Shown piece after piece: positions 1 through 64,000 of a stretch of DNA of 64,000 nt. How positions within the stretch are numbered: the stretch's first letter is position 1; every line of letters starts with the position of its first letter. Both the position numbers and the translations under genes were made by a program. A model generated the notes under the pieces. The model was not told where the DNA came from and made no database searches. It saw nothing but the letters and a program-made list of their open reading frames with translations. The stretch comes from Polyangiales bacterium (GTDB lineage: Bacteria > Myxococcota_A > Polyangia > Polyangiales > Houyiibacteriaceae), in assembly GCA_045106895.1 (NCBI GenBank), contig JBGCFM010000024.1, positions 64,001-128,000 on the forward strand, in the 5' to 3' direction.

Positions 1-651
1 CGACTAAGTCGGACCTTGGCGGAGCGCGGCTACTTCCTCGCCAGCGGCGGCGGGCCCGGCGCCATGGAGGCCACGCATCTCGGCGCTTGGTTTGCAGGCA
101 AGCCCGATACGGAGCTCGCCGACGCCATCGAGATTCTCTCGAAAGCGCCGCTCTACAAGGACCGCGAGTTCTTGAGCCAGGCGTTCCACGTCCGCGCCAA
201 GTACCCCTACGAAGGCACCTGTCCACCGAGCCTCGGTATTCCCACCTGGCTCTACGGCCACGAGCCTCCGAACCCGTTTGCGACGCACATCGCGAAGTTC
301 TTCGCCAACAGCGTTCGCGAGGACGGCCTCGTGACCATCGCGACCCACGGCATCGTCTTTGCCCCGGGTAGCGCAGGCACCATCCAAGAGATCTTCCAGG
401 ACGCCGCGCAAAACCACTATGGCACCGCGAAGAGCACAGCCTCGCCGATGGTCTTCATGAACGAGGAATACTGGACGAAGAAGCGTCCCGTCTACGGCCT
501 CATCCAGACCATGTCCGAGGGCCGCGCTTACGCGGACCTTCTGACGATTGGGGACGACGAGGAGGAGTTGGTGAACTTCATCGAGTCGCATCCGCCGGTG
601 AAGGTCGAAGACTCCGGTTGGAACGTCTGCGGCCTCCACTGCTCGAAGTAG
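1..651 (+). CDS. LOG-family (lysine decarboxylase-like Rossmann fold) protein, 5'-truncated by window
   Basis: SGGGPGAMEA and APGSAGTIQEIF motifs of the LOG family; frame is open from base 1. Confidence 0.8.
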   Translation, partial: RLSRTLAERGYFLASGGGPGAMEATHLGAWFAGKPDTELADAIEILSKAPLYKDREFLSQAFHVRAKYPYEGTCPPSLGIPTWLYGHEPPNPFATHIAKFFANSVREDGLVTIATHGIVFAPGSAGTIQEIFQDAAQNHYGTAKSTASPMVFMNEEYWTKKRPVYGLIQTMSEGRAYADLLTIGDDEEELVNFIESHPPVKVEDSGWNVCGLHCSK

Positions 652-652
652 C

Positions 653-928
653 TTGAGAGTGAGCCCCACTTTCGCCTGCCCTTGCTGCGCTCACCTCACC
701 CTCGCGGAGGCGCCACCGGGGACCTACGCGATCTGTCCCGTCTGCTTCTGGGAAGACGACTTCGTTCAGTTCCGCGATCCTGATTACGAGGGGGGAGCCA
801 ACGGCGTGAGCCTCGCGGAAGCGCGGGAGAACTTCCGAGCCTTTGGGGCATGCAGCGAAGCGAACAAGGCACATGTTCGCAGTGCTCTGCCGACGGAGCG
901 GCCAAACCCAGACGTCGACGAGGCCTAA
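653..928 (+). CDS. CPCC cysteine-rich protein
   Basis: CPCC...ICPVCFWEDD...GANGVSLAEARENF signature; alternative GTG start at 659. Confidence 0.8.
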   Translation: MRVSPTFACPCCAHLTLAEAPPGTYAICPVCFWEDDFVQFRDPDYEGGANGVSLAEARENFRAFGACSEANKAHVRSALPTERPNPDVDEA

Positions 929-930
929 GC

Positions 931-1497
931 TCAGTCGCCGGGCAAGAAGTCGAGCATCTCGGCCGGGACACGCTCGCCCGCGCCGGCGATGCGTTCGTCG
1001 CCTTTGCCGTCGATGAACACGAGGACCCGGCCCGCGGTGCCGCTGAGGATCGTGAACTCTCCCGCCGCCGCGCTCCGTAGACCCTCGCCTTCGGCGCGTA
1101 GAGTCGCGTTGCCGCGCTTGAGGAGGTGATGCCGGATGCCCTGCACTCGCAGCTCCGCCGGGACTCGGCCCGCTGGAAGCACGTCGGTGTTCTTCAGGAG
1201 CGCGAGGTCTTTGGCTTCCGCGTCGAGCTGAACCACCCAGTCGGCGCGCTCGCTCCCGGGCGTCTTGAAGAGACGCGCGATAAACTCGCCCTCCTCGCGC
1301 ACCTCGATCATCGCCGAGAGCCAGAGCTCTTCGCTGGCGTAGAGGAGAACGTCCCCAACGCAGAGGCCCCGAGGCCCTTTGGGCTTTGGTGGTCCTTCTT
1401 CCTCCGCCGGTGGCGGCGCCCTTCGATCACGCGCGCGACGTAGAATGTACGCCGCCGCCGCCGTCGCCGCGGCGCCAACAGCGAGCTCGATGATCAT
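931..1497 (-). CDS. Hypothetical protein with N-terminal membrane anchor (DUF4178-like)
   Basis: Hydrophobic N-terminus, GLCVGDVLLY segment; 4-bp overlap with thiE stop. Confidence 0.55.
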   Translation of the reverse strand: MIIELAVGAAATAAAAYILRRARDRRAPPPAEEEGPPKPKGPRGLCVGDVLLYASEELWLSAMIEVREEGEFIARLFKTPGSERADWVVQLDAEAKDLALLKNTDVLPAGRVPAELRVQGIRHHLLKRGNATLRAEGEGLRSAAAGEFTILSGTAGRVLVFIDGKGDERIAGAGERVPAEMLDFLPGD

Positions 1498-2102
1498 CGC
1501 GCCGCCTCAACGAACTGCTGAGCGGCGGCATAGGGATCCTTCGCCGAGCACACGGCGGAGATCGCCGCGACCATCGACGCCCCGGCCTCGAAAGCGCTCT
1601 TGGCGCGCTCGAGGGAGATGCCGCCGATGGCCACCACAGGCACTTCCACCGCCGCACAGATCGACTGGAGGCCGCGAAGACCCACCGTCGCGTCGGGGTT
1701 TGCCTTTGAGCTTGTATCGAACACAGGACCAAACCCGATGAGGTCCGCGTCATGGGTCGACTTGGCTTGTTCCATGGTGTGCGTGGATACGCCGATGGGT
1801 CCTTCAAAGAAGCGCCGTGCTTCTTCGATTGGCAGGTCATCTTGGCCCAGGTGCAGACCATCGGCGCCGGTGAGCAGCGCTAGGTCGAAGCGGTCGTTCA
1901 TCACAAAGGGCACCGCTACTGCCTTGCAACGCTCTGCCAGCTCAAGGCCCAGCGCATATCGCTCTCGGTCGCTGCCGTTCTTCCAACGAAGCTGCAAAGC
2001 CGCGGGGCCTGCCTTGAGAATCGCGTCGGCGGTTTCCTGGGGCGGCAGCACACAGTGCTCCGGGTCCACGATCGCGTAAAATCCCTTCCATTTGTCGTTC
2101 AC
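1494..2102 (-). CDS. thiE: Thiamine-phosphate synthase
   Basis: LQLRWK, NDRFDLA, GLHLGQDD, IGVSTH, GFGPVFDTSSK, VAIGGI motifs; GTG at 2102 chosen as start. Confidence 0.92.
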   Translation of the reverse strand: MNDKWKGFYAIVDPEHCVLPPQETADAILKAGPAALQLRWKNGSDRERYALGLELAERCKAVAVPFVMNDRFDLALLTGADGLHLGQDDLPIEEARRFFEGPIGVSTHTMEQAKSTHDADLIGFGPVFDTSSKANPDATVGLRGLQSICAAVEVPVVAIGGISLERAKSAFEAGASMVAAISAVCSAKDPYAAAQQFVEAAR

Positions 2103-2173
2103 GCAGCTTCTTAGCACGGACCGCCGCCCTCCTCGGCGCTCAAGTTTTGGCAAGGGCCGCCGATTCTATCGCT

Positions 2174-3277
2174 ATGGACACGTTGATCGTTGGAGAGGCT
2201 TCTCCGGAGCGGCGCAGAGCCGCGATACGCGCCGCGGACCGCGGAGGCTGCTCCGCCATCGTGGTGAGGACCGTCGCTGAAGCGCGTCACTCCCTCGAAG
2301 ACCACGCGCCCCAGGCGATCTTCATCGACCACCAGCAAGACATCGCCAGCTTCGTGGCGTGGGTTCGTGGTCAGGCGCATCTTTTTACCGTGCCCGTCAT
2401 CGTCACGGTCCCGGCTGCGGACGAAACCCGCTTTCACATCGCCCACTGCGCCGGCGCAGACGACGCCATCGTCAATACAGATCTCGGCGCCATCACACGA
2501 CGCCTCGCCAACCTCTCTGAGTTTGACCCGGCCCGTCGCCCGGAGGTCACCCAAGGCGAGTGTTTGATCGCCTCGGCCAACGAAGGCCGCCGGCGTGTTC
2601 TTGGCCGCATCGCGCGACAAGCGGGCTTTGATGTGGTCTTTGCGCTCGATGTGGACGAGCTGGAGGCCCGCGCATCCAAGGTCGCTCTCATCGTTGCGGA
2701 GTCGGACCTTTCCACGGAACGTCCGGACAAAGAGTTCGCTTGGGTTCGGGAAAAGGAAAACGTCCCGGCGATCATCTTGGCGCCCGAGGTGGATGTGCCC
2801 TCCCTTCAAACGCGCCTCAGCGCGCACCGCTGCTCCGTCGGCGCCATCAACGAGCCCCCGGACCATCTGCTCTTTCAGGCGAACGAACTCCTCCGTCCCG
2901 ACGTGAGCAATATCCGAGCGTCCACGCGTGTGCTTCACGGCGCGATCTGTACCTTTCGGCCCGCGGGCTCCCTCGAACCCGCCTTCGCGCTCACCTACAA
3001 CTGGAGCCGCGAAGGACTCTACGTTCGCACCCTGGACCCCCCATCGCGTGGACAGGACCTCTGGCTTGAGGTGCGTCTGCCCTTCCGCCGAGAAGCCGCT
3101 CACCTCCGCGGAAAGGTCGTCTGGGCCACAGGTCCCCACAGGCCCGGAGGCACCACGCCGCCAGGCTTCGGCCTGAAGATCCAAGCCGCGGACTCCCCAC
3201 CCGGAGACCTCGCACAGTACCGCCTCGCATACGAAGAGCTCGTCGCCGGCAGCGCGCAGCTCCTTCAAGTCGCGTAA
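2174..3277 (+). CDS. PilZ-domain protein with degenerate receiver-like N-terminal domains
   Basis: C-terminal RxxxR (IRASTR), NWSREGLYV and GKVVW...PGFGLK typical of myxobacterial PilZ; N-terminal PQAIFID/GADDAI receiver-like elements. Confidence 0.7.
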   Translation: MDTLIVGEASPERRRAAIRAADRGGCSAIVVRTVAEARHSLEDHAPQAIFIDHQQDIASFVAWVRGQAHLFTVPVIVTVPAADETRFHIAHCAGADDAIVNTDLGAITRRLANLSEFDPARRPEVTQGECLIASANEGRRRVLGRIARQAGFDVVFALDVDELEARASKVALIVAESDLSTERPDKEFAWVREKENVPAIILAPEVDVPSLQTRLSAHRCSVGAINEPPDHLLFQANELLRPDVSNIRASTRVLHGAICTFRPAGSLEPAFALTYNWSREGLYVRTLDPPSRGQDLWLEVRLPFRREAAHLRGKVVWATGPHRPGGTTPPGFGLKIQAADSPPGDLAQYRLAYEELVAGSAQLLQVA

Positions 3278-3401
3278 CGATCGGCGGGAATGAGGTCACC
3301 TGAGCCCAGCGGTGGCTGCTCTAGCGGCCACTCCGCCGCTCTTCGCCGGCGTGACGCCGCGTATCAAGGGCAAAAAGCCCTGGTTTTAGCCGGACGAGAC
3401 C

Positions 3402-3417
3402 TGGCATAGGACGTGCT
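3402..3417 (+). promoter_or_regulatory. Possible sigma54 -24/-12 promoter
   Basis: TGGCATAGGACGTGCT = GG-N10-GC spacing, intergenic, upstream of the 3429-aguAB run. Confidence 0.4.
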
Positions 3418-3428
3418 CTATTTGGGGC

Positions 3429-3794
3429 ATGACCTCCTCGAACGACGCGACCATTTGGACGGCCCCGAAGAAGCTGCGTCGGCCACGTCGCGCCGATGAG
3501 AGCGGAGTACAGCGGACAGAGCCCAAGAAGCTCAAGCCTTTCACGGTCACGCCGGACGTCGACGCCCTTGGTTATGACCCCTTTGAGGATCAGCCCACCC
3601 TCGTCCACGCCGAGTCGTGGCGCGCTTCGGTGAAGCCCCCTACAGACTTTCCCCTCCCGTTGCACCAGAAGAAGGTCAGCTGGCTCGACTCGCTGCCTGA
3701 AGCGGCGCGCGCCGTCCTGATGGCCGCCGCGGAGCCCGTCGACATGGACGCACCTCGTATCGCTGGCGCCATCGCTCAACCTCGCGAAGACTGA
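3429..3794 (+). CDS. Hypothetical protein
   Basis: 121-aa ORF ending 5 bp before aguA, co-directional. Confidence 0.55.
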   Translation: MTSSNDATIWTAPKKLRRPRRADESGVQRTEPKKLKPFTVTPDVDALGYDPFEDQPTLVHAESWRASVKPPTDFPLPLHQKKVSWLDSLPEAARAVLMAAAEPVDMDAPRIAGAIAQPRED

Positions 3795-3799
3795 ACTCG

Positions 3800-4759
3800 A
3801 TGCATGTGCCCGCCGAGCACCATCGCCACGACGCCTGCTGGCTCGCGGCTCCCTATCGCGACGAGGAGTGGGCGGACCTCGCTGGCGCTCAGCGCGAACA
3901 CGAAGCCCTCGTCCTCGCTATCGCCGAGACGGAGCGCGTAGAGCTCCTCACGCAGGAGCCCTCTGCCGCCGAGCGAGCGCATCCGAACGTGCGAATCCAC
4001 GATTTGCCTTACGGCGACTCCTGGACGCGCGACACGGGACCTGTCTTCGCCATCGACGACGGCGCCCTCGTCGCGCTGAGTTTTCGCTTCGACGGATGGG
4101 GCGACAAATACCTGATGGATGGCGATGCACTTCTGAGCGAAGGCATCGCAAAGGCCGCTGGAGTGCCCATGAGGTCCTTCGACTTTGTCCTCGAAGGCGG
4201 CGCCGTGGAATTCGACGGAGAGGGCACGTTGCTCACCACCTCGTGCCTGAGCTTGCCGAACCGGAAGCCTCCGGCGGACCTGCGCGCCCGAGTGAAGAGC
4301 GCTTTTGACGTGAACCACGTCATCGAGATTGAAGGGCAGCTCGCAAACGACCACACGGACGGTCACATCGACACCATCGCGCGCTTCGTGAAGCCCGGCG
4401 AAGTTGTCTGCATGCGCGGCGGTCCGGATGACCCCAACGGCGCCATGCTCCTCGCCATCGAGGAGCAGCTCCTCATGGCCACGGACGCTGCCGGACGCCC
4501 TCTCATCGTTCACACGATCCCATCGGCGGGCCTTCTTCGCGGCAGTGATGGCGAGCTCCTCGCGGCGAGCTACTGCAACTACTACCTCGCCAATGAGCAG
4601 GTCATCGTGCCGCAATATGGCGTCGCCAATGACGAGGCCGCGCTCTCCGCCATCGCCGCGCTCTTCCCCGAGCGAAGCGTCCGCGGCCTCGCCAGCCGCG
4701 CCATCATCGAAGGCGGCGGCTCATTCCACTGCATCACCCAACAGCAGCCAAGCTTATGA
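3800..4759 (+). CDS. aguA: Agmatine deiminase
   Basis: DSWTRDTGP, LEGGAVEFDGEG, DHTDGHID, ASYCNYY, GGGSFHCITQQQP. Confidence 0.95.
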   Translation: MHVPAEHHRHDACWLAAPYRDEEWADLAGAQREHEALVLAIAETERVELLTQEPSAAERAHPNVRIHDLPYGDSWTRDTGPVFAIDDGALVALSFRFDGWGDKYLMDGDALLSEGIAKAAGVPMRSFDFVLEGGAVEFDGEGTLLTTSCLSLPNRKPPADLRARVKSAFDVNHVIEIEGQLANDHTDGHIDTIARFVKPGEVVCMRGGPDDPNGAMLLAIEEQLLMATDAAGRPLIVHTIPSAGLLRGSDGELLAASYCNYYLANEQVIVPQYGVANDEAALSAIAALFPERSVRGLASRAIIEGGGSFHCITQQQPSL

Positions 4760-5634
4760 GTTCTGACATGGCCGAAGAATCAGCCGAAGACACGGACCTC
4801 TGCGTCGCCGCCATCCAGTGCGCCCTCGGCGACGACAAAGCCACCAATATCGCTCGCGTAGAACGTCTCGTGCGTCAGGCCGCGGCGGAAGGCGCCCAGG
4901 TCATCTTGCCGCCGGAGCTCTTCGAGGGGCCATACTTCTGCCAAGCGGAAGAAGAGCGCTTCTTCGATCTCGCTCATGAGTTCGAAGACCACCCGACCAT
5001 CGCGCACTTCGCCGGTCTCGCGAAAGAGCTCGGCGTCGTCGTGCCCGTGTCCTTCTTTGAGCGAAGCGGCCAATCGCACTACAACTCCGTCGCCATCATC
5101 GACGCCGATGGAAGCGTTCTCGGCAAGTACCGGAAGAGCCACATCCCCGACGGCCCGGGTTACGAAGAGAAGTTCTACTTTCGGCCCGGTGACACAGGCT
5201 TTTGTGTGTGGCCGACGCGTTTCGGGCGCATTGGCGTGGGCATCTGCTGGGACCAGTGGTTTCCCGAAGCGGCGCGCGCCATGGCTCTGGCCGGCGCCGA
5301 GGTCCTCCTCTATCCCACGGCCATCGGCACCGAGCCGGAGGCGCCGGACCAAGACACGCGGGACCCCTGGCAGCGCGCGATGATCGGCCACGCCGTCTGC
5401 AACGCAATGCCCGTCGTCGCGGCGAACCGCATCGGCACGGAAGGCGGCATGACCTTTTACGGCTCCAGCTTCGTCGCGGACGGGCGCGGGGACAAGCGGG
5501 CAGAACTCTCGCGAACGGAAGAAGGCATCGCAACGGCGCGCTTTGACCGCGCCGCGCTACGGCGTGAGCGTGCCGGTTGGGGCTTCTTCCGGGACCGGCG
5601 TCCCGAGCTCTATGGGCCGCTGATGAAGGCGTAG
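4756..5634 (+). CDS. aguB: N-carbamoylputrescine amidase
   Basis: Nitrilase triad: PELF, YRKSHIPDGPGYEEKFYF, ICWDQWFPE; ATGA overlap with aguA. Confidence 0.95.
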   Translation: MSSDMAEESAEDTDLCVAAIQCALGDDKATNIARVERLVRQAAAEGAQVILPPELFEGPYFCQAEEERFFDLAHEFEDHPTIAHFAGLAKELGVVVPVSFFERSGQSHYNSVAIIDADGSVLGKYRKSHIPDGPGYEEKFYFRPGDTGFCVWPTRFGRIGVGICWDQWFPEAARAMALAGAEVLLYPTAIGTEPEAPDQDTRDPWQRAMIGHAVCNAMPVVAANRIGTEGGMTFYGSSFVADGRGDKRAELSRTEEGIATARFDRAALRRERAGWGFFRDRRPELYGPLMKA

Positions 5635-7374
5635 TCGCGAGAGGGGCACGCTTCGGGGGTCACGGTGTGTCGGGGCTGCGCCGCTGGTGCGGATCAAACC
5701 AACGCCGCCTACGCTGTCGAGCTCCTCGAGGCTCATGTCTTCATGCCGCGTTTGAATCAGCTCGCCGAACTTCACGAGCGTAAGCCCCACCTCTCCGTTG
5801 CAGATAAGGTCGACGCGGCCATCGCCGAAGCGAAGGGCGAGGTCCGCGGGGTTTCGCGCCGTCACGAGGAGCGTGAAGATCAGGTCGTTGCCATCTTCTT
5901 CGACGTCTACCCAGCGAAGCCCCGAGCTGAGGGCGACGCCCCCGGGCCACTCACGCCGGCGTCGGTGTCCCATTAAGCACTCGGAGGCGAGGGGGTCTGC
6001 GCCCCGGGAGAACACCAGGTAGTCCCCTTCGCTGCCGATGAGCCCGTAGTCCTCACGCTGGAGCCAGTTACGTACATGCGGCTCTTCGACGGTGCGCAGC
6101 AGCGTGGCGGTTCGCGCGTAGCGTCGCCGATGCGAGATATCGAGGATCGTGATGTCGTCACCGTGGTCCGGCGGCGGCGCGCGATGAAGGCGGGCGCGTT
6201 CCGCGAGGTGCGGGAGGAGCTCGTCCGGCGCCTGAACCGACGAGTCTGGCGGAATCAGCGCCAATACCGCGCGTGCGGCCCGCGTCTGCTCGTCTTCGCG
6301 GAAGTGCCCGTCCTCTTTGAACATATCGCCATGGAAGCCAACCCAAACGTAGGCCACGACGAGCGCGGCGCTCATGAGCCCGAGGCTCACCTTGGGGCGA
6401 GGGAGCGTCGCGGCGCCGAGGATGGCTGCGGCGACAAGGAAAGGGAGCGCCGGCGTGAGGTAGTGCGAGTCGAGGTTCGGCGTCGTCGGAAACCCAGAGA
6501 CCAGGTTCATGGCCAGCACCGGAATCGCGGGGATGGCGAGGCGCCAACCGGCGAGAGGCAAGAGCGCCAAAGGCGCGAGGACGCGGAGCAGGTAGGTGCC
6601 GCGCCGACCCTCGAAGACATGAGCAAGGAGCTCGATGGGGTGGTCCAGCCAGTGGGTCAGCACCTCCGCTGGCGTATCTCCCCAGATCCCCAAGTGCTGC
6701 GAGAAAGACCCGCCACGCGGCGCGAAGGTGGGGTGCAGATGAAAGAGAAAGTAGCCAAACCAAGCGAGGCACGCTCCGCCGGCGAGAAGCGCGTGGCGCC
6801 GGTCATAGCGCCAAAGAACGAACGCGACGAAGAGCCCGACGAGGGCGAGGTCTTCGCGACATACGAGCATGCCGAGGCACGCGTAGAGCACGCTCCGGCC
6901 GTCTTGGGCGTCGAGACGCTCCACGGCCCAAGCGAGGGGAAAGAGCGCGATGGTTCCTGGGTGCGCTTCGTAGGTGAGCACGTGTCCCATGTTGGGATGA
7001 AGGAGAATCGCCAGCGCCCCGAGCCATGCGCCCGCGGAACCGAGGCGTCTTCGGCCCATTCGCGAGAGCATGAACGCGGCGCCGAAGGCCGAGGCGGCTT
7101 GGGCCAAGATCAGCGCGTTCGCTGTGCCGATGAAGAGACCCAGCGCGCCGATGGGGACCAGCACGGGGGAGAGGTGTAGCCCGAGGACATGAGCGTCCGC
7201 GATGGGCATCCAGAAGTCGCCGCGGACGAGGCCCCAGGACATGCGCGTATAGAACGCGAGGTCAAAGGTCTGGTTGTGAAGTGTGTCGAAGCGACACCAC
7301 GTGAAGTACGCGAAGGTCGCCGTGATGATCGCCGCAAGGACGAGGGGCCCTTGGCGATCGATGCGCCGCTTCAC
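5557..7374 (-). CDS. DUF2079-family multi-pass membrane protein (putative GT-C-fold glycosyltransferase)
   Basis: FDLAFY, LGLHLSP, CREDLAL, SHY motifs and many TM helices; GTG at 7374 follows GAGGG; 3' end overlaps the aguB end convergently. Confidence 0.75.
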   Translation of the reverse strand: MKRRIDRQGPLVLAAIITATFAYFTWCRFDTLHNQTFDLAFYTRMSWGLVRGDFWMPIADAHVLGLHLSPVLVPIGALGLFIGTANALILAQAASAFGAAFMLSRMGRRRLGSAGAWLGALAILLHPNMGHVLTYEAHPGTIALFPLAWAVERLDAQDGRSVLYACLGMLVCREDLALVGLFVAFVLWRYDRRHALLAGGACLAWFGYFLFHLHPTFAPRGGSFSQHLGIWGDTPAEVLTHWLDHPIELLAHVFEGRRGTYLLRVLAPLALLPLAGWRLAIPAIPVLAMNLVSGFPTTPNLDSHYLTPALPFLVAAAILGAATLPRPKVSLGLMSAALVVAYVWVGFHGDMFKEDGHFREDEQTRAARAVLALIPPDSSVQAPDELLPHLAERARLHRAPPPDHGDDITILDISHRRRYARTATLLRTVEEPHVRNWLQREDYGLIGSEGDYLVFSRGADPLASECLMGHRRRREWPGGVALSSGLRWVDVEEDGNDLIFTLLVTARNPADLALRFGDGRVDLICNGEVGLTLVKFGELIQTRHEDMSLEELDSVGGVGLIRTSGAAPTHRDPRSVPLSRLRLHQRPIELGTPVPEEAPTGTLTP

Positions 7375-7387
7375 ACGCCGTTTTCCC

Positions 7388-8449
7388 TCATTCGATGAAG
7401 ACGGACTCTTCCCCAAAGCGCTCCACCATCTCATCGATATGCGCGATAGCGCGGTCTACACGAAGCGCGAGCCCTTCTAGCTGGTGCGGCGGAAGAACCG
7501 GCGCGAGGGGGTCGTTCGCGAGCCTGGCCTCGTAGTCTTCCAGGCGGAATTCGCCGAGCGCCCGATAAGTGGAGCGACGAAAGCGCTGCAACACCTCGAT
7601 ACGCGACTCCATGAGCCCCTGGCGCGGGTTCACCCAAAAGCCGGCGCCGTTGTCGAGGTAGATCAGCCGACCGTTCACTCGGCGCACATTCGTGTACTCG
7701 CCGCCCCAGCGGTCCACATTGGAGATGAGGTAGTCGAAGAGAATCAGGTCCGAGAGCTCGGCGATCTCTTCAGTCGTGAGCGTCTCCGGCGCGTCGGCAA
7801 ACGAACCGAGTTCCGTCTCTGCGCGCTCGGCGCGGCCGTTGATGCGTGCGCGATAGTCCGCAGGTCGCTGAAAAGGCGTGATGTCGAGACCGCCGCGGAC
7901 TCGGACGAAGTGCTCCCAGTCTTGGCCCAGATGCCACGTTCGCAGGCGTCCATCGATCCAGTGAATGAACGCTCCGCGGACGAAGCCTTCGTCGATCACC
8001 GCGCTCGACTCGCCGCGGTATCCTTGGGCGGCGCGCTCAAGTCGGCTCCACTCGATCTGCCTTCCACTGACCGCGGGGGTTCGGCCGAGTCCGAGGATTC
8101 GGTCGAGATGGTAGGCGGCGATCTCCGAGTACCAGTGGGCGCCACTGAAGGATTGCTCGGGTTTGAAGTAGCCTTTGGTTCCGTCCTCGAGCTCGATGCG
8201 AAACGCGAGGGAACGTCCACCATGGCCAACGCGCACGCGCCGAATCGCAGAATCCGCAAGGGAGGCGAGGTGTGGCGCGTCTGCGTCGTCGAAGAAGGCG
8301 GGCACGGGCTCCGGGGCCGAGGCCTCGGGAGCCACAAGTTCGGGCGCTGGGACGTTCGCCGTCGCCTGTGGCGGGGGCAATTCGCTCGGTTCCGCTGTCT
8401 GAAGGCATCCAGAAAGGCAGAGCACGACGCATGTCCGGGCAAAACGCAC
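7388..8449 (-). CDS. Fam20C/four-jointed-like atypical kinase, predicted lipoprotein
   Basis: FKP, SEIAAYHLDRILG, FDYLISNVDR, IYLDNGAGF motifs; LSGC lipobox. Confidence 0.75.
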   Translation of the reverse strand: MRFARTCVVLCLSGCLQTAEPSELPPPQATANVPAPELVAPEASAPEPVPAFFDDADAPHLASLADSAIRRVRVGHGGRSLAFRIELEDGTKGYFKPEQSFSGAHWYSEIAAYHLDRILGLGRTPAVSGRQIEWSRLERAAQGYRGESSAVIDEGFVRGAFIHWIDGRLRTWHLGQDWEHFVRVRGGLDITPFQRPADYRARINGRAERAETELGSFADAPETLTTEEIAELSDLILFDYLISNVDRWGGEYTNVRRVNGRLIYLDNGAGFWVNPRQGLMESRIEVLQRFRRSTYRALGEFRLEDYEARLANDPLAPVLPPHQLEGLALRVDRAIAHIDEMVERFGEESVFIE

Positions 8450-8506
8450 ACGCTATTGGAACGGATCCGGGGGCCTGAACGCCAAAAAAGCGCAGGCGAG
8501 CGAAAG

Positions 8507-9946
8507 CTAGCGCCGCACTTCGTTTTCGTAGTCGCGGCGTACGGAGCTCAAACGAAGCTGATCGACTTCCAGGCCGGCAAAGGGCTGCTGAATCGGGAGA
8601 TGCGAGCCCTCATCGCTAAAGATCGCCACGGCCCCGACGACGAAGGGGTTGGCGTTCCCCACCAGGTTCAGCTCGTGCGTGTCGGCGAAGCAGGTCCGCT
8701 CAGATCCGCGATAGAAGAGGGGTCCGCTTCGGTTCTGACGGACGCCGTCGATCCACAGCTCAACGCCGCCAGTGCCAAAGTTGATGCCGACGCGCCGCCA
8801 TGTGCTCTCAAAGTCGATGGGCTCGGAACAGATGTAGAACTCCTCAAGGACGCTCTGGGAGCGAAGCACGATCTCGCCCCTCTCCGAGGTGGACATGGTG
8901 AAGTGCCCGGCTCCGTTGTCTTGGGCGTCGCGGCCAAGGATGTCTTGGGTGAATCCGGCGTCGGGTCCGCGAATCCAGAAGTCGAGGGAGCCCGCGCTGA
9001 GTTGAAACTCAGGCCGGTCTGGAATGCGAAAGTGCGACGATGGCGACCCGTCGTCGGTGATGCGAAGGACATTTCCTCCACAGGGCGAATCACCGGCCTG
9101 AAGGAGCGAATTGTCAGCGACCCCGCTCATTCCGGTGACGAGGTCATTCGCATCGTCGAAGGTGAACAGGAAGAGCGTGTCCTCGTCCGCGTCGCCGCAG
9201 GCGGTGGGTCCGGCGTCTGGCGCTCCTGCATCGAAGACATCGGGCGGGCCCCCATCGAAGACATCGGGCGAACCCGCATCGAAAACATCGGGTCCGCCTG
9301 CGTCCATTACGCCCGCGTCGCCTGCCGCTTCGATGCACCCTCGGAGAGCGTGGCAAACCTCGCCCGCTTCGCACAGCGTGTTGTTCGGGACCGCTAAGCA
9401 TACGCCTTCGTCACAGCGTGCTTCCACGCACGAGACGTCAGGCACGGCGCACTCGGAAGCGGCCATGCACTGGTCCGGCGGACAGAACTCGGGAGTCTGC
9501 GGCGTGCATCGAGGGTCCACGCAGCGGCCGCCAAGGCAGCTCTCCAGCGCGGGGTTGTCGTTGGGGCACATCACGCCTTGGCAGTTGCGCGTCAGGACGA
9601 TGGTGACCACGGTGATGGGCGCCTGCACGATGGCGGAGACGCGCCGTGTCGCGACGGGGATGCCACCACGGAAGAGCGTCAACGTGAGGGCATGCTGCCC
9701 CGCCTGAGTCGTAGTCTCGTCGATGCGTTGCCCACGGAGGTAGTCCTCGGAGCGTTCGACCACGTGGTCGAAACGCACGGCGACGTCCCCGTCATCGACC
9801 TGCACGCGGACGGCGTCGAACTCGACGAAGGGGACGTAGTCGGTCTTTAGATCCACGCGCACCGTCGGCTCGACGGGATCCGTCGAGCATCCGAGAAATG
9901 CGACGCAAAGCGCTGCGATGAGCAGTCTTAGGGAAACGGCGTGCAA
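8507..9946 (-). CDS. Cys-rich lipoprotein with C-terminal LamG/concanavalin-like domain
   Basis: FLGC lipobox, Cys-rich middle, PDVFDAG repeats, SLDFWIR/ELWIDG/VDQLRLS LamG-like strands. Confidence 0.7.
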   Translation of the reverse strand: MHAVSLRLLIAALCVAFLGCSTDPVEPTVRVDLKTDYVPFVEFDAVRVQVDDGDVAVRFDHVVERSEDYLRGQRIDETTTQAGQHALTLTLFRGGIPVATRRVSAIVQAPITVVTIVLTRNCQGVMCPNDNPALESCLGGRCVDPRCTPQTPEFCPPDQCMAASECAVPDVSCVEARCDEGVCLAVPNNTLCEAGEVCHALRGCIEAAGDAGVMDAGGPDVFDAGSPDVFDGGPPDVFDAGAPDAGPTACGDADEDTLFLFTFDDANDLVTGMSGVADNSLLQAGDSPCGGNVLRITDDGSPSSHFRIPDRPEFQLSAGSLDFWIRGPDAGFTQDILGRDAQDNGAGHFTMSTSERGEIVLRSQSVLEEFYICSEPIDFESTWRRVGINFGTGGVELWIDGVRQNRSGPLFYRGSERTCFADTHELNLVGNANPFVVGAVAIFSDEGSHLPIQQPFAGLEVDQLRLSSVRRDYENEVRR

Positions 9947-10584
9947 CGGTTTGTATCGTTTCGGCAGGTGTACATCTCAGGGTCAGGGCACTCCGCCGGT
10001 GACGAACAAGCGCATTCACCAATGTCGACACAGCGCAAAGTCCAGCACGAGCCGTCTTCGGTCACTTCCGGAACGGACCCGCGCTCACACTCCGGCGTAG
10101 GGATTCGGCAGGTGACTCCCCTGGGGTCACAGCTCACGCCTCCAGGTCTTGGGCATGGGCCCATGGAAACGAAGGGCCGGCTCGGGCACGTCGAGCTTCC
10201 ACTGAAGGTGGTTCCGTCGCAGCCGCAGAAGGTGGCGATATCATCGGTACATGGAGCGTCTGTGATGCAGAACCAGTCGGCGCTACACGAGCGGCCCGTA
10301 CATGCACCTTCGCAAGGCGCGTCGGGAGAACAAAGCGCTGGGCCCACGGGCCCCGCGTCGTCGCCGGGTCCCGCGTCGTCGCTCGGTCCTGCATCGCCGG
10401 GTCCTGCGTCGTCGCCGGGTCCAGCGTCGTCGCTGGAACCCGTATCTCGTTCATTCGCGTCCGCCAGCGATCCGTCTTGGATCATCCCCCAGGCGTCCTC
10501 CGCGGGTGCGTCGACACCCGCATCGCCTCCCGACGAGGTCGAACACGCAAAGCAGAAGATGACGAGGAGCTGAGTGACGCGCAT
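9928..10584 (-). CDS. Cys-rich lipoprotein with Kazal-like motif
   Basis: CFAC lipobox, DDAGPG repeats, CTDDIATFCGCDGTTF Kazal-like pattern. Confidence 0.7.
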   Translation of the reverse strand: MRVTQLLVIFCFACSTSSGGDAGVDAPAEDAWGMIQDGSLADANERDTGSSDDAGPGDDAGPGDAGPSDDAGPGDDAGPVGPALCSPDAPCEGACTGRSCSADWFCITDAPCTDDIATFCGCDGTTFSGSSTCPSRPFVSMGPCPRPGGVSCDPRGVTCRIPTPECERGSVPEVTEDGSCWTLRCVDIGECACSSPAECPDPEMYTCRNDTNRCTPFP

Positions 10585-10631
10585 GGCGTCAAGGGTAGCA
10601 GCGAGGTCGCGAAAGCGAAAAGGAATGGACG

Positions 10632-11585
10632 CTAGGGCAGCAGGCAGAGTGCGCGCGTGACGCGGTCCATGCCGCCTCGGTCGTCGCGCATCACAATCTC
10701 AAAACGAACCACGCGACCGCCGGCCTCCACCGGATCTTCGATCTCCTCAGTCACGTAGGTGATCTCTGCGGTGGGCGTGGCTTCAAACGCGGTGGCGCCG
10801 GGCTCCGCGTCGATGACGCTGAAGAGGTTGCTGATCCCGAGGTCCGTTGCGTAAAAAGCGACGGGAAGGTCTTCATTGGTGGCGACGGGCGGGTCGAAGC
10901 TCTCATCCAGGAAGGGCTCCCGGGAACCTGGAACAGGATCGACCTCAATGGTGTGCTCGTCTGCGGTGCCCGTTCGAATCTGAGGCATGTCGAGGCCTTC
11001 GCACCCGCTCAGCTCTTCGGGCTCGGCTGTCCAAACTTCATCGTTGAACCGGACTTCGGCGATACCCGGGGAGAGGTTGTCGCGTTCCTCTTCAGCAACG
11101 AAGACACTGCCGGTCACAAGCTGACCCACCCCTTCGTCGACGCACGGGTTGGTGATCTCCATGGCGGCGTCCATGTTGATGTCCAGGTTCACCTGCCCGC
11201 CCATGCAAACGGCGCCGATAAAGAGCAGATCCTCCGCCGGACCTTCGGGTACGTCGACGACGAAGGAGGGCGCGTCGAGGGTGGGCGTCGCGCCGATGGC
11301 AAAGGTCAAGGGGTCGCCCTCTTCGCAGAAGCCGATTCCAAAGGCCGTGGCGGCAGGCCGGCACACGATGATGGCCCAGGTGTTCTGGACGGGTTCTTCT
11401 TTTTGAGTCAGGAGAAACTCCACGCGGACACTTTCGCCGGGCCGGGCGCTGGCGCGCTCAGGGGCACCATCGACGGCATAGGTCGCCCCGATAATGCGGG
11501 GTTTGACGATGAGTGACGTGGGATCGGGTGTTGGACCACAGGCGACGGCCAGGAAGAACGAGCCCAAAAGAAGTACGCGAATCAC
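10632..11585 (-). CDS. Lipoprotein associated with TonB-dependent receptor
   Basis: AVAC lipobox; C-terminal VMRDDRGG; 4-bp overlap with receptor stop. Confidence 0.7.
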   Translation of the reverse strand: MIRVLLLGSFFLAVACGPTPDPTSLIVKPRIIGATYAVDGAPERASARPGESVRVEFLLTQKEEPVQNTWAIIVCRPAATAFGIGFCEEGDPLTFAIGATPTLDAPSFVVDVPEGPAEDLLFIGAVCMGGQVNLDINMDAAMEITNPCVDEGVGQLVTGSVFVAEEERDNLSPGIAEVRFNDEVWTAEPEELSGCEGLDMPQIRTGTADEHTIEVDPVPGSREPFLDESFDPPVATNEDLPVAFYATDLGISNLFSVIDAEPGATAFEATPTAEITYVTEEIEDPVEAGGRVVRFEIVMRDDRGGMDRVTRALCLLP

Positions 11586-14305
11586 ATCTCACCTCGCAGT
11601 CCGATGGCGGGGATAATCGGCAGCCCATTGACGGGAACAGCCTGCGTAAAGTCGTAGTTGAATACGAGGCTTTCCTGGTTTTGCTGGTTGTAGACATTCT
11701 GGATGTCGAGGAAGAGCGCGAGGCGCCAGGAATCAAAGATCCACTTCTTCTCGATGCGAATGTCCAGGCGGTTGAAGAGCGGGTTGCGCTGCGTGTTCTG
11801 CTGGCTGCTCAGCGCCGTGTAGTTGAGCGAGTTGACGTTCACGATACTGCCGTTTGGAACGGTGCCAGGGTTGCCGCTAACGAGTCGGAGGGTACCGCCA
11901 ATCTCCCAGTTGCGTGGGAGGCGGTAGACACCCGTGAGCGTGAAGATGTGCGTCTGGTCGAAATCAAAGAGACGCCACGTTTGGTCTTGGTCTGGATTGT
12001 CTTGGCGTTCACTCCGCGACACGGTGTAGCTGAGGTAGCCGAACCAGCGGCGACCTTCGGGGCTTACGCGGGCTGAGATCTCCGCACCGTAGATTCGGCC
12101 AAGACCTCCGTTGACGAAGCGGTCTCCGCTGCCGCCGGGGGTGGCCACGACGCGGTCCCACAGTCGCTTGTAGAAGCCTTCGACGCTGAGCCGAACGCCT
12201 TGGACGACGTCGTAGTCCACACCCAGGCCAAAATGCGCTGCGCGAATCCAGTCGAGGTTGTCATTTCCGAGCTCCGGGGAGGATTCCTGGAACTCCGGTG
12301 GCTGCGAGAACATGCCTGCGCCGCCCTTGATCCGAACGTTCTCATGAACCTGAACGGCGGTGACGAGGCGAGGGTCAAAGTTGAAGCGCCGAATCTGCTG
12401 GTCGTAGTCGACGCGGCCGCCAAGGATGATGTTCCAAGGGTCGGTGAGCCGGATGTCGCTCTCAAAGTAGACCGCTGGACGGTAGGAGGTCTGGCTGACG
12501 GTGAAGTCTACGGGCGTATCCGAGAGGTCGGGTTCCTCTGTGGCGCCTTCTTGCTGACCCGTCTGCGGACCTCGGTAGCGAATGCTGAAAGGCGAGAGGC
12601 TGGAGTCGATACCGGCGATGATGCGAACGCGATCGCTCGCCTGGTGCGTCAGCTCGATTCGGTGGCTCGTCTGCCAGTTGTCGAGGTCGAAGCTGATGAC
12701 GTCGCCGAGGCCAAACTGGAACTGCTGGAGGGCACCAAGAACATCGATGTCGAGGCGCGTGTCGGCGCCGAACTGGTGTCGCCAACCGAGCTGAAGGTGG
12801 TTGAAGCGTGTGGTCAGGCCGGCGTTGCCGCGGACGTTCGGGTCGTCTCCAAGTGAGTCTCCGAGGTTGACGGCGATGCGGTCGTTCGCGCCGTAAAAGA
12901 GGAAACGAAGCCGGTCGTTGGGCGTGGGCCGGTACGTGATAAACGCCTGGTAGTCGTAGTAGACCGGCGCCGCGACGAGTCCGATGTCGTCCGGCAGCAC
13001 GTTCTCGATGACGAGGTCGATGAGGCTTCGGCGAACACCAAAAGCGCCAGCTGCGTTTTCGCCGATAGGGAACTCGACGAGGGCGCTCACGTCGATGACG
13101 CTAAGCTCAGCGACGCCGTGGAAGCCGTCGCGGGTTGGGTCGCGAAGGTCGACTTCGACGATGCCGCCCATCTTTCGGCCGTAGCGCGCGGAGAAGTTGC
13201 CGGGGAAGAAGTCGATGCGGTCGAGAAGACGCGAGTTGATGACGCTGGTGAGTCCGCCGAAGTGATAGATCTGTGGCAGCGGCACGCCTTCGATGAACAC
13301 CTGAGAGTCACCGGGCGCCGAACCACGAATGACCAGCTGACCTGAGCCGAACGGCGGCCTAGCTACGCCGGGGAGAATCTCGATGGCACGCAGGGCGTCG
13401 CCGCGAGTACCGGGGATTCGCGTCAGGGCGTCACGGGGGATCGAGCGTCGCGTGACCTCGCGGGGTGGTGGGTCGATAACGGCGCGCGCACCGAATGCGA
13501 GCTCATCCACTTCGTCTTCGGGACCAACGTCCGACTGCATGCGGTACGTCACGTCTGTGACCTCTCCGCTCAGCACATCTTCCGACTGGGTGAGTTCGCC
13601 CATGTCCGGCACGATGATTCGCAGCTGGTAGCTTCCGGCGGGGAGCTCTTCGAAGGCGAAACGACCATCCGCGGTTGTCACGGCCCGTCGTGCGACGCTC
13701 TCGTCTTCGGAGGTGAGGATCACCTCCGCTTGGTTCAGCGCGTTGCCGTCTTCTTGGGCGAGCAGCTGTCCTTCGAGTCGACCCGGCGGCGGCGTCTCGG
13801 GCTCGGCAGGTACCTCAGGCTCCCGAAGCTCGAAGACGTAGTTGTAGCGAATACGCACCGTGAAGGGCTCACCGTCACGTGTTGCTGGGGTGAAGCGAAA
13901 GCGGCGCACGGCGTCGAGGGCTGCGCCGTCGAAATCATCGCCTGCGCTCTCGACGATCTCGGCATCGACGACCTCACCTTCGAGGCCGATGGTAACGGCC
14001 ATGCCGACGGTGGCCTCGCGCTCTTCTTCTTGCGCCGCCGCGGGGTACGCCGCTTCGACGAACTCTGCGATGCTCGGGGGCCGGATGACGGGGTCCGCGC
14101 TTGTGCACTGGATCGTCTCGCCGCACTCCGAGACGGGGTGACAGGTCTCGTCGCCTTCGGCGCACTCGCCGATGACGCGCTCGCCTTGCGGGCACTCTGG
14201 CTCCGCGTCGCACGGTTGGGCGGAAACGGAGTTCGTGCTGCTGAGCACAAAGAAGAGGCACAAGGAGGCCAGCGTTAGTGGGATGCGACCAGAGAAGCGG
14301 AGCAT
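11582..14305 (-). CDS. TonB-dependent receptor with fused TonB C-terminal and carboxypeptidase-regulatory-like domains
   Basis: YPAAA...FDGAALDAVRRFRFTPA TonB-C; plug PGVAR/IRGS/FSARYG; barrel ending DIQNVYN...IGLRGEM. Confidence 0.88.
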   Translation of the reverse strand: MLRFSGRIPLTLASLCLFFVLSSTNSVSAQPCDAEPECPQGERVIGECAEGDETCHPVSECGETIQCTSADPVIRPPSIAEFVEAAYPAAAQEEEREATVGMAVTIGLEGEVVDAEIVESAGDDFDGAALDAVRRFRFTPATRDGEPFTVRIRYNYVFELREPEVPAEPETPPPGRLEGQLLAQEDGNALNQAEVILTSEDESVARRAVTTADGRFAFEELPAGSYQLRIIVPDMGELTQSEDVLSGEVTDVTYRMQSDVGPEDEVDELAFGARAVIDPPPREVTRRSIPRDALTRIPGTRGDALRAIEILPGVARPPFGSGQLVIRGSAPGDSQVFIEGVPLPQIYHFGGLTSVINSRLLDRIDFFPGNFSARYGRKMGGIVEVDLRDPTRDGFHGVAELSVIDVSALVEFPIGENAAGAFGVRRSLIDLVIENVLPDDIGLVAAPVYYDYQAFITYRPTPNDRLRFLFYGANDRIAVNLGDSLGDDPNVRGNAGLTTRFNHLQLGWRHQFGADTRLDIDVLGALQQFQFGLGDVISFDLDNWQTSHRIELTHQASDRVRIIAGIDSSLSPFSIRYRGPQTGQQEGATEEPDLSDTPVDFTVSQTSYRPAVYFESDIRLTDPWNIILGGRVDYDQQIRRFNFDPRLVTAVQVHENVRIKGGAGMFSQPPEFQESSPELGNDNLDWIRAAHFGLGVDYDVVQGVRLSVEGFYKRLWDRVVATPGGSGDRFVNGGLGRIYGAEISARVSPEGRRWFGYLSYTVSRSERQDNPDQDQTWRLFDFDQTHIFTLTGVYRLPRNWEIGGTLRLVSGNPGTVPNGSIVNVNSLNYTALSSQQNTQRNPLFNRLDIRIEKKWIFDSWRLALFLDIQNVYNQQNQESLVFNYDFTQAVPVNGLPIIPAIGLRGEM

Positions 14306-14433
14306 GGCGAGGATCTTTCGTTCCCAGACGTGGTCTCGTCAACCAAACGTCTTCTCGCCTTCGTCGCAAAGGCGGGGACAGCGTTACGAGCAGACTTTGC
14401 GAATTCGACGCGGAATGCCATGTTGCGGCCAGA

Positions 14434-15786
14434 ATGACGAGCGATCTAAGCAAATGGAGTCTGAACAGCTGGCAAAGATTTCCTGTATCTCAAGACGTGC
14501 CTTATGCGGATGCGGATGCGCTCAAGGACGCCATCGGTACTCTCCGTGCGCTCCCGCCGCTCGTGACGTCCTTCGAGGTGGAACGTCTCAAGAAGCTCCT
14601 GGCGGATGCACAGCGCGGGGAACGCTTTGTATTGCAGGGCGGCGATTGCGCGGAGACCTTGGCGGATTGTCACTCCGACTCTATCGCCAAGAAGCTCAAG
14701 ATCTTGCTTCAGATGTCCATGGTGCTCGTCCACGGACGAAAGTGTCCCGTCGTTCGCATTGGTCGTTTCGCAGGCCAGTACGCGAAGCCGCGCTCACGTC
14801 CGACGGAAACCCGCGACGGCGTCACGCACCCGAACTACTTCGGCGACCTCGTCAACCGGCCGGAGTTCAGCGCTGAAGCACGCCGCGCCGATCCGTGGCT
14901 CCTCGTCGACGGCTACAAGCACGCGGCGCTTACGCTCAACTTCGTTCGCTCGCTGACAGACGGCGGTTTCGCGGACCTTCATCACCCGGAGTACTGGGAC
15001 CTCTCCTTCATGGAGAGCGCTACGCTGCCGCCGACTCTCAAGGCGCAGTATCTGGAAACCACCGAACGTGTGCGTGGCGCGCTGCGTTTCATGAACGCTC
15101 TCGGTGACGCGCCCGCCGATGCGCTCGCTCGCGCGCCTTTCTTCACGAGCCACGAAGGGCTCAACCTTCACTACGAGTCTGCCCAGACGCGCCGGGTGCC
15201 CCGACGTGATGGCTGGTACGACCTCTCGACGCATATGCCTTGGATCGGCGAGCGCACGCGCGGCCTTGATGGCGCGCATGTGGAGTTCTTCCGCGGCATC
15301 GGAAACCCCATCGGCGTCAAGATTGGTCCAACGGCGACGCCGGAGATCGTCTTGGGTCTTTTGGATGTCCTGGACCCGGATGGCGAGCCCGGGAAAATCG
15401 TGCTCATCACCCGCATGGGCGCGGACCGCGTTCGTGAGGCCCTGCCGCCTATCCTCGAGGCTGTTCACGCCAGCGGCCGTCCGGTCTTGTGGATGAGCGA
15501 TCCTATGCATGGCAACACACACGCCACGGCGGGCGGTCTGAAGACCCGCAACTTCGACGCCATCCTCGATGAGCTCGAAGGCTGCCGCGCGGCCCATGAT
15601 GCTGCGGGCACTTATATGGGCGGAGTCCACTTTGAGCTCACCGGCGACGACGTCACCGAGTGCACCGGTGGCGCCGACGGTCTCACGGACTCGGATCTCA
15701 GCCTCAACTACACGACGGCCTGCGACCCACGCCTCAACTACCGCCAGGCGCTGGAGATGACCTTCCGCCTCGCGGCATTCGGCTAG
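14434..15786 (+). CDS. 3-deoxy-7-phosphoheptulonate (DAHP) synthase, class II
   Basis: LQGGDCAE, GRFAGQYAKPRS, WIGERTR, DPMHGNT, CDPRLN. Confidence 0.95.
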   Translation: MTSDLSKWSLNSWQRFPVSQDVPYADADALKDAIGTLRALPPLVTSFEVERLKKLLADAQRGERFVLQGGDCAETLADCHSDSIAKKLKILLQMSMVLVHGRKCPVVRIGRFAGQYAKPRSRPTETRDGVTHPNYFGDLVNRPEFSAEARRADPWLLVDGYKHAALTLNFVRSLTDGGFADLHHPEYWDLSFMESATLPPTLKAQYLETTERVRGALRFMNALGDAPADALARAPFFTSHEGLNLHYESAQTRRVPRRDGWYDLSTHMPWIGERTRGLDGAHVEFFRGIGNPIGVKIGPTATPEIVLGLLDVLDPDGEPGKIVLITRMGADRVREALPPILEAVHASGRPVLWMSDPMHGNTHATAGGLKTRNFDAILDELEGCRAAHDAAGTYMGGVHFELTGDDVTECTGGADGLTDSDLSLNYTTACDPRLNYRQALEMTFRLAAFG

Positions 15787-15834
15787 CTCTTCCGGGCTCC
15801 GGCGCGATTGCCACGGGTTCACTGCCGCACCCAT

Positions 15835-15862
15835 AAAAAGGCGCGCCCGAGGGCGCCACCTT
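15835..15862 (-). terminator. Possible intrinsic terminator
   Basis: GCGCCC-GA-GGGCGC stem; T5 follows on the minus strand, downstream of MYG1. Confidence 0.35.
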
Positions 15863-15917
15863 CGCACTGCGAGTCTTCACGACGAAGTAGTCCGCGGTCG
15901 CTGGAACCAAATGTCTC

Positions 15918-16766
15918 TTACGCGCGGTCCCAGCGCTGGAGCGCATCCAGCGCCGCGCTCTCCGTCGCAAACCCGGCGATGAATCGGTTTCGATGACAGA
16001 ACTTCGCGCCCTCGGTCCCCGTGATCTTCTGCAGCTCTTCGCCTTCGAGGCCGCCCCACTCTTCGGGGAGTTTCCGTTTGTCTTCCCGGCTGCCTTCGGC
16101 GACGGGGATCGTGACGACGCGCCAGTCGCCCTTGCCGGGAAAGAGAACGTATTCGGTGGAGTGATTCGCGCCGTCGTTCTCAAAGTAAGCGGGCTTCCAC
16201 TTCATGTAGCGGTCGAGGCGGATGGTCTTCCGGCCGGCTTCCGCCGCCACCTTCATGGCTGCTTGGACTTCTTCCTTCGCGGCGTTTGCCCGCGCCAGGC
16301 CGTCACGAAGTCCGCCTACGAGGTCCATCGCCATGGCGACGCCTCGCTCGTAGAGCTTGTCGAAGTCCTCGTTCGCCGACTCGTTGAGCACGCCGATGAG
16401 CATGGAAAAACATGGGACGCCGTCTTCCGGCTGCCGAGCGCCCACGTCCACAGCGTCCACGTAATCGACGAGCACGCGTCGAAGGTGCTCTGCGAGGGGA
16501 GCCTCGATGTTTCCTTCACTCTCCAGGAAGTCCAAGACCATGCCCGCCGACGAGCGGTTTCCTTCGTACTCACGCTGGTGGTGGTCGAAGCGCCGAGTCT
16601 CTGGGTCAAAGACATGACCGACGTCGAAGACGATGTCCGCCGTCGCGAGGACCTCGGGGTCCCTTGAACGAACGACCTTGGCCTCCGCATCGAGGAAAGT
16701 ACGAATCAGCGCCGCGGCGAGAACGTCGTCTGCATGAAAAGGGCCGCTGTGCGTTCCGAGAAGCAT
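15918..16766 (-). CDS. MYG1-family (DHH superfamily) protein
   Basis: THSGPFHADD, DVG, FDHHQ, SSAG, WGGL, FCHRNRFI. Confidence 0.9.
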   Translation of the reverse strand: MLLGTHSGPFHADDVLAAALIRTFLDAEAKVVRSRDPEVLATADIVFDVGHVFDPETRRFDHHQREYEGNRSSAGMVLDFLESEGNIEAPLAEHLRRVLVDYVDAVDVGARQPEDGVPCFSMLIGVLNESANEDFDKLYERGVAMAMDLVGGLRDGLARANAAKEEVQAAMKVAAEAGRKTIRLDRYMKWKPAYFENDGANHSTEYVLFPGKGDWRVVTIPVAEGSREDKRKLPEEWGGLEGEELQKITGTEGAKFCHRNRFIAGFATESAALDALQRWDRA

Positions 16767-16863
16767 GGGTGTCCACCTAGTGCCCAAAGCCCCACGGCGC
16801 CATGACAATGGCGCTCGACTCAGTGCGACTTGAGTTCTCTCGTGTCGATGGTACGGCTCGCGT

Positions 16864-17604
16864 GTGAGCGCTCTTGAAGACAGTTTGGAGATTGCGCGCG
16901 TCGCGACTCGCACGTGGCAGCAAGCCGCAGTTCTCGCCCACGGGCTGTGTCCTTTCGCGCACGGTCCCGCCAAGCGCGACGCCATCCACGTTCAAGCCGC
17001 CGAGGCGAAGAGCTCACAGAGCGCCGCCGCTGAAGCCATCTTGGCCGCCCACGCGCTCCTCGACAACGAGGACACGGACACAACGTTGGTCGTTTTCCCC
17101 TTCGCCTTGGACGACTTCGAGGACTTCTTGGACGTCATCGATGCCTGCGAGGCCTACCTCGACGAGCGCGAACTGGACACAAAGCTCCAGATCGCGTCGT
17201 TCCACCCCGAGTATCGTTTCGAAGGGACGACGGCGGAGGACGCGACGAACTACACAAACCGCTCTCCGCTTCCCGTTCTTCAGTGGCTTCGCGTCGATCA
17301 GGTGGCGGAAGGCATCGAGTCTTATGGGGAGACGGAGTCGATCCCAGAGCGGAATATGGCCCACATGAAGGGCCTGAGTAGCTGGGAACGCGAAGCGTTG
17401 CGTGCGCTGCCCAAGAGCGAAGTTCAGACAGAGGTTGCTCGGGATGGCTGGGAAGCTGCCAAATCTGGCCATTATTGCGTGACGACGACGCGGGTTTGTT
17501 TTGGCCTCCAGGGCATCAGCTCCACGCGCGTCTTTGCGGCGGAGACGGTGATCTCGCCGGGTCCATGGACCCTTCATGTTCGCTCCGGCGAAGTGCTCTC
17601 TTAA
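16864..17604 (+). CDS. DUF1415-family protein
   Basis: GLCPFA, QIASFHPEYRFEG, NYTNRSPLP, IPERN. Confidence 0.85.
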   Translation: MSALEDSLEIARVATRTWQQAAVLAHGLCPFAHGPAKRDAIHVQAAEAKSSQSAAAEAILAAHALLDNEDTDTTLVVFPFALDDFEDFLDVIDACEAYLDERELDTKLQIASFHPEYRFEGTTAEDATNYTNRSPLPVLQWLRVDQVAEGIESYGETESIPERNMAHMKGLSSWEREALRALPKSEVQTEVARDGWEAAKSGHYCVTTTRVCFGLQGISSTRVFAAETVISPGPWTLHVRSGEVLS

Positions 17605-17643
17605 GCCCGCAACCGGCGCTTTGCCAGACCGAGGCGCGCGCTC

Positions 17644-18591
17644 ATGCCGCGCCTCGCTCTCATCCCCCTCGTCCTTCTTGGCGCATGCGCGACCGGTGAA
17701 ACGCTCCCGGCGATCGCCGTAGAGCACAACACGGCGGGCGCGGAATCTCTCGCCGCCGGGGAACTCGATGATGCCGAAGCGCGCTTTCGTCTCGCCCTCG
17801 AATACCAGCCAGGCTTTGCCGAGAGCCGCGCCAACCTTGGCCTCGTCGCATTTCAGCGCGACCAGCTCGATGACGCCGAGGGTCATCTCCGCGCGGCGAT
17901 TCGCCTCGACGCCAACTTCGACGAAGCCTGGTCAAACCTTGGCCTCGTGCTCGCGGCGAAGGGCCAGCTCCATGATGCGAAGCGCGCGTTTGAGACGGCC
18001 CTCGCGATCGATCCAGGGCTCGTAGCGGCACGGCGCAACCTCGCCGACCTCAACATGCGCGCGTCGAACTACGTCGAAGCGCGGGCACATCTAATGCGAC
18101 TCGTACAGATCGTGGAGGCTTCCACGACGGACGGTGCGCGTGCGTCGGCGATGCTCGCCTATTGCGAGCTGCGCTTGGGCCGAGAAGACGAAGCTCTTTT
18201 TCGCGCCGAGATCGTATTGAACGTGCGCCCCGACGAGCCATTGGCGCGGCTTGTTCGGGGCATCGCCCGGGCAGCATCCAGAGACTTTGAGGGCGCCGCG
18301 GAGGACTACATCATCGCCGCCAGCGACGGCCAGCTGCGGCGGGATGTGCAGATTCGCCAAGGAGCGCTCTTTCTCGCCTGGAGGCGGCCGGAGGAGGCGG
18401 CGCCGATTATCGAGGAACTCCTAAATGATGGTGAGGATCCGGCCGTTTCCTTGCTAGCGGCGCATCTCGCGCGCGCTGAAAACAACCCCAATGCCGCCCT
18501 TGAACACGCTGATGCCGCCCTTCTGGCCGCGCCTGGCCTGCCGGCCGCCCTCGAAGTCGCTTCATGGGCCCGCAGCGAACTTGATCGCTGA
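17644..18591 (+). CDS. TPR lipoprotein
   Basis: LGAC lipobox; TPR units (AESRANLG, EAWSNLG, ARRNLA). Confidence 0.8.
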   Translation: MPRLALIPLVLLGACATGETLPAIAVEHNTAGAESLAAGELDDAEARFRLALEYQPGFAESRANLGLVAFQRDQLDDAEGHLRAAIRLDANFDEAWSNLGLVLAAKGQLHDAKRAFETALAIDPGLVAARRNLADLNMRASNYVEARAHLMRLVQIVEASTTDGARASAMLAYCELRLGREDEALFRAEIVLNVRPDEPLARLVRGIARAASRDFEGAAEDYIIAASDGQLRRDVQIRQGALFLAWRRPEEAAPIIEELLNDGEDPAVSLLAAHLARAENNPNAALEHADAALLAAPGLPAALEVASWARSELDR

Positions 18592-18642
18592 GCATCCTCC
18601 TAAGTACCCTCCCGGCGGGGCCGTCCGCCTCACTGGAGTACC

Positions 18643-20181
18643 GTGAACGGAATCTTACGCAGCAAGTTTGTTTGGCCCGGCTTCCTCGTCGCCGTCATCG
18701 CAATGACCGTTGCCTGCTTTATCGAGGACCAAATCGGAGGCCCCGTCTTCGCGGGTCTCGGAGCGATCATCGGCATGCTTCTTTTGGTCGCGGGAATCCC
18801 CGACCAAGAGGACAAGGTCGTCGCCCTCAAGGGAGACCTTGAAGGCGCGCATCAATCGGTGGCGGCAAAGAGCGAGCGCCTTGAGATCATTCGTGATGGC
18901 GTTCGTGATGCTGCCGGTCAGATCAAGAACGTCGCGATGCATCTATCGTCGGGCCTTGGCGAACAGAAAGAAGCCGCGGATCGAACCGCGGGTTCGATGA
19001 CGGAGATCACCAACTCCCTCCAGAGCATCGCCCATCACGTGGAAGCCTTGGCCTCCAGTGCGGAAGAGAGCTCCTCGAGCATCCTCGAGATGACCGCGAC
19101 CAATGACGAGGTGGCCGAGAACATGGCCAACCTCGCGTCCAGTGTTCGCGAGACGGTCTCGTCCATTGAAGAGATGGCCTATTCCATCAAAGAGGTCGCC
19201 CGGAATGTCGACGCGCTCTCTCTGACGGCGGAGGAAACCTCCTCCTCCATGAATGAGATGGACGTCTCCATCGACCAGGTTCAGTCCAACGCCAACGAGA
19301 CGGCGCGCCTCTCCGAAGAGGTGGCCACCGACGCCGAGCGCGGCGCGGACGCGATCTTGAAGATCATCGTCGAGATCAACCGAATCAAAGAAACGTCCAG
19401 CGAGGCTGTGGCCGTTATCTCCAACCTTGGTTCACGAATCGAGGCCATTGGCGACATCCTGAACGTCATCGACGATGTCGCTGAGCAGACCAATCTCCTC
19501 GCCCTCAATGCCGCCATCATCGCGGCTCAGGCCGGCGAGCACGGCAAGGGCTTCGCCGTTGTCGCCGACGAGATCAAAGACTTGGCCGAACGAGCGGGTG
19601 CTTCGACGAAGGAGATCGCCGAGCTCATCAAGACGATTCAGCAAGAGTCGAAGAACGCCATCGCGGCTGTGGAGCGTGGCGCGAGCACCGTCGACAGCGG
19701 TGTGACGGTTTCCGCGGAAGCCGAGGAGGCTCTGAAGAAGATTCTCGAGTCCTCTCAGAAGTCCACGGGAATGGTCCGGGCCATCGCTCGAGCGACGGTG
19801 GAGCAGGCGAAGGGCTCCAAGCAGGTCACGGACGCCATCGGCCGTATCGCCGAGACGGTCCAGCAGATCGCCGCCGCCACGGCTGAGCAGGCCCGCGGGT
19901 CCGAGCTCATCATGAAGAGCGCCGAGAAGATGCGCCTCATTACCCAGCACGTTGAGCGCTCGAGCCAGGAACAGGCCCGCGGCGGTCGTCAGATCAGCCA
20001 GTCCATCGAGAATATCTCGAATATGGTCGACCAGCTGCACCAGTCGCATCGCGCGCAGGTGAAGGGTTCCGAGGACACCATCGACGCGGCTCGCCGAATT
20101 CAGGAGCTGACGGCAGCTTCGGAAGAACGCGTAGAAACCGTCGGGAACGTCGCCCAGCAGCTTCAGACCCTGTCTGACTGA
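18643..20181 (+). CDS. Methyl-accepting chemotaxis protein
   Basis: [36 protein letters not shown] signalling tip; two N-terminal TMs. Confidence 0.92.
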
Positions 20182-20277
20182 GCCTCAAGACACACCAAGG
20201 TAGCTTTGCCGCTCTGAGGGCCTTATGGTTGCGTGCCTTCAGGTGCCACGACGGCTCAAGAGGCATAATCAGCGCCC

Positions 20278-21237
20278 ATGTTTGGAATCGGTTCAGGTGA
20301 GATGTTGGTGTTTGCGGTGGTCGTTCTGATCGCCCTTGGGCCGAAGCGTCTCCCGGATTTCATGCGAACGGTGGGCAAGGGCCTCCGAGAGATTCGAAAA
20401 GCCACCACGGATCTGCGAAAGCACTCGGGCATCGATGAGCTGATGCGTGACGATCCGGCTGGGCTTCGTGCGTTGAGCCGGGACATCTCCCGCGACCCGG
20501 CGCCGCGTCGCGAACAGAAGCTCAGCGCTCACGACTTGGCGAAGGAGTCCCCGGTGGAGGGCGTCGATATCGCGCATGCGCATTACCTCGCCAAGAAGAA
20601 CGCCGCCGCCGCCGCCAAAGAAGCCGCGGTCGCGCGAAACGCCCAGGAGCAGGAACGAGTCAGCGTCGGCGCCACCTTCGCCATCGAAGCGAAGCCTGGT
20701 ACCGAAGCTGCCACGCCGCCCACGGGCTTCGAGGGAGACACGGTTCCGGACAAGCCCGCGGTGAGTCCAAAAGTCCGCCACGAGCCGACCATGCTCGGCA
20801 TCCCAGCTGTGGATCCCTACGCGCTTCCCGCGACGAAGCCCGCACCCAAGGCGAGCGCGCCTCCTCCTCCTCCTCCTCCTCCTCCTCCTCCACGCAGCGC
20901 CGCTCCAAAGAGCGTCCGTCCCAGCGCTCCGCCGAGCCCAAGCGCGCGTCCCAGCGCTCCGCCGAGTCCCAGTGTGCGTCCCAGCGCTCCACCGAGCCCC
21001 AGCGCGCGTCCGAGCGCACGTCCGAGCGCACCACCCCCGGTTCCAGCGGCTCTCCGAAGTGCGCCGCCGCCACCGCCGGCGATCGGTCCGAGCAGCGTCC
21101 TTGACGGAAAACGAGCGTCTTTGCCGCCTTCCCCCTCTTTGACGCCTTCCGTGCCGCCTCCCGCGGACAAGCCAAACGCCCGCGAGTCGACGATGGCGAT
21201 TGAAGTCGAAGATCTCACGCTGGACGACGAGACATGA
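20278..21237 (+). CDS. tatB: Tat translocase TatA/B subunit with long Pro-rich tail
   Basis: MFGIGSGE...LGPKRLP; directly upstream of tatC. Confidence 0.8.
   Translation: MFGIGSGEMLVFAVVVLIALGPKRLPDFMRTVGKGLREIRKATTDLRKHSGIDELMRDDPAGLRALSRDISRDPAPRREQKLSAHDLAKESPVEGVDIAHAHYLAKKNAAAAAKEAAVARNAQEQERVSVGATFAIEAKPGTEAATPPTGFEGDTVPDKPAVSPKVRHEPTMLGIPAVDPYALPATKPAPKASAPPPPPPPPPPPRSAAPKSVRPSAPPSPSARPSAPPSPSVRPSAPPSPSARPSARPSAPPPVPAALRSAPPPPPAIGPSSVLDGKRASLPPSPSLTPSVPPPADKPNARESTMAIEVEDLTLDDET
20860..21030 (+). repeat. (CCT)10 triplet run plus about three 30-bp tandem repeats (S[AV]RPSAPPSP)
   Basis: Read directly in the sequence, inside tatB. Confidence 0.85.
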
Positions 21238-22022
21238 GCGAAGAGGCCACGGTTCCTGAAGACGACGTCGAGATGGGCTTCTTCGAACATATCGGAGAGC
21301 TTCGAACCCGACTTGTTCACGCCATCTACGGCATCCTTCCGGCAGCCGCGCTCTGCTTCGTCTTCGTCGAGGAGCTCTTCGCGTGGATTCGTAAGCCCCT
21401 CACGGACGCCTACATCGCGCGCGGCATGGAAGACGCGCCGATTCACTTTTCGAATCTGACGGACCCCTTCGTCGCGCAAATTAAGATCGCCCTCGTGTGT
21501 GGCGTTCTCCTCGCCTCCCCTTGGGTCTTCTATCAAGTGTGGGCGTTCATCGCGCCGGGTCTGTATCGCAAGGAGAAGCTCCTCGCGATCCCCTTCATTG
21601 TGTTCTCGACGCTCTGCTTCGCCGGCGGAGCGATCTTTGGGTACACCATCGTCTTTCCGCTGGCCTGTGATTTCCTCTTGAGCGTTGGCGAGGCCATGGA
21701 GGCCGAAGCGACGATCATGATCACGGATTACCTGGCTCTCACCACGCGACTGCTCTTGGCGTTTGGTGTGGTCTTTGAGATCCCCGTCGTCATCACCATC
21801 CTCAGCGTTATGGGCGTCGTCTCGTGGCGCGGCCTGCTGAAGTTCGGTCGCTGGTGGCTCTTGATATCCACGCTGGTCGCGGCGTTTTTGACTCCGCCGG
21901 ACGTGGGCACACAGCTTTTGATGCTCATCCCGCTCGTCGGTCTCTACTTCATGAGCGTCGGCATCGCGTTCATCATCGATTGGCGCCGCAACAAGAAGAA
22001 AAAGAAGAACGGGGAAGCATGA
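21234..22022 (+). CDS. tatC: Tat translocase TatC
   Basis: EHIGELRTRL, YQVWAFIAPGLY, FGVVFEIP, LTPPD. Confidence 0.95.
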   Translation: MSEEATVPEDDVEMGFFEHIGELRTRLVHAIYGILPAAALCFVFVEELFAWIRKPLTDAYIARGMEDAPIHFSNLTDPFVAQIKIALVCGVLLASPWVFYQVWAFIAPGLYRKEKLLAIPFIVFSTLCFAGGAIFGYTIVFPLACDFLLSVGEAMEAEATIMITDYLALTTRLLLAFGVVFEIPVVITILSVMGVVSWRGLLKFGRWWLLISTLVAAFLTPPDVGTQLLMLIPLVGLYFMSVGIAFIIDWRRNKKKKKNGEA

Positions 22023-22843
22023 GCATGTTTCGAGCGGGGCTCTTTGACGGTGAGTCCGTCATCATCACCGGAGGCGGAACGGGCATTGGCAAGGCCGTCG
22101 CCGCCGAGCTCATCACCCTCGGCGCGAATGTCGCGATCACCGGGCGTCGCATCGAAAAGCTAGAAGCCGCCGCCGCCGAACTCGCTACCCTTCGAGAAGG
22201 CGCCAAGGTTCATTTCGCGGCCTGCGATATTCGAAGCGTTGAAGCCATCGAGGAGTTCGTGAAGGGCACACAAGTTGCCCTTGGTCGCGTCGACATTCTC
22301 ATCAACAACGCCGGCGGGCAGTTTCCTTCGCCGGCGCAGCACATCTCGCCCAAAGGGTTCGAGGCTGTGGTCCGAAACAATCTCCTCGGCACCTGGCAGA
22401 TGACGCATGCCGTCGCCAACGAGTGTTTCATCCCGCAGAAGCGCGGCCGCATCGTGAACATCACCGCCGAGGTGAGTCGGGGTTTCCCGGGCATGGCGCA
22501 CACCGGCGCGGCGCGTGCGGGAGTGAACAATCTCTCTATGAGCTTGGCCGTCGAGTGGAGTCAGCACGGCATCCGCGTCAACGCCGTCGCTCCCGGTGTC
22601 ATCAAGACCAGCGGCACGAAACAATATCCCCCAAGCCTCCTGGAGAACGCCATCAAGGCATGCCCGATGAAGCGTCTGGGAACGGCGCGAGAGGTGGCGC
22701 ACCTCGTCGTGTATCTCGCTTCTCCGCAAGCGGACTATGTCACGGGCCAGACCTTTACCATCGATGGCGGTTCGAGCCTGTGGGGCGACAGCTGGCCTGT
22801 AGGCGATGTCCCTCAGTTTCCGCCTTACGAGCACGAAGATTAG
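22019..22843 (+). CDS. SDR oxidoreductase (trans-2-enoyl/2,4-dienoyl-CoA reductase-like)
   Basis: TGGGTGIG, NNAGGQF, HTGAARAG, NAVAPG; ATGA overlap with tatC. Confidence 0.88.
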   Translation: MSMFRAGLFDGESVIITGGGTGIGKAVAAELITLGANVAITGRRIEKLEAAAAELATLREGAKVHFAACDIRSVEAIEEFVKGTQVALGRVDILINNAGGQFPSPAQHISPKGFEAVVRNNLLGTWQMTHAVANECFIPQKRGRIVNITAEVSRGFPGMAHTGAARAGVNNLSMSLAVEWSQHGIRVNAVAPGVIKTSGTKQYPPSLLENAIKACPMKRLGTAREVAHLVVYLASPQADYVTGQTFTIDGGSSLWGDSWPVGDVPQFPPYEHED

Positions 22844-22896
22844 CCTCCCATGCGATTGCGGCGTGCGTGGCGCCGGAAATCGTGAATGCTGCTGAC

Positions 22897-23193
22897 GTGG
22901 CAACGAAGAAGAAGGCCAAGAAGCCAAAGAAACGACCCGACCCGTCCAACGAAGAGTTGCCCGGCGCAGGTACAGAGCATGGCGCGACGCTCCAGCTCGC
23001 TCACGACGCTTTCATCGATGGCAACTACGCACAAGTTCGCGTGCTCACCGACAAGCTAGAGAAGGCGCCGGACGAGATCGCTCAAGCGGCTGCTGAATTG
23101 CGGCGCCGCGTGAGTGCAGATCCTGCTCAGATCGCCGTTCTTGCTTCGTGCGTCCTCTTCTTCCTCTTCATCGTCTGGAAATACGTTCTATGA
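22897..23193 (+). CDS. Small hypothetical protein with C-terminal TM helix
   Basis: Lys-rich start, hydrophobic C-terminus, ATGA overlap with next gene; start uncertain. Confidence 0.55.
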   Translation: MATKKKAKKPKKRPDPSNEELPGAGTEHGATLQLAHDAFIDGNYAQVRVLTDKLEKAPDEIAQAAAELRRRVSADPAQIAVLASCVLFFLFIVWKYVL

Positions 23194-23765
23194 AAGCCCT
23201 GTCTTTCTTCGCCCTTGTCCTCGTCGCGGCCCTTGGCGGATGTGGCGCGGCCCAAGGTGGCGGCGTTTCCCAGGCGCTCACCGCGCATGATCTTTACCCC
23301 ATGGAAATGGGCGGCGTGTGGTCCTTCGATTTGGACACGGGTTTTGGTCCACCCGTTCTCGGCGTGATGCGCGTGGAGAGCGTCGACGGAATACAGGTGA
23401 CCGTTCGCAACAACGGCGACCAGGTCAGCACCTACGAGCGTCGACCCGAGGGCATCTTTCATCTTGAGAGCGACAGCTGGCTGCTGCGTGATCCCATCGC
23501 CGTGGGCGAAGGCTGGCCCTCCGCGGGCGGACGCCAAGCGCAGATTCGTTCCGTCGAGGCCAGCGCGAGCACGCCGGCAGGCGACTTCACGGGCTGTGTC
23601 GATGTCGAAGAGACAGGCGGCGAAGACGGCCGCGTGATCCACACCATCTACTGCATGGGCCACGGAATGGTGGAGCAGCGCGCTTCCATGACGATGGAGA
23701 CGACGGGCAGTGAAGCCGCGGTGAGCGTGAAGCTACGTGGCTACATGGTCACCGAAGAGTACTGA
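23190..23765 (+). CDS. Hypothetical lipoprotein
   Basis: LGGC lipobox; YPM...W and TPAGDFTGC motifs of beta-rich lipoproteins. Confidence 0.7.
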   Translation: MKALSFFALVLVAALGGCGAAQGGGVSQALTAHDLYPMEMGGVWSFDLDTGFGPPVLGVMRVESVDGIQVTVRNNGDQVSTYERRPEGIFHLESDSWLLRDPIAVGEGWPSAGGRQAQIRSVEASASTPAGDFTGCVDVEETGGEDGRVIHTIYCMGHGMVEQRASMTMETTGSEAAVSVKLRGYMVTEEY

Positions 23766-23794
23766 GCCCTCGCTTTTTCTTCGGAACGTTCGAC

Positions 23795-25729
23795 TTAGAA
23801 ACCGGGGTCGCGGGCGAGGCTGGGGCGCATCGTCGGCGCACTGAGGCGCGGACCTTCGCGTTCCATCACCGCAGCTTCGCGCACCGCTGTTTCTACAGCG
23901 CTCATCTGGCTCATCACCGTGCGCGGCTCGCGGCTCTCGCGGGCCACCGCGGGCGCAGCTTGTTCCATGGACGGCGTCTCCACTTCAGTCTCCGGCGGTG
24001 GAGCGATGGCTTCGCTGACCACGAGCAGGTCCAGAGGTGTCGCCGTCGCGAGGGAGCGCTCCCAGGTCTCAAAGCCGTCCGCACGCACCGTGATGGTGTG
24101 CTCGGCTCCGTCCCCAGGAAACGAGATCGTATCGCCTTCAATGGCGACGGGCTCGCCATCCACGCTCGCGCTGGCGCCGGAAGGAAGGCCGTGGAGTCGG
24201 AGAGCCACCGGTTCGGCGCTCTCCGCTTCTTCAGCGGGTTCTGGCTCGTCGGGCTCGAGCTCCCCCTCGGGCTCTTCTATGACTTCGCCAGGATCATCGA
24301 GGACAGCGGCGGTCGCGGGCTCCGCGCTGGGTCCGGGCTCTGGAGACCGGCTCATCAGAAAGAACCCCGCGGTGCCCAGTGCGGCGACGAGGCCAAGGAG
24401 AAGCCAAGCCTTACTTCCCCCTGCTTGCTCCGGCGCGGCGACCATTGGAGCCGGCTGCGGTCTCGACGGCATGGCCGTTGGTGTGACCTCCTCCATCATG
24501 TCACTGACGCTCAGGCGCATCTCGGGATCGACGGGGAGCTCCTCGGCGAGGGCGTCTGTCAGGCTGATACGCATCCCTGGGTCGGCGGGCGGTTCCGAGA
24601 AACGCTGACTGATCACGCGTCCCTCAGGAGCAGGGCGCGACGGAGCCATGTTCACCTGTTCCGGCGGAATGCTGGTGAGGTCGCCATCTTCATCTTCATC
24701 GTCCTCGTCCTCGTCCTCGTCGGCCAAGGCGATGCCGACGGGCATCAGAGACACGCGGCCCATCTCCATCTCGTCCAGCGACAGCTCGTCGAGCTCTTCC
24801 TCCTCGTCTGGCAGCAACGCGACGCCGACGGGGGGCGCCGAGAGTGGACGCATCGCGGCGGGCTTTGCTTTCGTTCGAAACCCCGTCGTGGCGCTCTCGA
24901 TCCCGTCTCGCGCGACCTTCGCGGCTTCCATCCAGGCCCGTCGCATCGCTGCGATATTGGCGTGTCGCTCCTGCGGTTCTTCGACCAGCGCGCGCTCGAT
25001 GACAGCAACGAGACCCGCGGGGAGCTTCGGTGCGTTCTCGCGAAGCGTCGAGCCGCCGTCCGGAAGCTCATCGGAGCAGATCAGATGCAGTAGGATTCCC
25101 GTCGCGTAGAGATCGGCGCTGTGTCCGCCCATCCCCCGTGCTTCTTCCGGCGCGCGGAAGGCGAGAGTCCTCGCAAGCCCCGACTCTTCGCGCCACTCCG
25201 GGTGCGACTGTCGAGCGAGGGTTCGGTTGAGCCCAAAACCAATGAGCTTCGGTGTTCCCTCCGGGGTCATCAGAACATTGCCGGGTTCCAAGTCGCCGTG
25301 AGTTACGCCGGCGCGGTGCGCTGCCTGCAGTCCATCGAGTAGCCCAGACGCGACGCGAATACGTTCCGCGCCACTGTGCTCACCGCTGAGCCAGTCATGG
25401 AGGCTCTCTCCGTCGACGTGCTCCATCGCTGCGAAGGGACGACCAGCACGCGTGCGTCCCACATTGAGCACGCGAACGACGTGGGGGTGATTTACTTTCT
25501 GCAGCAATCCCATGTCTCGGCGAAAGCGCGTGGCCGTTCGTTTCCGAAGGTCGGCGTCGCTCAGGTTCTCAAGGTCGAGGACCGCGACCGCCGCCGGCTT
25601 CCCTCCTTTGAGGGTCTCGGCCTGCCAAACCGCACCGGCGAGGTTCCTGCCGAGCGGGAGTTTTAGCGAATAGAGGTCCTCAAGTTGGGCGTGCATGCGC
25701 GTCCATTGTAGGATCGCTTGCGATGCCAC
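23795..25729 (-). CDS. Ser/Thr kinase-like protein (probable pseudokinase) with TM helix and PEGA domain
   Basis: Kinase fold (HPHVVRV, AMEHVDGESL, HGDLEPGNV, APEE) with altered VAIK/DFG; PSGASASVDG...RADGF PEGA; alternative start 25696. Confidence 0.8.
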   Translation of the reverse strand: MASQAILQWTRMHAQLEDLYSLKLPLGRNLAGAVWQAETLKGGKPAAVAVLDLENLSDADLRKRTATRFRRDMGLLQKVNHPHVVRVLNVGRTRAGRPFAAMEHVDGESLHDWLSGEHSGAERIRVASGLLDGLQAAHRAGVTHGDLEPGNVLMTPEGTPKLIGFGLNRTLARQSHPEWREESGLARTLAFRAPEEARGMGGHSADLYATGILLHLICSDELPDGGSTLRENAPKLPAGLVAVIERALVEEPQERHANIAAMRRAWMEAAKVARDGIESATTGFRTKAKPAAMRPLSAPPVGVALLPDEEEELDELSLDEMEMGRVSLMPVGIALADEDEDEDDEDEDGDLTSIPPEQVNMAPSRPAPEGRVISQRFSEPPADPGMRISLTDALAEELPVDPEMRLSVSDMMEEVTPTAMPSRPQPAPMVAAPEQAGGSKAWLLLGLVAALGTAGFFLMSRSPEPGPSAEPATAAVLDDPGEVIEEPEGELEPDEPEPAEEAESAEPVALRLHGLPSGASASVDGEPVAIEGDTISFPGDGAEHTITVRADGFETWERSLATATPLDLLVVSEAIAPPPETEVETPSMEQAAPAVARESREPRTVMSQMSAVETAVREAAVMEREGPRLSAPTMRPSLARDPGF

Positions 25730-26532
25730 GTCACTTTAGTGTCCCAATCATGCTTTTTGCCCTGTCTCTTGCTGGATCTTTGGCCCTTCCAGCGCTCGGA
25801 TCGGCGCAAACGGACCGCGAACTGTCGGAGGCACGAGGCTGGTTCACCGAAGGAATCGCCCATTCTGAGGCTGGGCGCTACGAGGAGGCGGTCACGGCTT
25901 TCCGCCGCGTGCTCGCCACCATCGACTCCCCACCAGTTCGCTACAACCTAGCGCTCAACCTCTATGAGCTCTCGCGGATTCGCGAGGCGGACGAACATGT
26001 GCAGTCCATCTTGGACAGCCAAGAGACCGACGCCGCCGTTCGCTCCGACGCCACCGACCTCCGTCTTCACATCGAAGAGGTCGGCGGCCGCGTGCGCATC
26101 GACGTCGTCGGCGTTCCCGAGGGGCTCTACGATGTTGAACTCGATGGTCAGCACCTCGCATCGCGCGACGTCGGTCGGAGTCTTCGCGTTCGCGTCGGCG
26201 CCCACAACATCGACGTGATTCGTAGCGGAGAGACCGTGGCGAGCGAGAGCGCCAACGTGGTCCAAGGGGAGACGGCGGTGGTGAGCGTCGACCTCAGCGT
26301 CCCGGACCCGGCCGAAGCCGCGGCAACGGTGGTGCCGCCGGTGGTGGAAGAGCCGCCTCCCGAAGAGTCCTCCTCAGTTCTTGGACGCTGGCAGTTCTGG
26401 GCCGTGACCGGCGCGGTGATCGTCGTCGCCGCCGCCGTCATCGCTAGCGTTGTGGTTCTCAGCAAGCCCACTGACACCTCCGATATGCCCACCGTCGGTA
26501 ACTTTGAACCCGGGCTGATCACCTTCCGATGA
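25723..26532 (+). CDS. Secreted TPR + PEGA-like protein with C-terminal anchor
   Basis: Signal peptide, ARGWFTEG...YNLA TPR, VELDG...GAHNIDV, RWQFW + TM. Confidence 0.75.
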   Translation: MPRHFSVPIMLFALSLAGSLALPALGSAQTDRELSEARGWFTEGIAHSEAGRYEEAVTAFRRVLATIDSPPVRYNLALNLYELSRIREADEHVQSILDSQETDAAVRSDATDLRLHIEEVGGRVRIDVVGVPEGLYDVELDGQHLASRDVGRSLRVRVGAHNIDVIRSGETVASESANVVQGETAVVSVDLSVPDPAEAAATVVPPVVEEPPPEESSSVLGRWQFWAVTGAVIVVAAAVIASVVVLSKPTDTSDMPTVGNFEPGLITFR

Positions 26533-27050
26533 AGTTTAGAATCATGAAGACGTCCACGTTCTGTTTTGCGCTGATGAGCGCTGTGTTGCTCTCATGCGCG
26601 CCGGACATCGAGCCCACGGAGGTGGTCTTGGTCATCGACAGCGACCTCGTCGCGCCAACGCAGGTAGACAGCCTGGACGTTGCCGTGTTCACCGCGGGGG
26701 GCGAAGAGATGAACTCCTTCGCGACGCTGGGCGTCGGCGACGTGCGTTTTCCGCGCACACTTGGTGTCCAGAACATCAACACGCGTCTCGAAGGCTATCG
26801 CGTCGAGGCACGCGCCCGATTCGGCGGCGCCATCGTGGTGACGCGAACGGCGACCTTCGACTTCGTCCGTGACCGATCCATGGAGCTGCGGCTCTTCTTG
26901 CCGGCGGCCTGCGAAGACGTTCGCTGCGAGGGCGGCCTGACCTGCACCGAGGGTGGCGTCTGCCGGAGCACGGACGTCGATCTTCAAGCGTGGACGGGCA
27001 GCCCGTCTGGCATTCAGGTGTCCCTCGACGCCGGCGCCGACTCCATGTGA
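26529..27050 (+). CDS. Hypothetical Cys-rich lipoprotein
   Basis: LLSC lipobox; TEVVLVIDSD; C-terminal Cys cluster. Confidence 0.7.
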   Translation: MKFRIMKTSTFCFALMSAVLLSCAPDIEPTEVVLVIDSDLVAPTQVDSLDVAVFTAGGEEMNSFATLGVGDVRFPRTLGVQNINTRLEGYRVEARARFGGAIVVTRTATFDFVRDRSMELRLFLPAACEDVRCEGGLTCTEGGVCRSTDVDLQAWTGSPSGIQVSLDAGADSM

Positions 27051-27054
27051 GCGC

Positions 27055-27561
27055 CTAGGGCGCAAAGTCGTACACGAAGGCTTCTACGCCGCGCGCGCCG
27101 AGCTGGCGCTGCACGATGGGGCCGACTCTGTCCCAGGTGCCACCGGCGAGGCCGCAGCCGATGCGAGGCATGTGTACCGACGCGCCACGTTCAAGGGCAA
27201 AGTCGCCCACGCTCGCGAGCGCTTCTTTCACCGCGCGGTAACGAATCGGCGGGCCGTCCTTTGTCGCTTTGATGGTGTGCTGCCCGACCATATTGGCGAC
27301 CCAGAGCTGCTCTTCCACCTCGACGAAGCGGACTGCCCCGAGGGCAAAGTCGTTCTTGTGACGTCCTTTGTACCAGGCGCGAAAGTCAGCCTCGGGCTGT
27401 CTCCAGCGTTTCGAGACGGCGACAACGAAGCCTGAGCCCCAGCCGCCAATGTCGTTGCAGATATGCGCGATGACGCGCGGGCCACTCCCCACGGGCGCCG
27501 TGGCGTCGCCGTTTAGCACCGTGAGCTTCGTGTTCTTGCTGGTCTTCGTTGCTTTGGCCAT
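27055..27561 (-). CDS. Macrodomain protein (Poa1/TARG1-like ADP-ribose-processing)
   Basis: GDAT, AHICNDIGGWGSGF, MPRIGCGLAGGTW. Confidence 0.88.
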   Translation of the reverse strand: MAKATKTSKNTKLTVLNGDATAPVGSGPRVIAHICNDIGGWGSGFVVAVSKRWRQPEADFRAWYKGRHKNDFALGAVRFVEVEEQLWVANMVGQHTIKATKDGPPIRYRAVKEALASVGDFALERGASVHMPRIGCGLAGGTWDRVGPIVQRQLGARGVEAFVYDFAP

Positions 27562-27563
27562 CG

Positions 27564-28253
27564 CTACACCTCGAACCCTCTGCCTGCTTTCGCGCGGCGT
27601 TTGTATTTTCGTTCGTCGAATCGGTACAGACGCGCGGCTCGGTGGGCGACGTCGCGTTCCACCTCGTCGAGTTCTTCCAGCACGTCCATCGCGAGGATCT
27701 TTTTGCGGAAATTGCGCCGGTCGAGGGGAGTTTCGAGGACGGTCTCGTAGAGTCCACGCAGTTGGCTCAGGGTGAACTTCTTGGGAAGCAGTTCAAAGCC
27801 GATGGGCTCGCGGCGCACCTTCGTCTTTAGCCGCTCAAGAGCTTGCTGGACGATGAGTTCGTGGTCGAAGGCGAGGGAAGGAACATCCCACACAGCAAAC
27901 CAGCGGGCGTCGCAGGCGTCCGTGGCGGCTTGGATGCGGTGGTCGCGCAGACGGACGAGGGCGTAGTAGGCGACGGTGACGACCCGGCCTCGGGGATCGC
28001 GCCCCACGTCGTCGAAGGTGCTCAGCTGCTCCAGGTAGGAGCTGGAAAGTCCCGTCTCTTCCTCCAGCTCACGCCGCGCCGCCTCGGGAAGGTCTTCGTC
28101 CATGTGGACGAAACCGCCGGGCAAAGCCCATGAGCCTTCAAAGGGCGGAACGCCGCGCTCGATGAGGAGGATCTTCAGGTCCTCGTCATCGATGCCAAAG
28201 ACCACGCAGTCCACGGTGAGAGCGGGGCGAGGATATTCGTAGGTATGGGTCAC
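27564..28253 (-). CDS. nrtR: NrtR-family Nudix-wHTH regulator
   Basis: WALPGGFV...[11 protein letters not shown]udix box, [33 protein letters not shown]. Confidence 0.88.
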
Positions 28254-28274
28254 AGTTCTGAAGGCCCGTTTCTC

Positions 28275-28295
28275 TTTGCGTAGATGATACGCATA
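28275..28295. promoter_or_regulatory. NrtR operator 1
   Basis: TTTGCGTAGATGATACGCATA: TGCGTA/TACGCA palindrome with GT-N7-AC core. Confidence 0.75.
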
Positions 28296-28297
28296 GC

Positions 28298-28318
28298 TTA
28301 GCGTATGTCATACACAAA
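28298..28318. promoter_or_regulatory. NrtR operator 2
   Basis: TTAGCGTATGTCATACACAAA: GT-N7-AC core, 23 bp centre-to-centre from operator 1. Confidence 0.65.
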
Positions 28319-28329
28319 GAGAAAACGAA

Positions 28330-28941
28330 ATGAAATTAGAGACACGAAACTACGAAGAGCAGCAAAAGGAGTGGCCCCAGGAAGGGCGTCATATCCTCGC
28401 TCACTACGATGACGAGAGCGTCGTCGTCTACCAGGCGTACTCACCGCGCATTGGCCACTTCGCTGCGAAGCACGGCTACTTCGGTGGCGACTTTTCCTAC
28501 GGACGCATGAGCTGGATCAAACCCAACTTCCTCTGGATGATGTACCGCTCCGGCTGGGGCGTGAAGCAGGACCAAGAGGTAACGCTCGCCGTGCGGCTCA
28601 AGCGGGAAGGCTTCGACACGATTCTCCGGAGCGCCGTTCCATCGAGCGCGAGCCGGGGAGAGATCAAGAACTCGGACATACGTCTCCAGTGGGATCCTGA
28701 TCACGGACCCGACGGCGCGAACCAAGCGCGACGAGCGATTCAGCTGGGACTCCGCGGCGAGGCCCTCAAGCGTTATGGCCGCGAGTGGATCGTGTCTATT
28801 GAAGACATCTCGGAGTTCGTCGCGCAGCAGCGAGCATACGTGGACGAACACTCGCGCTTAAGAACGCCGAAGGAACGTATTTATCCACCGGCGGATGAAG
28901 AGACCGCCCAGCGACTTCGCATAGAGAGACCAATGCGATGA
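28330..28941 (+). CDS. DUF4291-family protein
   Basis: VYQAY, RMSWIKPNFLWMMYRSGW, RLQWDPDH, RAIQLGL. Confidence 0.88.
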   Translation: MKLETRNYEEQQKEWPQEGRHILAHYDDESVVVYQAYSPRIGHFAAKHGYFGGDFSYGRMSWIKPNFLWMMYRSGWGVKQDQEVTLAVRLKREGFDTILRSAVPSSASRGEIKNSDIRLQWDPDHGPDGANQARRAIQLGLRGEALKRYGREWIVSIEDISEFVAQQRAYVDEHSRLRTPKERIYPPADEETAQRLRIERPMR

Positions 28942-29354
28942 ATCCCTTCTTCGCGCTCGGTGGTGTTCTTACGGTTTCGGCCTTTTCTTGGGCTTGGGCC
29001 CAGCCTTGGATTGCGCGGCGTCGGCACGAGCAGTACCTCGCGGGGCTCTTGCTTGAACCCCTCGAGACGCTGGCCGAGCGGATAAAGAACACGCTTCGTT
29101 CGCCGGGTTGGGGCTGGGAGAGTTTCTCCGCTGCGCAGAGGATTCTCGCAGGGAACGCGTGGACCGAGCAGATGCTACTCGACGGGTTGAAGGAGCTTCA
29201 GCAGGAAGTGGCGGCGTCGGACCAAGCGGCGGGACGTAGTGGCCGGGATTGCGACCGGTTCCATTACTACGACTGTGGGCTTATGGGTTTCTACGAAGCG
29301 TTGATCCAGCGTCTCGCACACGGAGACGGAACGAAGAAGACCCAGAAGCGTTAG
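28938..29354 (+). CDS. Hypothetical protein with N-terminal TM
   Basis: ATGA overlap with DUF4291 gene; hydrophobic N-terminus. Confidence 0.5.
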   Translation: MNPFFALGGVLTVSAFSWAWAQPWIARRRHEQYLAGLLLEPLETLAERIKNTLRSPGWGWESFSAAQRILAGNAWTEQMLLDGLKELQQEVAASDQAAGRSGRDCDRFHYYDCGLMGFYEALIQRLAHGDGTKKTQKR

Positions 29355-29386
29355 CCCCTGGGTCTTGGTCGTTGCTCTAACGAGTC

Positions 29387-30325
29387 TTAGAGAGCGCGAA
29401 GCTTGCGCTCTGCGTCCTTGCGGAGCGTGAGCCACATGAAGTTTCGAAGGTCGAAGAGGTCGACGGGGTTGAGCCCGGCTTCCTTGAGCGTCTTGCTCGC
29501 GTCGATGGTCATCTGCTCGAGGAGCTCGTAGGTGCCGAGGTCCGGCGTCATCTCAAGCTGAAGCTTGGGCATGAGGCTACGTGCCTGGTCGCGGAACGCC
29601 GTTGGGCGAATGCAGACGTGGGCGTGTGGATCGACGAGAGCCGCGAGGGACGTCGACAGAGCCCAGGTGGGTCGCACCTTGGCGGAGTGAAGCGCTTCGA
29701 GGAAGCGGTTGAAGCGGTCGGCGTACGCGCCTTCTCCGTGGAGGAGGTCGTAGGCGCCGATGCCCACAAGCTTTTCGCCCACTTCGCTGTCGATGCCGGT
29801 GATGGCTTTGCGCTCAGCGGAGGAGAGAAGGTCGGTTCCGAGGACAACGCCACGAACGGCGTCGAGGATTCCGGTCCAGTCTTCTGCCTCGCGAAGAGGT
29901 TCCATGACCTCCTTGGCCAGCGCGGTCTTCACCTTCTCGATGGCTGGGTCGATGTGCGCGCGCTTGCTCGTCGTCTCGCTGGAGCGGTACGCCTTGCGGT
30001 AGCGCTCTTCGGCGAAGCCTTCCGGCAACGCTGCGCGGAAAAGCGCAATCTGATCGCCGAAGGTCATGGACGCCTTCACGCGGCCATCGCGTGCAGCCGA
30101 CGAGAGGTCGTTGTGACGCAGAAGAGTGCGAAGCTTACGAACCGACGCCTTCGCGTCGTCTTCGGCAGGGTTTACAGGTTCGAGGAGCGAGTAAAAGCGC
30201 TCTGAGATCGAACGCACCTGGCCATCTTCAAACTGGTACTGGCGGCGGTCTTCTGTTTCAGAGGCCAGAACAGCGCGGCCCCACTCGGGTCGGGCCTTGT
30301 GAATAAACAGCTGCTGATGAGACAA
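29387..30325 (-). CDS. Hypothetical protein (DUF3553-like N-terminal beta module)
   Basis: HKARPEWGRAV N-terminus; 312-aa ORF with GC-rich third positions. Confidence 0.65.
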   Translation of the reverse strand: MSHQQLFIHKARPEWGRAVLASETEDRRQYQFEDGQVRSISERFYSLLEPVNPAEDDAKASVRKLRTLLRHNDLSSAARDGRVKASMTFGDQIALFRAALPEGFAEERYRKAYRSSETTSKRAHIDPAIEKVKTALAKEVMEPLREAEDWTGILDAVRGVVLGTDLLSSAERKAITGIDSEVGEKLVGIGAYDLLHGEGAYADRFNRFLEALHSAKVRPTWALSTSLAALVDPHAHVCIRPTAFRDQARSLMPKLQLEMTPDLGTYELLEQMTIDASKTLKEAGLNPVDLFDLRNFMWLTLRKDAERKLRAL

Positions 30326-30455
30326 GCGAGACGCTCCTATCGCGGCAAAGCCTTAGGTGTCGCCCCACGCGAGACCGCTTTGCTGGAGGGATGGTCTAGC
30401 CCAAAACAAGCCACTGTCGAGGCGTAGGGATCACGAAAGATGCCAAAAAACGCAC

Positions 30456-30484
30456 AAAAAACGCCCTCAGCGGGGCTGAGGGCG
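30456..30484 (-). terminator. Intrinsic terminator (possibly bidirectional)
   Basis: 10-bp stem CGCCCTCAGC/GCTGAGGGCG with A6 on the left and T5 on the right, just downstream of the Spy/CpxP gene. Confidence 0.75.
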
Positions 30485-30507
30485 CTCTTTTTGATGTTGA
30501 AAGTCGT

Positions 30508-31251
30508 TTACTGGGCGCTAGGACCGCCCCGGCGACCGTGGCCTCGGCCTCTCCGGCCATGGCGTCCGCGCTCTCCGCGCTCGGCCCGACGCGCCGTGCG
30601 AATCGCTTTTTGCTCGTCGGTGAGGACGTTGTTGATGGCACTCCGGGTGCGCTCACGGACGGCCTGTGTCGCGCCTGCAGCATCTCCGTTTCGCCGGGCC
30701 TGGGCGCGGTCGGTGTGGGACTGCTCAAGAATCGAGGTGACACGCTGAGCTTGGGCGGGGGTGAGAGAGAGGTGTTCCGTCATTCGCTCGACACGATGCG
30801 TGAGTCGTTCCGCCTGACGTGTGCTGCGAAGGGTCTGCAGCTGAGTGCGTTGCGCAGGGGTCAGTACCTCACCGACCAAGCGGCGACTCTCGCTTCGTAG
30901 TGCGCGAAGTGCGCTTCGGTTTGCTTCGGTGCGCTCGGCTCCGCGGAGAGCGCGCATCTGTTCGCGGCTGCTCTGGCGGATAGCGCGAATCTGTTCCTTC
31001 TGGTTGTCGCTGAGGTCTACCTGCCGCAGAAGGCCATGGCCTCGGTGGCCTCGGTGAGCGCGACGACCTCGTCGTGCCGGGGTGCCTTCAGCTCGTTCGC
31101 CGCGGCTGCCACGTCGGGCGCGTCGGTTTGGACGCTCGGAGCTCTCTGCGGCGGAATCGGTGCCCTGAGCGAAGCTCACCTCCGGCGCTACAAAGGCGCC
31201 AAGGGCCAGCGAGAGGGCGAGGGGAGTGAGAATCTTGAGGGGGCTCTTCAT
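30508..31251 (-). CDS. Spy/CpxP-family (LTxxQ) periplasmic chaperone
   Basis: Signal peptide; LSDNQ, LTPAQ twice, LTDEQ motifs. Confidence 0.8.
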   Translation of the reverse strand: MKSPLKILTPLALSLALGAFVAPEVSFAQGTDSAAESSERPNRRARRGSRGERAEGTPARRGRRAHRGHRGHGLLRQVDLSDNQKEQIRAIRQSSREQMRALRGAERTEANRSALRALRSESRRLVGEVLTPAQRTQLQTLRSTRQAERLTHRVERMTEHLSLTPAQAQRVTSILEQSHTDRAQARRNGDAAGATQAVRERTRSAINNVLTDEQKAIRTARRAERGERGRHGRRGRGHGRRGGPSAQ

Positions 31252-31434
31252 GGTGCGTTTCCTTTCGAGGACTTGGGCCTCGTAAGAAGAGACGCTTCGG
31301 TTCTGAAGCAAACCTTAAGCAGCCCTCGAAGTACGAATCGTAAAACGACGAAAAGCCCATTGATTACATGTGGATACGCTTTCTTAAGAAAGATCGACAT
31401 TCTCTAAAATATTGTTGATAAGCGCCAAAGTGGT

Positions 31435-31959
31435 ATGAGCTGGAGGATGACAAAGACTCTTGTTTTAGTACTTAGCGGCCTCCTCTTTTGCGCATGTGGG
31501 GATGACGACAGCGTTACCGACTCTGGGCCTGCGACCCCAGACGCCACCGAAGGCATGGACGCCGGACCGGGTGACGACGATGCGGGTCCCGACGAAGAGG
31601 ACGCCGGTCCCGACGAAGAGGATGCAGGTCCGATCACCACCGACGCTGGCCCTCAGGATGTAGGCGTCGACGCGCCCTCTTCCCCGGATGCCGGCCCGAT
31701 GTGCCTGCTCAACAGCGACTGCCCTGACACCGACCTCTGCGCCGAAGTTGAGCCCGGCACGGAGATGTCTTTCTGCATCCCCGGTGAGCGCGGAACGACG
31801 CCATACGGCGACGCGTGCACGACAAGCGAGCAGTGCGTGAGCGGCGCTTGCCTTGAGGACTTCTGCACACAGGAATGCGCTGCGGAAGACGCGTGCCCCA
31901 ACGACAACTTGCCACGTTGCTCGCCCGGCCTGGGACTCTGCGTTCCTGCTGCTGAGTGA
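31435..31959 (+). CDS. Cys-rich lipoprotein with DAGP repeats
   Basis: FCACGDDD lipobox; DEEDAGP repeats; Cys-rich C-terminus. Confidence 0.7.
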   Translation: MSWRMTKTLVLVLSGLLFCACGDDDSVTDSGPATPDATEGMDAGPGDDDAGPDEEDAGPDEEDAGPITTDAGPQDVGVDAPSSPDAGPMCLLNSDCPDTDLCAEVEPGTEMSFCIPGERGTTPYGDACTTSEQCVSGACLEDFCTQECAAEDACPNDNLPRCSPGLGLCVPAAE

Positions 31960-32594
31960 GCCTCATGTCCCGTACCTTCGATGAGGTTCGCGCAGTCGGC
32001 CTCCTGAAGCTCTACGGGACAACCCGTGCTCTCGCGAGCATCGACGCCGAGTTTCCGGCGGGCGCTACGACCATCGTCGAAGGCCACAACGGAAGCGGCA
32101 AGAGCACGCTCGTGCAGATCCTCGCGCAGCTGGCGCGGCCGACGAAGGGCCGCGTCCACTACGGAGATCTCAAAGCGCGAGAGGCACGTCGCCAGATCGG
32201 CCTCGTGTCTCACGCACCCCTTGTTTATAGTGATCTAAGCGCCCGCGAGAACCTCGAGTTCTTTGCGGGCCTTTATGATGCACCGCTCAGCGCTGTTCAG
32301 GAGATGATCGAGCGTTTTGAGCTGACGGCCATCGCCGAGCGCGCCCTGAAGACCTACTCCCGCGGTCAGACGCAGCGAGTCTCCCTCGCACGCGCGCTTC
32401 TGGCGAAGCCGAAGCTCTTGCTCCTGGACGAGCCGTCCACAGGCTTGGATGAGTCCGGCACGGAGGGGCTCGCGGAGGTCATCGACGAAGAGAAAAAGCG
32501 TGGCGCCATCATCGTCGTGGTTACGCACCACCCGGCATTTGCCGAACGAGTCGGCGACCGCACGCTGACGCTGGTCCGGGGCCGGGTGGCATGA
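31956..32594 (+). CDS. ccmA: Heme exporter ATP-binding subunit
   Basis: GHNGSGKST, YSRGQTQR, LLLDEP; adjacent to ccmB. Confidence 0.8.
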   Translation: MSLMSRTFDEVRAVGLLKLYGTTRALASIDAEFPAGATTIVEGHNGSGKSTLVQILAQLARPTKGRVHYGDLKAREARRQIGLVSHAPLVYSDLSARENLEFFAGLYDAPLSAVQEMIERFELTAIAERALKTYSRGQTQRVSLARALLAKPKLLLLDEPSTGLDESGTEGLAEVIDEEKKRGAIIVVVTHHPAFAERVGDRTLTLVRGRVA

Positions 32595-33271
32595 GGGAGT
32601 TCTTCAGAAGCACGCGCCAGATCGCCGCGAAGGACCTCCGCATCGAGTGGAAGACGAAGGAGATCACATACTCCACGGCGCTCTTCGCGACGCTGGTTGT
32701 GATCATGGCGTCGCTCTCTTTCTATCTGACTCCCTCCCTCGCTCGGCAGATCGCCCCAGGTGTTCTCTGGATCGCCATCACCTTTGGCGGGCTCTTGGCC
32801 GTGGGGCGTGGCTGGGCAAGGGAGCGCGATGGTGACGCCATGCGGGCGCTTTTGCTTTCGCCAGCGCCACGGGCGTCCATCTACTTCGGCAAGCTGCTCT
32901 CCAACTTGTTCTTTCTTCTTGTTGTCGAGGTCATCATCACGCCGATGGTGGCGCTCTTCTTCCACATCGATCTTTGGGCCGTTCTTGGGCCTCTGGCTCT
33001 AATTCTTGTGCTCGGAACGCTTGGTTTCGTCGCCGCTGCGACGCTCTTCGGTGCGATGACCGTTCGAACCGGCGCCCGCGACCTCGCGCTGAGTGTGGTG
33101 GTTTTCCCCCTGATCACTCCAGCTCTCCTGGCCTCCGTGGTCGCGACGAAGCAGCTCTTTGGCGGGGCGGAGCTCGGTGACACCATGGTCTGGGTCCGAA
33201 TCCTCCTAGCGTTTGATGTATTCTTCATCGCAGCGGGCATGGCGCTTTTCGAACCGCTTATGAGCGACTAG
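32591..33271 (+). CDS. ccmB: Heme exporter permease
   Basis: KDLRIEW, PGVLWI, IYFGK, FPLITP; six TMs. Confidence 0.88.
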   Translation: MREFFRSTRQIAAKDLRIEWKTKEITYSTALFATLVVIMASLSFYLTPSLARQIAPGVLWIAITFGGLLAVGRGWARERDGDAMRALLLSPAPRASIYFGKLLSNLFFLLVVEVIITPMVALFFHIDLWAVLGPLALILVLGTLGFVAAATLFGAMTVRTGARDLALSVVVFPLITPALLASVVATKQLFGGAELGDTMVWVRILLAFDVFFIAAGMALFEPLMSD

Positions 33272-33356
33272 TCGCGAACCGGGCGAGAAACTAGGCGCCT
33301 CAAACGAGGTAAAAGCCTTCCCGCGGAAGGGGCCAGCGATCTATGCTGGCCGCCCC

Positions 33357-36300
33357 TTGGCTAACGATTCCCAGCTCCTCGCCGACATCAAGCAGATGAT
33401 CCTGGAGCGCCGCTTCCAAGATGCGGTGCGGGCGTGTCGGCGTGAACTGCTCTCCCATCCGTCCAAGTACGATATTCGGCTTATGTTGGGTCATGCCTTG
33501 ATGGCCTTGTCTCGCTACGACGACGTTCGCACGGAGATGCAGGTGCTTCTGCGCTCCGCCCCTGAATACGGAGCCGCCCACCGCGTGCTAGGCGAGGCGT
33601 TCCTTCGTCTGAAACGCACGGATGAAGCCGCGCAGTCATTGCGCTCGGCGATGCATCTCGATGAGAACGACGACGAAGCGCGGGGCCTGTTGGCGGAGCT
33701 CGAAGGAACGCCGCCGCCATCCATGTCCATCGACCGTCGCTTCACGGATGAGACGACGAAGGCGGAGGGGGAGATCGCGCGAGACCCGAGTCTCCCAACG
33801 ATGTCGTCTCCGGAGTTCGACGATCCCACGACGACCTCGAACCACCGGCTCCCCGAGTATGAGCCGAGCGTGACCCTCGACTCGGAGTTCGAGCAAGAAG
33901 TCTTCGAGCAGCTCGAAGAGCTCGAAGGTGAGGCCACGGTGATGACCTCGCCTGTGTATCAGGCGCTCAGGGGCGACGACACTCGGGGCAAGGGCGACAA
34001 GAGTAGCCCCTTCGACGACGAGACATTCGGGAGGATGGAGCCCCTCCCGGGCGATAGCACTCGGGCAAAGTCCGCGGACTTGCCCGGGGATGACGCGCGA
34101 GGGAAGCCCTCCGTGGTGCTGGCCCCAGAGCTTGCTGCGCCCGCGCTGCCCGGCGACGACACCCGAGGAAAGCCGCGGCCTCCAGCGAAGAGGCGAGCCC
34201 CGACGATGATGGGGATCGGTGGCCACCCAGGTTTGAAGCCGGCGGTGTCGGATCCAGGCTTTGAGCTCAACACCAGCGATCTGATGAGCGCTTCGGACGA
34301 CCTCCTTTCGATGTCGGCGGAATTGGTTCTCGACGATCTCGAGGGTGAGCCCACGCGTGCACGCGCCTCCGAAGAACTCGAGGACGAAAAGACTCGCCAG
34401 CGCCAGCCCAAGTCGCCGCAAGCGCTCCCGTCCATTCAGGCGCCGATGGTGCCGGCTGCGGCGCCAGCCATGCCCCCGGCCCCCGCTCCTCCACGCGCGG
34501 CTCCGCCCCGTGCAGCACCGCCAGGCGCCGCTCCACCCGGGTCAGCGCCACCAAACGCTGCGCCGCTCGGGGCGCCTTCCTTCGCGCCGGACCGCTGGAA
34601 GTCCGCGGAGCTGCCCCCAGGCTTCGGGCAAAGCCAGCCCGCGTTCGCGAAGCCACCCGTCCAGGGACCTCCGACGGGCTTTCCGGGATCCCCTTCAAAA
34701 CCAGGGCTGCCCTCAGCCGGCATGCCGCCGCGCGCGGGACCACCGCCTCAGTACGGCGCTGGCTCAGGCTCGAATACGCCTCTTCCAGAGCTAGAGAGCG
34801 AAGCGACGCTCGCGCGTGCTCCTGTGGACCCTTTTCCAAAGCTCGTGGCCAGCGCCACCCCAATGATCGCACCACGGACGCCGGACTTTTCGCCGCCGGC
34901 GAACGCACCGAGCGCACCGACTCCGATGCCGAGTCCGGAGGCGCCAGCACGCGAACAGAAGTCGACGAAGCGCAGCAAGCGTAAGAAGAATCGCGCCACG
35001 GAGGTGATCAAGAAGCAGGGCGCGGGTCTGCGTGAACGTTGGCCCCCCGCTGTTCTGGTCGCGCTCTTGGGCGTGCCAGTGTTGCTCGTCGCCACCATCT
35101 TCTACGCGTACCGCTCCTACACCGTGGCGGAGGCGGAACGAGAGGTCAGCATCGCGGCGCGTCGCGCGGCAAACGTCGGCACGCTCCCGTTGGTTCAGCA
35201 GGCCATCGCCCTCGACGCCGAGGCCAACTCCAACGTGCCCCTGGCGGTGGCGCGTCGTGCGTTCTTGTACTCGCTCTCGGCCATCGAGCACGGAGCCCCG
35301 GAAGAAGAGCGCGTGTTGTCGCTCGCGGAACTGGCCCCGGGGAACACCTCCCTCGAAGCGTTGGCCCGCGCCTACATTGCTCTTGAACAGGGTGAAGTTG
35401 GCCGCGCAGAAGAACTCCTCGCACCCTTTGATGAAAACGAGGTGTGGGGCGAGGTGGCCTTCGCACGCGCCATGGCGGCGTACCGCGTGGGAGACTCCGA
35501 ACGCGCCGTGACTCTGGCGCGTGCGGCCCAAGCACTTCAGCCCTCTGCAACCCGCTACACGGCGTTTATGGTTCGAGCGCTCATCGCCGACGGTGACATC
35601 GAAGACGCCGAGCAGCTCGCCACAGGTCTCGAGGGCGCCGAAGGTCCGCTCGTGCACCTCGCTCGGGCAGAAGTGAAGATCGCGAGCGGCGACTACGACG
35701 AGGGCAGCGAGCTCGCCACCTCCGTGGTGGACGCGGCGGACGCGAGCAGCCGGCAACGCGCGCTGGCCTACCTGTTCTTGGCGAAGGCCGCCGCCGGTCA
35801 GAACCAGGCAGAGGCCGCGGTGACAAATATCGAAGCTGCTTTCGCCGCAGAGGACCCAAGCGATGAAGGCTTTGTCCTCGACGCCATCAAGGTCTACCTC
35901 AGCATCGGCAACAGTGAGGCCGCGACAGCGCTCCTCCCTCGCCTCGCGAGCAACGAGCTTGGGGCGGCCCGTCGAGCCACAGCGGTGACCGCGGTGCACC
36001 TCCAAGCGGAGAACTACGAGGCCGCGGAGGCTGCGTTGGCGAGCGCGCCGGATTCGCCGCGGACCGCCTTCATGCGTGGTCAGCTCGCCGAAGCGAAGGG
36101 CGATATTCCTGCGGCGAAGCGCGCGTATGAAGCCGCGGCGGCGAGCCCTGCGGAGGCGTTCCGAGCACGCATGCGGCTCGGAGCGATGGCGCTCAGCGCC
36201 GGAGAGCCGGCGGAAGCGGTGGCGGAGCTTGAGCGAGTCCGGACAAATCGCGAAGGCGACACAGAGTTCGTGCTCCTGCTCGTTCGTGCGTACCTGGCGA

Positions 36301-37310
36301 ACGACGACAACGACGCGGCGAGCGCCGCGGTTCGCTCAGCACGCGCCGCCAACCCAGACGACGCGCGCATTCGCGTCGCCGAAGCGGACATTCAGATGGC
36401 CGGCGGTAACTACGAGGAAGCGCTCACCACGCTCACGGCTCTCGTCGAGACAAGCCCGCGAGACGTCACGCTCCAGGCGACGCTCGGGGACGCTGCGCGA
36501 CTCGCAGGGAACTTTGAGCGCGCCGGGACGGCCTACGACGCGGCCCTGGCTATCGACGCGCGGGACTCGCGTTCATTGAGCGGAAAGATCACGCTGGCGA
36601 TGGCCAGCGGGGACACCGACGCCACGGAAGCTGCCATCAATGCGGCTGCGGCCGGCGGCATCACGGACCTCGACCTGGCGCGCGCCCAGCTGAGCCTGCT
36701 TCGCGCCGAGGGCCGCGGTGCCGTGGAGAAGTTCGACGCGCTGGTGAACAACCGAACTCGCGATGTGGAACTCCTCGTAGGTCTCGCCCAAGCTCATCTC
36801 CAGGCCGAGTCCTACGGCAGCGCCAAGTCTGTTTTCCAGCGGGCGTCACGCATCGACCCGCGGAACATCGACATCATGGTCGGTCTCTCGTTTGTCGAAA
36901 CGCGACGTGGACGCCTTCGCGCTGCAGGTCAGGCGCTTCGGCGCTCGCGCCGGGCTATCTCCGGCCCTCGCGATGAGGCGCGCGTGTCCGTGGCCCGCGG
37001 CTGGATCTCGCTGGAATACGGTCGCCTCGGTGACGCCGCCGAGGCCGCTCAGGCGGCGCTTGAGAAGGACCCGCAGTCCGCCGAGGCCCACTTTCTTTTG
37101 GCGATGACGGCGGACTCACAAGGGCGGGATTCGGCACAGCACCTTACCCAAGCTCTCGCGGGCCACGGGGTGACACCTGAAATGCTCGGTCAGATGGTCA
37201 TCCACGGACCTCGTGAGGGACGCTGTGCGCTAGCGGCTCGCTACATGGCAGCGTCACCGGAGGGCGTCGATTCACGCGACGTTGAGCGTCTCGCCAGTCG
37301 CTGCCGTTGA
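33357..37310 (+). CDS. Large membrane-spanning TPR protein
   Basis: N-terminal TPRs, acidic/Pro-rich linker, single TM, long C-terminal TPR array; 1317 aa. Confidence 0.8.
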   Translation: MANDSQLLADIKQMILERRFQDAVRACRRELLSHPSKYDIRLMLGHALMALSRYDDVRTEMQVLLRSAPEYGAAHRVLGEAFLRLKRTDEAAQSLRSAMHLDENDDEARGLLAELEGTPPPSMSIDRRFTDETTKAEGEIARDPSLPTMSSPEFDDPTTTSNHRLPEYEPSVTLDSEFEQEVFEQLEELEGEATVMTSPVYQALRGDDTRGKGDKSSPFDDETFGRMEPLPGDSTRAKSADLPGDDARGKPSVVLAPELAAPALPGDDTRGKPRPPAKRRAPTMMGIGGHPGLKPAVSDPGFELNTSDLMSASDDLLSMSAELVLDDLEGEPTRARASEELEDEKTRQRQPKSPQALPSIQAPMVPAAAPAMPPAPAPPRAAPPRAAPPGAAPPGSAPPNAAPLGAPSFAPDRWKSAELPPGFGQSQPAFAKPPVQGPPTGFPGSPSKPGLPSAGMPPRAGPPPQYGAGSGSNTPLPELESEATLARAPVDPFPKLVASATPMIAPRTPDFSPPANAPSAPTPMPSPEAPAREQKSTKRSKRKKNRATEVIKKQGAGLRERWPPAVLVALLGVPVLLVATIFYAYRSYTVAEAEREVSIAARRAANVGTLPLVQQAIALDAEANSNVPLAVARRAFLYSLSAIEHGAPEEERVLSLAELAPGNTSLEALARAYIALEQGEVGRAEELLAPFDENEVWGEVAFARAMAAYRVGDSERAVTLARAAQALQPSATRYTAFMVRALIADGDIEDAEQLATGLEGAEGPLVHLARAEVKIASGDYDEGSELATSVVDAADASSRQRALAYLFLAKAAAGQNQAEAAVTNIEAAFAAEDPSDEGFVLDAIKVYLSIGNSEAATALLPRLASNELGAARRATAVTAVHLQAENYEAAEAALASAPDSPRTAFMRGQLAEAKGDIPAAKRAYEAAAASPAEAFRARMRLGAMALSAGEPAEAVAELERVRTNREGDTEFVLLLVRAYLANDDNDAASAAVRSARAANPDDARIRVAEADIQMAGGNYEEALTTLTALVETSPRDVTLQATLGDAARLAGNFERAGTAYDAALAIDARDSRSLSGKITLAMASGDTDATEAAINAAAAGGITDLDLARAQLSLLRAEGRGAVEKFDALVNNRTRDVELLVGLAQAHLQAESYGSAKSVFQRASRIDPRNIDIMVGLSFVETRRGRLRAAGQALRRSRRAISGPRDEARVSVARGWISLEYGRLGDAAEAAQAALEKDPQSAEAHFLLAMTADSQGRDSAQHLTQALAGHGVTPEMLGQMVIHGPREGRCALAARYMAASPEGVDSRDVERLASRCR

Positions 37311-37356
37311 TGAGAGCCCTTCCGTGATCGTCACCGGCTGATCTACCCTCGGGAAG

Positions 37357-38460
37357 ATGAAGCACTTCGACTACATCTACTACGGTACACGTTGTGATGC
37401 GGCCGAAGTGGAGCGCTTCATGGACCACGTCTGGATGACGAACCAGAAGGTGGAGGACGCAGGAAAAAGGCAAACGCCGCTTTGTATTTGGGGGCGTCAC
37501 GGCATCGGAAAGACGGACCTCGTCGAGGCAATGGCGAAAAAGTACGGAGCGGACTTCGTCGCCATCGCGCCAGCCCAGTTTGAAGAGATGGGCGACCTGA
37601 TGGGCATGCCTGTGGTGGTTGGCGAGGGTGAATCGACGCGCATGGCGCCGCCGGATTGGGTGCCTCGTAGCGAAGGCCCGGGCGTGTTGCTCATCGATGA
37701 CGTCAACCGCGCCGATGACCGAATTCTGCGTGGCCTGATGCAGCTCTTTCAGAACTACGAGCTCGCCGGCTGGTCACTCCCACGACGCTGGCAGATCGTC
37801 ATGACCGCCAACCCCGACGGCGGCGACTACTCCGTGACGCCCATGGATGACGCCATGCTGACGCGCATGCTGCACGTCACGATGCGCTTCGACGTCAAAC
37901 GTTGGGCTGCATGGGCCGAGAGCGCAGGAATCGATCCACGCGGCATCGCCTTCGTCCTGACCTACCCAGAGGTGGTCAGCGGCGAGCGAAGTACGCCGCG
38001 TACCCTCGTCCAGTTCTTCGAACGCATCGCCGGCATCAAGGATCTCCGCGCGGAGCTAGACCTCGTCACGATCCTCGGCGAGTCGTGCCTCGACAAGAGC
38101 ACGGTCTCAGCGTTCATCGCTTACGTTCAACAGAACCTTGAGGACCTCGTCGCACCCGAGGAGATCCTCAAGGGCGCGCCCCAGGTTGAGACGAAGCTGC
38201 GTCGCTTGATGTCTGACGATCCTCCTCGCGTGGACATTTTGGCGGCGATCTGCACGCGTCTCCACCATCACCTCACGACGCGAAAGAAGGCGCTCGACAA
38301 GAGCGAGCTTGAAGGGCTTCGGAGCTTTCTTGTGTCGGATTTGCTGCCGAAGGACATGCGCCTCGCGGCTCTCCAAGAGCTCACCGCGTTGCCTGCGAAG
38401 CTCGGCGTTAGTAAGCTCCTTGGCGACCCCGAACTCGCTCGTCTGCTCCTGGCGCGCTAG
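37357..38460 (+). CDS. MoxR/dynein-related AAA+ ATPase
   Basis: Walker A GRHGIGKT, PPDW, Walker B LLIDDVNRA, TANP, MLTR, TPR. Confidence 0.85.
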   Translation: MKHFDYIYYGTRCDAAEVERFMDHVWMTNQKVEDAGKRQTPLCIWGRHGIGKTDLVEAMAKKYGADFVAIAPAQFEEMGDLMGMPVVVGEGESTRMAPPDWVPRSEGPGVLLIDDVNRADDRILRGLMQLFQNYELAGWSLPRRWQIVMTANPDGGDYSVTPMDDAMLTRMLHVTMRFDVKRWAAWAESAGIDPRGIAFVLTYPEVVSGERSTPRTLVQFFERIAGIKDLRAELDLVTILGESCLDKSTVSAFIAYVQQNLEDLVAPEEILKGAPQVETKLRRLMSDDPPRVDILAAICTRLHHHLTTRKKALDKSELEGLRSFLVSDLLPKDMRLAALQELTALPAKLGVSKLLGDPELARLLLAR

Positions 38461-38463
38461 CTC

Positions 38464-39639
38464 ATGAGCTTGGCGGATTGGCGAGGGCTCTTCGACCAGG
38501 CGTCGCGCACGCTCTTGGTGAGAGAGCCTTTCTATGGACACCTGCTCGTGGGGCTCAACAAACGCGCCGCGGACATGCAGTGCCTCGTGCGGCTCGCGCC
38601 GAGCGCGCGGCAGGTGCTCTTTGAGGTGAACGCGCCGCGCTGGATCGAGGCGAGCAACGAGCAGCGCCTCGCGGCTCTTCGTCACGAGCTAGTCCACCTC
38701 ATCTTGCGTCACCCGCTACGTGCGAAAGAGAAGCGAAACGCGCAGGTCTGGGGCATGGCGTGCGACCTCGTGGTCAATCAGCTCGTCGACACGAAGGATC
38801 TCGAGGCGCCCTTGACTGTGGAGAATGTTGAGCTCCCCGGCGGCCTCCTCGCCGACGAGTACTACGCACTTCTTTTGTCCATCGAGGAGCGCCGTTGCTG
38901 CGGCGAAAGTTGCGCAGGCGGCTCCAAGATCAATGAGTGGTGCGAAAAGAACGGCGCCCGCTCAGGAGCTCACTCGCGCTGGCAGGACTTCGCGGATCTC
39001 CCTTCTGGAACGCTTTCCGTGCTCGACACCAACGTCGAAGACCTTCTCAAGGTGGTCGTGAAGCGCACCCGCACGCGCAGAAAGTCCTGGGGCTACTTGC
39101 CCGGCCGTCTCGTCAGCGTGCTCTCGGAGCTGGGAGCACCGGCGCAGTTGCCTTGGCGCCGTCTTTTGCGCCTCTTCATCGCCCAGAGTGGCCGCACTCA
39201 GATTCGAAGCACCTTGAGTCGTGCGTCTAAGCGCTATGGAACCGTTCCCGGAACCAAGGTGCGGCGACGTCACCTGTTGACCGTGGCCATCGACACCTCC
39301 GGGAGCATTGCCGACGCCGACCTTGAGGTCTTCTTTGCGGAGATCTACGCGATCTGGCGGCGCGGAGCGACGGTGCAGATCGTCGAGGCGGACGCGGCGG
39401 TGGCGCGGACTTACCTCTACAAAGGCGTGACGCCGAAGGCCGTGGTGGGCCGCGGAGGCACGGACTTCAACGCTGCGATTCGCTGGTCGAATGAACATCG
39501 TGCAGACGGCCTGGTGTACTTTACGGACGGGCACGCGAGTCGCCCCCACGTGAAGAGTCGCTGCCCTTTGCTTTGGGTTGTCACGGAGGATGGTTCCACG
39601 GATGTGTTGCCGGGACGCACGGTTCAGCTGAGTCTCTAG
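38464..39639 (+). CDS. DUF2201-type metallopeptidase + vWA-like protein
   Basis: HELVH zincin motif, ACDLVVNQ, DTSGS MIDAS, GRGGTDF, FTDG. Confidence 0.88.
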   Translation: MSLADWRGLFDQASRTLLVREPFYGHLLVGLNKRAADMQCLVRLAPSARQVLFEVNAPRWIEASNEQRLAALRHELVHLILRHPLRAKEKRNAQVWGMACDLVVNQLVDTKDLEAPLTVENVELPGGLLADEYYALLLSIEERRCCGESCAGGSKINEWCEKNGARSGAHSRWQDFADLPSGTLSVLDTNVEDLLKVVVKRTRTRRKSWGYLPGRLVSVLSELGAPAQLPWRRLLRLFIAQSGRTQIRSTLSRASKRYGTVPGTKVRRRHLLTVAIDTSGSIADADLEVFFAEIYAIWRRGATVQIVEADAAVARTYLYKGVTPKAVVGRGGTDFNAAIRWSNEHRADGLVYFTDGHASRPHVKSRCPLLWVVTEDGSTDVLPGRTVQLSL

Positions 39640-39664
39640 GAGTTGAAGCATTGAGAGGATCACA

Positions 39665-41980
39665 ATGAACCCTTGGGAAGACACAAAGCGCGTTCGCGCG
39701 GCGAACTCTCGTGAGCTCATCGATACGCTCGACGTGACCTCGGCGGCTCACGTAGATACATGGCTTGCTTTGAAGCCCGACGAACGCGCATCGCTCTTGG
39801 CCGACCGCGGCCTCGCAGCGAAGGTCCATGAGGCCGCCGGCTACGCGCTACGCGTGCGCCAAGATGTTGCCCTTCCACTCTTCGACGACCTCCTCGAAAC
39901 CGGCGTCGCGAGCTATATCAGCGATGCGCTCTGGGCTGTGACGCCGGCCCATACAAAGTTGCCTTTCGACGAAGCGCGGTGTCGCCGCTACATCGCCGCG
40001 GCGGAGGGGCACGCGCACAGCTTGGGCAAGCGTGGGTGGTGGATCGCTCGGCTTTACAAGCACCTTGGTGACGTCGACGGATGCATCGAGGCGCTGCGGA
40101 AGAGCAAAGCCCGGGGCGAGGACATGACGGAGCCGCGTGACGCGGAGCTGTTCCGTGATCTCTGGTCCAACGAGGAGTTCGCCGCGATCTTTGCCGATAT
40201 GGAGCCCACTGTCTGGAATATCGGGTACGACGAGGCGCTCCCTACCGAAGACAAAGTGCCCTTTGTTCGAAACCTTCAACTCCGGCGTCCCGGAGCTATG
40301 CCGGAGGGCGTTCGCGCCTTCGTGCACTTGGAGACCTTCACGTTTTATGGCGAGGCGACGACGCTTCCCGAGTGGCTTGTGGAGCTGACGAAGCTACACG
40401 AGCTGAAGAACGTGCCCTTCGAGATGACCAAGGTGTCCCATTCGGTTTTGAGCATGCCTTCTCTGCGGGTGTGCGAACTTTATGGGCAGCTCCCGAAGGG
40501 TTACGACAAGAACGCCATCAAGCAGCTCGTGGCGAGCTTCCACAAAGACGATGTCTCCCAAGAGAGCCGCTTGAGCTACCTCGATATCCTCGTCGGGCAC
40601 GGAAAAAAGTCCAGCGACGCGCAGCTCGTGGACGCGCTTGGTTCGAGCGCCACGAAGCTCTCTCGCGTCGCGCAGACGCTCCTTGAGGCGCGTTGGAAGT
40701 CTCGTCGTTTCGCGTTGAAGAGCGGCGCCGAGATCGTCGTTGGCGGACGCATCGCCGAACGAAGCGTCATCAAGGACCGACTCGAACGTGTCGGCGTGAA
40801 GATCAAGAAGAAGGTGAGCAAAAAGACCATCGCCGTCGTTCTTGGAGCCAAGCACGCAGGAAAATTCGCGACGGACGAGGTTCCTGTGTTTCTCGAGTCT
40901 CATCTGCACGCGGCGCTCGACGCCGTGGACAAGCGCGCTCTGGACGACGCCCCCGCGGAGTCGGCGGAGCAGCTCTCGGAGCTACTCATGTCCACCGACG
41001 AGAGCAATGTGCGCGTCGCCCTCGAGATGATCAAACAAGGCGGCAAGCCCGAGGGGCTCCTCGAAGAGCTCCTGCTCATCGCTCAGTATCCGGAGTTTGA
41101 ACGCAAGCTTCGCAATCGTGCGAAGACTCTCTTTGAGCGCCACGCGGGCGCAGAGTCCGTCGCTGCCGTTCGCAAGAATCTCGCGCGAACGAGCTTCTTC
41201 AACAGCGGGGAAACCAAGCTTGCGAGGCGGTTGGCGGCCATCGGCAAAGGCTCCGCTGGCACCATCGACGCGATGCGCCTGGCCACACTTATGTACGAGC
41301 GCTCGGGCGATGGGCTGAAGTTCCTTCTGAAGAATACAAAAAAGCCAGCGCTTCGAAGGGCGCTCTTGGATGCACGCTGCTCGGGCAACAAGCTCGACCT
41401 CTCGAAGCGCGAGCTTCCTCGCATTCCCGACGAGATCGCGGAGCTGAGCGGTCTTCAGGAGGTCGACCTTGAAGGCAACCACATTATTGAGCTGAACCCC
41501 GCACTCTTTGAGCTCGGCGCGGTGAAGATGCTGAATCTCTCGGAGAATCGGCTTCGTCATATCCCCGAAGGCATCGCCTCGATGCGCGAGCTGCAAACTC
41601 TCTGGCTCGGGGGCAACTGGTTCACCCACTTTCCGCACGCACTCACTCAGTTGAGTGGACTCCGGGAACTCGGCTTGTCGAGGGAATACGGGGCGCTCAC
41701 GTTGGTGCCGCTCATCGAAGAGATGGCAGCTATGATGTCGCTGGAAGCGCTGCACCTGCGCAACCATGTCTTGGAAGAGCTTCCCGTGGCGATGAGGAGC
41801 CTCCCGGCGCTGAGGGTACTGGACCTTCGAGGAAGCACCCTGGCTCAGGTACCGACATGGCTCGTGGAGATGCCCGCCCTCAAAGAGCTGAACGTCGAGT
41901 ACCTGAAGTCGGAAAACGGAGATGAAGCCGAGAGCATCTACGATGCCCTCGGAGCGAAGGGCGTGCAGGTGACCCGCTAG
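39665..41980 (+). CDS. Leucine-rich-repeat protein with central BRCT-like domain
   Basis: LxxLxLxxN repeats (LQEVDLEGNHI, LNLSENRL, LWLGGN); IVVGG...KVSKKTIAVVLG BRCT-like segment. Confidence 0.8.
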   Translation: MNPWEDTKRVRAANSRELIDTLDVTSAAHVDTWLALKPDERASLLADRGLAAKVHEAAGYALRVRQDVALPLFDDLLETGVASYISDALWAVTPAHTKLPFDEARCRRYIAAAEGHAHSLGKRGWWIARLYKHLGDVDGCIEALRKSKARGEDMTEPRDAELFRDLWSNEEFAAIFADMEPTVWNIGYDEALPTEDKVPFVRNLQLRRPGAMPEGVRAFVHLETFTFYGEATTLPEWLVELTKLHELKNVPFEMTKVSHSVLSMPSLRVCELYGQLPKGYDKNAIKQLVASFHKDDVSQESRLSYLDILVGHGKKSSDAQLVDALGSSATKLSRVAQTLLEARWKSRRFALKSGAEIVVGGRIAERSVIKDRLERVGVKIKKKVSKKTIAVVLGAKHAGKFATDEVPVFLESHLHAALDAVDKRALDDAPAESAEQLSELLMSTDESNVRVALEMIKQGGKPEGLLEELLLIAQYPEFERKLRNRAKTLFERHAGAESVAAVRKNLARTSFFNSGETKLARRLAAIGKGSAGTIDAMRLATLMYERSGDGLKFLLKNTKKPALRRALLDARCSGNKLDLSKRELPRIPDEIAELSGLQEVDLEGNHIIELNPALFELGAVKMLNLSENRLRHIPEGIASMRELQTLWLGGNWFTHFPHALTQLSGLRELGLSREYGALTLVPLIEEMAAMMSLEALHLRNHVLEELPVAMRSLPALRVLDLRGSTLAQVPTWLVEMPALKELNVEYLKSENGDEAESIYDALGAKGVQVTR

Positions 41981-42031
41981 TACGTGCGCGCGCCGATGCG
42001 ATCATGCTAGGTCGCCGAGGGGGGACTGAGG

Positions 42032-42634
42032 ATGATTCGTTTCGAATGCCGCGTTTGTGAGTCCGCGCTCTGGCTCTCTGAGGTCGGCGCTTGGCTGTGC
42101 GGCGAGCCTTTCTGCAACGCGGTCTGCTCAGCGCAGATCGACGAAGCGATGCTTCGGCAGAAGACCCCAAGTGTCGAAGAGCACCGGCAGGCGCTGCCAA
42201 AGTTGATCGGCGACGCCGGCATCTATGTGCGGCAGGTTTCGGACTACGCCGCGTCGTTGATGCAGCATCAGCTATCCGCGGAACGAAATGTGAAGCTGGG
42301 TCGCGCGGCCGCGTCTCTGGCGTTTGGTGGCATCCCTCTCGTCGTAGGCACAGCGATCGCGAACAACAACATCGACGGCGAGCTCGAACGTGCTCGCCAA
42401 CCACTCTGGGACCAATTCGCGCACCTAGGCATGCTCATGAAAGACGTCGTGCGTCGCTCGATGGCTCTGCAGCAGGCGGGTTATCCGATGGCGCCGACGC
42501 TCGTCCCGGCGGTGCAGAACACAGATCGTCTGGACCCGGACGACCCGTGGAACGCGAATGATCTTCTCCAGCAGATCTTCGCCGACCTGGAACAAGCCTA
42601 CCGGGTCGTTCTGCCGTGGTCCGCGGCCCCATGA
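42032..42634 (+). CDS. Hypothetical protein with N-terminal Cys cluster
   Basis: CRVC...CGEPFCNAVC; GAGG RBS. Confidence 0.6.
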   Translation: MIRFECRVCESALWLSEVGAWLCGEPFCNAVCSAQIDEAMLRQKTPSVEEHRQALPKLIGDAGIYVRQVSDYAASLMQHQLSAERNVKLGRAAASLAFGGIPLVVGTAIANNNIDGELERARQPLWDQFAHLGMLMKDVVRRSMALQQAGYPMAPTLVPAVQNTDRLDPDDPWNANDLLQQIFADLEQAYRVVLPWSAAP

Positions 42635-43098
42635 CGTCGAGAGAGACGTTTACGGCGACGGTTCCCAGCAACAGCGGGCGGGCCGAGACAAAGCTTCGTT
42701 TTACCGAGCTTGGTTCCGAGGTGTTGGAACTGAGCTTCACCTTTGTCGGGACGAGCTGGGCGAGTGACAGTTCGGACTTCACGGAGGAGCACGGCGCGCA
42801 TGGAGGACCCGTCAGGTGTTCGAAGGCGTCCGTTCTTGAGCTCGGCGCGGGGCTCGAGCGCTGGCTCGAGAGCGGTGAGCTCTTTTCCTGGGATAGTGGC
42901 GCTGAGGGCTCGCTTTTGACGCTCTCGCTGTGCCGGCCGGAAGGCCTGATCACGCGAGTCGACAAACCCGCGTTCGCCGGCACGTATCGGAACTCTGGGG
43001 GCTTCCGTTCCTCGTGGATTTACGTGGTCGACCAAAGCTGCCTCCGAGCCGCTGCCGCGGTGATCCAAGAGGTGGCTGCTCCACGGCAGGTCCATTGA
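42631..43098 (+). CDS. Hypothetical protein
   Basis: ATGA overlap with the upstream gene. Confidence 0.5.
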   Translation: MTSRETFTATVPSNSGRAETKLRFTELGSEVLELSFTFVGTSWASDSSDFTEEHGAHGGPVRCSKASVLELGAGLERWLESGELFSWDSGAEGSLLTLSLCRPEGLITRVDKPAFAGTYRNSGGFRSSWIYVVDQSCLRAAAAVIQEVAAPRQVH

Positions 43099-43129
43099 GA
43101 ACAGCACTAGCCGCCCTCGCAGTATCTAG

Positions 43130-43750
43130 CTAGTACACGCGGGCGGCGCGCCCTCGCATGCGTCGCGCGGTGGTGACGCTGGCGATGAAGCCTGAAAGCC
43201 CGAGGAGGATCCCAGCGAGGCCTCCGCGGCGGTTGGTGTCGGGGTTAAGCACGCGTCCGCTGGCGCCCGCATCATAGTAGAAAAGACCGACCACTCCGCC
43301 CAAGAGGCTCACCACGGACATGACCCGGGCGAAAGTACGAAGCCCCCGGCGTTCGGGGACGACGACCCAGCGCTGCCTTTGCGCTTCCGGAGCGATGGGG
43401 ACGTCGACGCCTTCGACGGACAAAAGCACGGGCCGGTCGATGACCAAGCGACAAGGGGTCGTGCAGAGCGAGTAGCGGTTGGCATAGCGCTCCCTGTGGA
43501 GCTGGTTTCGGTGGAGATCCACGCCTTGCTCGACATCGATGTCGGTGAGCGCGAAGACTTCATAGGCTTCGTCTTGGCTGCGGATCTCCACCGCGTTTGA
43601 GTCGGTCTCGCGGGGCGTCTCATGCCTTTCAGCGAGGGCCCGCCGCGCTGAGTTCACACCGCTCACTCGGGACGGCTGCGCCGAGGCGAGGGAACTGGCG
43701 CAGAGCACGAGGAGAACAACTGCCGATCTTGAACTGACGAGCATACGCAC
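43130..43750 (-). CDS. Secreted/membrane hypothetical protein
   Basis: Signal peptide, LCTTPC motif, two C-terminal TMs. Confidence 0.6.
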   Translation of the reverse strand: MRMLVSSRSAVVLLVLCASSLASAQPSRVSGVNSARRALAERHETPRETDSNAVEIRSQDEAYEVFALTDIDVEQGVDLHRNQLHRERYANRYSLCTTPCRLVIDRPVLLSVEGVDVPIAPEAQRQRWVVVPERRGLRTFARVMSVVSLLGGVVGLFYYDAGASGRVLNPDTNRRGGLAGILLGLSGFIASVTTARRMRGRAARVY

Positions 43751-43813
43751 ACGTCGTACTACAGATACAGCGACTGTCAGCTGCCTGCTGCTGAAAGTGT
43801 TCGTCGAAGGCGC

Positions 43814-45235
43814 TCAGCCGCCGGGGGCGACGACCAAGAAGTAGTACGCGGCGCCGCCGGCTCCTGCGAGAAGCAGCAGAAGGAAGATCCAAAGGCCCGC
43901 GCCGGACTTCTTTTTGGGAACGACGAGCTCCGGCTCAGGTTCCGGCGCCGCGGGTGGCGGAGGTGCCAGGCTTGGTGGAGCGAGCTGTGACGCGAGGTCC
44001 ACGACTGGATTGCTCGGGCTGGAGTCGTCTTCGAGGTTTGCGAGGCCCTCGATGCCGGACTCACGCCACTGGCCGTCTTCTGGGCTGGCGGCGGTGTCGA
44101 GGGCACCGTGCACATCGTCGTCGCCGCTAAACCAGTCTGCAGGGTTCTCAAAGAGACCAGCGTCCAGAGGCATCGCTCCGTCGGACACGGCGTCGGGGCT
44201 CGCTTCTTTGCCGAGGTCGACTTCGTCCATGTCATCCAGGGATGTGAAGCGGAAGAGCTCCTCCTTGATGAGCTTGTCGATAATCGACTGCTGCTTGCTC
44301 GAGGTCGGCGCGCTCGCCCCGGTGTCTTCGTCGAGGGTGGCTTTGACGAGGTTGGCGATGTCGTAGGACGTCACCTTCATCTGGTGGCCGAAGAGATAGC
44401 CGGCGAGGGCGTCGCCAAAGTCGCGGGCGGACTGGAAGCGTTCGTTGGGATCGCGGCTCAGGCCCTTGGCCAAAAGCGCCTCGAAGTCCGCGTCGACCTC
44501 TGGGCGAATGCGCGAAATGGAGGGCACGTTCGCCTCTTGGACGAGCTTGACGGTCTCGTAGTCGCTCTCGCCAAGGAAGAGTCGTCGTCCCGCGAGCATC
44601 TCCCAGAGCACGATGGCGAGGGCAAAGACGTCGGCGCGGGCATCGACGGGGGTGCCTTCGGCGGCCTCCGGCGAGAGGTAGCTGAACTTGCCTTTGACGA
44701 CGCCGGGGTCCGTCTTCTCAAGCTGTGTGGTCGCCTTGGCGAGACCGAAGTCCGTGACCTTCACCTCACCGCGCTTCGAGATGAGGATATTCGGCGGCGA
44801 CACGTCGCGATGAACCAGGTCCATCTCGTTGCCGTCTTCGTCGAGGAGCTCATGCGCGTAGCTCAGGCCACGGCAAGCTTCCATGCAGAGGTAGATGGCC
44901 TCTTTGACCGGGAAGGAGCGGCCGAGTTGGCGCAGCACTTCCATGATCTTCTTGAGGTTACAGCCATCGATGAACTCCATGACGATGAAGAACGTGCCGT
45001 CGGCGGCGCCGATATCGAAGACGCTGACGATGTTCGCATGGCTGAGACGCGCACCAAGACGTGCCTCATCGAGGAACATCCCGATGAAGTTTTTGTTCTC
45101 CGCCAAATGGGGCAGAACGCGCTTGATCGCCACGCGCTTTTTGAAGCCCTGGACGCTCTGGGCCTCGCCCACAAAGACTTCGGCCATGCCGCCGGCTTCG
45201 AGGCGTTTTGTGACGCGGTATCGTTGTTCGGTCAT
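43814..45235 (-). CDS. Hanks-type Ser/Thr protein kinase, C-terminally anchored
   Basis: AGGMAEV, VAIK, HRDVSPPN, DFG, GKFSYLSPE all intact. Confidence 0.93.
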   Translation of the reverse strand: MTEQRYRVTKRLEAGGMAEVFVGEAQSVQGFKKRVAIKRVLPHLAENKNFIGMFLDEARLGARLSHANIVSVFDIGAADGTFFIVMEFIDGCNLKKIMEVLRQLGRSFPVKEAIYLCMEACRGLSYAHELLDEDGNEMDLVHRDVSPPNILISKRGEVKVTDFGLAKATTQLEKTDPGVVKGKFSYLSPEAAEGTPVDARADVFALAIVLWEMLAGRRLFLGESDYETVKLVQEANVPSISRIRPEVDADFEALLAKGLSRDPNERFQSARDFGDALAGYLFGHQMKVTSYDIANLVKATLDEDTGASAPTSSKQQSIIDKLIKEELFRFTSLDDMDEVDLGKEASPDAVSDGAMPLDAGLFENPADWFSGDDDVHGALDTAASPEDGQWRESGIEGLANLEDDSSPSNPVVDLASQLAPPSLAPPPPAAPEPEPELVVPKKKSGAGLWIFLLLLLAGAGGAAYYFLVVAPGG

Positions 45236-45482
45236 CGTGTAGGTTCGCGTGCGCGAATCGCTGGGGATTGTCCGACGCATACCCCACAACGTCAAGGAAC
45301 CTTCGGGTTTGAAGTGCTCTTGTTTGTGGAGTTGGAGACATCCCCTTCCACAAATGAAACCCGCGGGTTGGTTTGAGGCGACTTTGAAGCGAAAAGACGC
45401 CGATTGGTTTCCTGGAGGAGAAACCTATTCCCAGAAAGAAAGCGGGATTGCATTGCTCGTGGGTCCTTGCTTAGGTGGCGGC

Positions 45483-46154
45483 GTGCCACGCAAACCAGTT
45501 CGCATCGCTCCTTCGATTCTCTCCGCAGACTTCGGCCGCTTGGCCGAAGAGGTGAAAGCCGTCGATGAGGCCGGAGCGGACTGGATCCACGTCGATGTCA
45601 TGGATGGCCATTTCGTGCCAAACCTGACCATTGGTCCTGTGGTCGTCGAGGCTGTCCGGAGGGCTTCGGGCAAGCCCCTCGACGTTCATTTGATGATCGA
45701 AGAGCCCGGCCGGAGCGTGGAGGCTTATGCAAAAGCTGGCGCGGACACCATCACCGTCCATTTGGAGGCCTGCACTCATCTTCACCGGGTTCTCCAACAG
45801 ATCCGGAGTCTTGGAAAGCGCGCCGGGGTTTCCCTGAACCCCCACACGCCTGAGGATGGGCTTCGCTACGTGCTGCCCCTCATCGACAATATCCTCGTGA
45901 TGAGCGTGAACCCCGGCTTTGGCGGGCAGTCGTTCTTGCCGGATGTTCTCCCCAAGATAGCTCGCATTCGTGCGATGCTAGACGAAGGAGGGCATGCAGC
46001 AGACTTGGAAATAGACGGCGGAATCAAGGTCGGGACAGCACGCCAAGTGTGTGAAGCTGGAGCAGACGCCCTCGTCGCCGGTTCAGCCATCTACAAGACC
46101 GATGACTACGCCAAGTCCATCTCAGCCATCCGCGCCGACGCGGATGCGGCATAA
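45483..46154 (+). CDS. rpe: Ribulose-phosphate 3-epimerase
   Basis: IAPSILSADF, HVDVMDGHFVPNLT, MSVNPGFGGQ, DGGI. Confidence 0.96.
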   Translation: MPRKPVRIAPSILSADFGRLAEEVKAVDEAGADWIHVDVMDGHFVPNLTIGPVVVEAVRRASGKPLDVHLMIEEPGRSVEAYAKAGADTITVHLEACTHLHRVLQQIRSLGKRAGVSLNPHTPEDGLRYVLPLIDNILVMSVNPGFGGQSFLPDVLPKIARIRAMLDEGGHAADLEIDGGIKVGTARQVCEAGADALVAGSAIYKTDDYAKSISAIRADADAA

Positions 46155-46177
46155 GTCAGGCATGTGAACAGCAATGA

Positions 46178-47572
46178 GTGACAGCCTTCATGAGTAGCGA
46201 TAGCCCAGGACTCACCACTATTTTCGTCGACCGCAAGGCGACGAAGAAGCGACTGCGAAAGGCGAAGCTCGCCATCATCGACGGTCCAGACCGCGGCAAA
46301 GAGCTGGTCATGGAGCGGGAGCGCGTCACCGTTGGCCGCAGCGTCATCTGCGACCTGGTCCTCGCCGACAAGGCCGTGAGCGGAACCCACTGCGAGTTCA
46401 TCGCGGACGAGAAGGGCTTCTTGCTGAAGGACCTTGGTTCGACGAATGGCACCAAGGTGGGCGACCTGAAGATTCGCGAGGTTTGGATCCGTAAGGGCAC
46501 CGTCGTGACCGTCGGCCAAACGAAGATTCGTTTCGAGTCGCTGCAGGAAGAGGTGGAGATCGACCTGAGCCGGGAAAACCGTTTCCACGAGCTCATCGGC
46601 AATAGCGTTCGAATGCGCGAGATCTTCGCTGTTCTTCAGAAGGTCTCGACGACGGATCTGACGGTGATGATCCGGGGCGAAACTGGCACAGGCAAGGAGC
46701 TGGTGGCGCGCGCGCTTCACCAGGGCAGCCCCCGTGATGAGAAGCCGCTGGTCGTCCAGGACTGCTCGGCGATTCCTTCGAACCTCATCGAGAGCACCCT
46801 CTTTGGCCATGAGCGTGGCGCCTTCACCGGCGCCTCGGATCGTCATCGGGGCAGCTTTGAGCAGGCCGAAGGTGGCACGATCTTCCTCGACGAGATCGGC
46901 GAGCTGGAGATGTCTCTTCAGCCGAAGCTCCTGCGCGTGTTGGAGAATCGCGAGATCAAACGCGTCGGTGGGGACAAGGTGATCCCGGTTAATGTGCGCG
47001 TTGTCGCAGCGACGAACCGTGACCTGCGCCAGATGGTCAACGATGGCACCTTCCGCGAGGACCTCTACTACCGCCTCAGCGTGGTTCAGGTGGAGCTGCC
47101 GCCTCTTCGCGAGCGACCAGAAGATATTGTGCTGCTGCTCGAGTCTTTCCTCGAAGACTTCGCTCGGCGCTCGTTCCCGGGTGAGGACAAAAAGTACACC
47201 GTGACGAAGGATGGCCTGGCGCGACTCCGCTCCTACCCTTGGCCTGGAAACGTTCGTGAGCTGAAGAACACCGTGGAGCGCGGCGCGTCCCTCGCAGACA
47301 GCGACGAGCTCGGCGTGCGTGACCTCATGCCGCTCTGGCAGAAGACACCACCGGTGTCCGTGCCCGGCGGCAACGTGGAGCAGTTCGTCGAAGACGAGGT
47401 TCCGTTCAAAGAGGCGAAGCAGAAGGTCCTCGACGTCTTTGAGGCGAACTACCTCAAGATCCTCCTCGAAAAGCACGCCAACAACATCACCCGAAGCGCC
47501 CAGGCGGCGGGACTCACGCGTTATCATCTGCGTGAGCTCGCCAAACGTTACGGCATCCGCGACAAGACCTAA
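46178..47572 (+). CDS. FHA-domain sigma54-dependent transcriptional activator
   Basis: FHA (VGR, VSGTH, DLGSTNGT), GETGTGKE, GAFTGA, WPGNVREL, C-terminal HTH. Confidence 0.93.
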   Translation: MTAFMSSDSPGLTTIFVDRKATKKRLRKAKLAIIDGPDRGKELVMERERVTVGRSVICDLVLADKAVSGTHCEFIADEKGFLLKDLGSTNGTKVGDLKIREVWIRKGTVVTVGQTKIRFESLQEEVEIDLSRENRFHELIGNSVRMREIFAVLQKVSTTDLTVMIRGETGTGKELVARALHQGSPRDEKPLVVQDCSAIPSNLIESTLFGHERGAFTGASDRHRGSFEQAEGGTIFLDEIGELEMSLQPKLLRVLENREIKRVGGDKVIPVNVRVVAATNRDLRQMVNDGTFREDLYYRLSVVQVELPPLRERPEDIVLLLESFLEDFARRSFPGEDKKYTVTKDGLARLRSYPWPGNVRELKNTVERGASLADSDELGVRDLMPLWQKTPPVSVPGGNVEQFVEDEVPFKEAKQKVLDVFEANYLKILLEKHANNITRSAQAAGLTRYHLRELAKRYGIRDKT

Positions 47573-47575
47573 GCC

Positions 47576-48583
47576 ATGTCTCAACTCGAAACCAAGGGCC
47601 GAACTTCAAGCGTTGCCCCGCGCATCTTATTGGTGGGTGCAGGAGCCGTGGGACAGGTCTACGGACAAGCGCTGCAACGTGGCGGTGCCCACGTCTCGTT
47701 CCTTGTTCGGGCCAAGTACAAAGCCGAGGTCGCCGCGGGCCTCCTCCTCTACCGGATCTCCGGAAAGCGCGGCCGCGAGGCGGAGCCCTTCATGCCGGAT
47801 GGTGTGTATGGCCACTTCGACGAGCTCAAAGACGAGCGCTTCGATCAGGTCTGGCTATGCGTCTCCACGCCCGCAGCGCAGAGCGGCATCGCCGACGAGA
47901 CCTGCGACCTCGGGCGGCTGATTCGAAACCTCCACGGTGCCACCCTCGTCGTGCTCCAGGCGGGTCCTCAGGTCACAAACCTTGTGGAAGCTCTCGTGCC
48001 TGCCCGCCAGCGCTGTGACGGGGGCATCGCGATGATCTCCTACCAGGCGCCTCTCGTTCCGGACGAAGTGCCAGAACCCGGCGTGGCTTATTGGACGCCC
48101 ACGCCGTCGCCCTTCGAAGGCGCGGACGACGAGGCCATCGTCGCTCTGCTCCGCGCTGGCGGCTGCCCCGCGAAGGTCGCGCAGGACACGCGCTCGATGA
48201 TGAGTTTCGGCTCGGCGACCTTGATGCCAACGATGGTCGCCCTCGAAGGCGCGGGCTGGAAGGTCAGCGGTCTGCGACGCGGTCCTTGGGCTCGCCTCGC
48301 AACGCATGCTTCGCGGGAAGCGCGTAATATCGTGGCCAAGACACGCGCCACGGAAGCGCCCGCGGCGATGGACATGCTGGGCCCCGTCGGTCTCAAGGGC
48401 CTGTCATTCGTCGCGCCGGCGATCATGCCTTTCGACCTGGACGTTTACCTTCGCTACCACTTTTCGAAGGTTCACGACCAGACGCGCCTGCTCATCGACC
48501 ACTACGTGAGCGAAGGCGAGCGTGTTGGACTCCCGACTGCGGAGCTTCGAGAGCTCCGCTCGAACGTATTCGGCAGCGCCTAG
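47576..48583 (+). CDS. Ketopantoate reductase (PanE/ApbA)-like protein
   Basis: ILLVGAGAVGQVYG Rossmann motif, VSFLVR, VLQ. Confidence 0.7.
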   Translation: MSQLETKGRTSSVAPRILLVGAGAVGQVYGQALQRGGAHVSFLVRAKYKAEVAAGLLLYRISGKRGREAEPFMPDGVYGHFDELKDERFDQVWLCVSTPAAQSGIADETCDLGRLIRNLHGATLVVLQAGPQVTNLVEALVPARQRCDGGIAMISYQAPLVPDEVPEPGVAYWTPTPSPFEGADDEAIVALLRAGGCPAKVAQDTRSMMSFGSATLMPTMVALEGAGWKVSGLRRGPWARLATHASREARNIVAKTRATEAPAAMDMLGPVGLKGLSFVAPAIMPFDLDVYLRYHFSKVHDQTRLLIDHYVSEGERVGLPTAELRELRSNVFGSA

Positions 48584-48592
48584 ATACGCAGA

Positions 48593-51388
48593 CTAGAGGG
48601 TCAGCTCGCCGCCGGCCTCATCTTCTCGAACGTGCTTCGGGAAGAGGTCACGAGGCGACGGCGGACGGTAGGGCGCACCTTTGGTGGTGGAACGCATTCG
48701 AAGCCGAGGGCGCTTTACGACGACCTCATCGATGAAGGAGTCGAGCTCCGCTTCTGCCTTCTTGCTTTCGACGGGTAGGCGCGTCGCCTGAAGCGCGGTC
48801 TCAAGGGCGTCCGCGTCGACGCCTGCCGCTGCGAGGATCTGAGCACGCAGATCGAGGCCATCATTCTGCGGCGGGTTCTTCCGCACGGCGAGGGGAATCG
48901 CCACGTCGTCATCGACCGTCGCGGCGGGCGTTCCGGGCTCGGCGGTCTGAAGCATGAGCTCCGGAGTCGGCTTCGCGACACGAGCGACGGGACCATCGAA
49001 AACAGTGTCGGCGTCGTCCGTGGACTGAAGAGCGTCGAAGGTGTCCGCGTCAGCGGCCTCCGCCTCGACGACCTCAGCGGACGCCTCAACGATGTTCGTC
49101 GCTGTCGTCTGGAGAGCGAGGAGCTCTTCGAACACGGCTTGGGACTCCGTCGAGAGCTCGAATGAGACCTGGGCGTCCATGAGCTCCGCGAGGGCCTCTT
49201 GAGTCTCCGAGGAGGCCTCAAGCGCTGGCGTCTCGAGGGTGACGACTCCGTCCCGGACACGAAGGGCGCAGCTCGGCGCATCAAAGGCGGTTGTGGTGAG
49301 AACGCCTGCGTGGTGTGTCGCGCCAGCCCCTAGTCGCCGGAACTCCGGTCCGCTCAGGTATTCGAACATCGCGAATCGGACGGAGGCGTCGTCGGGCGTT
49401 TCATTCGACGTCTCGGGCGCTGGTGGCGCGACGCTGAGGGGCGTTACGTCGATGTCGATGGATGGGAAAGCCGCGGCTTCGGCATCGATGGGGAAGTCGA
49501 GCTCGATGTCGATGGATGCGAACGCTGCCGCTTCTGGATCGATGGGGAACAGGTCCTCGTCGCTCCCGGCGTCGGCAGCTTCGACGGCGTCGGCAGCTTC
49601 GGAGGCGGCTTCGACAGCGGCGTCCTCGGAGGCCGCTTCAACAGCGGCTACTTCGGAGGCGGCTTCGACAGCGGCGTCTTGGGAGGCCGCTTCTTCGGAG
49701 GTGTCCTCAGGGAAGAGGGTGTCATCAGAGAGGAGCGCGTCGAGGTCCGCCTCGGTCTCCGCGATGAGCGACGCGAGGGGTTGGGCCTCTCCATCGCGAA
49801 TGACGCACACTTGGTCGCGCTGGCGTCCACGGACGTCGATGATGCGCCGCACGCTGACAGGGTTTCGGAGCGGCTGAGAGGGAGCGAGGGGCGAAGGAGG
49901 AAGAGCAGCCGGCGCAGCGTCTACCTTCTCCACGACCATCGGCGTGAGGGGCATGGTGGCCGTGAGGCTCTTGGGCGAAGCCGCCTTCATCGGCGTGAGG
50001 GGCATGGTGGCCGTGAGGCTCTTGGGCGAGGTGTCTTCCTGCGCGTCCTTGGCATTCTGGCGAGGTCCCGGAGCGCTGGAGTCGGGGCCCGGAGCCTTGA
50101 GTCCGCCGCTGGCGGTTTTGAGGGTCTTCGCCTGCTTCTCGTCGTTCGCGAGCGCTTCTGGGCGAGGCATCGTGGGCTTGTACGTGCCGAGAGGGAGCGT
50201 CTTGCCCCCCGAGTGAAGCATGGGGTTCGCGTCGCTGACGTCGTCGACCATGATCGGCTGGAGCGGCTTCAGCGTGGCCTGAGGCACGACTACAGGAGCA
50301 AACTCGGCTTCGCTCGACGCCTCCGGCGTGCTCTCCGGCGCAACATCTTGCGCGAACATGGCGTCCACGTTGCGGATCAGCATCGAAGGGTTCGTGCTGC
50401 CCTGAAGGTCCACGGCTTCTGCTGGAGCGGCAGGAAGGGGCGCGCGTGCGCTGACAATGGAGCGCTTGAGATCGCTCATCGCGGATACGCCTGCGGCGAC
50501 GGCTCGGTCGAGCTCTTCGCTCATCGTCAGCTCATCGAAGGCGGCCTCGTGGGCGCCAGCGATGACGGCCATGTCCACGAGCATCAAGGGGTCGACCTCG
50601 ATGGTGGCGGCGTGTGCGCGAAGACGGTCCGCGTGTGCGACGCTGCCTTTCTCTTCGAGGAGGTCTGCCATGGTCTCCCAAGCTTCGACCCAGCCGCACT
50701 CCATCTGCGTCACGCGGCGCAGGGCGATCTCTGCGAGCTCACGTTCGCCGCGGGCCTTCAGAATTGTACCCTTCACAAAGAGTGCGTCGGCGTCTTCCCC
50801 GTCTCGCTCCAGGGCGTAGTTGAGCACGGCCAGGGCGTCATCGAAGCGCGATTCCGCCACGAGAGCGTTCGCGAGCATGGCGGCGTCATCAGCGTGCTCG
50901 TCCTGAAGAAAGCGGTCTTTGCGCAAGGTCAGTCGGTGAGCCTGCTCGATGTCCGCGCGAAGTGCGCAGGTCGCCGCGTCCGCAGGGTCCATCGAGTAGC
51001 AGCGCTCCACGGCGGCCCAAGCGCGACCGTAGTCCTCCATGTGGAAGAGCAGCCGTGCGAGACGGACCATCGGCTCAGCCCACTCCGGCGCGAGTCGCGC
51101 AGCTTTTACGAGAAGAGTCCGGGCATCCACGTGCTCGCCGAGGGTCTCGGCGATGCCGGCGCCAGTGAGCAGGAGGTCGACGTCCGTTGGGTCCTTGTGC
51201 AGCGCGGTCATGCATACGAGGCGCGCGTCCCGAAGACGACCCGCGCTGATGAGGTCCTGCGCGAGCATCACCGGCTCTTCGCTATCGCCTACGTTTTGGT
51301 GTCGAAGGACACGCATGGTGAGCGCGCGCTCTTCCATCTGCCTGCTGTCGAAAGCCAAGCCGCCCTCACGAATTTCAGTGTCGCCCAT
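48593..51388 (-). CDS. TPR protein with long acidic low-complexity tail
   Basis: N-terminal TPR-like helices; repeat-rich Ala/Glu/Asp C-terminal part; start uncertain (ORF open to 51547). Confidence 0.7.
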   Translation of the reverse strand: MGDTEIREGGLAFDSRQMEERALTMRVLRHQNVGDSEEPVMLAQDLISAGRLRDARLVCMTALHKDPTDVDLLLTGAGIAETLGEHVDARTLLVKAARLAPEWAEPMVRLARLLFHMEDYGRAWAAVERCYSMDPADAATCALRADIEQAHRLTLRKDRFLQDEHADDAAMLANALVAESRFDDALAVLNYALERDGEDADALFVKGTILKARGERELAEIALRRVTQMECGWVEAWETMADLLEEKGSVAHADRLRAHAATIEVDPLMLVDMAVIAGAHEAAFDELTMSEELDRAVAAGVSAMSDLKRSIVSARAPLPAAPAEAVDLQGSTNPSMLIRNVDAMFAQDVAPESTPEASSEAEFAPVVVPQATLKPLQPIMVDDVSDANPMLHSGGKTLPLGTYKPTMPRPEALANDEKQAKTLKTASGGLKAPGPDSSAPGPRQNAKDAQEDTSPKSLTATMPLTPMKAASPKSLTATMPLTPMVVEKVDAAPAALPPSPLAPSQPLRNPVSVRRIIDVRGRQRDQVCVIRDGEAQPLASLIAETEADLDALLSDDTLFPEDTSEEAASQDAAVEAASEVAAVEAASEDAAVEAASEAADAVEAADAGSDEDLFPIDPEAAAFASIDIELDFPIDAEAAAFPSIDIDVTPLSVAPPAPETSNETPDDASVRFAMFEYLSGPEFRRLGAGATHHAGVLTTTAFDAPSCALRVRDGVVTLETPALEASSETQEALAELMDAQVSFELSTESQAVFEELLALQTTATNIVEASAEVVEAEAADADTFDALQSTDDADTVFDGPVARVAKPTPELMLQTAEPGTPAATVDDDVAIPLAVRKNPPQNDGLDLRAQILAAAGVDADALETALQATRLPVESKKAEAELDSFIDEVVVKRPRLRMRSTTKGAPYRPPSPRDLFPKHVREDEAGGELTL
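49937..50029. repeat. Perfect 42-bp direct repeat, two copies, 51-bp period (SPKSLTATMPLTPM)
   Basis: Copies at 49937-49978 and 49988-50029 are identical. Confidence 0.9.
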
Positions 51389-51481
51389 GGCAGGAGAATC
51401 GCCGGCGGATCCCAATGCACCAACAATTCGACAAGACACCACAGATTGGGCGCCTTTTGCCGACTCACCTATAGTGGCCAC

Positions 51482-52690
51482 GTGGCTTTCCTGACTCGAT
51501 GCGCGGCTTTCTGTCTGGTCCTCCTGAGCGCCAGCGTCCATGCCCAAGACCTCGCTCCCACTCGCGCGACGAGCGTTCGCATCGTGGACGCCGACTCACC
51601 CGTCTTTCTGGCGGCGCGCGACCGAGCACCCCGACGCGGCACCATCGCCCTTGGAACGCACCTGCCGCTTCTGGGCCGCGTGCGTGGTGGCGGATGTCCG
51701 ACGGGCGTTTGGGCTCAGGTCGGCGAGTCCCTCTATATCTGTGACCGCCGCGTGGAGTACACGACGCGCCCCGCGAGCGGCTACAACCACCCTCGGATTC
51801 GTCCTGGAGAGCTCCTGCCCTTCAACTACGGCTTCGTGAGCATGGACGGCGTCCGGGCGTTCTCGCACCCCCAAGACTATTTCACCGATGACTACTACGA
51901 GGCCCTCGGCGCGGGCTTTGGCGTCATCGTCGCCGGGCGCGAGAGCTACGAGGGGATGCGCTTCATTCGAACCCGGCGGCGGCTCTATATCCCGGCTCAG
52001 TCCGTTCGAATGGCGCGGGGCAGTGACTTTGCCGGGGTGACGCTAGAAGAGGGAGCGCTCAACGTCGCTTGGGTTTCGGCTCGTCAAACTTCGGTCCGAG
52101 AGCGACCACGTGGCCGGAGTCTGCGGACCCTCGCCAAGCGGACCGCTGTTCGAATCGGCGAGCCGGAACGCGGCTGGGTGGAGCTCGCCGAGGGCGGCTT
52201 TGTTCGAACACGAGACCTGCGCATCGCCGAGCTCACCGAGCGACCCGAAGAGGTCGAGGACAGCGGCACGTGGATCGACATGGACGTATCGTCGCAGATA
52301 CTCGTGGCGTACCGCGGCGACACACCGGTGTTTACGACCCTCATCAGCAGCGGCCGCGCAGGCCGTCACCACGCGACGCCCCTTGGCACGCATCGCATCT
52401 GGGTGAAGCTGGCGTTCTCCGACATGGACAACCTTCAGCGTCAGAACGTGTCGCGAAACTACGCTATCGAGCGGGTGCCCTGGGTTCAGTACTTCGCGCG
52501 CGCAAACGGGCTCCACGCTGCGTTCTGGCATGACGACTTTGGCCGCCGGAAGAGCCACGGCTGCATCAACCTTTCGCCGCGAGATGCGCGGACGCTCTTC
52601 GAGTTCACGGAGCCTCGCCTGCCTGTGGGCTGGACCGCGATCTTCCCACGCGAGGACGAGCCCACCACGTATGTGCGGGTCCGGCCTTAG
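51482..52690 (+). CDS. L,D-transpeptidase (YkuD family)
   Basis: WIDMDVSSQ, TP.G, LHAAFWH...SHGCINL; signal peptide after GTG 51482. Confidence 0.88.
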   Translation: MAFLTRCAAFCLVLLSASVHAQDLAPTRATSVRIVDADSPVFLAARDRAPRRGTIALGTHLPLLGRVRGGGCPTGVWAQVGESLYICDRRVEYTTRPASGYNHPRIRPGELLPFNYGFVSMDGVRAFSHPQDYFTDDYYEALGAGFGVIVAGRESYEGMRFIRTRRRLYIPAQSVRMARGSDFAGVTLEEGALNVAWVSARQTSVRERPRGRSLRTLAKRTAVRIGEPERGWVELAEGGFVRTRDLRIAELTERPEEVEDSGTWIDMDVSSQILVAYRGDTPVFTTLISSGRAGRHHATPLGTHRIWVKLAFSDMDNLQRQNVSRNYAIERVPWVQYFARANGLHAAFWHDDFGRRKSHGCINLSPRDARTLFEFTEPRLPVGWTAIFPREDEPTTYVRVRP

Positions 52691-52724
52691 CCCTCAATCC
52701 GGTGTTAGTTGCGCGACTAACTTG

Positions 52725-54254
52725 TTAGATTCCGCTCACGTCACGCTTCGTCGAGACCGTGTAGGTCAACGTGAAGGTGCGCCTCTCCCCAGCCCGCAAG
52801 GTGTCCAGCCAGCGGACGAAGCCGTCTTTGTCTGGCTGCTTGGAGTCTGTGGTCTCCGCTCCGTCGACTTTGATCTCGACGCTCTCGAGCTCCGACACCG
52901 GCACCCGCTCGATGATCTCCAAGTGGTGGGTCCCGCGTCCAATGTTGGAGATCTTCAGCTGAATCTTCTTCGTCTTGTGGGTCCAGCCCCTCAACATGGA
53001 GTGTTTGGGATCTAAGTTCTTGCTCTCGCGTGTCACGCGAAGCTCGTTCTCTGGACCCCAACCCAAGTCGAAACGCTCCCCCGGCGCGACAAAGAGCGTC
53101 TTCGTCCGGCCAACAGGGCCCGACTCGCGAATGAGGTCGACGGGACCCGCGAGAACCGGCCGCGAACTCTCATTGCTCAGCGATGTCTTCTGCTGGACCG
53201 TGTTTTCAAGCTCACTGACCACAAAGAGCTTCGACTCGGCGGGCGCCGTAAAGGTGCTCAAAGGGATCCGATGAGGACGCCCGTCGGCGCGAACGGTGGC
53301 CTTACTTGGAGCCTTCAGGAGCAGGGCGTCTCCGCCGTCGTCGATGCCAGGCAGCTCCGAGGCGAGACGGGCGGCTCCTGCGCTCTCCACCTCTTCCTCG
53401 CGCATGGTGACCTGGGTACCCGAGGCTTTCTTCTGAACCCGAAGCTCGTCCGTCGACAGAAGCGGTGGGTCGACGCCCAAGGACGCGCGCTCCGTGGACA
53501 CCTCAAGTTCCACCTCGCTCCAGTCCTCTCCGGTGCGCTGCCAGACGCAGGCCTGAGTCTCAAAGTGGACCGCGCTTCCTTGCCAACGGGCGCGGTGTTG
53601 AGGCCGCCAGCATGCGCCGGGCACCGCGTAGCTGACGTCCAAGCGCGCATCTCCATCCGATTCACTCATGATACGAAGCTCGATCCAGGCGCATTCTTCG
53701 GAGGTGGTTCGCCGCGCGTCTCGAAGCAGGACGCGGATGTCGTTGAGTTCCTCGACGGCGTCGTTGGCCTGCTGAACGCCCTTGGCGATGTCCTCGTGAA
53801 GTCCCGAGATACGCCCGGCGATCTCTGTGAAGGTTGCCTCCCAGCTATCGGAGGAGTTCCTGCCCCACGCCACATCCACGCTCGCCTCCGTGGCGGCTTT
53901 GGACGACGAGTCTTCCCAGAAACGCAGGTCTTCACGCATGCCGTCGAGGCGTGCGTTGGTGGCTTCGCTCTTTCGCGCGGCGACGCGCTCGAGCTCTATC
54001 AGTTCCTTCACACGGGCTGGCTGCTCTTCGCTTCGGTGGACACGAAAGCGGCGCACGCGCGCGTCGAGGACGCGGGCGTCGCCTGCTTTGACGACAAGGG
54101 TCTTGTCGATGAGGGCCGGAGCCACGCCTTCGACGCGAAGCCGCTGGATGCCGCTTTTGAGGGGGACTGTGCTCTCGCGCTCGATGAGGGCGCGTTCTTC
54201 AAGGACCGTGACCCGCCTGATGGGGCACTCGATGTTGGCGCTGTCTTCGCTCAT
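52725..54254 (-). CDS. DUF4140/DUF4139 (MuiA-like) protein
   Basis: VTVLEERA, Y.VPGACWRP, QRTGEDW, ERVPVSE. Confidence 0.85.
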   Translation of the reverse strand: MSEDSANIECPIRRVTVLEERALIERESTVPLKSGIQRLRVEGVAPALIDKTLVVKAGDARVLDARVRRFRVHRSEEQPARVKELIELERVAARKSEATNARLDGMREDLRFWEDSSSKAATEASVDVAWGRNSSDSWEATFTEIAGRISGLHEDIAKGVQQANDAVEELNDIRVLLRDARRTTSEECAWIELRIMSESDGDARLDVSYAVPGACWRPQHRARWQGSAVHFETQACVWQRTGEDWSEVELEVSTERASLGVDPPLLSTDELRVQKKASGTQVTMREEEVESAGAARLASELPGIDDGGDALLLKAPSKATVRADGRPHRIPLSTFTAPAESKLFVVSELENTVQQKTSLSNESSRPVLAGPVDLIRESGPVGRTKTLFVAPGERFDLGWGPENELRVTRESKNLDPKHSMLRGWTHKTKKIQLKISNIGRGTHHLEIIERVPVSELESVEIKVDGAETTDSKQPDKDGFVRWLDTLRAGERRTFTLTYTVSTKRDVSGI

Positions 54255-56290
54255 GCGTCTCTCCGGTTTCCGCCCGCGAGCTCGTTCTTCGATGAGATCT
54301 TGATGGTGTAGCTCGCACCCAGGACGTGTTTTTCGCCGCGGGCCAGTGGAATCTTCCACTCGTAGCCGCCTCGGAGGGTGTCGTCCTTGTTCTTGTAGGG
54401 GCTCCACCGGGGCTCGCACTTCACGACGCGGACCTCGATATCGTCCTCGTCCTCCCGGAGCACGGGGATACGCTCACGCACCTCCAGAAGCGCGTCGGTG
54501 TCGATGTAGCTGACCACCTCGACCTCGAGATGATGCTCCAGCTCAAGGGACCCACGCAGCATCCCAGCGACGCTCTCCTCGAACTGCACGTTTCGAGCGA
54601 CCTTGATGCGTTGCTCCACACCGAGGCCGAGCTTCAGCGTCTCTCCGGGGCCGACCACAGGCATCGCGCGAGCAAGGAGGAAGCGGCCGTCGATGTAGAT
54701 ATCGAGGGGACCGGCGAGGAGTGGGGCCTCAAGGGGGTTCGCGATGTCGATGAAGCGGAACACCTCTCGGCTCTCGCGCGGAACACATACAAAGCGAGGC
54801 GTGCCCTTGGCGTCAGCCACGCTGAGGGATGCGCCGACCCAGCTTCCGTCGGATGGAATCGTCGCGTTGCCTTCCACCTCGAAGCTGTAGTCGAAGCCCT
54901 CGACGGGGCGCGGCAAGACGTGGCCTGGAGGCTCGGCTGTCAGTGAGTGGCTGCCCGCGGCTTTCGCTTCGCGTCGCTCGCGCCGGAGCTTTCCCCGGCC
55001 CGGATCGCTCGCGGCTGGCATTCGTAAGTTGCCGAACTGAAGCCATTCATCACCGGGGCGCAGTGGGCCCTCCGCGGACATGGAGTCCATGCCGTCCATC
55101 CCGCCAAGCATGGTGTCCTCCATGGCGCCTTCGGGCTCGCTTCGGCTCGCGCGAACATCGAGCTTCGCCGACAGAGCTCGAGGCGCCGCAGACTTCTTCT
55201 TCATTCGCCTGCCCCGGGCCATCGAGCGTGGTGCTGGCGCGGCGAGCTCCTCGGCGGCTTCGATCATCGGCGCTCCGACGGGCGCTGCTCCACCAAAGCC
55301 CGGCGGCGCCTGAGGCGGAGGTGGGGGCGCGGCGGGTGCGGGAGCCGACATGGGCATCGCCACAGGCTTGGCGGGGGGTCTTGCGGGCTTAGGCGCCGGA
55401 CGAAAGCCTTGGTCGTAGTCCTGGAAGAGCATGTCGACGCCGCTCGGCGGTGGCCGATAACCCTTTGTCGCCGGGGCAGGCTGCCGGCGGCCGATACGAA
55501 GTGAACGCAAGACTGGAAGCTCCGCGTGGGCCTGGGGGATAGCCGTCGAGAGCCGGAGACGTGCCTCGTTCCAGTCCTCGCCGGAGTGCTGCGCGATGAG
55601 CGCCCGTGTCTCCAGACGGACTTTGCGCAGGCCCTCTTCGAGGCGAAGAACATAGGAAGGTCGCCATGACGCCGTAGGAACCATGTACTCCAGCCAAACG
55701 GTCCCCGCGTTTCCGTCGAGGCTGAGGTCGACGGCTTTGCGCACCTCGTTCTCTCGTGCCGCGACGGCGTTCCCGGCCCGTTTACGCTTCTCTTGGAGGT
55801 CTTTGCGTTCTTCAACGGCCAAACGAAGCGCCTCTGTAAGGGCGGCGCGTTCCTCACGGCGTTGCTCCAGCTGAGCGCGCCGAAAGTCGATGAGTTTGGA
55901 GCGCGCGGCGCTGGGGATGGCCACGGGCACTTCGCCTTCGGCGCGACCCCGAGGCTTGATCGAGAGCGTCTGCAGGTCCTGGACGATTCGGTCGACGGCG
56001 GCGATGCGCGCTTTGGCGATCCGTTCCGCTTCCATCGCAGCCCGCAGCTCCGTGTCCCGCGCTGGGGTTTCGGCCGCGTCATCGTTTCCGAGGGCGAGCA
56101 CCACCACCGCTTCGCTGGCCATAGTGCCTTCCGCTCGAACGCGTAGAGTGCTGTCCACAAGGGAGAGGGGGAGTCCGAGGACTCGGCCCTTCGTCACACC
56201 TGCAGAGATCTCAACCTGGCGCCGTACGATGGCGCCACGCCGGAAGACGGTCACATCGTCGATGCTCGAAGAAAGGGGCGTCGGCTTCAT
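54251..56290 (-). CDS. DUF4140/DUF4139 protein
   Basis: VTVFRRGA, ASWRPSY, QHSGEDW, LLAGP, GGNRRD end; ATGA overlap with its paralogue. Confidence 0.85.
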   Translation of the reverse strand: MKPTPLSSSIDDVTVFRRGAIVRRQVEISAGVTKGRVLGLPLSLVDSTLRVRAEGTMASEAVVVLALGNDDAAETPARDTELRAAMEAERIAKARIAAVDRIVQDLQTLSIKPRGRAEGEVPVAIPSAARSKLIDFRRAQLEQRREERAALTEALRLAVEERKDLQEKRKRAGNAVAARENEVRKAVDLSLDGNAGTVWLEYMVPTASWRPSYVLRLEEGLRKVRLETRALIAQHSGEDWNEARLRLSTAIPQAHAELPVLRSLRIGRRQPAPATKGYRPPPSGVDMLFQDYDQGFRPAPKPARPPAKPVAMPMSAPAPAAPPPPPQAPPGFGGAAPVGAPMIEAAEELAAPAPRSMARGRRMKKKSAAPRALSAKLDVRASRSEPEGAMEDTMLGGMDGMDSMSAEGPLRPGDEWLQFGNLRMPAASDPGRGKLRRERREAKAAGSHSLTAEPPGHVLPRPVEGFDYSFEVEGNATIPSDGSWVGASLSVADAKGTPRFVCVPRESREVFRFIDIANPLEAPLLAGPLDIYIDGRFLLARAMPVVGPGETLKLGLGVEQRIKVARNVQFEESVAGMLRGSLELEHHLEVEVVSYIDTDALLEVRERIPVLREDEDDIEVRVVKCEPRWSPYKNKDDTLRGGYEWKIPLARGEKHVLGASYTIKISSKNELAGGNRRDA

Positions 56291-56331
56291 GCGGAGCAGT
56301 CTACCCGATGATCGTCCCCTGCTGGCGACGT

Positions 56332-58197
56332 CTATTCGGGGGTATCTGGGCTCAGAAGGAACCGCTGAACGTCGATGGGGCCTTCAAGCTCGCCCTCTTC
56401 GTTGGGGGTCTGAAGCGCCGCGGCCAACGCGCGTGCGTGTTCATCTTCGTCGTTCATGGCCAACACATCGTCCATGGCCGCGCGCGCAAACTCGCGGTCA
56501 CCCCGCTCGGCGTAGAACACAGCGTCTTGAAAGCGTCGCCAGAACACCTGGGCGCGCGTCTCGGCGTCTCGAACATCGAGGCGCTCCATGAGGTGCTGCC
56601 ATCGCCGGCTTTGGTCTTCAGCGCCTTCGCGGCGGTCGTTGTCGCTCGCGTTTGCGCTGACCACCTCGTAGTACGCGCCGCGAGGGACGAGGGTCCCGAA
56701 GAGCGTTGGGTCGACGCGAGGATCCAGCTCCAAAAGCACCGGGCGATCCCCTGCCAGGCTCTGAAGGTCGCTGAGGCGCACGTGGCCCACCATGAGAACT
56801 CCTCGCAGCAGGTCGCGCAGCGCGGGTTCCTCGGCGACAAGGTCGTCCACCATGCCCGGGTAGGGCAGAAGAGGAACCGGAACGAGGGTCACGTCCGGCC
56901 GAAGGCGCTCTTCCGCCTCGCCGCCCCAGTAGCGGAAAATGGTCTGCGGAGAATGAGCGATGACGATGGCTCGGTCCGGGAGGTCGCGACGGATCAAGTC
57001 ATCGAAGAGGTCGGCGTCGTTGAACCCAGCGAGGGAGGCTCTCTCGGCGTGCCGTGGGAACTGGCTGGCGCCTCCAAGGGAGAGAAGCACCACCACGGCG
57101 ACGAGCCACTTGGGCGCCTGTCGGCGTGCGCCGACGACCATTTGGAAGACCGTCGCGAGGAACGCGCCGGCCATCACCACGAGGGCCATCATCGCGGGGA
57201 TGAGGTAACCCAAGGCGTCCGGATTATTCCTCACGAAGCCCAGCCACGCGCGAGCGGAGAGAAAAATCAGCAGGATGAGCGTCCAAATAACGCCGACGCG
57301 ACGTGTTTTGGCCAAGCGCAGCAAGACGTAGAGCCCGATAAGAGCGCAGACGAGGAGCCCCACGTGGAGGCTGTCGGCGAGCTGCACGAGCACATCCGCA
57401 AAGCGCTCACCCAGCGGCTGAGGGACGCCGGCGCCCTGGTTTTTTTGGAAGGCCTCGGCGCTCACCGTCCAGTAGAAGCGGCTGAAGCTGTCCGGATGTC
57501 CCAAGCGAAGCGCAGCGTCACTGCCGGCGCGAAGCGGCAGGTAAACGTAGGTGAGGAGACCGGCGAGGCCGGCTGTTGCAGCGAAGCCGAGGCCTCGAAA
57601 CCCGCGCTCGCGGACCCAGCGGCCCAGCGTCGCGGCGGCGGCGGGAAGAAGCAGAAGCGCGAGGAGATGGTGGTTCGCCAGGGCCAAACCAAAGACGAAG
57701 GCGCCCGCGACGAGAAAGCGTCCTTTGGGCGGGGGCCACTCTTTCTCAAAGCGGATCAGCTGGCTGATGACGAAAGCGAGGAGCGCGGCTTGAAGTGCGT
57801 ATACCTCAGGCCGAACCGCTTGAAACCAGAACCCAAAGGCGCCGGCGAGCCACCAAGTGGAGCCGATGGCGAGGGGTGTCGCGATCTCTGGCCCGGTGAC
57901 TTCGAGGTAGGTGCTTCGCGCCGCGCGGTAGAAAAAGAGCGTGGCGAGGCCCGCACACAGAGCGCTGATGAGCGCCACGCGGAACGCGACGGGACCGATG
58001 GGAAGCAGCATCGCCGCGCCATGGACGAGACCGGCGAGGGGATGGCCCGGCGGGTGAGCGATGCCGAGGTCCACGGCTTGCGCCACGAAGGTCCCGGAAT
58101 CGAGCCAATGAGCGGAAGGAGCGCTGGTGGCCAAATAGACCGCTGTTGGGACGCCAGCTGCGAGCATCGCAGGGCGTGGCCCGTCGCTCCACGTCAT
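56332..58197 (-). CDS. DUF2723/TMEM260-family membrane protein (putative protein O-glycosyltransferase)
   Basis: DSG, GIAHPPGHP, EVYAL, LANHH, YLPLR. Confidence 0.85.
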   Translation of the reverse strand: MTWSDGPRPAMLAAGVPTAVYLATSAPSAHWLDSGTFVAQAVDLGIAHPPGHPLAGLVHGAAMLLPIGPVAFRVALISALCAGLATLFFYRAARSTYLEVTGPEIATPLAIGSTWWLAGAFGFWFQAVRPEVYALQAALLAFVISQLIRFEKEWPPPKGRFLVAGAFVFGLALANHHLLALLLLPAAAATLGRWVRERGFRGLGFAATAGLAGLLTYVYLPLRAGSDAALRLGHPDSFSRFYWTVSAEAFQKNQGAGVPQPLGERFADVLVQLADSLHVGLLVCALIGLYVLLRLAKTRRVGVIWTLILLIFLSARAWLGFVRNNPDALGYLIPAMMALVVMAGAFLATVFQMVVGARRQAPKWLVAVVVLLSLGGASQFPRHAERASLAGFNDADLFDDLIRRDLPDRAIVIAHSPQTIFRYWGGEAEERLRPDVTLVPVPLLPYPGMVDDLVAEEPALRDLLRGVLMVGHVRLSDLQSLAGDRPVLLELDPRVDPTLFGTLVPRGAYYEVVSANASDNDRREGAEDQSRRWQHLMERLDVRDAETRAQVFWRRFQDAVFYAERGDREFARAAMDDVLAMNDEDEHARALAAALQTPNEEGELEGPIDVQRFLLSPDTPE

Positions 58198-58280
58198 CCA
58201 TGCAGGGTATCTGGGGGAGGGGCTGTCACGTCAACTTTCGCGCCCTGGCGCCACCGGCTGAACCAGGCAAAGAAGGACTC

Positions 58281-58922
58281 ATGAGCAAAGTGACGGACGC
58301 CTTGGACAGCGCCGCTGGCAAAAAGCGTGAGAATCGAGCGGCTTACGCCGTGGCTTCCAGCGATGCGGACGAAAAGCGGGCTTGGGCGTCCGCCTTGGAG
58401 TCCGGCGAGACGCTGGATTCGCTCATCGAAGCCAAAGGTCCACCGCGGCTTTACCTCCACGAGGACCAGGAGACGCCACAGTGCAGCATTCACTACCGCG
58501 GCTACCGCTGCTGGATCTCAGGTGCTCACGGCGCCAAAGAAGCGTTGGAAGTCCTCGAAGAGTTCTCGCTTAGCGACCTCTCGCCGGATGTTCGTTGGCA
58601 CACCGTCCAGGCCGCCATCGACTTGGCCCTGGAGCTGCGGAGTCCTGGAGCCCCGGAGCTTTCCCTTGAAGAACGAGCGGATCGCGTGGAGCAGCAGGCC
58701 ATGGCGGCGACGATCCGGCATCACGTGGAGACTCCGCTGGAGGGTGCGGCGGCGGTTGGAGTCGCGACGGCGGCGGTTTGGTGCGCGGATCCCCACGTGG
58801 CCATCGTCATCGACCGAGGCGGCACTCCTGCCTTCGCCGCCTGGAGCATGCGGCCCGTGGACGACATCGTTCGCTGGATCGACGAAGGCGAGACGCTCTC
58901 CAACGCAGCGATTCTCCCGTAG
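58281..58922 (+). CDS. Hypothetical protein
   Basis: AAGGA RBS before ATG 58281; GC-rich third positions. Confidence 0.6.
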   Translation: MSKVTDALDSAAGKKRENRAAYAVASSDADEKRAWASALESGETLDSLIEAKGPPRLYLHEDQETPQCSIHYRGYRCWISGAHGAKEALEVLEEFSLSDLSPDVRWHTVQAAIDLALELRSPGAPELSLEERADRVEQQAMAATIRHHVETPLEGAAAVGVATAAVWCADPHVAIVIDRGGTPAFAAWSMRPVDDIVRWIDEGETLSNAAILP

Positions 58923-58972
58923 GCGCAACACGGGGCTGCTTGCACGCTAAATCACGGGCGCTACGTTTCTGG

Positions 58973-60244
58973 ATGCCTCGCTTTCTCTTTGTCGCTCTGG
59001 TCATCGCTCTCTCTGGCTGCGGAGACGACGATCGTATCGCCGTCGATGTCGGCCCTTTGCCCGATGCAGCGACGGACACTGGGACCCGCGATGTGCCAGC
59101 GCCAAGCGATGTCGGGACAGACGTGCCATTCGACGCAGGCCCTCAGGACTGCGCGTCGATCTTGCGCTCCGATGTGAACTTCCGCCTGAGCGATGAGGGC
59201 CTCGCGATTCACCCCGCCGCGGCCTTCGACGGCGACGCTCTCTGGCTCACCTACACCATCCGCGAGGGCGAGACCTCGAACTTCGATGTGGTTCTTCGCC
59301 GCGTCGCATGTGACGGAAGCACAGGCCCGACCGTCGTCGTCAATGCTGGGCCCGCAGGTGAAAGCGACCTCGACAGCGACGTCGCCATCAGCGGCGAGCG
59401 CCTCCTCGTGGGCTACCAAAGCGATGACCAAAGCGGCGAGAACTCTGCGATTCGCCCGTTCGTCCGTGCCTTCGACCTCAGCGGCGCCGCCCTCGGCGAA
59501 CCCCAAGCCGTGGCTCGAGTCCGCGATGGCGAGACCATCATGGCTACGAACTGGATGGTTCGCGTCGCCTCGCGACCCGGCGGATTCTGGGTCGCTGGCA
59601 CCTGGGGCGTCGAAGCGGTCAGCGGTTTCCGCGGCTACGCATCGCGCCTCGACATGGACGGCGTCGAGCTCGCGCCGGCCACCGACGTCGCCCCCACAGA
59701 CCAGGTGGAGTCCCAGACCAACCTCGCCATCGGCGACGGAGAGACTCCCTTTGTGTCCTGGACCAACTTTGGTGACGCCAGCCAAGTCGCCAGCGCTCCC
59801 ATCGGCGGAGACGTCACGGAGTTCGAGAGTGGAAGCATCACTGAGGATTACCCGGCCCTCTCCGGCGAGCTGCTCTCGCTCCAGTCCGGCGGCGGCTCGC
59901 GCCTCAGTATTCAGGTGCACAACTTAGTCACCGGCGCGACAGCGAGCATCGGCGGAATCTCCGATGCCAACGCCTTCTCGGACATCGCGGGCACTCCTGA
60001 CGCCTTCGCCATCGTATGGCTGCGTCAGATCAGCGGCACCCGAAATGACGTCTTTGTGGCGAGCGGCAGTGAAAGCGGAGGTGTCATGACCTTGTCCGCG
60101 CCCGTCGCCATCGACACCAGCGCCGACGCCGCAGCCTACCCGCCCTTCATCGTGGCCCTCGGCGAGGGTCGCTACTTCGTGGGCTGGACCCAGGTTGTCA
60201 TGAGCCCGGACTTCCAGGTCCACGGCCGCATCGTCGAGTTCTAG
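58973..60244 (+). CDS. Lipoprotein with beta-propeller-like repeats
   Basis: LSGCGDDD lipobox; recurring P.....G.. [FY].V.W blade-like motifs. Confidence 0.7.
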   Translation: MPRFLFVALVIALSGCGDDDRIAVDVGPLPDAATDTGTRDVPAPSDVGTDVPFDAGPQDCASILRSDVNFRLSDEGLAIHPAAAFDGDALWLTYTIREGETSNFDVVLRRVACDGSTGPTVVVNAGPAGESDLDSDVAISGERLLVGYQSDDQSGENSAIRPFVRAFDLSGAALGEPQAVARVRDGETIMATNWMVRVASRPGGFWVAGTWGVEAVSGFRGYASRLDMDGVELAPATDVAPTDQVESQTNLAIGDGETPFVSWTNFGDASQVASAPIGGDVTEFESGSITEDYPALSGELLSLQSGGGSRLSIQVHNLVTGATASIGGISDANAFSDIAGTPDAFAIVWLRQISGTRNDVFVASGSESGGVMTLSAPVAIDTSADAAAYPPFIVALGEGRYFVGWTQVVMSPDFQVHGRIVEF

Positions 60245-60852
60245 CGCTGCACCTTCGCCCGCGTGATAGCGAGCTGAATCAAAACGATGCTCAACACGAG
60301 GAGCGCGATCCCGGGCAGGATGAAGTAGAGATGTGTCTCCGAGAACAAGCTGGACGTCTCCAGGTCTACGGGGCGACTGCCATAAGGAAGTGAGCTATAG
60401 CCAGCGCGGACTCTGTAGAACTGCAGCGGCCACACAAAGGGTTTTAGAATCAGGGCAACGGCCGCGAAGGGGGCAAATGCCGCCGCGCTCCGAACCCACC
60501 GGCCCCAGTAGAAGGACGCGGCTCCGCCGGCGACGAGAACCGCGGCTGCGAGCGGGTGAATCGAGTCGACGACCCTTACTCCTAGGTGCGCGCGTTCGTT
60601 CGCGATGGTCTCGGTGAGAAAGAGCTGGAGAAAGAAGAAGCCAGCGCCCGTTAGCGCCACTCCCAAGAGCGCGCCAACCCACTTGGTGACGGCCTTTGGG
60701 ATTCGCTCCCGTAGCTTCCGCGCGGCTTCGCCGGTGAATGCCAGCAAGAGCATGATGGCTGCCACCACGCAGATCCCAATGGCGACCTCTTCCGAGACGG
60801 GGATCCTGACGCCGAAGTGTGGATGGATCATGCGTTCACATACGGGAGCCAC
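60241..60852 (-). CDS. Multi-pass membrane protein
   Basis: About five hydrophobic helices; 33 bp downstream of the radical SAM gene, same strand. Confidence 0.6.
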   Translation of the reverse strand: MAPVCERMIHPHFGVRIPVSEEVAIGICVVAAIMLLLAFTGEAARKLRERIPKAVTKWVGALLGVALTGAGFFFLQLFLTETIANERAHLGVRVVDSIHPLAAAVLVAGGAASFYWGRWVRSAAAFAPFAAVALILKPFVWPLQFYRVRAGYSSLPYGSRPVDLETSSLFSETHLYFILPGIALLVLSIVLIQLAITRAKVQR

Positions 60853-60885
60853 GAGCGCTTCTTCCCTCTGTCCTCGTTGAACAGC

Positions 60886-62202
60886 CTAGGCGATGACGCG
60901 AAGCCGCTTTTTGGCATCTTCGGTTTCCCAGACGCCGCCGCTTTGCCACTTGAGCGCCATTACCTCTGCCACGGGGCGGCCCAGGATCGTGGCGTCTGCA
61001 CCTGGGGGAGGCGCGTCGATCACGACCGTCTCGAATCGGCCGTGGTCAAAGGGGTCACCTGCCGCTGCTTCCACGCGGCGCAGGACCTCGTGTTTGCCGT
61101 CCGCTTCGTAGGTGAGCGCACGGTGAATGCAATAGGGGTTATTGCCTGGACGCCCCATGATCACCTGGGCTGTCCACGTGCATCCGCCTTTGCAGATGTC
61201 CGCGTAGTAGCAGGTGCCGCAGAAGCCCCAGAGGTCTTCCTTGGTTCGCTCGGCGATGAAGGTGATGCGCTCCGAGCCTTCCATGACCTCGGCGACGGGC
61301 GAAGTGCGCGCGTTTCCGCCTGCGAAGTCCTCCGTGGGCAACGAGGGGCAGGCCTTGATGGTGCCATCGGCTTCCACGCCCATGCAGTCTTTGCCTGCAC
61401 CACAGCCGCCCCAGTGCGTGCCTTCTTTGCCGCCGAAACGAATGGCCTCTTCGTATTCACCGAAGTAGCCGATGTTGTTTCCAGGGAAGACATCGATGTT
61501 CGCCGGCGTGAGCTTCTCCTTCTTGAGCCAGGCGATGAGCGGAAAGAGCTCCAACAGATCGTAAGGCTGAAGAAGCAGCTCCGGCCGGTCTGCGGCGCGT
61601 CCCATCGGGACGGTGAGCTGAAGCTGCCAGGCTTCGACGCCTAGCTCGATGAGGAGGTCGGCGAGGGCCGGCAGCTCCGGCATGGAGAGCCGGTTGATCT
61701 GCGAGTTGACCCCAAGGCGAATGCCGGACGCTTGCACACGCTTCGCTGCAGCCACGGCGTTGCGAAAGGAGTCGCTCGTGCCGCGCTGAAGGTTGTGCGT
61801 GCGCTCGAGCCCATCGATGCTCATGGAGATGCCGCTCACCCCCGCGGCCACGGCACGGTCGATGCGCTCTTGGTTAAACCCGCGTCCGCCCGTCGTGATG
61901 CCGCAGGAGATGCCCGCGTCGACGATGGCTTTCGCGATGATGTCCCAGTCTTCACGCAGGTAGGCTTCGCCGCCGATGAGCGTGACCTCGAGCATGCCCA
62001 TCTCCGCCAGCTGACGAACAACGTCGAGGCACTCTTCGGTGCTCAGTTCGTCTTCACGCGCTTTGCCTGCCCGAGAGCCGCAGTGTCTACAACCAAGGTC
62101 GCAGGCGAGGGTGATCTCCCAAACGCAGTAGCGAACGCCCGGCGCGTTACCATTTCGCACCAGCTCTCGTGCGTCCTCGGTACGCTGAATGTCTTCGTTC
62201 AC
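60886..62202 (-). CDS. Radical SAM/SPASM peptide maturase, splicease (PlpX)-like
   Basis: WEITLACDLGCRHCGSRAG (CxxxCxxC), IGGE, SIDG; SPASM GCGAG...KACP...CGTC-x5-CKGGC...GNNPYC. Confidence 0.88.
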   Translation of the reverse strand: MNEDIQRTEDARELVRNGNAPGVRYCVWEITLACDLGCRHCGSRAGKAREDELSTEECLDVVRQLAEMGMLEVTLIGGEAYLREDWDIIAKAIVDAGISCGITTGGRGFNQERIDRAVAAGVSGISMSIDGLERTHNLQRGTSDSFRNAVAAAKRVQASGIRLGVNSQINRLSMPELPALADLLIELGVEAWQLQLTVPMGRAADRPELLLQPYDLLELFPLIAWLKKEKLTPANIDVFPGNNIGYFGEYEEAIRFGGKEGTHWGGCGAGKDCMGVEADGTIKACPSLPTEDFAGGNARTSPVAEVMEGSERITFIAERTKEDLWGFCGTCYYADICKGGCTWTAQVIMGRPGNNPYCIHRALTYEADGKHEVLRRVEAAAGDPFDHGRFETVVIDAPPPGADATILGRPVAEVMALKWQSGGVWETEDAKKRLRVIA

Positions 62203-62612
62203 TTTTTACGTTTGGGTGCGATGCCATACAACGCGACGACCCCAGGTCGCTCTACGGGATCCTCAAAGCGATCGGGGTCTTCCGGCTCTGGGTCGGGGTT
62301 GGAGGCTTCTGGCTCTGGCTGGGGCTCTGGCTCTGGCTCTGGCTGGGGCTCGGGCTGCGGAGCCGGCTCTGGAGCGGGGGTGGGCTGCTCGATGACTGGT
62401 TCGTTCGTCGGCTCCTCAGCTTGCGGCGTCGATCCCCCACACGCCATCGCGAAGAGCGAGGCCGCAAGAAGTCCTCCGCGACGTCCGCCCTGTGCTTTTC
62501 GGTCGCAGAACGGACACGAGGTCTTGGAGGGGGTCGCGCTTGCGTGAACATGTCGGCGGCAGCGCGTGCAACGCGTCAGTCCATCGACTGAAACTCGTTT
62601 ATCTACAGTCAT
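62199..62612 (-). CDS. Putative precursor A2: Zn-ribbon leader, lipobox, E/P stalk, C-terminal LYG
   Basis: CTRC-x14-CPFC, RRGGLLAASLFAMAC, PEP repeats, ALYGIAPKRKK; GGAGA RBS; GTGA overlap with the radical SAM gene. Confidence 0.8.
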   Translation of the reverse strand: MTVDKRVSVDGLTRCTRCRRHVHASATPSKTSCPFCDRKAQGGRRGGLLAASLFAMACGGSTPQAEEPTNEPVIEQPTPAPEPAPQPEPQPEPEPEPQPEPEASNPDPEPEDPDRFEDPVERPGVVALYGIAPKRKK

Positions 62613-62666
62613 CGAAGGTATCTCCAGCTGGGCATACCCAAGCTACGTTTGTGTTCAGAAAACGGT

Positions 62667-63071
62667 CTATCGACGTATTGGTGCGCGGCCGTAGCGGGCC
62701 ATCGGAGCCATATCGGGAGCAGGCTCGGGATCGAAGGGTTCGGCTTCCGGCTCCGGCTCCGGCTCTGGCTCCGGAGTCGCGATGGGTTCGGGCTCTACTT
62801 CGGGTTCAGGGTCCGCCTCGGGTTCAACGGCGGGTTCAACGGCGGACTCTACAGCAGGCTCGTTGGCCGGCTCTTCCGCCGCCGGCTCCGCTCCGCCGCA
62901 GGCCATCGCGAAGAGTGATGCCGCGAGGAGCGCTCCCCGTCGTGACTTCGGCGTTTTCTGATCGCAGAAAGGGCAGGCCGTCGCGCTAGGCGATTCGCCT
63001 GCCTGAACATGCCTTCGGCAGCCGGTGCAGCGCGTCAGTCCATCTGTCGAAACTCGTTTTTCTACGCTCAT
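62667..63071 (-). CDS. Putative precursor A1: Zn-ribbon leader, lipobox, E/P stalk, C-terminal RYG
   Basis: CTGC-x14-CPFC, SRRGALLAASLFAMAC, PEP repeats, ARYGRAPIRR; GGAGA RBS; clear paralogue of A2. Confidence 0.8.
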   Translation of the reverse strand: MSVEKRVSTDGLTRCTGCRRHVQAGESPSATACPFCDQKTPKSRRGALLAASLFAMACGGAEPAAEEPANEPAVESAVEPAVEPEADPEPEVEPEPIATPEPEPEPEPEAEPFDPEPAPDMAPMARYGRAPIRR

Positions 63072-63160
63072 TCTTCAGTCTCCAAGGCTTGGGACAGGAT
63101 ACGTGAGCACTTCCTTGGCACCAAGCTCAACTTTCTCGAGTCCGTGGTGTCCGAGGAAGC

Positions 63161-64000
63161 GTGAACTCTCGGCTGAAGCGCTCACTATTCGGCTTCATCG
63201 CCCTCGATTGTCTGGGTTTGGTCCTTCTCATCAGTGCCGCTCACCTCAGCCCGGGGGCCAGCATCCTGGTCTGTTTGGTCCACGGTTTTGTGGCGTTCGG
63301 CGCGATCCTCATGACCGCCCTGGGGCGGCTACCTCGCCCTGACCATGTGCGTTTCGCAGCGCTTGTGTGCGGCGTCCTCTTCGTGGGTCTTCTCCTGGCA
63401 GCCTTCACCTACATCGCGGCGTCGCAGCCGGACTATCTCGCCTTCGCGCCGGAGGAGCGCTACGGCTTCCGCGACGCTAAGGCGGCCCATCTAGCGCTGC
63501 TCGCCTGCACTTGTTTGGTCTTCTTGCTCGTCGCTGGGAAGTCCGAGTGGATCACATACATCGCTACCCGCAAGGCCTTCGTTGTGGCCCAAGTCCTCCT
63601 TGTCGTTGTTTGGGTCACCGCGTTCGCACGTATCCTTTCCACCGATGACTTTCCGCCGAGCGACATTTTGCCAGAGGGTTGCGTGGCTCTGTCCCTCGAC
63701 GATTCGCTGAATCGTTGGCCTGCTGGGCACATCGTGATGGGCCTAAAGCCAGTTCAAGCGACCACTTTTTCAGTCCGCAACGGTGTCTCTTTGACGGCGT
63801 CTTCCCGTGATTCCTACTGCTTGGTCACCGGCAAGCACCGCTACACATTCCTCGACGCAAACCTGCGTCGGGGTCCCCCCACCACTCACATCTCCGAGTG
63901 GCTCGAGGGCACATCGATGATTTCGGCCTGGGCGTCGCCCTTCGTGCTTCTCTTCTGGGGCCTCATCTGCGCTCTGAGCCATTCTCGCTGGCGCAGGCTT
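63161..64000 (+). CDS. Multi-pass membrane protein, 3'-truncated by window (absent from the ORF track)
   Basis: GAGGAAGC-GTG start; frame open to the window end (MNSRLKRSLFGFIALDCLGLVLLI...); several TM segments. Confidence 0.6.
   Translation, partial: MNSRLKRSLFGFIALDCLGLVLLISAAHLSPGASILVCLVHGFVAFGAILMTALGRLPRPDHVRFAALVCGVLFVGLLLAAFTYIAASQPDYLAFAPEERYGFRDAKAAHLALLACTCLVFLLVAGKSEWITYIATRKAFVVAQVLLVVVWVTAFARILSTDDFPPSDILPEGCVALSLDDSLNRWPAGHIVMGLKPVQATTFSVRNGVSLTASSRDSYCLVTGKHRYTFLDANLRRGPPTTHISEWLEGTSMISAWASPFVLLFWGLICALSHSRWRRL

Follow-up and report, generated by a model that had tools for sequence, protein, structure and literature searches.

The three minus-strand genes A1, A2 and X, lying in that order in the window (the whole stretch of 64,000 nucleotides analysed here), constitute a real and so far unnamed variant of the splicease-type systems: two small paralogous proteins and, behind them, a radical SAM/SPASM enzyme. 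The reading that we favour, and to which we assign a probability of about 0.55, is that A1 and A2 are precursors, that X is the splicease-type enzyme acting on them, and that the products are lipid-anchored keto-amide proteins, likely inhibitors of proteases. Excision of tyramine, lipidation, location and protease inhibition are each inferred for the A1 and A2 products.

The operon

Coordinates are collected in Table 1. The first-pass annotation had placed the two small genes directly upstream of the radical SAM/SPASM gene, with the A2 stop overlapping the enzyme start, and the ORF list and the sequence agree: A2 ends ...AAA AAG TGA, with the annotated GTG inside it. The overlap suggests translational coupling of the enzyme to A2. 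The true start of the enzyme is uncertain because its alignments with homologues begin at residues 7-25 and another in-frame GTG lies 42 nt downstream of the annotated one. Both precursor genes are preceded by a ribosome-binding-like box; a scan for sigma-70 promoters returned no sites, and a terminator scan gave 5 terminator-like sites against 3.1 expected, none of them at the operon end. That no leader protease or dedicated exporter adjoins the operon, as had also been stated, is borne out by the adjacent genes and by Pfam analysis of 13 genes at 33-56 kb, among which neither was found. Three neighbours were considered as conserved accessory genes and ruled out: the genes downstream of the operon for a 203-aa membrane protein and a 488-aa protein are shared only with the closest relative, L013, and a TMEM260-like gene is shared only with L013 and L017.

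Table 1. Features of the operon; positions are those of the window.
Feature	Position	Strand	Basis
A1 precursor gene, 134 aa, ATG start	62667..63071	(-)	ORF and sequence
A1 putative zinc ribbon, C15, C18 ... C33, C36; H21	62964..63029	(-)	alignment of 15 precursors, model
A1 hydrophobic h-region ending in lipobox-like A-M-A-C58	62898..62936	(-)	alignment, model, family pattern
A1 candidate splice site, PMA-R126-Y127-G128-RAPI	62676..62705	(-)	alignment, predicted interface
A2 precursor gene, 137 aa, ATG start; A1 paralogue with L-Y-G site	62199..62612	(-)	ORF
A2 putative zinc ribbon, C15-C36	62505..62570	(-)	alignments
A2 h-region and lipobox-like AMAC58	62439..62477	(-)	alignments
A2 candidate splice site, VVA-L128-Y129-G130-IAPK	62211..62240	(-)	sequence, alignments
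Radical SAM/SPASM enzyme gene (X), 438 aa, GTG start; splicease-clade relative	60886..62202	(-)	ORF, family models
GTGA, overlap of A2 stop and annotated enzyme start, 4 nt	62199..62202	(-)	sequence
GGAGA ribosome-binding-like box, 8 nt upstream of A1 ATG	63079..63083	(-)	sequence
GGAGA ribosome-binding-like box, 8 nt upstream of A2 ATG	62621..62625	(-)	sequence

The enzyme

The best NCBIfam match of X is TIGR04103 (472.6 bits, curated cut-off 725), the second TIGR03913 (438.4 bits, cut-off 591.75) and the third TIGR04133, or rSAM_w_lipo (176.7 bits, cut-off 425); the heme, PQQ and mycofactocin SPASM families give at most 141 bits. Since its scores lie under the curated cut-offs of both leading families, X is called a relative, and not a member, of TIGR04103/TIGR03913. 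The same best-family pattern is found in all 46 aligned relatives, the three copies of the enzyme in this genome all score under the TIGR04103 cut-off, and among 92 representatives a single one exceeds the cut-off of TIGR03913 and none that of TIGR04103. In the tree, X belongs to a Myxococcota clade next to TIGR03913-like representatives, its nearest outside group; support is 100/100 for the clade of the window's enzyme and 77-86% for the deep joins. The original assignment of X to the splicease clade is supported, within these limits: profile scores separate it from the heme/PQQ/mycofactocin SPASM enzymes and put the two named families first, both of them under cut-off. Two outcomes that would have told against it, grouping of the enzyme with those other SPASM families and lack of YG conservation near homologous enzymes, were looked for, and neither was found. 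The tree contains no characterised splicease, PlpX included, and it is therefore the family model and the XYG motif that connect X with tyramine excision.

Pfam recognises Radical_SAM (70 bits) and SPASM (PF13186, 25.8 bits), the CxxxCxxC cysteines (C34, C38, C41) and the SPASM cysteines (C267, C285, C328, C331, C337, C341, C358) are invariant in 46 sequences, and the two motifs pointed out at the start, VWEITLACDLGCRHCGSRAG and GRPGNNPYCIHRAL, are present. An AF2 model of the enzyme (pLDDT 88.1, pTM 0.90) finds its best Foldseek matches in PqqE, SkfB and SuiB, with no solved splicease among the matches.

Might the pairing of enzyme and precursors be as proposed and the chemistry another, for example cross-linking (C-C or C-O), hydroxylation, epimerisation or cleavage at Tyr-Gly, with no tyramine excised? 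The enzyme invites the question on several counts: it reaches neither family's cut-off and lies in a separate Myxococcota clade, the nearest representative that does pass a cut-off (P0015, 49% identity) passes that of TIGR03913, and the SPASM enzymes of similar fold in the Foldseek list run many different reactions. The reply comes from the target site, to which we return below.

The precursors and their pairing with the enzyme

Of 80 related loci, which come almost without exception from Myxococcota, 59 encode a zinc-ribbon protein with a YG site within 2.5 kb of the enzyme gene. The 21 loci that lack such a neighbour include three ribbon ORFs cut by a contig end and four YG ORFs missed by the pattern; in six of the 80 no candidate precursor is found despite full 4-kb flanks. 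(A technical note: in this survey and in the site counts for the 79 family proteins from 60 loci, a simple rule fixed where each family ORF starts, and some of these start codons may be wrong; alignment A4 excludes L028 and L042, which have internal stops.) Enzyme subclades track precursor type and gene order: the corresponding labels change 10 times on the enzyme tree, against a mean of 40.2 for shuffled labels, a value that 0 of 200 shuffles matched.

These observations weigh heavily on the question of whether A1 and A2 are substrates at all. They might instead be, for example, zinc-finger regulators in the membrane that happen to be encoded beside an unrelated radical SAM enzyme. Neither protein matches any family model in NCBIfam or Pfam, and the neighbouring genes offer no functional context, which fits that view; but the adjacency in those 59 loci, the co-variation of enzyme clade and precursor type, the confinement of Tyr to YG and a predicted complex that passes its controls make this very improbable.

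A1 can be parsed into a putative zinc ribbon, a signal anchor with a lipobox-like AMAC, a Pro/Glu stalk, the R-Y-G site and a basic tail; A2 is 61% identical to it. Searches of the two proteins with NCBIfam and Pfam models found no leader of the Nif11 or NHLP type. Identity by region in 10 close homologues is 0.79 for the head, 0.47 for the stalk and 0.63 for the 10-residue site, the last being near-identical within each paralogue type; the contrast between stalk and site is the one that had been noticed first, a diverged stalk before a conserved C-terminal site. To judge from the alignments, conservation in the precursors is highest in the N-terminal Cys4 zinc ribbon, which had been given too little weight. 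Its C15, C18, H21, C33, F35 and C36 are invariant in 15 aligned precursors, and the predicted model of A1 has pLDDT 78-87 over residues 11-40.

The region that follows reads SRRGALLAASLFAMAC-GG. Across the 15 precursors R45, G46, A50 and A51 vary little if at all and C58 is present in all 15, and in A1 a helix is predicted for residues 47-57. Of 79 family members, 65 match a relaxed lipobox pattern, and xGC or xAC is still present in most of the other 14; the genome encodes two lspA matches over the cut-off in a profile search. As a signal for signal peptidase II the sequence is nonetheless atypical, because the lipobox-like Cys is residue 58, because some 45 aa of folded n-region, with the zinc ribbon (about 40 aa) in it, precede that Cys, and because the residue at -3 is Ala and not Leu. 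The original description of the precursors as lipoprotein-type accordingly has to be qualified for the placing of Cys58 behind a ribbon. Export by the Tat route, suggested by SRRG, was rejected: R45 alone comes close to being invariant, and GRG or ARG is the usual reading in the orthologues.

The same peculiarities raise an alternative in which splicing takes place as proposed and no lipoprotein is made: the helix would stay in the membrane as a permanent anchor, and the resulting bitopic protein would keep its ribbon in the cytoplasm and its stalk outside. It would account for a Cys58 that lies behind a folded domain, beyond the usual range of lipoprotein signals, for the Ala at -3 and for the 14 of 79 family members that fail even a relaxed pattern, and proteins combining a zinc ribbon with a transmembrane segment are met in other phyla (Atlas matches at TM ~0.3, leads only). 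It would not account for the cysteine, which a plain transmembrane anchor does not need: nearly all members close the h-region with a Cys preceded by a small residue, and this Cys is found in every one of the 15 clade precursors and survives as xGC or xAC in most of the lipobox misses. We consider the permanent anchor rather unlikely and continue with the lipoprotein.

The Tyr-Gly sites

Each precursor has exactly one tyrosine, Y127 of A1 within ...PMARYGRAPIRR and Y129 of A2 within ...VVALYGIAPKRKK; sequence and alignments are at one with the claim that this single Tyr sits in a conserved C-terminal YG site. Y127, G128 and P131 are nearly invariant in the 15 precursors, PMARYG[RL]APS is kept in the A1 orthologues P0002-P0005, and VVALYGIAPK/R in the A2 orthologues P0006, P0008 and P0009. 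In the wider family (79 members, 60 loci) 164 of 211 tyrosines are followed by glycine; since the frequency of Gly is 0.134, conservation of YG is more than chance, and it extends, as had been predicted, to the neighbours of homologous enzymes. The consensus of the 79 zinc-ribbon YG proteins is [P/A]-x-Y-G-x-P-P; in a logo of 159 sites, position -2 is P in 88 and A in 49, +3 is P in 116 and +4 is P in 103.

We know of no other class of RiPP radical SAM enzyme that keys on Y-G, and this counts against a different chemistry. By its sequence, the family context resembles the splice tags derived from PlpA, PIRPLYGLPI (PMC10533398, Table 1), and X-Y-G is the motif by which the targets of known spliceases are defined (PMC11414181, PMC11002830). 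With tyrosine almost confined to YG, and that YG set in a PlpA-tag-like hydrophobic-Y-G-hydrophobic-Pro context, we hold a reaction other than tyramine excision to be distinctly unlikely.

A predicted complex

Three runs of complex prediction for enzyme and precursor gave ipSAE values of 0.65, 0.00 and 0.74, that is, a median of 0.65 with one of the three runs at 0.00, and the best of three controls gave 0.00. Of 157 solved complexes, 116 attained that mark, as did 2 of 215 mismatched pairs. At least 30% of contacts are common to the runs, and partner pLDDT is at least 63. On the precursor side the predicted interface comprises residues 4-21, 34, 40-57 and 118-132, Y127 and G128 among them. 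On the enzyme side it takes in all six core strands (24-27, 72-76, 99-103, 123-126, 162-166, 190-193) and, further, residues 247-266, 332-336, 360-367 and 400-415. The model supports binding of the precursor through both its ribbon and its YG segment.

A proposed pathway

The precursor, as we read it, runs from ribbon through a signal-anchor helix (to Cys58) and a stalk of about 65 aa, disordered and rich in Pro and Glu, to the C-terminal X-Y-G, and its maturation might proceed as follows: 1) The Cys4 zinc ribbon, in the cytoplasm, would serve as leader or handle; the cytoplasmic enzyme would bind it and draw the YG segment into the enzyme barrel. 2) A tyramine equivalent (C8H9NO, -135.07 Da) would be cut from the backbone, by analogy with PlpX-type spliceases, and the residue left would be an alpha-keto-beta-amino amide with the side chain of Arg (A1) or Leu (A2). 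3) The modified protein would then be exported through its own signal; Cys58 would be lipidated, and cleavage by LspA would remove the signal peptide and, with it, the ribbon. 4) The end product would be a lipid-anchored stalk of about 77-80 aa with a keto-amide at its tip, whose likeliest role would be that of a tethered reversible-covalent inhibitor of envelope serine or cysteine proteases, the paralogues probably differing in specificity (P1 Arg for A1, P1 Leu for A2).

Precedents exist for two parts of this scheme. Splicing turns inactive Rheinheimera peptides into inhibitors of elastase, chymotrypsin and cathepsin B (PMC11626197); an inhibitory function of the A1 and A2 products is suggested by that analogy. 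Use of the lipoprotein pathway by RiPP precursors is described for MNIO enzymes in the available text of PMC13056109.

Comparison with known systems

In the type I systems PlpX/PlpY/PlpA and PcpXYA of Pleurocapsa a radical SAM/SPASM enzyme acts, as here, on the X-Y-G of a neighbour's product (accessible parts of PMC11414181 and PMC11002830), and the type I site LYGLPI shares its hydrophobic-Y-G-hydrophobic-Pro context with the LYGIAP and LYGIPP found here; keto-amide products are expected of both. The differences lie in the accessories and in the enzyme itself. Type I requires a separate, RRE-like Y protein (PMC11414181, in the part available), whereas the adjacent ORFs, searched with NCBIfam and Pfam, include no Y gene; its leaders, as described in the accessible literature, are of the Nif11 or NHLP type, in place of which there is here a Cys4 zinc-ribbon head, followed by a signal anchor that ends in a lipobox-like Cys; and X scores 472.6 bits against the TIGR04103 cut-off of 725.

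The Rheinheimera type II systems (RhaX/RhaA, RcsX/RcsA, RasX/RasA) come closer in being binary and without a Y protein, to go by the available text of PMC11414181 and PMC11626197. There too a structured N-terminal element of the precursor is predicted to dock while the XYG occupies the active site, and the products are protease inhibitors (PMC11626197, same portions), a role that may extend to A1 and A2. What docks in type II, however, is an alpha-helix belonging to a soluble leader, and the peptides made are released; here its place is taken by a zinc ribbon followed by an export signal, and there is a long acidic stalk, often with several sites per family protein.

The DAG-RiPPs (DybA/DybH and relatives; PMC13056109) supply the other half of the comparison: modification in the cytoplasm by an enzyme that lacks a signal peptide is followed by the lipoprotein pathway, and signal peptidase II removes the N-terminal part to leave a lipid-anchored product, which is the logic proposed here. 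Their enzyme, in contrast, is an MNIO (ChrH-type) and not a radical SAM/SPASM protein, and their signal peptide is ordinary and lacks the zinc ribbon that is a feature of A1 and A2. The terms "radical SAM" and "splice" are absent from the text of PMC13056109. Two family names deserve mention: TIGR03913 is the GDL motif peptide-associated radical SAM/SPASM maturase, its partner peptides being compared here by name alone, and the short name of TIGR04133 points to a pairing of radical SAM enzyme and lipoprotein, a comparison by model name and score alone.

Implications

Spliceases are, to our knowledge, the only route to beta-amino keto-amide residues in ribosomal products. The types of spliceotide are reportedly defined by Scott et al. 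2022 (Chem), with 27 characterised spliceases. That work is cited, in the part of PMC10533398 available, for 939 predicted spliceotide systems. A search of the literature found nothing that joins a splicease with a lipoprotein, and the mentions of "myxo" in the accessible text of PMC11626197 do not concern myxobacterial spliceotides.

The operon offers a testable end product for a spliceotide: an envelope protein, putatively lipid-anchored, whose leader would be removed by the general lipoprotein machinery. One may go further and suppose, as a less likely possibility, that the ribbon is the cytoplasmic leader and LspA the leader peptidase, that the products form a tethered keto-amide shield against proteases, and that this would be the first defined native product and role of a spliceotide. 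The mature proteins would then be lipid-anchored stalks about 20 nm long bearing keto-amide warheads, with the P1 residue fixed for each paralogue (Arg in A1, Leu in A2), and the shield, directed against the cell's own or rival proteases, would be tethered to the envelope in about one-third of the sampled Myxococcota. The zinc ribbon, a predicted docking element of about 40 aa, might also prove useful in protein engineering, where the Rha leader helix has already served.

Extent of the family

The family is carried by 140 of 401 sampled Myxococcota genomes, in none of which a TIGR03913 match over the cut-off was found, and at least 7,685 protein clusters at 90% identity match at E<=1e-60. Large as it is, it is invisible in present annotation: database names for the proteins of the system are only "radical SAM protein" or "hypothetical protein", none of 7 tree representatives has an informative name, and P0021 is, generically, a "radical SAM protein with 4Fe4S-binding SPASM domain". 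Atlas matches scoring 0.86-0.88 are unnamed Myxococcota clusters and serve as leads only. For P0011, the precursor of the closest relative, an internal Met has been taken as the start, and the entry is a hypothetical protein of 78 aa.

Organization of the operon

The operon occupies the right end of the window, on the minus strand, and consists of three genes arranged head to tail: those of the paralogous small proteins A1 and A2, the candidate precursors, and that of a radical SAM/SPASM enzyme. A GGAGA box precedes the ATG of A1 and of A2 at 8 nt, and the GTG start of the enzyme is shared with the A2 stop (overlap GTGA). Where the enzyme really starts is uncertain, since alignments with relatives begin only at residues 7-25; whichever start is right, the three genes are tightly linked. 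A scan found no sigma-70-like promoter and no convincing terminator.

The next gene on the same strand, encoding a multi-pass membrane protein without a family match, begins 34 nt past the enzyme stop and is found elsewhere only in the closest relative, locus L013. A membrane protein farther along has a TMEM260-like protein O-mannosyltransferase domain (PF11028, 91.6 bits); its gene is also close to the cassette in L013 and L017. Beyond it, a protein with a C-terminal YkuD L,D-transpeptidase domain is adjoined by two adjacent DUF4139/DUF4140 proteins.

Coordinates of the operon, its neighbors and two related loci of the same genome
Feature	Position	Strand	Length
A1 gene	62667-63071	minus	134 aa
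A2 gene	62199-62612	minus	137 aa
Radical SAM/SPASM gene	60886-62202	minus	438 aa
Multi-pass membrane protein	60241-60852	minus	203 aa
TMEM260-like membrane protein	56332-58197	minus	621 aa
YkuD-domain protein with the two DUF4139/DUF4140 proteins	49679-56290		1003 aa (YkuD-domain protein)
Paralogue locus, contig C271	L002:832-1548		
Third precursor type, contig C222	L003:1060-1434		

Anatomy of the precursors

A1 and A2 have no family match in Pfam or NCBIfam, where searches gave just noise from low complexity and a weak suggestion of a zinc ribbon. Fifteen aligned clade members share: 1) a Cys4 zinc ribbon (C15, C18, H21, C33, F35 and C36 invariant); 2) a basic patch (R45 and G46 nearly invariant); 3) a hydrophobic helix ending A-M-A-C58, with C58 invariant; and 4) a C-terminal site (Y127, G128 and P131 nearly invariant), which in A1 and A2 follows a stalk rich in Pro and Glu. 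AlphaFold models only the ribbon (pLDDT 78-87 at residues 11-40) and helix 47-57 with confidence, the remainder being without secondary structure. Is the helix a cleaved lipoprotein signal? It could instead be a permanent anchor: the Cys is unusually distant from the N terminus, and Ala occupies position -3.

A1 and A2 contain one Tyr each. Both paralogue types are kept in close homologues of other assemblies (PMARYG[RL]APS for A1, VVALYGIAPK/R for A2), twice on a single contig (P0003 with P0006, P0004 with P0009). Pairwise identity among these homologues averages 0.79 in the head, 0.63 in the site and 0.47 in the stalk, which ranges from 48 to 78 aa and varies in sequence too. Most clade members carry a series of sites, of which A1, A2 and their closest kin retain just the last.

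The enzyme and its relatives

The enzyme scores 472.6 bits with TIGR04103 (nif11-class peptide radical SAM maturase 3, which we take to be IPR026482) and 438.4 bits with TIGR03913 (GDL motif peptide-associated maturase), its two best NCBIfam models; TIGR04133 comes third at 176.7 bits, and models of heme, PQQ and mycofactocin enzymes reach at most 141, which supports the splicease-like assignment of the first-pass annotation. Both scores fall below the curated cut-offs (725 and 591.75 bits, respectively), so that the enzyme is to be regarded as a relative, rather than a called member, of these families. The founding splicease, PlpX, has been placed in class IPR026482 (PMC11002830).

Across 46 enzyme relatives, neither the CxxxCxxC motif nor any of seven SPASM cysteines varies. 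The AlphaFold model is confident (pLDDT 88.1, pTM 0.90) and combines a six-stranded partial barrel with the SPASM region and, at the C terminus, an extension made up of strands and helices; its closest solved folds are PqqE, SkfB, SuiB, ChlB and anSME. The library of solved folds yielded no splicease structure, in agreement with PMC11414181, according to which none had been solved.

A maximum-likelihood tree was built from 73 rows, no characterised splicease among them: the window enzyme, two same-genome paralogues, 43 locus enzymes and 27 representatives drawn from a library of 1.84 billion proteins. The enzymes sort with their precursors: the window enzyme's clade (support 100/100) has the precursor upstream, a second (99/95) has it downstream, and a third (100/100) goes with precursors whose YG follows directly on the lipobox Cys. 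Precursor-type labels change 10 times on the tree, as against 40.2 when shuffled (0 of 200 shuffles were as low). Support for the whole Myxococcota assemblage is 86/94, and it joins TIGR03913-like rows at 77/78. Among 92 full-length representatives scanned, one passes the TIGR03913 cut-off and none that of TIGR04103. Since the enzyme lies in its own clade and below both cut-offs, its chemistry could differ, the site undergoing a reaction other than tyramine excision.

Distribution of the system

A scan of one genome per species gave 558 confirmed enzyme relatives, of which the best 80 loci were kept; nearly all of these carry a Myxococcota label, Sorangium cellulosum So ce56 and Polyangium among them. 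The expectation that YG genes would recur beside homologous enzymes held in 59 of these 80, with a protein starting CxxC...CxxC and bearing YG within 2.5 kb. The remaining 21 include three with a ribbon ORF broken by a contig end and four whose YG ORF the search pattern missed; no candidate precursor is present at six of the best 80, whose flanks are complete.

Gly, whose frequency is 0.134, comes directly after 164 of the 211 Tyr in 79 ribbon-plus-helix proteins (60 loci), which have zero to five YG sites each. The logo of 159 sites has P (88) or A (49) at -2, A/L/P/V at -1, A/G/I/L at +2, and Pro at +3 (116) and +4 (103), a context resembling the PlpA-derived splice tags PIRPLYGLPI (PMC10533398, Table 1).

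Matches at E<=1e-60 occur in 140 of 401 sampled Myxococcota genomes, none of which exceeds the TIGR03913 cut-off; of 23 further genomes in the window's family, 2 have one. The window's genome holds three enzyme copies, and a different precursor type goes with each. The paralogue enzyme at L002 is 55% identical, and its divergently transcribed ribbon/lipobox precursor has two sites, PPYGIPP and PAYGAPP. The sole YG of the L003 precursor directly follows the lipobox Cys (TLMACYG...), so that the lipidated Cys would itself be the X of X-Y-G. This type recurs in L073, L074, L076-L080 (So ce56 being L078), L086, L087, L091 and L092; in L003 and L078 a MopE-like metal-binding motif (PF11617) follows the YG. 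Another subtype (L065, L067, L069, L070, L072) has a fixed C-terminal PPYGCVFP-x-x-x-C, with three such genes in tandem in L070; its three enzymes in the tree (L065, L070, L072) form a 100/100 clade. Contigs labelled non-Myxococcota, perhaps through mis-binning, also carry the enzyme: Frankia sp. AiPs1 (L084), whose upstream ORF has PAPVYGGPPLP without ribbon or helix, and Planctomycetota MAGs (L053 and L062), the latter with a complete five-site ribbon/lipobox precursor.

Predicted docking of precursor and enzyme

Complex prediction with alignments of both partners supplied gave ipSAE values of 0.65, 0.00 and 0.74 in three runs (median 0.65) and 0.00 in all three controls. Of 157 solved complexes, 116 reach the tool's mark, as do 2 of 215 mismatched pairs; these rates are only approximate here because the alignments were self-supplied. 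Contacts agree by at least 30% between runs, with partner pLDDT at least 63. The confident interface on the precursor comprises residues 4-21, 34, 40-57 and 118-132; within it, predicted error is lowest where residues 8-21 and 34 of the ribbon meet residues 247-265, 332-336 and 360 of the enzyme. Since the remaining enzyme contacts spread over all six barrel strands, the simplest reading would put the YG segment there. The prediction supports precursor-enzyme binding, and the modeled A1 docking parallels the AlphaFold picture of RhaX/RhaA, with a leader element on the enzyme and XYG within the active site (PMC11414181). That the small proteins are unrelated neighbors of the enzyme is very unlikely in view of their adjacency, the co-variation of enzyme clade with precursor type, the restriction of Tyr to YG sites, and this docking.

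A proposed maturation pathway

If A1 and A2 are lipoprotein-type splicease substrates, then in the likeliest mechanism the ribbon would remain cytoplasmic and recruit the enzyme, which would excise tyramine from R-Y-G (A1) or L-Y-G (A2), leaving an Arg- or Leu-derived alpha-keto-beta-amino amide. Export would come next, and then lipidation at Cys58 and cleavage by LspA (two copies in this genome), with loss of the ribbon along with the signal peptide. The same maturation logic has been demonstrated experimentally for MNIO-modified DAG-RiPPs (PMC13056109), in a paper whose available text mentions neither radical SAM enzymes nor splicing.

The mature N termini would be CGGAEPA (A1) and CGGSTPQ (A2). 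In Myxococcus xanthus, Lys at +2 marks inner-membrane lipoproteins and Ala at +7 is linked to matrix export (PMC3222651); neither protein would have the former, and A1 would have the latter, though applying these rules to this organism is speculative. What might a tethered keto-amide do? In Rheinheimera, spliced peptides act as inhibitors of serine and cysteine proteases and unspliced ones do not (PMC11626197), which by analogy suggests protease inhibition; in that case the fixed Arg and Leu would serve as P1 residues aimed at different protease classes.

Annotation and precedent

A literature search found nothing combining a splicease with a lipoprotein; outside its reach lay the prediction by Scott et al. 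(2022) of 939 systems in 189 genera (PMC10533398, PMC10849128), which may already include the zinc-ribbon class. Public names for the enzymes, listed for 120 of at least 7,685 clusters, go no further than "radical SAM protein" or "radical SAM protein with 4Fe4S-binding SPASM domain"; precursors are "hypothetical protein" or nameless. In the public record the gene call for P0011, the A1 orthologue of L013, starts at an internal Met (MACGG...) and gives a hypothetical protein of 78 aa, which leaves ribbon and signal out of the annotation.

Follow-up and report, generated by a model that had tools for sequence, protein, structure and literature searches.

Within the window, i.e. the whole stretch of 64,000 nucleotides analysed here, two small precursor genes (B and A) and the gene of a radical SAM/SPASM enzyme follow each other on the minus strand. 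The following features were assigned, with the basis of each given in brackets:

60886..62202, minus strand: splicease-like radical SAM/SPASM enzyme of 438 aa (Pfam and NCBIfam matches)
62199-62202, minus strand: GTGA, in which the GTG start codon of the enzyme overlaps the TGA stop codon of gene A (read from the sequence)
62199..62612, minus strand: gene A, 137-aa precursor with zinc ribbon, lipoprotein-type signal, acidic Pro/Glu linker and C-terminal V-A-L-Y129-G-I-A-P (ORF and homologues)
62214..62237, minus strand: putative splice site of A, V126-A-L-Y-G-I-A-P133 (Y129, G130 and P133 invariant)
62439..62483, minus strand: signal-like segment of A, with R44-R45, h-region G46-A57 and lipobox A-M-A-C58 (PROSITE-style lipobox pattern; C58 invariant)
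62502..62582, minus strand: putative zinc ribbon of A, residues 11-37, with C15, C18, H21, C33 and C36 (invariant columns; AF2; weak zinc-ribbon matches below cut-off)
62622..62625, minus strand: GGAG ribosome-binding site, 9 nt 5' of the ATG of gene A (read from the sequence)
62667..63071, minus strand: gene B, 134-aa precursor with zinc ribbon, lipoprotein-type signal, acidic linker and C-terminal M-A-R-Y127-G-R-A-P (ORF and homologues)
62679..62702, minus strand: putative splice site of B, M124-A-R-Y-G-R-A-P131 (alignment with homologues)
62898..62942, minus strand: signal-like segment of B, with R44-R45, h-region and lipobox A-M-A-C58 (residues 48-60 identical to A at 13 of 13 positions)
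62961..63041, minus strand: putative zinc ribbon of B, residues 11-37 (invariant columns as in A)
63080..63083, minus strand: GGAG ribosome-binding site, 8 nt 5' of the ATG of gene B (read from the sequence)

The GGAG motif 5' of both ATG start codons indicates that the zinc-ribbon part of A and B is translated. The ORF translations agreed with what the first-pass annotation had described for both proteins, namely Cys15/18/33/36 in the arrangement CxxCRRHV ... CPFC, the pair R44-R45, the hydrophobic stretch LLAASLFAMA, and Cys58-Gly-Gly. Its statement that the leader represents the best-conserved part of the pair also proved correct, with 31 of 47 identities in residues 1-47 and 13 of 13 in residues 48-60, as compared to 26 of 70 in the linker and 6 of 15 in the C-terminal core. 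The region between Cys58 and the core would form a disordered, acidic, Pro/Glu-rich tether, and each precursor features a single C-terminal X-Y-G-x-A-P site, X being Leu in A and Arg in B.

Spliceases install β-amino acids in ribosomal products, and the native final products of these enzymes are, to our knowledge, largely unknown. The enzyme encoded at this locus contains the CxxxCxxC motif (C34-x3-C38-x2-C41) and exceeded the Pfam cut-offs for PF04055 (Radical_SAM, 70 bits) and PF13186 (SPASM, 25.8 bits). Its two best NCBIfam models both represent splicease-type families and were matched almost end to end, TIGR04103 with 472.6 bits (E 8.5e-142; cut-off 725) and TIGR03913 with 438.4 bits (E 2.5e-131; cut-off 591.75). 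Since these scores lie below both curated cut-offs, the enzyme is considered a splicease homologue and not an equivalog. The XYG motif expected of spliceotide precursors is present in both proteins adjoining the enzyme (LYG in A, RYG in B). A separate PqqD-like Y protein, the hallmark of type I (ternary) spliceotide systems, was not found: Pfam assigned none of the flanking genes to PqqD/RRE, peptidase, or transporter families, several flanking proteins having no Pfam family at all, and the radical SAM domain begins at residue 29, too close to the N-terminus of the enzyme to accommodate a fused RRE. The lack of an RRE gene beside the enzyme, to which the first-pass annotation had drawn attention, is nothing special: outside cyanobacteria, two-component spliceases lacking a Y protein have been reported to be the usual case (PMC11414181).

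When the products of the neighbouring genes (membrane proteins of 203 and 390 aa and further proteins of 258 and 488 aa) were compared with the remaining loci that had been fetched, none was matched at E ≤ 1e-3. Most of these loci reach only some 1.5 to 5 kb past the matched region; over this range, the operon neighbours are not conserved. As judged from the sequence, we lean slightly towards regarding B-A-radical SAM as a myxobacterial two-component operon for splicease-type modification, the substrates of which would be pre-prolipoproteins.

The cysteine-rich leader and its predicted docking on the enzyme

Among 18 homologues, the invariant positions were G11, T13, R14, C15, C18, H21, C33, F35, C36, R45, C58, Y129, G130, and P133, and the four zinc-ribbon cysteines together with C58 were retained without exception in a set of leaders drawn from many genomes (47 of 47). 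The putative Cys4 zinc ribbon is preceded by a short β-strand, both together covering residues of about 6-37. For A, the AF2 model of the ribbon contains a β-hairpin (12-14/21-23) with pLDDT values of 71-79, corresponding to moderate confidence. Comparisons with known zinc ribbons yielded weak matches below cut-off, namely Pfam Zn_ribbon_19 (17 bits, cut-off 30.8) and the PDB zinc ribbons of Nop10, Rpo12, and L32 (E about 0.01).

The first-pass annotation had proposed that the zinc ribbon may serve as a built-in docking element for the modifying enzyme and might thereby retain the substrate in the cytoplasm up to its modification; complex prediction lends support to the docking part of this idea. 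For the enzyme and precursor residues 1-47, an ipSAE of 0.75 was obtained (runs 0.77, 0.64, and 0.75), as compared to 0.00 for the best of three controls. This score expresses the prediction model's own confidence; 116 of 157 solved complexes and 2 of 215 mismatched pairs attained this level, a calibration that does not extend to the self-made alignments and ligands used here. The runs shared at least 80% of the contacts, with a partner pLDDT of at least 69. In the predicted complex, the leader is placed on the bridging/SPASM region, enzyme residues 247-253, 261-265, 332-336, and 367 being in contact with precursor residues 6, 8, 10, 12, 14, 18-21, 23, 34-35, and 38, including the family-invariant S8, R14, H21, and F35. 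A search by sequence found no similar complex among solved structures.

Furthermore, leader type and enzyme clade seem to go together. Leaders of the CxxC-14-CxxC type with the N-terminal strand mostly occur with enzymes of at least 56% identity, and short CxxC-10-CxxC leaders mostly with enzymes of about 50% identity, both figures being uncorrected for relatedness; an exception is represented by the G006 enzyme (60% identical), the leader of which has no N-terminal strand.

Alternatively, the ribbon might act on export (delayed targeting, or binding of a chaperone or SecA) or on precursor stability, the enzyme reading only the YG core. Precedent for this exists, since PlpXY splices leaderless tags (PMC11414181; PMC10533398); moreover, orphan family members are encoded far from any enzyme gene, and the case for docking is a structure prediction. 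The difference between 0.75 and 0.00 for the controls, the use of family-invariant residues at the predicted interface, and the apparent tracking of enzyme clade by leader type (uncorrected for relatedness) nevertheless argue against it, and we regard this explanation as unlikely.

The lipoprotein-type signal and the export route

In A and B, the leader is followed by a basic n-region, an uncharged h-region of 12 residues, and a lipobox ending in Cys58. The PROSITE-style lipobox pattern was matched by A, B, and 77 of 88 family sequences. Position -3 is occupied by Ala instead of Leu, Val, or Ile, and the Cys at residue 58 lies outside the usual range of 15-35 because of the zinc-ribbon extension. 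Absence of Cys58 from homologues had been named in advance as an outcome speaking against lipoprotein processing; since the residue is conserved (invariant in the 18 homologues and the 47 leaders), this outcome did not occur. The genome encodes two lspA genes above cut-off, lgt-like genes below cut-off, and tatC. No protease or transporter gene was detected nearby, and Lsp cleavage could, as had also been suggested earlier, replace a leader protease.

The Tat route put forward in the first-pass annotation was not supported. In that version, the system would be otherwise the same and R44-R45 would represent a true twin-arginine signal. In its favour, S/G-R-R-G-x-L is retained in A, B, and eight close homologues. 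A twin-arginine motif (S/T-R-R-x-F-L-K) is, however, not conserved across homologues, with RR being confined to A, B, and close kin. R44 is not conserved and only R45 is invariant, more distant members reading G-R-G-G or S-R-S-G, and RR stands directly before the h-region in 1 of 118 representatives. Tat-signal models gave no match at E ≤ 0.1. The location of tatC within the same window may be counted in favour of Tat, as may the fact that small hydrophilic unstructured proteins can be Tat cargo. However, the short hydrophobic h-region of 12 residues resembles Sec/SPII signals, and the mature part appears disordered and devoid of a cofactor. As the zinc ribbon would be cytoplasmic under Sec as well, it provides no reason for assuming Tat. 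Export of A and B probably proceeds via Sec, and Tat export is considered rather improbable.

Of similarly low probability is the explanation that the hydrophobic stretch escapes cleavage and persists as a signal anchor, making A and B bitopic membrane proteins whose cytoplasmic zinc ribbon has a lasting role in signalling or partner binding, comparable to zinc-binding anti-sigma factors. Membrane proteins commonly combine an N-terminal zinc ribbon with a single hydrophobic segment, the residue at -3 of the lipobox is unusual and the Cys far from the N-terminus, and one relative (L042) lacks this Cys. Against this stand the length of the uncharged stretches, which at 12-22 residues (12 in the clade of A and B) do not suffice for a stable helix, the invariance of Cys58 with small residues at -1, and the Gly/Ser/Asp/Glu-rich tether following the Cys, which is typical of lipoproteins.

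Tyr-Gly sites and distribution among Myxococcota

The architecture was found to be family-wide in Myxococcota, where it represents a large myxobacterial family. A profile built from the leader only recovered 118 small proteins with zinc ribbon and lipobox among its best 150 matches; 21 long proteins among these 150 were multi-zinc-ribbon repeat proteins and not family members. At least one YG was present downstream of the leader in 111 of the 118 representatives, and 294 of 316 Tyr residues were part of YG; most of the seven representatives without YG appear incomplete, and two have YA instead. Likewise, of the 190 Tyr residues located downstream of the Cys in 77 family members, 147 belonged to YG, the consensus being P-x-Y-G-[ILVAG]-P-P.

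In a hand tally with G000 left out, 59 of 89 zinc-ribbon matches had a splicease-like radical SAM gene no more than about 1.5 kb away, and 26 of 85 true matches did not adjoin an enzyme gene. For 28 of 30 non-adjacent matches, sequences were fetched; 24 were true members and four were false, and all 24 true members had a splicease-like radical SAM enzyme elsewhere in the genome. In the source genome, all three splicease-like radical SAM genes adjoin a zinc-ribbon/lipobox gene. A homologue of the enzyme is also named from Lujinxingia vulgaris, a cultured relative. The possibility that zinc ribbon and signal occur together on many unrelated lipoproteins was rejected, since the leader-only matches nearly always carry YG and the enzyme is encoded in each genome that contains a true member. 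At the sequence level, the coupling of the leader to both Tyr-Gly sites and the enzyme extends across the phylum.

With the PlpA splice tag GGPIRPLYGLPI, the family site shares the core P-L-Y-G-L-P (PMC10533398). Scott et al. (2022, Chem) are quoted for a list of splicease systems, 27 of them tested and 939 predicted, and the 27 tested pairs as splicing at diverse XYG sites (quoted in PMC10849128 and PMC10533398). That the enzyme catalyses a different reaction at the Tyr-Gly sites than the excision of tyramine, such as a cross-link or another modification of Tyr, is compatible with its scoring below the cut-offs of both splicease models, but is very improbable given the almost end-to-end matches to these models, the identity of the substrate motif with the PlpA tag core, and the diverse XYG sites of the 27 quoted pairs.

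Proposed mechanism and relation to known systems

According to the main reading, the zinc ribbon would dock in the cytoplasm on the bridging/SPASM region of the enzyme, as predicted by the complex model, and, as a recognition handle, take over the function of a PqqD-like partner. Still in the cytoplasm, the enzyme would excise tyramine at the Tyr-Gly site, as homology and motif suggest. The lipoprotein-type signal would then drive export, most likely via Sec, whereupon Lgt would lipidate Cys58 and LspA would cleave before it, zinc ribbon and signal being lost together. As the LspA cut would take off both parts, the general lipoprotein pathway would act as leader protease and exporter. We assign a probability of roughly 0.55 to this sequence of events as a whole. 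The product would be a lipid-anchored acidic tether of 77-80 residues bearing a ketoamide close to its unanchored end. It would likely inhibit proteases in the cell envelope, and the two copies would differ at the inhibitor specificity position (Leu in A, Arg in B).

A broader proposition is put forward tentatively: the substrate-borne zinc ribbon may be a new RiPP recognition handle replacing the PqqD-type element, with docking, export, and LspA-dependent leader removal combined in one disposable N-terminal module, and with lipid-anchored ketoamide protease inhibitors (Leu- or Arg-specific) displayed on the myxobacterial envelope. If true, a large myxobacterial branch would recognise its substrates by a zinc ribbon carried on the substrate, and not by a helical leader or a Y protein, and the housekeeping lipoprotein pathway could act as RiPP exporter and leader protease. 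It would also predict membrane-tethered ketoamide proteins as a class amenable to testing, and provide protein engineers with a compact, reusable docking tag.

A literature search, the list of splicease systems by Scott et al. (2022) aside, returned nothing on a zinc-ribbon/lipoprotein precursor architecture. The model TIGR04133 ('rSAM_w_lipo') matched the enzyme weakly (176.7 bits, cut-off 425). Going by its name, this family comprises radical SAM/SPASM enzymes paired with small lipoproteins, a pairing resembling the one described here; we know of no zinc ribbon or YG motif in it.

Closest in organisation are the two-component, Y-less systems of the RhaX/RhaA type from Rheinheimera (PMC11414181; PMC11626197), in which a radical SAM/SPASM splicease-type enzyme likewise adjoins XYG precursors without a PqqD-like Y protein, and in which a leader element of the substrate is also thought to bind and activate the enzyme. 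Their leaders are, however, α-helical and of the Nif11/NHLP type, whereas the leader here is a putative Cys4 zinc ribbon with a β-strand; in addition, a lipoprotein-type signal comes after it, a dedicated protease or exporter was not found, and the product would stay lipid-anchored. The type I systems of Pleurocapsa (PlpA/PlpX/PlpY and PcpAXY) share the enzyme family, TIGR04103 being the best model here, and a core, P-L-Y-G-L-P, that fits P-x-Y-G-[ILV]-P-P of this family. In contrast, they need a separate Y protein and have Nif11/NHLP leaders, and the enzyme of this study falls below the TIGR04103 cut-off.

With respect to export, the MNIO-modified bufferins offer a parallel. Their precursors are RiPPs with Sec signal peptides and, as in the system proposed here, a general-secretion signal takes the place of RiPP-specific export and cleavage, with cytoplasmic modification preceding export (PMC11626156). 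Bufferins differ in enzyme class and chemistry, and have plain Sec (SPI) signals with neither zinc ribbon nor lipobox; the bufferin signal is reported to be dispensable for modification.

Organization of the operon and its enzyme

The operon under study comprises two neighbouring precursor genes and the adjacent gene of a splicease-like enzyme, located in the window as follows:

62667–63071, minus strand: gene B, precursor ORF, 134 aa
62199–62612, minus strand: gene A, precursor ORF, 137 aa
60886–62202, minus strand: radical SAM/SPASM enzyme gene, ORF, 438 aa

The GTG start of the enzyme gene overlaps the TGA stop of gene A (GTGA, 62199–62202), and both genes are probably translationally coupled. 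Since GGAG precedes the ATG by 8–9 nt in both A and B, the zinc-ribbon part of each is translated. As described in the first-pass annotation, both proteins feature the leader C15-x2-C18-R-R-H21, C33-P-F-C36, R44-R45, LLAASLFAMA, and C58-G-G. Downstream of it are an acidic Pro/Glu-rich stretch and a C-terminal core with the putative Tyr-Gly (YG) splice site (V-A-L-Y-G-I-A-P in A versus M-A-R-Y-G-R-A-P in B). The leader was also confirmed to be the best-conserved part of the pair, with 31/47 identical residues at positions 1–47 and 13/13 at 48–60, compared to 26/70 in the linker and 6/15 in the core.

The enzyme matched Radical_SAM and SPASM above the Pfam cut-offs. Its best two NCBIfam models, TIGR04103 (472.6 bits against a cut-off of 725, E 8.5e-142) and TIGR03913 (438.4 bits against 591.75), represent splicease-type families; the matches run nearly end to end and remain below cut-off. 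Among solved structures, those nearest by sequence were SkfB and PqqE, and only in their radical SAM cores. Pfam assigned none of the flanking genes to a PqqD, peptidase, or transporter family, in agreement with the earlier statement that no PqqD/RRE gene adjoins the enzyme. Spliceases outside cyanobacterial type I systems have been described to lack the PqqD-like Y protein, and the leader element of the substrate binds at the Y position instead (PMC11414181); the absence of an RRE gene is thus normal here. None of the flanking genes recurred among the related loci compared. A membrane protein of 621 aa encoded at 56332–58197 (minus strand) matched the TMEM260-like protein O-mannosyltransferase family (PF11028, 91.6 bits).

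Zinc ribbon as a proposed docking element

All 47 leaders share the four zinc-ribbon cysteines, and H21, P34, and F35 are nearly invariant. Matches to zinc-ribbon families were weak (Zn_ribbon_19 below cut-off; Nop10, Rpo12, and L32 at E ~0.01), and AF2 yielded a hairpin at 12–14/21–23 (pLDDT 71–79), the remainder being disordered. The leader is inferred to bind zinc.

The complex of the enzyme (40-row alignment) with residues 1–47 of A (18 rows), one zinc, and three 4Fe-4S clusters was predicted with a score of 0.75 (runs 0.77, 0.64, and 0.75), whereas the best of three controls reached 0.00. Of 157 solved complexes, 116 attained this value, as did 2 of 215 mismatched pairs; the calibration is rough here, because custom alignments and ligands lie outside it. 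Contact agreement between the runs was at least 80%, with a leader pLDDT of at least 69. The predicted contacts involve precursor residues 6, 8, 10, 12, 14, 18–21, 23, 34–35, and 38, the alternation of the first five suggesting a modelled strand, and enzyme residues 247–253, 261–265, 332–336, and 367, representing the pre-SPASM segment and the SPASM domain. Among these, S8, R14, H21, and F35 do not vary within the precursor family, nor do E251, G261, H263, and Y333 among the enzyme homologues. The predicted complex and the comparative evidence hence support the earlier proposal that the zinc ribbon may be a built-in docking element.

Two-component spliceotide systems follow the same working principle; here, however, the leader is a zinc ribbon and is followed by a lipoprotein signal. 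Among RiPP precursors, general-secretion signals are already known from bufferins (PMC11626156). Literature searches returned no paper on splicease precursors with zinc ribbon and lipoprotein signal, which the survey by Scott et al. (2022) may nevertheless list.

Precursor family and its spread in Myxococcota

Sequence searches retrieved 17 relatives of the same layout. In the 18-row alignment, G11, T13, R14, C15, C18, H21, C33, F35, C36, R45, L49, A50, L53, C58, Y129, G130, and P133 were invariant, and R44 varied. To test independently whether leader and YG go together, a leader-only profile (47 leaders, start to Cys+2, YG region left out) was searched against 1.84 billion representatives, resulting in 4481 matches at E ≤ 1e-3 and 217 at E ≤ 1e-10. 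The best 150 of the 4481 comprised 129 small and 21 long proteins; the latter (P0169 and 20 others; up to 3179 aa and 38 zinc-ribbon repeats) were rejected as unrelated multi-zinc-ribbon repeat proteins. The strict zinc-ribbon-plus-lipobox pattern was present in 118 of the 129, of which 111 carried at least one YG and 102 YG-x-[PA]; 294 of their 316 Tyr residues after the Cys were in YG. The seven lacking YG were mostly truncated-looking, two having YA. In P0187, P0253, and L060:3973–4416, Y-A-x-P-P stands where Y-G would be expected. Across 143 sites, the motif reads [PVA]-[VQA]-[PA]-x-Y-G-[ILVAG]-P-P, its core being that of the PlpA splice tag GGPIRPLYGLPI (PMC10533398).

By source names of the matches, the system belongs to Myxococcota, where the precursor-alignment profile matched 90 and the enzyme search (E ≤ 1e-40) 148 of 401 genomes. 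Among zinc-ribbon-containing hits outside the window's own genome, 59 of 89 lay within ~1.5 kb of a splicease-like enzyme (hand tally). For 28 of the 30 others, the retrieved surroundings contained no such enzyme within ~4 kb or to the contig end; 24 were true members, all from genomes carrying the enzyme elsewhere, and four were false. The remaining two were L022, near the end of its stretch, and L036, which belongs to the family, carries two YG sites, and lies on a 2.6-kb stretch. The long leader form occurred mostly with enzymes of at least 56% identity and the short form mostly with those of ~50%; leader type thus seems to follow enzyme clade, in a tally that ignores relatedness.

The window's genome encodes three splicease-like enzymes, each adjoined by a zinc-ribbon/lipobox gene (window, L067, and L068). 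L067 (contig C271) features a short-type precursor with two YG sites (3421–3832, minus strand), divergent from its enzyme gene (4087–5214, plus strand; 55% identity). Locus L012 (G369 contig C209, 3340–5912) harbours five tandem precursor genes with one to four YG each upstream of one enzyme.

Lipoprotein-type signal, probable export route, and putative product

The order of basic residues, 12 uncharged residues (12–22 in the family), small residues, and the invariant Cys, with a Gly/Ser/Asp/Glu-rich tether behind it, fits a lipoprotein signal. This part of the first reading is likewise supported by prediction and by comparison. In L042:4071–4463 (minus strand), a relative that has the zinc ribbon and YG and lacks the lipobox Cys, the hydrophobic stretch ends in A-H-A-D, resembling an ordinary signal-peptidase I site. 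The genome carries two lspA copies, lgt-like genes, and tatC:

21279–21947, plus strand: tatC (TIGR00945, 203.6 bits, above cut-off), ~40 kb from the operon

Export via Tat, with RR44-45 as twin-arginine signal, had been proposed, but appears quite unlikely: R44 is variable, the twin-Arg is confined to the window's small clade, other members reading G-R-G-G, G-R-S-G, or S-R-S-G, RR directly before the hydrophobic stretch was found in 1 of 118 representatives, and Tat-signal models did not match the precursors. The signal peptide N-terminus is cytoplasmic under both Sec and Tat, so a folded zinc ribbon is no argument for Tat. Export via Sec is therefore favoured, as judged from sequence.

Cleavage by LspA before Cys58 would remove zinc ribbon and signal together, leaving a lipid-anchored acidic tether of 77–80 residues that would bear a ketoamide close to its end. 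Spliced peptides act as inhibitors of serine and cysteine proteases (PMC11626197). The residue preceding Tyr is Leu in A versus Arg in B, and close relatives split into the types …VVALYGIAP and …MARYG[RL]AP. Both types occur in P0003/P0006 and P0004/P0005, each pair apparently on one contig, as contigs of identical length suggest, which indicates that the Leu/Arg pair is conserved and suggests two putative inhibitor specificities.

In L068 (contig C222), the precursor (3652–4026, plus strand) beside the enzyme (4039–5286) has Y-G directly after the lipobox Cys (L-M-A-C-Y-G) and a Cys/Asp-rich remainder. This form was also detected in L039, L049, L052, L054, and L064; should such precursors be spliced, the modification would fall on the lipidated Cys itself.
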